A stretch of 64,000 nt of DNA, taken from the NCBI RefSeq assembly GCF_009914755.1, contig NC_060931.1, one strand, 5' to 3'. The translations under genes were made by a program, and so were the position numbers. The notes under the pieces are model-generated. The model made no database searches. It was not told the DNA's origin and worked only from the letters and a program-made list of their open reading frames with translations. Origin of the DNA: the human T2T-CHM13v2.0 reference genome, Homo sapiens. Shown here in pieces: positions 1-64,000 of the stretch (position 1 is the stretch's first letter; each line of letters starts with the position of its first letter).

Positions 1-434
1 GATCCCCAGGCTGCAAGTCACGTAACCTAAGTATGCCCAGATGAACAAAGTGTGCCTGATAGCTGACCCTGGTGTCGGTGGGAACACAAAAGTCAACCAC
101 AGGCAGGACTTAACCACTCAAATGGAGGAATGGACACCAAATTAGGAAGCATGGGGCGCCTTGTTTTGCTGCAATATGAACTTAAAAGCCAAAGATCCAG
201 CATTGCCCCTTTGCATGACCCAAACAGATCACACCTTGTTGTATTTTCCCATCTCCCTCATAGTTGCCTTCTGCCTATAAAACCTGCCCCCAGATTCCAT
301 CTTGGGGAGACAAATTTGAGTATTGCCTCTGGTTTCCCTGCTGGTCGACCTTACAATAAAGCCTTTTCTCAAAAGGTGATGACATAGTATTGGCTTCTAT
401 GTGCATCTAGCAGTGAGCCCACTGCTTGGTACCA
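1..434 (+). mobile_element. 3' part of an ERV-type solo LTR (probably ERV1 class), truncated by the window start
   Basis: TATAAAA at 276-282, AATAAA at 355-360, and an LTR-like 3' end (...CAGTGAGCCCACTGCTTGGTACCA, ending in CA at 434). Subfamily not determined. Confidence 0.6.
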
Positions 435-454
435 CAATGGGCTCAAACATTTAT

Positions 455-2192
<1,738 letters not shown>

Positions 2193-2599
2193 TTACAATC
2201 AACAGGTTGTGACAGGTTAATTAGCCACGTTTTATCTTTGATAGGTAGCTCTAAAGTCAAGAAAACCCAGGCAAGATCCCGGGCAAGATCCCAGCACTGC
2301 CAACTGTCATTTGTAGACCGGGGATAGGAACACCTGTCTCACAGATTGTTACACAATAGCGCCGGTGAAGCGCTTGTCACAAAGCCTGACCCAGGACAAT
2401 CTCAAAAACGGAGATTCTGTTATTCAAATTGTTTATTTTTGTGCGCTAAGTTTCACATCAACCCAACTATCTCTTGATAGGTTCCTACCAGGCGCTAGAG
2501 ATATCTTACTTTCAGAAATTATTTATGATAGCAGAAGCCGCTGGAAGTCCATAGACAACCTCATCTCTCTAGCGGAGCAAACAGCTGGGCTCCAGCTGG

Positions 2600-3560
2600 C
2601 CCTGGCTTCTGCAACTGCGCAGTCGGCGCTGTGACGCCCGGCGCGGCTCTGTGACGTCACGAATCGGTCCTCTGTAAGAGGGGAGGGCATTCTTCTCCAG
2701 GGGAGGGCTACGTGTTGACGCCATACGCCGGGGCGGAGCCGAGAGTTTGGAGCCCCGGAGTGGGGTGTCGGCGCCTCATTCGGGTGGAGCTGAGCCGGAG
2801 ACAGGTAACCGTGCGCTGTCGCCGCGCCCGTCCCAGTGCCGGGTGTCGCGGCGCTTGGCGGCCCGGGGTTGGAGATCGCGGTAAAGGGGGAGGCCGCCGC
2901 GCCCTTGGTGCTGCGGGCGCCGCGGTGACAGGGGAGTGGAGCTGGATGGAGTGGGGCTCACGGAGGGTGGTAGGAGGGACGGGACCTGATGGATGGCCGT
3001 GGCAGCCAATGGAGCCGCGGGGCCTGCCCGGCGGGCGGAGATTGGCGGGTACGGGCGGGCTCCGAGGTCGCGCGGGGCGCGGAGCGACGCGCCATTGGCG
3101 GTGGGCGAGCGGGGGGCGGGCGCGGCGGCGGATGTGAGGGAGAGGGCGGTGCGTCCGCAGGGGTGACCCCCAAGGTCGCCGCGGGCGTCACGTGGTTAGG
3201 CCGCTCTCCGACGGCGTCCTTCCCGACCGGGACGCACTCTCCTTCCCGCCTGTGAGGACCGCGTCGCTTTGTCCGAAAGACAGTGTGGCCTGCTCGAGTT
3301 GCGTCGGAGCATCTAGCTTTGGGGTGGCCCTGGGTGGGACTGCCTGTTTGGATTACCGCGCAGACCTTGGCGCCGCCCCCACACCTGCTGCCAGAAGTTG
3401 GGTCGAACAGATTGACCGAGATGAAGCTTATTTCTCGTAGAAACATCTTTCAAGCACCATTTTCCCTCGAAAATATATCAGACATTGGATATGAGTTGTA
3501 ATCTACTGAGATTTAATAGAAAACTTGCCGCGCCCTCGCCCTGACCTGGGTGCGTCCCAC
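2600..3560. promoter_or_regulatory. OGDH: CpG island / TATA-less promoter of OGDH
   Basis: Very high GC and CpG content. Motifs: palindrome ACTGCGCAGT 2614-2623 (NRF1-like), CRE GTGACGTCAC 2651-2660, TACGTG 2709-2714, GC box GGGGCGGAGC 2730-2739, CCAAT/ATTGG at 3006, 3041 and 3094, E-box GTCACGTG 3187-3194. Confidence 0.9.
2700..2804 (+). other. OGDH: OGDH exon 1 (non-coding 5' UTR); start approximate
   Basis: Lies in the CpG island and ends at donor CAG|GTAACC (GT at 2805). Joining it to 20475 gives ...GAGACAG|GCAGTTGTG..., matching the OGDH 5' UTR as I recall it. The TSS cannot be fixed from sequence. Confidence 0.8.
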
Positions 3561-3869
3561 CTGCCATCCCCATCCCTTTGCCCAGAACATAGGACTTCGT
3601 GTTAGGGTTTCCTTGTGCCTTGTCTTGCAGTCCGTACTTTGAGGCTGATTTCCAGGTACACTGCTCTGAACAGCTGGGTTTAGGATGGGTGGCATGGGAT
3701 AAAGCCTTTTTTTGTAAGGCAGCACTAGTTGCAACAGTCAAACTGTACTTTGCCGTGTAGACCTAGGAGAGTATGTAACACTATTGTAGTTTTGTAAATT
3801 AGCTGAGGACTGGATCTTGGGAAGTTGAATAAAGATCACTGTATGCTCATTTTTTGTTGTTGTTGTCTT

Positions 3870-5692
<1,823 letters not shown>

Positions 5693-6139
5693 TTATTGAA
5701 GCCGGGCTATTGGGCTATGGATGTACCACATTTGGTTTATTCATCCATTAAAAGACATCTTTACTGTTTCCATTCTTTGGCTATTACAAATAAAGCTGCT
5801 ACAAACCTTCATGTACAGATTTTTATTTGAACATAAATTGACATTTCTCCAAGATAAATGCCCAGGAATACAATCACTAAGTCGTAGTGCGTGCTTAGTT
5901 ATTAAACAAATAGCCAAACTGTTTTCCAGAGTGATTGTACTATTTTACATTCCCACCGGCACTGTATGGTCTTGTTTCTCCACATACTTGCCAGCATTTG
6001 GTGATGTTACTTTTTTTATTATAGCCATTCCAATAAATGTGTAGTAATGTCTCTTTGTGGTTGTAATTTGCATTTTTCTGATGGCTAATGATGTTGAACA
6101 TCTTTTCATGTGCTTATTTGCCATCTGTCTATTCTCTCT

Positions 6140-11322
<5,183 letters not shown>

Positions 11323-11911
11323 TGACTTGCAACCTGGACATTCTGGGTGTTATGTTATGGACTCTTGATCTTGTTTAAATCTCTAAGCAATGCAGGCTTC
11401 CTCTGCTGGGGCAGGGAGGGGCTGCTTCCTCACTGTTGCTGGTGCGGTGTCTGGGGGGAGGGATTCCTTGTTATTGCTGTATGACTGTAAGAGTTCCCCA
11501 TTAGGCCTTGGTGACATCACCCTGCCTGGGAAGGGAGGGGTGCTGCTTCATTACTGCTGGATGGGATTGAAATCCAGACTCCCTACCTGGTCTCCACTAT
11601 CTTATCAGGGAGTGAGTTGGAAGGGCTCATTATTCACCAGGTGGGGATGAAAGTCCCTGGTCCCTATTCTGACACCAGCTGAGTGGAGTGAGGATATTTC
11701 CTGTGGAATTTGGCCGCAGTAGAGCAATTGTTGTTTAAAACTTTAAAAGTTTTCCATCTTGCTGCTCTTTTCCTGGTCCTTTGGCTAGAGAGAACAGGTT
11801 TCTGTTTGTAGTTTTCTTTGTCTACACCTGTTGGCATTTCTGGGTTGTAGGCTTCTCGAGTACCCAGGTCTGAAACACATGAAGCATAAAGAAAATCAAG
11901 AACTCAGTGCT

Positions 11912-12204
<293 letters not shown>

Positions 12205-12759
12205 TCAATGCTCTTTCTTTGGGTCCTCTGGTTCCTAGCCAGTCTGCTTCCTTCTCTCCACCTTTCACAGTCTTGTTTTGTCTTAAATGTAACGCCTCAT
12301 GTTTTTAGCTATATTTAGCAGGAAACACGTTTTATATATGCTTTAATGAGATGTTGAAAAATTGTCCTGCTTTCCATAAAGATTTAATAATTTACACTCT
12401 ATCAATACCTTTTAAAAGTGCCTATTTATCTACACCCTCCCCAGTCAACCTGTTTATACCACATCAGTCATGGGCATCTCAGATGCTGTGGGGCCACGTC
12501 TCAGGGAAAGGGCAGAACAGTCTTCAGACCTATATACTGAAGCGTACTCAGGGATCTGATCAGGGAGGTGTCAGTCCCTACCAGTGGTGACCACCCATGA
12601 TTGGTGAGCTAAATAGGCTTCTGTGCTAAATGATGGAGACAGCCTACTAATGTTTTGGAAGTTACCAGTTGACCGCCACTCCAAATTAGCTAATGTTTAG
12701 GTTTAAATATCTTGGAAACTTGAACTTTTTATATCACTAGTTTGCCTTTTTTCCTAGGC

Positions 12760-13050
12760 TACATATATATATGTATATATATATATACACATGTTTATGT
12801 ATATATACACATATATATACGTATATACGTATATATACACATATGTATATGTATATATATACACACATGTTTATGTATATATACACATATATACGTATAT
12901 AAGTGTATATGTGTATATATATACACGTATATGTGTATATGCATATATATATGTGTATATATACACATATATATACGTATATATGTGTATATATACACAT
13001 ATACGTGTATATATATACACATATATATATACGTATATATATGTATATAT
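12760..13050. repeat. Compound (TA)n/(CA)n/(TG)n alternating purine-pyrimidine microsatellite, ~290 bp
   Basis: Directly visible. It produces the spurious Y/I/H/V-rich ORFs in the track. Confidence 0.95.
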
Positions 13051-13430
<380 letters not shown>

Positions 13431-13501
13431 CTTTCATATTTGTGTTACAATTACAAAAAGACATTATGAGGGGGTTAGGAGTAATTACTGTCTCCACTTT
13501 A

Positions 13502-13595
13502 TGGCCCAGGAAAGCTCACACAGTGACTTGGTGTCACGTGGTCTCTGTTGGCCCAGGAAAGCTCACACAGTGACTTGGTGTCACACGGTCTCTGT
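13502..13595 (+). repeat. 47-bp direct tandem duplication (2 copies, 45/47 identical) in MIR-like sequence
   Basis: TGGCCCAGGAAAGCTCACACAGTGACTTGGTGTCAC(GT/AC)GGTCTCTGT at 13502-13548 and 13549-13595. Confidence 0.95.
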
Positions 13596-14384
13596 ACCTG
13601 CAGGCTCAACAATTGTTTCCATCTAGCAATGAAAAAAAACTTTACAGTTTAAAAGTAATCCTCACTACTTCCCTCAGCTTATATGTAATGAGGTGTCACT
13701 AGTGAAAGATAATAAATTCTTTGAGATTCTCAGCCAATAAGGGAGAATTGATATCTGTACTCTGTACATGAGTTCTTTGTATTACTACTAAAACAAAAAT
13801 AATTGCAGGCATGAGACAACAGCCATAGGTCTGTAGCAAATGTGTTCATGATTCATCAGAAGAATTGAGTCTGAAACTGAAAAAAAGAAAGTGGATGAGT
13901 TGTCCTTTAAAATGGTTGCCAGCTAACACTCATAGGGTTTAAGGATCATGTAATGATGTGTGGGTTTTTTTCCCTCAAAGACTTATTTACTGAGAAACAG
14001 CAGACTGTTTTTGCTAGGTCTTGCCTTTTTAATTACCCCCCTACCTAGCCAATGTCATATTGATAGGCGTCAGTAGTTGGTTTATTTCCCTCATTCTTTG
14101 TGCCCTGGGATAGGGTACCTCCTACCCAACTGGGGAAATTCGAGGCATAGACCTCGAAGGCTTCATATTTCAGACAGAACCCTATTTAAGTATATCGTTT
14201 CCTAAGGGCAGGGCGTTTAACACCTAAAAACTAATTTTCCTTTGGTTTTTACTTTTTTTCTTTGTACAACTTATTTTTCCCAAATGTATGTGTTTATTTT
14301 TGCATCTTGAAATTAATGGATTACAACTTGTATCATTTTTGTGTACAGTGATAAGTTCAGTTACATTTTTTCTTACACATTAAA

Positions 14385-16790
<2,406 letters not shown>

Positions 16791-16801
16791 TTCTTTTAAA
16801 G

Positions 16802-17023
16802 CAAGCTTGTCCAACTCCCAGCCCGTGGGCCACATGTGGCCCAGGACAGCTTTGAATGTGGCCCAACACAAGTTTGTAAACTTTGTTAAAACATTATGAG
16901 ATGTTTTTGCGATTTTTTTTTTTTAAAGCTCATCAGCTGTCGTTAGTGTTAGTGTATTTTATGTGTGGCCCTAGACAATTCTTCCAATGTGGCCCAGGGA
17001 AGCCAAAATATTGGACATCCCTG
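16802..17023 (-). mobile_element. MER30 (hAT-Charlie MITE)
   Basis: Termini CAAGCTTGTCCAA...TTGGACATCCCTG with an 8-bp TSD TTTTAAAG / TTTTAAAC. Confidence 0.9.
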
Positions 17024-17244
17024 TTTTAAACCAAAAATCAAAACACTTGGATATTTTGGACAGCTCAGAGGAGCTTTCACAAAAATTGTTTAAACAATTG
17101 AATGTCTCTACCAAATAACGTACTATTCTTAAAGTTGACTTAGTGTCAGTTACAGAATTCTAAGTTGAATTTCAAGACCTAATGTTGACTGGCTGGCAGT
17201 TTTCCTTCTTTTTGTATTTAATATATTTTGTTTGTTTGTTTGTT

Positions 17245-20100
<2,856 letters not shown>

Positions 20101-20474
20101 TAGATTTAAATTTTTAAGTGAAGATGGTAATATCTGCAACTGTGCACTCACCTTCCTTGGGCTCGCACAGGCATCCTGTGTTAGTAGGTGCAAGAGTGTG
20201 TTTCAGTTTCACACAGTCACAGCTCTGTTGTGCTCTCAGGCACATGAACTGGTGGCACTGAGCAGGTAGCACTCTTGTGAATACATTTATAGGCCAGGGT
20301 CTTTCTCCTCAACAATTAGAGTTGAACATGTTTTGTTTTTGTTTTTGTTTTTCTAGTAGCTTTTAAAAAAAAATTATCCTTTCTCTAGAGCATCAGGATC
20401 TAGTAGCCTTGTCTCCTAAATACTCATTTTTAAAACCTTTCTTTCTTGTTTTTTTTTTTTTTTTTTTTGTACAG

Positions 20475-20501
20475 GCAGTTGTGAAAAACTTCAGGACAAA
20501 A
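20475..20501 (+). other. OGDH: OGDH exon 2, 5' UTR portion
   Basis: Long poly-T tract followed by ACAG|GCAG acceptor (AG at 20473-20474), 27 nt before the ATG. Confidence 0.9.
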
Positions 20502-20723
20502 ATGTTTCATTTAAGGACTTGTGCTGCTAAGTTGAGGCCATTGACGGCTTCCCAGACTGTTAAGACATTTTCACAAAACAGACCAGCAGCAGCTAGGACA
20601 TTTCAACAGATTCGGTGCTATTCTGCACCTGTTGCTGCTGAGCCCTTTCTCAGTGGGACTAGTTCGAACTATGTGGAGGAGATGTACTGTGCTTGGCTGG
20701 AAAACCCCAAAAGTGTACATAAG
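20502..20723 (+). CDS. OGDH: OGDH exon 2 coding part (aa 1-74), including the mitochondrial presequence [40 protein letters not shown]
   Basis: ATG at 20502. The Arg/Ser/Thr-rich acid-free presequence ends in an RCY|S motif, followed by the conserved E1o sequence [26 protein letters not shown]. Donor AAG|GTAAGG, phase 0, 222 nt. Confidence 0.98.
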
Positions 20724-21220
20724 GTAAGGCTCGCAGGGCTGTGGGTCTGCCTCATGTTGGTGTGTTGGCCTGTTCCTGACTGGTCACCAGGTAAGTGTGT
20801 GCGTCCTGAGGAGTCAGCGGGCAGACAGGCAGCTGGAGCGCCATACCAACCACCGTATCTGTATCGGACCCAGCATAGCCCCAGCAGAAGCCATGGTCCC
20901 TGGATTGGCGTCCAGCAGTAGACACTGTGCTTAACTCTGCGAGGATGTGAAGAAGCATGTGTGTGACCCTCCAGCATCTCCGCAAGGGCTGCTTCAGGAT
21001 GAAGCCGCTGAAGAAAGAAGAAAGAAAGAAAGTGTGTGGAAAAGAGCAGGACCTCAGGAAGCTCCTCCATTCTAACTGTCTGGAGAGGATACTTTCATTT
21101 GTAACATGCCGTAGTCACCTCATGTAATTTCTGTATGAATGGCCTTTTAGCTCATTATGTTCGTATTTTTTTCCTGTTTGTTTCTAACTTCTCTGTATTA
21201 CATATAAGGGCATTTTCTAA

Positions 21221-26034
<4,814 letters not shown>

Positions 26035-26712
26035 GATGCCTGTTTCTTGATGGTTTTTTCTTCTTGCACTTTTCACGTGTCAGCTCCTAAAGTGTGTACA
26101 TGTGGTCGCTGCAGGAGGGAGGGTCTCTATGCGTTCAGATTACAGGTGCAGGCTGTTGGCCTGCTGCTGAGTCTGGCATCGCTGCTCATCTGTCGACACC
26201 GTTCTGCTTCCTCCTTTCGTGCTTATGAAACACAGTACTGGTGTTTTCTATGGGTGAAACTAAGTGGAGGAAAAGCACAGATACACAAACTGTCCCATTA
26301 TGCAGTGTTATGGGCCTTTTCACTCTGCAGTGTTGAAACTGCCTTGGCCTCACTTTGAAAAATAGGACTATGGTACCCATGGTTGTGTCCTGGCCTGGGG
26401 TTCCTCCCATGGCAGGAGCCCTGCTCCAAGTTACCCTCCTAGCCGCTGCATGTGCGGTGAAGGGGCTTCCCACAGTGGGTATGTGGAAGTCTGATGGAAG
26501 TCTGATGTGCTCATAAGGAGATCTGATATGTTCACGTGACAAGGAACAGCTGTGTTGAAAAATCTGCAGAACACTTTGGTGCCACTCAAGTTATTTATTT
26601 CTGGGAATAATTCACAAGGCACTTTAGGCAATGCCAGTTGGGTGGTTGGAATGCATTTTGAGTATTTTAATCTTTTATGTTTGATTTATGAATGACTTAT
26701 CAGAAATACATG

Positions 26713-27378
26713 TAGTCATTCCTTGGTATCTGTGGGGGATTGGTTCCAGGGCACACTGAGGATACTAAAATCCAAGGAAGCTCATGTCCCTTGTATAAAA
26801 TGAAATATAAACTATGCACGTTCTCCCATATACTTTAAATCATCTCTAGATTACTTGTAATACCTAATACAAGGTAAATGCTATGCAGATAGTTGTTATA
26901 CTTCATTGTTTGTGGCAGCAGTCCCCAACTCCTTTGGCACCAGGGACCAGTTTCGTGGAAGACAATTTTTCCATGGACTGAGGGATCAGGGGAGGATGGC
27001 TTTGCAGTGAAACTGTTCCACCTCACATCAGGCATTAGTTAGATTCTCATAAGGAGTGAACTTAGATCCCTTGCATGCACAGCTCACAATCCAGTTGGCT
27101 CTCCCATGAGAATCTAATGCCCCCGCTGATGTGACAGGAGGTGGAGCTCAGGTGGTAATGCTCGCTTGCCGCTCACTTCCTGCTATGCAACCCAGTTCCA
27201 AACAGGCCACTGACCAGTACTGGTCTGTGGCCCGGGGGTTGGGGATCCCTGGTTTAGAGAATAATAACAGGAAAAAAAAGTGTACATGTTCAGTACAGGC
27301 AGTTTTTTACCAACTATTTTCAATCCACGTTTGGTTGAATCCATGGATGCAGAACCCACAGATACGGAGGGCTGACTG
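26713..27378 (+). mobile_element. MER2 (TcMar-Tigger MITE) split by a MER1 insertion
   Basis: 5' end TAGTCATTCCTTGGTATCTGTGGGGGATTGGTTCCAGG and 3' end GATACGGAGGGCTGACTG followed by TA. Confidence 0.85.
26916..27251 (+). mobile_element. MER1B-like hAT-Charlie MITE nested in MER2
   Basis: Terminal inverted repeats CAGCAGTCCCCAAC...GTTGGGGATCCCTG, with a degenerate 8-bp TSD GTTTGTGG / GTTTAGAG. Confidence 0.85.
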
Positions 27379-27444
27379 TATACATAAACTGCATGGTCTA
27401 CGTAAATGGGGTTTCAGCGATGAGCTTTGAAGTTACCCCTTGAT

Positions 27445-27612
27445 GATTTTTTGTTTTTGAAGATTCAGGAGGTACATGTGTGGGTTTGTAACATGGGTAC
27501 GTTAAGTAATGGTGGGAATTGGGTTTCTAGTGTACCCATCACCCAGATAATGAACATTGTACCCAATAGGTAATTTTTCAACCCTCACTCTCCTACCACC
27601 CTCCCCCACCGC
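27445..27612 (-). mobile_element. Short L1P 3' end fragment
   Basis: GATTCAGGAGGTACATGTGTGGGTTTGT...GTACCCATCACCCAGATAATGAACATTGTACCCAATAGGTAATTTTTCAACCCTC. Confidence 0.75.
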
Positions 27613-28464
27613 CACTTGATAATCTTTAACTTCACATGTTAAGAGCAATCTCAGCACTTGTGGCTTTTTGTGTTAAATCAGCTAAACTGACTGAGTGCGC
27701 CTTCTCCAACTTTAGCACAGTATTTCACTCTTAAGCAGTTTGCATTTATGGTTTATTTAGGGTGATAAAATTATAACCTCTTTGAAACAACAGGAAACAT
27801 GAAGCAACACCCTCACTTGTGTGGTAGTTTGCAGCTCATGACAGCTGTGTTCGAAGCTTGTGCTGAGTGGCGGCTGCAAGAGGAAAAGCAGTCTTGCCCT
27901 GTTATCCTAGCAGGATGATTAAATAAGTTTAAACAACAGTTAAAATTCTAGCTCTCTTTTCTCTCTCTCTCTCCCCCTCTCCACCCCCTTCCCTCTTTCC
28001 TTTCTCTCTCCTCTCTCTCCCGGCCCTTAAAAAGAAAAATAAATAAATAAAAACATTTGGAATTCTAATAGAACCCACTGAGCTTCTGAAAGGAAGTGCA
28101 TTATGCTGTGCTGTGAAGGAGCCCAACAGGGGCTCACGGTCACTCAGCAGGATGATGGATGCAGGCTTCAGGGCCAGGAGCCAGACGCAGCAAGAAAAAA
28201 CCAAAAATTTGGATTATGAAGTAAATGGAGAGGTTCCAAGATCAAACCAAGAGGTGTTTGTTGATTTTGTTATGTGCTGTGGGAGCATGGACCCCTCAGC
28301 AGGTAGAAGGAGAGCAAGTTTGAGGATGTGGTGCAGGAGGAGTTGGGATCCCCAAGAGCAGGAGGGACTGAGGCCAGGACAGCAGGCATACGAGGTCACT
28401 GAGGCTGGTGGGAGGAGAGAGGCTTACTCTAAATGAGGATCACTGCATCTTTTGGAGCTCTTCT

Positions 28465-33984
<5,520 letters not shown>

Positions 33985-34389
33985 TGGTATTCATTTTTTG
34001 ACATGGTACATCCTGCACACATCTGACACTCTTAGGAAAATGTTTATGTGTGGTAAGAACTTCATCAGAATCCCATAGCCCCTTGCAGGGCTCAGAAGTT
34101 GGCCTTTTGGGAGTGAGTGCTTTCCCGCACCCCTCCCCTGGCCCAGGACCCCTCACTCCTTCTGGCAGCTTCCTGCCCCTTGAATGTCATTTACAACCTT
34201 GCCCACTTACCTTAACATTTTAACCTTTTCCCCCTTATCAGTGACATTGTCATTGGTGGTCAGAGAATTAACTGTGTGTAACTGTATATTTGAGGCAAGG
34301 CAAGGGGACAGATATTTTCCTTACGTTATTAGTTGTGCAACAGAAGCCAATTAAGAGATTGGAGAGATGAATAACACTAGTGATGGGTT

Positions 34390-36280
34390 GCAACTTGGGT
34401 GTGGAGCTGGGCACACCCACGTACGTCATTGTGACTCAGAAGTCCCTGTCACCGCCCTGAGCCAAGTACTAAAGTAAGGCCCAAATACCACACTTACTTC
34501 ATAAAGAAACCAAAGTCTGACTGCCTCCATTTCTCATGAGTGAAAAACTGTTTCTATTATAGGAAACTTAGGTCTTCAGTGTGTTTGATGGTAGCATGCT
34601 ATTAGATTGTGTATTCTCAAGTCTGATTTTCCCCATTACTGTGCTTTCTCCTTTTCACTTCTGCTTTGTCACTTGGAATGTTTCTAGAAGTAGAAGTCAC
34701 TGCCCCTGCCTACATCAGACTGCAATTCCGGGACATCCAGGCAACAGCAAGGGATAATTAGGAATAAATTTGGCTGGAAGAAAGGGAAAATGCAGCTTAG
34801 GCAGCCTAAACCAACAGGCTTATTTTTCTCACTCAGTAAGAGAGCTGAGGTCGCCTGACTCAGCTCAGGTTCTCAGTGAGCCATCAGCCACCAGGTGCCA
34901 CCTTTCAGTGAGTGGGCTTCTATCCCTTCCAGGTGTCTCTTCATGCTCCATGGGAATTAGATGGGACATGCTTTGACTCTCTCTTCCAGAAGCTTTCTCT
35001 TCTTTTTGAAGGGGCTTCTGTTTGCGCTGGGTGGTCAATGACTCAGCCTAGTCTTGATTTATCCCCCAGGATGGGGACAGACAGCAGGGGAGAGATCTCA
35101 GGTTGAGATGAGTGTACAGTAAGGGCTGGGAGTATCAGAAGGGGAAACGCTCTCCCAGATAGTGACAAAGCTAAGCGACCATGTGAAGGGAGAGGACAAA
35201 CATCCCATGGAAAGAAGGGTAGCTGCCAGGCCTGCGGGAAGGAAGGAGCATGATGCTGGGGCATGGGAGCAAGTGGACAGGGAGGGCTCTGCAGGTCCCC
35301 TGGAACCTAAAGCCAGGGGTTATGGAAGGCAGATCCAGATTCAGGTGTTCAGAGGATGAGGCAGGGGTGGGTAGTTTAAGGAGCTGGAGAAGAGGTATCT
35401 CCTTGGGGAGTGGAAGATGTTAGAGAGATACAGGGTTGCAGGACAACAGGGAGGTGGAAAGAGAGTGGGGGATGGACTGTGGCATCTGGGCCCCACCAGG
35501 AAGGAAGTGGCCCCATTGGTGACTCATACAGGGAGGGGTGGGGCCAGTGGGTGCCTGGGAGCTCTGGTACTTGGGCAGGTCTGGCTTCCTGCTGCCACAT
35601 CTGTTGGGAGGTGAAGCCTGCAGGCCAAATAATGACCTTCATTTTCAAAGCCTTTTTGAATAAATAAACTTTTTTGAGGTTTAACTTACATATATTAAAA
35701 TTCACTTGTTTTAAGTGTTTAGTGCAGTAGGTTTTGCCAAATGTGTGCAGTCACTACACTCGATACAAAACATTCTATCACTCAATTCAAAAACCTTTTG
35801 GTATACCTCCAGGTCTTGGCGCAAAGAGGGCTTGCTGTTGTTGGGTGTGGGGGCTCACCCAGTCCTGGAGACAGAATGGGCTCTTTGTCTGAAGGTGGGG
35901 CAGGGTGCTCCCCCAGTGGTGTGGGAACTGAGCCAACTGGAGAGTGAAGTGGGATGCATGGTGTAAGATGAATAAGGGAAAGGCTGCAGAAGTTGCATTC
36001 CCAGCATTTTCCTTCCCGGGGATTCCCAGCAGCTCAGCAGTACCGGTATGAACCAGTTTTTTTCTGACTGCCTCCAGCATGAGCTGAATTTCCGTCTGTG
36101 CAGTTATCCTCAGCCAATTGAAAATCACCTGGAGTTGTATTCCAAGCACAAAAGAAGGTCAGAGAGTGGAGGCCCGATGATCATGATCGCCCTGTCTCCA
36201 GGGCCTAGGCTGGAAGGAGTCCTGCAGCCTTTGTGGCTCAGGACCAGAGAGCTGACCTTGACCCTGACCTTGTGATCCCA
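34390..36280. promoter_or_regulatory. Candidate intronic enhancer (AP-1/ARE and ERRE motif cluster)
   Basis: Alu-free stretch with TGACTCA at 34432, 34856, 35039 and 35520, and TGACCTTGACCCTGACCTTG at 36253-36272. Confidence 0.5.
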
Positions 36281-37030
36281 GGCATCAGTGGCTGGAAATT
36301 CCTTTCATTTTATTGTTGAGCCCAGAAGCGCCCAGCTCTCTTTGGCAAGGTTAAGCTAGGGTAAGAGGCACTGTTACTAGAGTGACCAGAGTTCTTTAAG
36401 CGTCGCTCTGCTATTACTCAGTTAACCTTATTAATACCCTGCCTGGTGACTGCTGTGTGTAAATTCTGCCTGAGCCCACATCTCTCCAGTGGGAATATGA
36501 TTGACATTCCAGGTGCTCTAAGTAAGTTGGAAAAGCCCACAGAGAGCCTCAGTAAAAGTTAGCTATACCTATCCCTGCTGCTATTGGTGGGTTTTTTTTG
36601 TTTTGTTTTGTTTTACTATTTTAATTGTTATTCAAAGCTAATTTTATTGAAAAGAAGTAAACTTGTGATTTTGCTATGACTTTTGGCTCTGGATCCAAAA
36701 GTGAATATTGTCCCCTAGGATAAAGGAGGCTGTCTGTACAGCTGGAGAGACTCTTGATCTAAGGTCTTGCTCTTGGGTGACTTTGCCCTGTGTTTCTGGA
36801 CACTTAATGGGTTTTACGAAATAGAAGAAAATGTTTTAGGGGTTTAATAAAGTTTGGGTTGTGCTGTTCTCCAGTACTTACTGGGTTTGAGGGTCATGCC
36901 CTATCCATGAACCTGTTGTGGCCCCAGGGAACTAAGTAAGTGTCTACAGCTAGACTTGGGGTGCGGGTCACATGGTGTGAGGGTAGACATTCTAGCACTG
37001 GAGCAAGTTTGGGGTAAAGAAAAATTTTGA

Positions 37031-40365
<3,335 letters not shown>

Positions 40366-41478
40366 ATAAACTGATGTTTAATTGTGCTTTTCTTTTCTTT
40401 TTACAATGAACTTTTGTGAAGTCTTAGTATGTCTGATCTCTTAAATATTTTAAAAACTTGCATCTTTGTATGAGATGAATAAACCATTACAGTTCACAGT
40501 ATCTGCAAATTGTAAATCAAATAATTCAGACATGGAATAGCCAAAAATAGTAGGAATATAAGTAAATTAGTTTATAGTTTTTCTAAGGAAATTCAAACTG
40601 ATAACTAACACCTGACTTTGTGAAGTATTAGACTGTGTGCTAATGCCTTTAACTAGGGTAGTCTTTACAGCATACCTATGAAGAATGTATATATTTCTCT
40701 CCTCATAGATGAGAAAACAGCACAGAAAGGTAACTCACTAAGAGCCTACCTCTTGAATTTGAATTTTGATCCCTGACACAGAGATCAGATTTGAATTTCC
40801 ATCTCTGACCCCACACTTTGAGCTCTTAGCTCCTGAGTTTCTCCTGAGGTAGCAATGATATTATTTCTCTGTGGGGTTAGTGCTGCCTCTTACAAAGGAT
40901 CAGGTTCCACTTTGTTCCCAGGGAAGTGAAAGGACATGAGCAAGGTGACCCTGGGCTCTTCACAGGTTGTGCTGAGCCCTTGGGGCCTTGAGGGAGGTGT
41001 TTGATGGGGTGTTTGATCCCACAGAAAAACTGGTAGAGTTTGCAGACCTATAGACAGAAGGTCAAGAGATCACCTCCCAGGTGCTGGGGCCGGGGGGAAG
41101 GCTGAGACAGTAAGTGTCTCTGTTGACCTACATCCTGAATCTGTCCCCAGGCCCAGTGAATAGGAACTGAGGAGAGCTGTTGGCATTGGGCCTTTGGGTT
41201 ATGTGTGTTGATGGAAGGCGGCCACAGGGCATCTGTGTTATAGCTGTGGGGGTCAGAAAGTGCATCCCGAAGACAAAAGTTGTGGAAAGCAGGGAGCCTG
41301 AATGCTGAGAGAAACCCACCGTTTGGGAACAGACAGAGACCCCACTGTCCAGGAGGAAGCAGGCTCAGCCAGCCTATGGTAGACTTGCCTTGCCTGCAGA
41401 GAGCAGTTCTCTGTGGCCACAGATGCATCCTGGACTTAGGGGAGCAGTGAGGTAACCCTGTACCTTCTTTGTCTTTAG

Positions 41479-41670
41479 TCATGGGACATTTTTTTTCGCA
41501 ACACGAATGCCGGAGCCCCACCGGGCACTGCCTACCAGAGTCCCCTTCCCCTGAGCCGAGGCTCCCTGGCTGCTGTGGCCCATGCACAGTCCCTGGTAGA
41601 AGCACAGCCCAACGTGGACAAGCTCGTGGAGGACCACCTGGCAGTGCAGTCGCTCATCAGGGCATATCAG
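41479..41670 (+). CDS. OGDH: OGDH exon 3 (aa 75-138: [16 protein letters not shown]...[12 protein letters not shown])
   Basis: Acceptor TTCTTTGTCTTTAG, donor CAG|GTAAGG, 192 nt, phase 0-0. It continues the exon 2 frame (KSVHK|SWDIFF) and contains the conserved LIRAYQ. Confidence 0.98.
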
Positions 41671-43119
41671 GTAAGGCGGGTGCTTTACCCGCACACGGGA
41701 AAGGGTGCAGTGTTCCTTAGGTCATGCCTCATGGGCCCTATTGGCCTTTCTGAGTGTATGTTGTCACTTTACTTATACCTCCTCAAATACTAGGTGCTTT
41801 CTCCCTGCTTTGGGAGGCTAAAAAACAAATACACAAGAAAAAGAACCAGGCTAGCCCTATTTGAGCAAATCTCCCAGCACCACTAATGCCTGCCTTATAA
41901 AAGGGATCCTTATTTCCTTTCCTTCCTTGGCAAGAAATATTTGTGGGCAGGGAAAACAAGTCAGTACCCGGGCATCAAGGAGAAGTGCTGCCCATCTGCC
42001 AGTGAGCAGTGACTGGGAGGGGTGGTGCTTTTGGGTGGTTGATGCCCCCTTCTCAGTTGCTAACAACTGAATACTATAAGAGAAGAAAACCATACTATAG
42101 AGTTTGGGGATGTGGAGGCAGGGAGAGGCAGCTGAGGGTACAGCTGAGCCTACAGAGAGTGATGAGGGGCAGGGGAACTCTCCAAAAGTATTGCAGTTAG
42201 TGGCCAGTCTCGTTAGGCACGTGTTGAGCAGGACAAGGTTTTTCCCCCCATCCTTTCCCAGAGCACAATAACCAAAGTTTTTCTAGGATGTCCACCTGAT
42301 ACATGGGGAGAGCCTAGAGTTCAGATCTTAAGACTTCATCTGTGATAGTTCTAAGGACGACAGGTAGAGACAAGTGAGCCTGGTGCTTCCCTTCTGGAAG
42401 CTCCCATGGGCATCCAGGACCCTGCCACCTGTTCTTGTGTAACTGCTTTGGTGGCAACAAGGGGACTCATGTCCCTGGGCTGTCTTTTCTCTCATGCTTT
42501 GGTTTCTGGTGGCATGGGCCATGGGCAGGTGTTGTAATGGGGCAACATAGGGGAGGTCCTGGGTCTCTGGCCCTTCATGCCATGGCCTGGCAAGTAAGGC
42601 TCTCTCCCTGGGGCAAGTGTATTCTGCCTTAGAAAGGAGATGCATGGAGTTTTGTAAATGCTATATGCTTTAAAGTGTTATCCATGTGGATATTTGCATA
42701 AGGAGGAAGCCCAGTGGTGTTTCTTTATCACTGCCTGCACGCAGTTGGCCTCAGTAACAACTTCAGCCTGATCTTGCAGTGACTTACCAGCAGCTGCTCC
42801 CTTCTCAAATTGCTAGCAAGAAGTTGTGAAAGAATCTTAAATTGGAAGGGATTTTCTTTCTCCTTTTGGTTTTTAAATAGTTCAAATCAGATGCTTTAAG
42901 TCTGTGGTGTAGCAGGGTTTTTTTGTTCTGACTACTGTGTGCTGACCTACTCAGCAGCAGCAGGACCAGAGCCCTCACTCCTCACGGGGATATATAATAA
43001 AGGCAAACCTTCTCTTAGTGAGATGACCTCTTATCTGCACTCCTCCCCAGTTAAGGCCAACACTTAAGCCTTCATTTTCCTACTTAGAAAAATTTTTCTT
43101 TAAATTTGATTTATTTTAA

Positions 43120-43237
43120 ATTGAGGTGGGATCTCACTGTGTTGCCCAGGTTGGCCTCAAACTCCTAGGCTCAAGAGATCCTCCTACCTCAGCCTCCCAA
43201 GTAGCTGGAACTACAGGCATGTGCCACTGTACCCAGC
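43120..43237 (-). mobile_element. Antisense Alu monomer (FLAM-like)
   Basis: Alu consensus match. Confidence 0.8.
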
Positions 43238-43595
43238 ACCTTAGGGAAATGTTTATGTTCTGAGCTGAGGCAGGCTTCACATTGGAGTAAGAATTGCCCA
43301 GCATATCTCATTTCTGTTTATCCATGGAAACTGTATAAAGATCACAAGAAATGGATCCTTTCAGACTCCTAAGTTTATCATAACCTGAGTTTATCTCTTT
43401 TTTATAAAAGTACATTTATGCACAATAGTGCTTTTAAAATAAGTTATTCCAAGACTTTTAAAAACTAATTTTGTCGTATGGGTTTATTGGTGCTGTGTTC
43501 CTCTTTGGAAAAGGTTTGCATAACCTGTGACTCTTTTAACCCTCCCCACAGCTCACTGGATCTGCTTAATGACTTGCTTGTGTTATTGCTTCCAG

Positions 43596-43686
43596 GTCAG
43601 GGGTCACCACATTGCAAAACTTGATCCTCTCGGAATTAGTTGTGTAAATTTTGATGATGCTCCAGTAACTGTTTCTTCAAACGTGG
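43596..43686 (+). CDS. OGDH: OGDH alternative exon 4a (VRGHHIAKLDPLGISCVNFDDAPVTVSSNV), mutually exclusive with 4b
   Basis: Acceptor TTGCTTCCAG, donor TGG|GTGAGA, 91 nt, phase 0-1. It is paralogous to 4b (RGHH.A.LDPLGI) and is missing from the ORF track. Confidence 0.93.
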
Positions 43687-43808
43687 GTGAGAATTAAGCT
43701 GTAAATGCTAATTTTAATGTAATTTTACTTTTTTTTTACCCCTTCCCTCTTTTTTTTTCTTCTGTCCTTTTGTGTGTGTCCTTCCCTCTCATCGTTGGCC
43801 ACTCATAG

Positions 43809-43911
43809 ATACGAGGGCACCATGTAGCACAGCTGGACCCCCTGGGGATTTTGGATGCTGATCTGGACTCCTCCGTGCCCGCTGACATTATCTCATCCAC
43901 AGACAAACTTG
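43809..43911 (+). CDS. OGDH: OGDH exon 4b ([34 protein letters not shown]), containing the DADLD Ca2+ site
   Basis: Acceptor CACTCATAG after a long pyrimidine tract, donor TTG|GTGAGG, 103 nt, phase 0-1. Carries the conserved E1o motif RGH..A.LDPLG. Confidence 0.97.
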
Positions 43912-45142
43912 GTGAGGGTCTGAGAGCAGTCAGCTGCGTTGCTTGAGCTCCTCTCGCTGTGCCACGACCTGTGGTAGCCAGGATGTCCAGGCAGGAGGGA
44001 AAGGCTCTTAAGTTTCCTTTCATTCTGATCACTTGAAATTTATCGGTATTGTAGCCTTAGTGTGTTTTGGGCAAGTTATTTTTATCTTACTTTTTCAGCC
44101 AGATTGTCTTAAGTCTCAAAATTTGAAAATAAAATTTTGGACAGAAAGGTTTGTGGCACAGGGAAAAAGCTTGTCCACCTGGGGCAGGTGGATCAGAAGC
44201 ACTTCAGAGTATAGCTCTTTTGGCTTCAGGTTTTCAAATGTCAGTGCAGCACTGCCTTCAGTGAGGCATGTCCATGAGGCCTTGCTCAGGAACTGCTGAC
44301 ACAGCCATCCTTTTCTGAAGCCCAGTGTGGCCTGCCCTTGACTGGAGGCCATGTCCCTTAGGGGACGAATTCTAGAGCAAGTTGTGCAGTTGGGTCTCCT
44401 GATTTGTAATTGCTGGTGATCACACTGAGGAAACTTTGGAAGGCATTCCCACAGCGTCAGGAGGTCAGGGCCTTTGGGAGGTGCATGTATGGAGCACACT
44501 GGGGTTTTGTCACGGTTGCCAGAAGATAGTCCCACCTACACCCCCTCCTCCTCATGAAGTGAGGTGGGTGTTGTGGCTGGGCTCTCACCTGCAGTTGCTT
44601 TGCAGAGTTAGTCTGCTTTATGTCACTGTGCTGCTAACCTGTACTAAAGAAATGATGATGTGACTAATTTTTAAATGGCCAGGGTGTTCACAATAGACAC
44701 TGTGCATGCTGATGAAATTGATGATCACTTACTTGCCTAATACTCCTCTTGGGATGGGTACGAAATTAGCCTCCTCACAGGCACTTTTGGGGAATGGTAC
44801 AGACAGTCTCTAAGGCTCTGCAGTGCCTGGATATCTTTATAGGCATTACTAAGTTATGTCTAGGGGATGAGGCATTAATCATCAAACATCATTGACTTTG
44901 GAATTGGCATTGATGGTTTGTAATTGTTTTTTTAATACCAGCCCTTTAGCGGATTTAGGAAGGGAGTTTAGAGAAATCCTCTTGAATTTTATTGATTAAG
45001 GCCAGTTCAGATGGTAGACTGGGCATGAGTTGAACCCTGCTTTTTCATTCCGTGGTGACAACTTTGTGCTCCCAAGAAGAGGGCCTCTCTTTGCAGTGTC
45101 CCCGGAGGTCTTGGAGCCTCTTCCCTACTGCTCACCCCTTAG

Positions 45143-50293
<5,151 letters not shown>

Positions 50294-52458
50294 TGAGATG
50301 TACTTTAATGTGAGATTTAAACATAATTAAAAGAGAATTAAAAACCAATTGTATAAATAAATGGGAAGAAAGTGTGAAACTTCTCTCCCATTTACCATTG
50401 ATGTTTACAAATTGCTAATACCATTTTAGGAAATGAACGTGAGTTAAATAGTTAAAAAGTCAATTTAAAAGTTGAAAAATGTGGCAAAATGTCAACTACT
50501 TAGTTCTTGCCTTTCTCTGACAACCTGCTGTCATTAACAGCACAGCGAGTCATGACAAAGTTTCCACATATCCTCCTGACCTTCCAGGGCTCTCCGGTTT
50601 GTTCCTTTGATGGCTGAGAAAAATAAGCTAAAAATAGAGTTGACGTTTAATTAGCTTTTGTAATTTCAGAGTGATATAGAGCAGTTCATTTAGTAAGCAT
50701 TGATTGCTATGTGCAGCGTGCTGTGTGCCACAGATAACCGAGGAGCTGGAGACGAGGTTTCCTAAGTGACTCGGGAGGGCGGGGCCAAGCTAAGAACATA
50801 ACCAGGGTGGTTGAAGCCATGGGCGATATGGTCACCCTCAAGGAGAATGAAGCTGGCCAAGCAGACATCTGACATTTGAGAAGATTCTTTGACTGGAGAT
50901 ACCCAGAAACTGGTAAACCGAGTCCCCTAGTTCCCAGCGTCACATTCCTGCTTCTGTGCTTCACTTGGAAGTACTGTGGCCAAATCTCCATCCGCTCCCT
51001 CTCTCCTCCCTCACAGCACCTGCACTCTTCAAGAAGTAATTTACAATGCTTCAAAGCACTCAGGTGTTGGAAAATCTGTGTGCTTTCTGTAAATTGTGAC
51101 AACCAGAATATCTTCTATTGTTCTCTTCACTCTCCTCTTCTTTGGTTTGTGTCTTTTGTTTGCCTTTTATTTTAAAAATATAAAAAAGTACAGATAAAAG
51201 AGCATTCACATACTCAGTACTAAGAATGTAAACATTTTACCACATTGCCTTTAGATTTTTAAAAATGGGTATGAGTATTTAAGGTTCCTTTCGAGGCCCT
51301 CCCCTGTGTAGATCCTTACCTGGAGTCTCCAGGGTAGCTAACATACACCTCACTTATGGCATCTTGACATGGTCTCATGTCTTGGTTTTGAAGATTGAAG
51401 GAGAAAATTTAAGATTCTTCATCCTTGCCTTAAGCAAAATATCGACATTTAGATATTCTGTTGTCTTAAGAGCCACTTGGCTCTGAGTTCTTCAGTGGTT
51501 GTTGTTCCCTGGGGGAAGGAGACAGTGTGGCTTGCCCAGGACTGGAGACTAGCCCCTGTCACAGCCCTAGGAAGCAGGCCTGTTTCTTGGGGTCTGAGTC
51601 TGACTTCAAAGGAAGCACTTGCTGGCCTTTCTCTGCACTCCCAGTACAGGGAGCATACCCAGTGACAGCACTCTGAGTGCTCAACCATCAGCTTCTCTGT
51701 GTGCCTGTGTTACTGCCTACCTTCCTGACCCCATCCCCCAGGCCCACAAGCCCAGACAGTAAGGGTCAGGAGCATGTTTTGTGTATCCAAATAAATGCCT
51801 TGATTTCACCAGTGGCTCAGAAAGCTGTTATGTATAGTAGAAATCCGATGAAAAGTTTACAGGTAGAAGGAAGTGTACAGCTGTGGAGATGCAGCTGTGG
51901 CTCTTGGGTTGTTTTCAGCTAGCAAGCACTTCTTTCCTAGTTTGCCTTCTTGAAATGGGAGATCAAGGAATCCTTCCATTCTTTAGAATTCTTCAAAATC
52001 TTACGGTTTAGAGTAGTCTGCCACCTGAATCTAGTGCTGAGAAATATCTGCTCTAAAAATTAGGCTTTTTCATTTTCTTTTCCTCAATTTTCATCTCAAA
52101 GTAGTGACTTCCCAGGAAAGTGCTGTTATCCGCCACTTCTTGAAGCTAAGGAGATGAGGAGCTCTCAAATGACGCTGCCTGATGGCTTTCCATCGTCAGG
52201 GTGCTAACCTCCCCTCCTTCTGATTCACCTTATTCCAGCTGTTCTATGAATCATTTCCATGTTTAATAAAATTGACCCCCTGACCATGTAACCCACCCAC
52301 TTCTCCCTTGATGTGTGTGTGTGTCCCTGTGATGGTGTCTGTGCTACCTGTTACTGTGGTAATGGTGTAGGGTTTTGGTGTTTGGGTCTTTTTTAAACTA
52401 ACTCTCACCTGTCTTTTTCCTTCTGCGCTCACCCATGATACCCCACTCTGCCTCTCAG

Positions 52459-52503
52459 ATCTTGCAGTTTTCAAGGAACGACTTCGAATGCTAACAGTAG
52501 GAG
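52459..52503 (+). CDS. OGDH: OGDH 45-nt cassette microexon (inserts DLAVFKERLRMLTVG)
   Basis: Branch-like ACTAAC at 52397-52402, pyrimidine tract, acceptor CTCTCAG, donor GAG|GTATGA. It is 45 nt, symmetric phase 1-1, stop-free, and has repeat-free flanks. It matches the 'insert' splice variant as I recall it. Confidence 0.88.
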
Positions 52504-53174
52504 GTATGAAAATAATGAGCTTTTCACCTTTTCAGAGTTGAGGACTTCATTTGAATAGGATGTGCAACTTTTCCTAGCATGCAATATGGGGAAAGTTGAC
52601 GCAACTTCTGTCACGTGTTTTTAAGTTTGTTAATTGTTCTGAAATGTGTTTTTCCCTTCCTTTAATTATTAACCAATAAGTAGAGCTACTTATATGGTAT
52701 CGTTTTGTTTCTGTTCATTTGTGTTTCAAAGAGCACTTTTCATCTTCACGTGTGCTTCATCGCTTCACTGTGAGCTGCCATCTTCAGCATAATTCACCTT
52801 TAGCTGCTGCCATAGCCAGCTGGGCACATGAAGCCATGTTCAGCTCTGCATGGTGGCTTGTCCTGTCCTCCACATTCTGTGCTGAGGCTTTGACTGGACT
52901 CTGGATTCTTCCAGATTCTGCTTCCTGGGCATTTTGGGCAAGATTTCCAAAATGTTTTATGTTTGAAGGCCAACTGAAGTATTAATAAAAACTTACTGAG
53001 AACTCTTAGTGACCCTCGGTTGGGCAAAACACATTTGAGGAATCCAGAGTCGAAATGCTGGGGGATCATCAGCCTGTTGTCATCCACCCTGGTGGCCAGT
53101 CTCTTCTTTACACTCTGGCTTCTCTAAGCAGTTATCTTTTTTATCATCCTTCTAATATCTGTGAAACTCTACTT

Positions 53175-60895
<7,721 letters not shown>

Positions 60896-61566
60896 CTTTC
60901 ACAAAGCACTCATATATAGATCTAGTTTCTCAAATAGCTAAAGAACTAAAAGTGTACCAGCAGTTCTGAGGCTCAGCAGTATAGCCCAAGAACTATGAAC
61001 TCAGGATGATAGAAGTGAAAGACCATCACATGGTGAGGTCAAGGGATATCTGTAGGCACCTACTTCACAGGGTCCATGCTGAAAGACTGCAACCAATACA
61101 CAGCGCTTATCTGGGGGCATACACTGGACCGATATAGTTTCACAATCAAAATATTTCCCAACAAAATGTGCACTGTTATTCTGGTCCCCAGTCAGCTGCA
61201 CCTGGCCTGAGTTTTTTAGTCAGGAAAAATTTCTCAAAGATGATTCTGTTTTTCCTCCATAAATACTATAGGGCAATTGCCCAAAAGCCAGGCCATAAAT
61301 GGCAAGAGCCACGTGCTTCACCTAGGCCCAAGTGGTTGCTGTGCCCTCAGTGTTGACAGACTAACAGGAGGGAATGGGTGTTCAGGCTTAACTAAGCCAC
61401 TACTACCATCACCACCCTCCAGGTTAAAAAAAAAAAAAAAAGCCAGATTTGCTTTGTTTTAATAAAACAAACAGGGCTTGGAAAATGTAGAGTTTGCTTT
61501 TAAGACTTAAAAAACAAAACAAAACAAACAAAAAAAACCTCTCCGAAAGCATTAGATAAATAAAGG

Positions 61567-61724
61567 CTGTAGTTCCCAAACCATGCTTGAATCAGAATCA
61601 CCTTGGGAGATTTGTGGGCCCACCCTGAGACTCACTGATTCAGTACCAGGGTTGGAGCCTAGAAACAAGCCTTTTTATAAATCTCCAAGGAGATCAAAAT
61701 ACACAATTGTGTTTGCAAACTACC
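61567..61724. mobile_element. MER5A-like hAT MITE (diverged)
   Basis: GTAGTTCCCAAAC...AATCAGAATCACCT...GGGCCCACCCTGAGACTCACTGATTCAG...GTTTGCAAACTAC. Confidence 0.6.
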
Positions 61725-62871
61725 ACCGTTAATCCCGTGCTGGACACTTATGGCTCCTTTTAGTCTTAATTTGGCCAGGAAACAATAAGAACATTTCATC
61801 AGGTCTAGTCAGATGTTGGAGACTTCGCAAAATACCAGTTCACTGTGCATTCCTGGAGCCTGAGAAAATGCTGATGTAAGGTATTCAAGCGCTAGTGATT
61901 CTTGAACTGTGCTTTTTGCTGTACTCTAGCTGATATATTATGTCAGGAGAGATGCCAAACTGGATAAAAGAATGTATGGTGTCATTTGACAGTCTTCCTC
62001 TTTGATACAGCAAGATGAAACAAGCATATAATGCCACAGAAAGAGCTCTTCCAGCATTATTCTTTCTCAGACTGAGATGCACTTTCAGGTGAGGTGTTGT
62101 CTTCCCCCACAGTGCTGCAGCGAATATTAGTGCTTACTCAGTTGGTTCCCGCTGAGTGATTGGAGTCAGGAGATGGGAGGGTTGTACCTGTGACTGCTGA
62201 GTATTGCCTGCAGAATGGGCCCAGAACGCATAGTTCAGGAATTTCAGGAGAAGACGACGGTCCTTAATCCAAGGCTGGGGGTTGTTTGCACGCTGCTGTG
62301 CTGCCCTGTGGTGCACCCCTGCCTGGAGCTCCAACAGACAAGTTGACTTCTGGTGACTGTTTCTCCTTCACTTCTTAGTCCCCCTCCTCCAGCTTTTTGA
62401 CATTCACCACATACATATATTATTGTCATATGATCTGTTCTTCTATATCAGTTCTTCATTTTCTACTTTAATTCCTCCTTAACTATTGTACTGATTTTTG
62501 ATTGACTTACCCAGTGCCTTTTCATGGACCTCTCTTCCCACCCCCAAAATTGGTTATCTTTGGGACCTTGAAATAAATTTGTCTCTAAATTATGAATAAT
62601 TGGTGTACTTAACTAACTTATGCATAATATGAATTTTATTGTGACTTACCTGTCATACTCTAATAGCCTCAGCTTCTATTTATTGCTAAAGTTTGTGTTT
62701 CTGGCTGTAAAATATTACTTATTTCACATATATCAGGGGCTTTTTATATGATTTTTTTCTTCTCTTTTTGCTCACCTGGGGAGTTCCTTCCCCTTTCCAT
62801 AAACTGTGGTCCCTGCATGGCTGTGCCCCATCCCTCCTCATCTGGCTTGTCCTGCCCACATCGCCCTGCAG

Positions 62872-62987
62872 GGTTCTATGGCCTGGATGAGTCTGACCTC
62901 GACAAGGTCTTCCACTTGCCCACCACCACTTTCATCGGGGGACAGGAATCAGCACTTCCTCTGCGGGAGATCATCCGTCGGCTGGAG
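62872..62987 (+). CDS. OGDH: OGDH next constitutive exon ([39 protein letters not shown])
   Basis: Acceptor CGCCCTGCAG, donor GAG|GTAAGA, 116 nt, phase 1-0. In frame with 4a, 4b and the microexon. Confidence 0.98.
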
Positions 62988-63104
62988 GTAAGAGCAGTTT
63001 CTGGAAAAATCTAATGGACTTCTTAAGAACTTGTATTGGCAGGATGGCTTTGAGACTAGTTTTATTTTTTTTCTTTGTCCTATCTTTCTATTTTATTTTT
63101 TCTC

Positions 63105-63375
63105 TGAGACAGAGTTACTGTCACCCAGGCTAGAATGCAGTGACACAGTTTGGCTCACTGCAGCCTTGACCTCCCAGTCTCAAACCATCCTCCCACCCCA
63201 ACCTCTTGTATCTGGGACTACTGGTACACACCACCATGCCCAGCTAATTTTTTTTTAATTTTTTATTGTAGAGATGAGGTGTTGCTGTGTTCCTCAGGCT
63301 GGTCTCAAATGCCTGGGCTCAAGTCATCCTCCTACCTCGGCCTCTCGAAGTGCTGGGATTACAAACATGAACCTG
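63105..63375 (-). mobile_element. Antisense AluJ-like element; MIR fragment nearby at ~63735-63900
   Basis: Alu and MIR consensus similarity. Confidence 0.8.
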
Positions 63376-64000
63376 TCTGTCTTTTTAAAAATTGTAAGGG
63401 AAGGAGGACTTTTGTGGCTATTGTTGCCATTTTATAGATAGAAACCAGTGGTTTTGTGATCAGCCATAGAGAGGGGAAGTAAATTCTGCTTTCAGATCCC
63501 ACTAGGAGTTTATTACAGATGGAAGGAGAGTCACTTCAACCCTGAGGGACAGGCCTCAAGTCAGGGGTGGCTTCGTGCACAGCTCAGTGTCAGGGCTGCT
63601 GAGTGGTGGCCACTCTTCTTTCCTCTCTCCCTCTGTTCCTCTCATCCTTGTGTTTTGTTTCATTTTTTTCCTTCTCTCTGGACTCTGTTAGTACTAAGCC
63701 TGCCAGGAAATTCTTTCATTCACACACATTATAGACAGTGGCTAAGAGTTGTGGCTCTGCTGTTAGGCTACCTGTGTCTAGTTCTTCCATCCTGGGCAAG
63801 TCATAGCCTCCCTCAGTATAAGGGTGACTTCTATGCCCATTGCAGAGGGGAGAATGGATTTGATGAGAGGTGCATGCCAAGAGTTGGCTATTACTGTTAC
63901 TTAATGCTGTTCCTGGTATTCAGAGCTAAAGGATCGAGGTTAAAATAAACTGAGGAAATACCCTGGAATGGGGACCCTCAGAATTGAGTATATATATCAG

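What the first reader, a model, noticed from the sequence alone, without database searches (positions are those of the whole stretch)
41479..43911. Predicted exon 3 + 4b circular RNA (295 nt) contains a 198-codon rolling-circle ORF that crosses the back-splice junction twice
Seen in sequence: exon 3 (192 nt) plus exon 4b (103 nt) is 295 nt, or 3n+1, so each lap shifts the frame. An ATG at 43855 reads [19 protein letters not shown] (19 codons) to the 4b donor. It then back-splices into the canonical OGDH frame for 98 aa (SWDIFF...DADLD...TDKL). A second crossing gives V and the stop-free alternative frame of exon 3 ([10 protein letters not shown]...HQGIS), then [17 protein letters not shown], ending at TGA 43859-43861. 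The total is 597 nt (2 x 295 + 7), or 198 aa. The product would lack the mitochondrial presequence, keep the DADLD Ca2+ motif and gain a Pro/Cys/Gly-rich tail. Established (from memory): an exon 3-4 circOGDH has been reported, mainly as a miRNA sponge or biomarker. Inference: it could also be a template for a protein; I do not know whether this has been described. Caveats: the Kozak context is weak (TTTTGGATGC), and an in-frame start-stop (ACCATGTAG at 43819-43827) sits just upstream.
Basis: partly seen in the sequence, partly recalled or inferred. Interest (0 to 1): 0.8.

Follow-up and report, generated by a model that had tools for sequence, protein, structure and literature searches.

The report
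Chance reading frame on known circOGDH
The 198-codon reading frame is really there on a well-known 295-base circular RNA from the OGDH gene, but frames this long arise by chance in about one in ten such circles, and nothing found here shows that a protein is made from it.

Summary
Exon 3 (192 nt) plus exon 4b (103 nt) gives a 295-nt (3n+1) circle. ATG 43855 opens a 198-codon frame that crosses the back-splice junction twice and stops at TGA 43859.

The circle is already published as hsa_circ_0003340/circOGDH: 295 nt, same 2433-nt genomic span. The mouse homologue mmu_circ_0000231 is also 295 bp.

The frame is not unusual:
- 10.4% of 5000 synonymous permutations reach 198 codons.
- 10.4% of 925 equal-length pseudo-circles cut from OGDH's own coding sequence reach 198 codons.
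- 7 of 71 hypothetical OGDH exon circles carry frames of two laps or more.

The start has a weak context, follows a strong-context start-stop, and depends, like the stop, on synonymous T's in the codons GAT-GCT-GAT.

The non-OGDH frame shows no sign of constraint. It is 61% identical in the one other mammal recovered. A published mouse primer implies a TAA inside it.

Evidence for translation is one polysome junction read and no junction peptide. I found no paper reporting a circOGDH-encoded protein.

Best reading: a by-product frame on a known non-coding circle. A functional protein is possible but unlikely (about 3-4%).

The parts
41479..41670 (+). OGDH exon 3 (192 nt), first part of the circle. 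It is the acceptor side of the back-splice junction.
   Evidence: AG at 41477-41478, GT at 41671-41672. Hub annotation agrees. My spliced rebuild of the CDS gives the same bounds.
43809..43911 (+). OGDH exon 4b (103 nt), second part of the circle. Its donor at 43911 back-splices to 41479.
   Evidence: The span 41479-43911 is 2433 nt, equal to the hg19 span of hsa_circ_0003340 and of the two-exon OGDH circle in Yang 2017 Tables S2 and S3.
43855..43857 (+). ATG that opens the 198-codon frame. Context is weak: T at -3, C at +4.
   Evidence: It is formed by the AT of the Asp codon GAT and the G of the Ala codon GCT in the DADLD stretch, so it depends on a synonymous T.
43859..43861 (+). TGA that ends both the 198-codon and the 80-codon frame. 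It lies one base after the start codon (ATGCTGA).
   Evidence: It is formed by the T of GCT (Ala) and the GA of GAT (Asp), again a synonymous T.
41481..41483 (+). ATG with a strong context (G at -3, G at +4). It opens an 80-codon frame identical to the last lap of the 198-codon frame.
   Evidence: The same context and the same 80 aa occur in the linear mRNA. The junction plus this ATG are identical in the mouse siRNA sense strand.
43822..43827 (+). Start-stop (ATG TAG) with A at -3, 30 nt upstream of ATG 43855 and in the same frame.
   Evidence: It is identical in the mouse forward primer.
41483..41488 (+). GGGACA, the reported m6A site 'A8' of CircOGDH. The A is at 41486, 5 nt after ATG 41481.
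   Evidence: The motif and position match PMC12750160 passages. DRACH scan.
43864..43869 (+). TGGACT, the reported m6A site 'A251'. The A is at 43867, 12 nt after ATG 43855.
   Evidence: PMC12750160 passages. DRACH scan.
43596..43686 (+). Alternative exon 4a (91 nt), which must be skipped for the 295-nt circle. If it is included (386 nt), the frame from ATG 43855 shrinks to 130 aa.
   Evidence: Hub annotation. AG/GT sites. ORF computation.
38882..39087 (.). Upstream arm of an inverted repeat in intron 2. It pairs with 45407-45612 in intron 4 (206 nt, 86% complementary). It is a candidate promoter of back-splicing.
   Evidence: I4. Further cross-exon pairs appear in the same call, for example 40078-40212 with 47866-47996.
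45407..45612 (.). Downstream arm of that inverted repeat, in intron 4.
   Evidence: I4.

Best explanation
Exon 3 and exon 4b of OGDH are back-spliced (donor 43911 to acceptor 41479) into the published 295-nt circle hsa_circ_0003340/circOGDH. Back-splicing is probably helped by inverted Alu-like repeats in introns 2 and 4. The 198-codon frame on the circle is a by-product of building a 3n+1 circle from GC-rich coding exons. One lap (98 codons) is open because it is OGDH's own frame. The 19-codon lead-in and the 81-codon tail are chance-open stretches of the other two frames. Start and stop are both created by synonymous T's in GAT-GCT-GAT. The circle acts, as reported, as a non-coding RNA: a miRNA sponge, an IGF2BP1/FUS-bound cargo of stress granules and vesicles. 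It is not a template for a functional protein. Shown here: the anatomy, the identity with the published circle, and the chance level of the frame. Inferred: lack of selection on the alternative frames, and absence of meaningful translation.
For: - Identity with the known circle: same 2433-nt span and 295-nt length. The flanking introns in Yang 2017 Table S2 (20761 and 18976 nt in hg19) are close to 20755 and 18960 nt in the window. The reported m6A motifs sit exactly at circle positions 8 and 251.
- Chance level: 10.4% of 5000 synonymous permutations reach 198 codons. 10.4% of 925 pseudo-circles from the OGDH CDS do so. 7 of 71 hypothetical non-3n exon circles, and 3 of 12 two-exon ones, have frames of at least 2 laps. 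54 of 71 have at least 1 lap. In the linear mRNA the same ATG 43855 opens a 126-codon out-of-frame ORF, so long off-frame ORFs are routine in this gene.
- Poor initiation prospects: ATG 43855 has T at -3 and C at +4, and follows a start-stop with A at -3 by 30 nt. Its surroundings are less accessible than the circle average (0.27 against 0.41 unpaired). The circle is no more structured than shuffles (z +1.31, 200 shuffles). No Rfam family, IRES or other, matches the exons (5 weak hits, all in intron 3).
- No constraint on the alternative frame: the only relative of the 63-aa exon-3 alternative frame in 5.8 billion proteins (P0121) is 38/62 identical, against 77-100% for the canonical frame in the 120 orthologue hits listed. 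22 of its 25 differences are explained by a change at the canonical third codon position alone. Exon 3 has 9 sites where a synonymous change to T would make a stop in this frame. A published mouse primer shows CCT at one of them, and rat and two other murid orthologues keep Pro-Asn there, which implies TAA in mouse. The OGDHL paralogous exon has stops in both alternative frames.
- No product seen: 0 of 120 OGDH-like proteins contain a 6-mer of the alternative frames. 'OGDH' is absent from Yang 2017 Table S4 (junction peptides) and from the 4 supplementary files of Fan 2022. Searches for a circOGDH-encoded protein found only reviews, or nothing.
Against: - The circle is cytoplasmic in mouse brown adipocytes.
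- It carries experimentally supported m6A (MeRIP in hypoxic SH-SY5Y cells). The two sites lie 5 and 12 nt downstream of the only two ATGs that open long frames. This is the arrangement that Yang 2017 link to m6A-driven circRNA translation (legend passage).
- One back-splice read of this circle appears in the RNase R-treated polysome fraction of 293 cells, in 1 of 3 replicates.
- The frame is at about the 90th percentile of the nulls, not the median.
- The alternative frame is open through exon 3 in at least one other mammal (P0121).
- Absence from two peptide lists is weak evidence, because such lists are short (19 unique peptides in Yang 2017).
- I could not consult TransCirc, riboCIRC, circAtlas or any Ribo-seq or MS raw data. 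Paper reading closed before further supplements could be searched.
Confidence: 0.85

Rival explanations
1. The circle is translated sporadically and at low level, as 'pervasive' cap-independent translation. This yields mainly the 80-aa alternative-frame peptide from the strong-context ATG 41481 and occasionally the 198-aa product. These are unstable, unselected products that matter at most as a source of non-canonical peptides.
For: - The circle is cytoplasmic.
- m6A motifs lie next to both ATGs.
- There is 1 polysome junction read.
- ATG 41481 has G at -3 and G at +4, and is conserved with the junction in mouse.
- The tail is 57% Pro/Gly/Ser/Ala/Arg with 7 Cys, typical of unselected GC-rich off-frame sequence.
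Against: - A single read in one replicate is at noise level.
- There were 0 m6A-IP junction reads against 7 input reads in 293 cells.
- Under hypoxia the circle is reported to go to stress granules and vesicles, which are translationally silent compartments.
- No junction peptide was found.
- Sceptical large-scale studies exist: PMC6487579, bioRxiv 10.1101/2020.12.10.418848 and PMC8906552 (search listing and abstract starts only).
Confidence: 0.11
2. The 198-aa protein is a real, functional circRNA-encoded protein: a cytosolic OGDH fragment (residues 75-172, with DADLD) that carries new N- and C-terminal extensions.
For: - The frame exists and crosses the junction twice.
- The circle has the same length in human and mouse.
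- m6A is reported on it.
- Multi-round frames that gain a new tail are discussed for other circles, such as circ-E-Cad (search listing only).
Against: - The frame is a 10% chance event.
- It has the weakest start on the circle, behind a start-stop.
- Start and stop hinge on synonymous T's.
- A mouse TAA is implied in the tail, which would cut the tail by 37 residues.
- The alternative frame is 61% identical in P0121, with 22 of 25 changes at canonical third positions.
- Pfam finds no domain in the pieces.
- Only residues from LVEAQ onward are part of a solved OGDH construct (8i0k), so the 98-aa piece is not a known autonomous domain.
- No paper was found.
Confidence: 0.03

Closest known systems
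hsa_circ_0003340 (circOGDH / circ-OGDH), with its mouse homologue mmu_circ_0000231
   Same: Same back-splice (exon 4b donor to exon 3 acceptor), same 2433-nt genomic span, same 295-nt spliced length. The reported m6A motifs sit at circle positions 8 and 251. The mouse junction 19-mer is identical to the human one.
   Different: Nothing differs in the RNA. The published roles are non-coding: miR-615-5p, miR-940, miR-874-3p and miR-34a-5p sponging, IGF2BP1 and FUS binding, stress granules, vesicles. None of the papers I could search describes the reading frame or a product.
Multi-round circRNA reading frames that change frame on a later lap and gain a new tail (circ-E-Cad giving C-E-Cad), and 'infinite' frames (circ-EGFR)
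   Same: The circle length is not a multiple of 3, the frame is longer than the circle, and a later lap reads a different frame and gives a unique C-terminus.
   Different: Those cases are reported with protein detection. I recall this from memory and saw only search listings of reviews that use the terms. Here no product is known, the start is weak and the tail is not conserved.
m6A-driven circRNA translation (Yang et al. 2017, PMC5520850)
   Same: RRACH/DRACH motifs lie close to the candidate start codons. The OGDH circle is listed among their 250 'ribosome associated' circles.
   Different: The listing rests on 1 junction read. Their m6A-IP gave 0 junction reads for it against 7 in the input. 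It is not among their junction peptides.
Coding-exon circles that carry ORFs but show no evidence of translation (for example the 'AUG circRNAs' of Stagsted et al. 2019, PMC6487579)
   Same: An abundant, conserved exonic circle with a long ORF inherited from the host gene and no evidence of translation (abstract start).
   Different: circOGDH lacks the host gene's own AUG, which lies in exon 2. Its frame starts at an out-of-frame internal ATG.

Membership tests
hsa_circ_0003340 (circOGDH) | Back-splice joining the 3' end of OGDH exon 4b to the 5' end of exon 3 (hg19 chr7:44684925-44687358) | tested here: met
   The window span 41479-43911 is 2433 nt, equal to the published span. The flanking intron lengths agree within 6 and 16 nt. 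A direct coordinate lift-over was not possible.
hsa_circ_0003340 (circOGDH) | Spliced length 295 nt (two exons, exon 4a skipped) | tested here: met
   192 + 103 = 295. 295 bp/nt is stated, and exon_no 2. Whether the full internal structure was sequenced, rather than assumed from annotation, was not visible in the passages I read.
hsa_circ_0003340 (circOGDH) | Reported m6A motifs GGGACA (A8) and TGGACT (A251) | tested here: met
   The DRACH scan of the circle gives A8 and A251 among 8 sites. The motifs are quoted.
Translated circRNA (circRNA-encoded protein) | AUG-initiated ORF that spans the back-splice junction | tested here: met
   198 codons, two crossings. However, about 10% of null circles do as well.
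Translated circRNA (circRNA-encoded protein) | A cap-independent initiation element (IRES or m6A) shown to drive translation | tested here: inconclusive
   m6A is reported in hypoxic SH-SY5Y cells, but there were 0 m6A-IP junction reads in 293 cells. No Rfam IRES match. No excess structure (z +1.31). No translation reporter was described in the passages read.
Translated circRNA (circRNA-encoded protein) | Ribosome or polysome association of the junction | tested here: inconclusive
   1 junction read in R1_RNAseR only, in Yang 2017 Table S3. No Ribo-seq data were available.
Translated circRNA (circRNA-encoded protein) | Junction-spanning peptide or antibody-detected product | tested here: not met
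   'OGDH' and the coordinates are absent from Yang 2017 Table S4 and from all 4 supplementary files of Fan 2022. This covers only these two data sets. Raw MS data were not searchable.
Translated circRNA (circRNA-encoded protein) | Conservation of the ORF under purifying selection | tested here: inconclusive
   No orthologous DNA was available. Indirect evidence points against. The mouse primer shows CCT before a conserved Asn, which implies TAA. The P0121 alternative frame is 61% identical, with 22 of 25 changes at canonical third positions.
Multi-round frame-shifting circRNA ORF (circ-E-Cad type) | Circle length not divisible by 3, ORF longer than one lap, new tail from a later lap | tested here: met
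   295 = 3n+1, 2.01 laps, 81-aa non-OGDH tail. This is a formal resemblance only.
Multi-round frame-shifting circRNA ORF (circ-E-Cad type) | Protein product demonstrated | not testable with these tools
   Needs bench work or raw proteomics.

The most novel reading that the evidence does not exclude
Under hypoxia, m6A at A8 and A251 recruits ribosomes to circOGDH, and a primate-lineage protein is made. This would be either the 198-aa two-lap product or the 80-aa alternative-frame product from the strong ATG 41481. The stop (TGA 43859) lies one base after the start (ATG 43855, ATGCTGA), so a terminating ribosome could re-initiate on the spot and cycle round the circle. That would add a coding role to a stroke-penumbra biomarker RNA.
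Probability: 0.04. Interest if true: 0.55.

Novelty: already known. Interest (0 to 1): 0.15.

Why it matters
circOGDH is being pursued as a stroke-penumbra biomarker and an siRNA target, and as an oncogenic sponge in oesophageal cancer. If it also encoded a protein, knock-down phenotypes would need re-reading. The present evidence says the frame is the kind that any 3n+1 circle of coding exons has about one time in ten. It gives no reason to re-interpret the published non-coding roles. The case is a useful calibration: a two-lap ORF on an exonic circle is not evidence of coding by itself.

Tried and rejected
- Dinucleotide shuffling as the null (0.56% reach 198 codons). I rejected it as the relevant control because it destroys the obligatory open OGDH frame. 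Synonymous permutation and real-CDS pseudo-circles were used instead.
- Orthologue DNA. No mammalian genome other than the window's own is held, so the three-frame conservation test could not be run. I used published mouse oligos, orthologue proteins and an alternative-frame protein hit as indirect substitutes.
- Alternative-frame peptide against 5.8 billion proteins at near length: no candidate.
- Pfam on the canonical and alternative-frame pieces: nothing above threshold. A fourth piece of 19 aa was too short.
- PDB by sequence: only 8i0k_A, covering the exon-3 peptide from residue 39 on.
- Rfam over 41300-44100: no hit in the exons.
- RNA fold of the closed circle: no excess stability.
- OGDHL paralogue: stops in both alternative frames, but at only 50% protein identity this says little.
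- Earlier-findings tool: not open.
- Supplements of CICADA (PMC11724281), riboCIRC and the immunopeptidomics paper could not be searched because paper reading closed. They may list this circle.
- Structure prediction of the 198-aa product was not attempted, because a joined sequence is not the window's own contiguous translation.
- Chance that both long-frame ATGs have a DRACH within 15 nt: roughly 0.17 from 8 sites in 295 nt (my arithmetic). The adjacency is therefore not significant.
Full report
**Observation**

Exon 3 (41479-41670, 192 nt) and exon 4b (43809-43911, 103 nt) have canonical AG/GT sites and sum to 295 nt, which is 3n+1. On the closed circle there are five stop codons. None is in the OGDH frame, three are at offset 1 (41552, 41597, 43825) and two at offset 2 (43859, 43883). 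There are five ATGs.

Only two ATGs open long frames:
- ATG 43855 opens 198 codons over 2.01 laps, crosses the junction twice and ends at TGA 43859.
- ATG 41481 opens 80 codons, identical to the last lap of the longer frame.

This covers the 19 + 98 + tail layout, the weak context TTTTGGATGC and the upstream start-stop at 43822-43827.

**What the circle is**

It is the published hsa_circ_0003340 (circ-OGDH). PMC8039021 places it at chr7:44684925-44687358 (hg19) with a length of 295 bp (passages). That span of 2433 nt equals the window span.

Yang et al. 2017 (PMC5520850, Tables S2 and S3) list the same coordinates as a two-exon circle. Its flanking introns are 20761 and 18976 nt, against 20755 and 18960 nt here.

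[quoted passage not shown] My scan finds DRACH adenosines at exactly positions 8 and 251 of the circle.

The mouse homologue mmu_circ_0000231 comes from Ogdh exons 3-4. It is 295 bp, RNase R-resistant, has a Sanger-confirmed junction and is cytoplasmic (PMC9372764 passages). Its published junction siRNA 19-mer and forward primer match the human circle with 0 mismatches. The reverse primer has 3 mismatches.

Inverted Alu-like repeats flank the exon pair. Examples are 38882-39087 with 45407-45612 (206 nt, 86%) and 40078-40212 with 47866-47996. This is the usual arrangement that favours back-splicing. That step is inferred, not shown.

**Is the frame more than chance?**

No. The canonical lap must be open. 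The question is whether an ATG happens to sit after the last stop of the preceding frame, and whether the following frame runs on.

| Null | Result |
|---|---|
| Synonymous-codon permutation keeping the OGDH peptide and its codon usage (5000) | 10.4% reach 198 codons; 22% reach 150 |
| Codon-aligned 295-nt pseudo-circles from the rebuilt OGDH CDS (925) | 10.4% reach 198 codons; median 128; maximum 228 |
| Hypothetical circles of consecutive internal exons, up to 900 nt, length not a multiple of 3 (71) | 7 have frames of at least 2 laps; 54 have at least 1 lap |
| Two-exon circles among those (12) | 3 reach 2 laps (exons 3-4, 5-6, 12-13) |
| Dinucleotide shuffle (5000) | 0.56% reach 198 codons, but this destroys the OGDH frame and is not the right control |

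The OGDH CDS was rebuilt from the window plus five fetched stretches. It has 22 coding exons and 3072 nt, with one mismatch to orthologue P0012.

In the linear mRNA, ATG 43855 opens a 126-codon out-of-frame ORF. Long off-frame ORFs are therefore normal in this 59% GC sequence.

**Start, stop and initiation**

Both ends of the frame lie in the codons GAT-GCT-GAT of the DADLD motif. The ATG needs the synonymous T of the first GAT. The TGA needs the synonymous T of GCT.

ATG 43855 has T at -3 and C at +4. It follows an ATG-TAG start-stop with A at -3 by 30 nt. By contrast, ATG 41481 has G at -3 and G at +4, and has the same context in the linear mRNA.

The closed circle folds to -88.1 kcal/mol, no better than 200 shuffles (z +1.31). 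The 23 nt around ATG 43855 are less accessible (0.27 unpaired) than the circle average of 0.41. Rfam finds nothing in the exons. Its five weak hits lie in intron 3 and are Alu-related.

The two reported m6A sites lie 5 and 12 nt after the two long-frame ATGs. This fits the m6A-initiation idea of Yang 2017 (legend passage). But with 8 DRACH sites in 295 nt, the coincidence is expected about one time in six.

**Conservation**

No orthologous DNA is held, so the decisive test could not be run. Four indirect lines point against selection on the non-OGDH frames.

1. Exon 3 has 9 sites where a synonymous change to T in OGDH creates a stop at offset 2. The mouse reverse primer shows the Pro codon of '...EAQP' as CCT. 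The next residue is Asn in 100 of 120 listed orthologues, including rat and two other murids. Mouse should therefore read T-AA at that point. That would cut the tail by 37 residues, giving about 161 aa if the mouse start exists.
2. The 63-aa exon-3 alternative frame finds no protein of similar length and one longer protein. This is P0121, an unnamed 154-aa ORF on a 1178-nt contig that runs into both introns. Identity is 38/62, against 77-100% for the canonical frame among the listed orthologues. Of 25 differences in 63 codons, 22 are explained by a change at the canonical third position alone. The alternative frame changes wherever OGDH drifts synonymously. P0121 does show the frame open in one more mammal, but only open frames can be found this way.
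3. None of the 120 OGDH-like proteins contains a 6-mer of either alternative frame.
4. The OGDHL paralogous exon has stops in both alternative frames. This is weak evidence, given 50% identity.

**Evidence on translation**

Yang 2017 Table S3 ('ribosome associated circRNA', 250 circles) lists the circle with 1 junction read, in the RNase R sample of replicate 1 only. Table S2 gives 7 junction reads in RNase R input and none in the m6A-IP.

'OGDH' and the coordinates are absent from their peptide table S4 and from the 4 supplementary files of Fan et al. 2022 (PMC9242994).

The full-text searches gave the following:
- 'circOGDH' is held by 95 papers.
- 'circOGDH' with 'open reading frame' is held by 11, judging from titles and abstract starts nearly all reviews.
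- 'circ-OGDH' with 'encoded' and 'IRES' is held by 5, all reviews.
- Names such as OGDH-198aa or circOGDH-encoded are held by 0.

The library covers only Creative Commons PubMed Central and bioRxiv. The original Circ Res 2022 paper was seen only as a citation. Paper reading closed, so other supplements (CICADA, riboCIRC, immunopeptidomics) were not checked.

The published biology places the circle in stress granules and vesicles under hypoxia, bound by IGF2BP1 and FUS. Sceptical surveys of circRNA translation exist, but I saw only their listings and abstract starts.

**The product, if made**

It would be 20.8 kDa with pI 6.1. It would consist of a 19-aa off-frame head, OGDH residues 75-172, and an 81-aa tail that is 57% Pro/Gly/Ser/Ala/Arg with 7 Cys.

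Pfam sees no domain in the pieces. The only solved chain that matches the exon-3 peptide (8i0k_A) begins at LVEAQ, which is residue 39 of that peptide.

The frame depends on skipping exon 4a. With 4a included, the circle is 386 nt and the frame falls to 130 aa.

**Verdict**

The circle is already known. The frame is an ordinary by-product. I put 0.85 on 'non-coding circle with a chance frame', about 0.11 on sporadic, unselected translation (more likely from ATG 41481), and about 0.03 on a functional 198-aa protein.

Noticed in passing
window 41479-41670: A circle of exon 3 alone (192 nt, a multiple of 3) would carry an endless ORF from ATG 41481, because the offset-2 frame of exon 3 has no stop and the junction codon is not a stop. 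I know of no evidence that such a circle exists.
   Followed up: partly
window 43853-43861: The start and stop of the 198-codon frame overlap as ATGCTGA inside the DADLD codons GAT-GCT-GAT. A terminating ribosome would sit one base past the start codon. This is formally like termination-reinitiation overlaps, but it is forced by the arithmetic (597 = 2 x 295 + 7).
   Followed up: no
PMC12245079, primer table: The two primers listed there for 'CircOGDH (hsa_circ_0003340)' do not match the window at up to 3 mismatches. Against the doubled circle the best fit is 9 mismatches in 20-21 nt. The table entry seems to belong to another gene.
   Followed up: partly
window 43121-43237, minus strand (intron 3): There is a sub-threshold Metazoa_SRP match (63.4 bits, gathering score 70), plus mir-1285-like and mir-1268-like hits. 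This is an Alu fragment inside the intron that is removed from the circle.
   Followed up: no
outside the window (hg19 chr7:44739739-44741214); mouse chr11:6311008-6317080: Yang 2017 Table S3 lists a second two-exon OGDH circle near the 3' part of the gene. In mouse brown fat a longer Ogdh circle, mmu_circ_0000230, shares the end coordinate 6317080 with mmu_circ_0000231 and is also up-regulated.
   Followed up: no
window 43596-43686 and 43809-43911: Exons 4a (91 nt) and 4b (103 nt) behave as mutually exclusive. Orthologue isoforms carry either the 4b peptide or a 4a-type peptide (VRGHHIAKLDPLGISCVNF...) with protein lengths 1023 and 1019.
   Followed up: partly
proteins P0018-P0036: Many short 'lgn' hits are gene-caller ORFs on mammalian genomic contigs that read exon 3 straight into both flanking introns. 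They are not real isoforms. They are useful as windows on orthologous sequence but should not be counted as proteins.
   Followed up: partly
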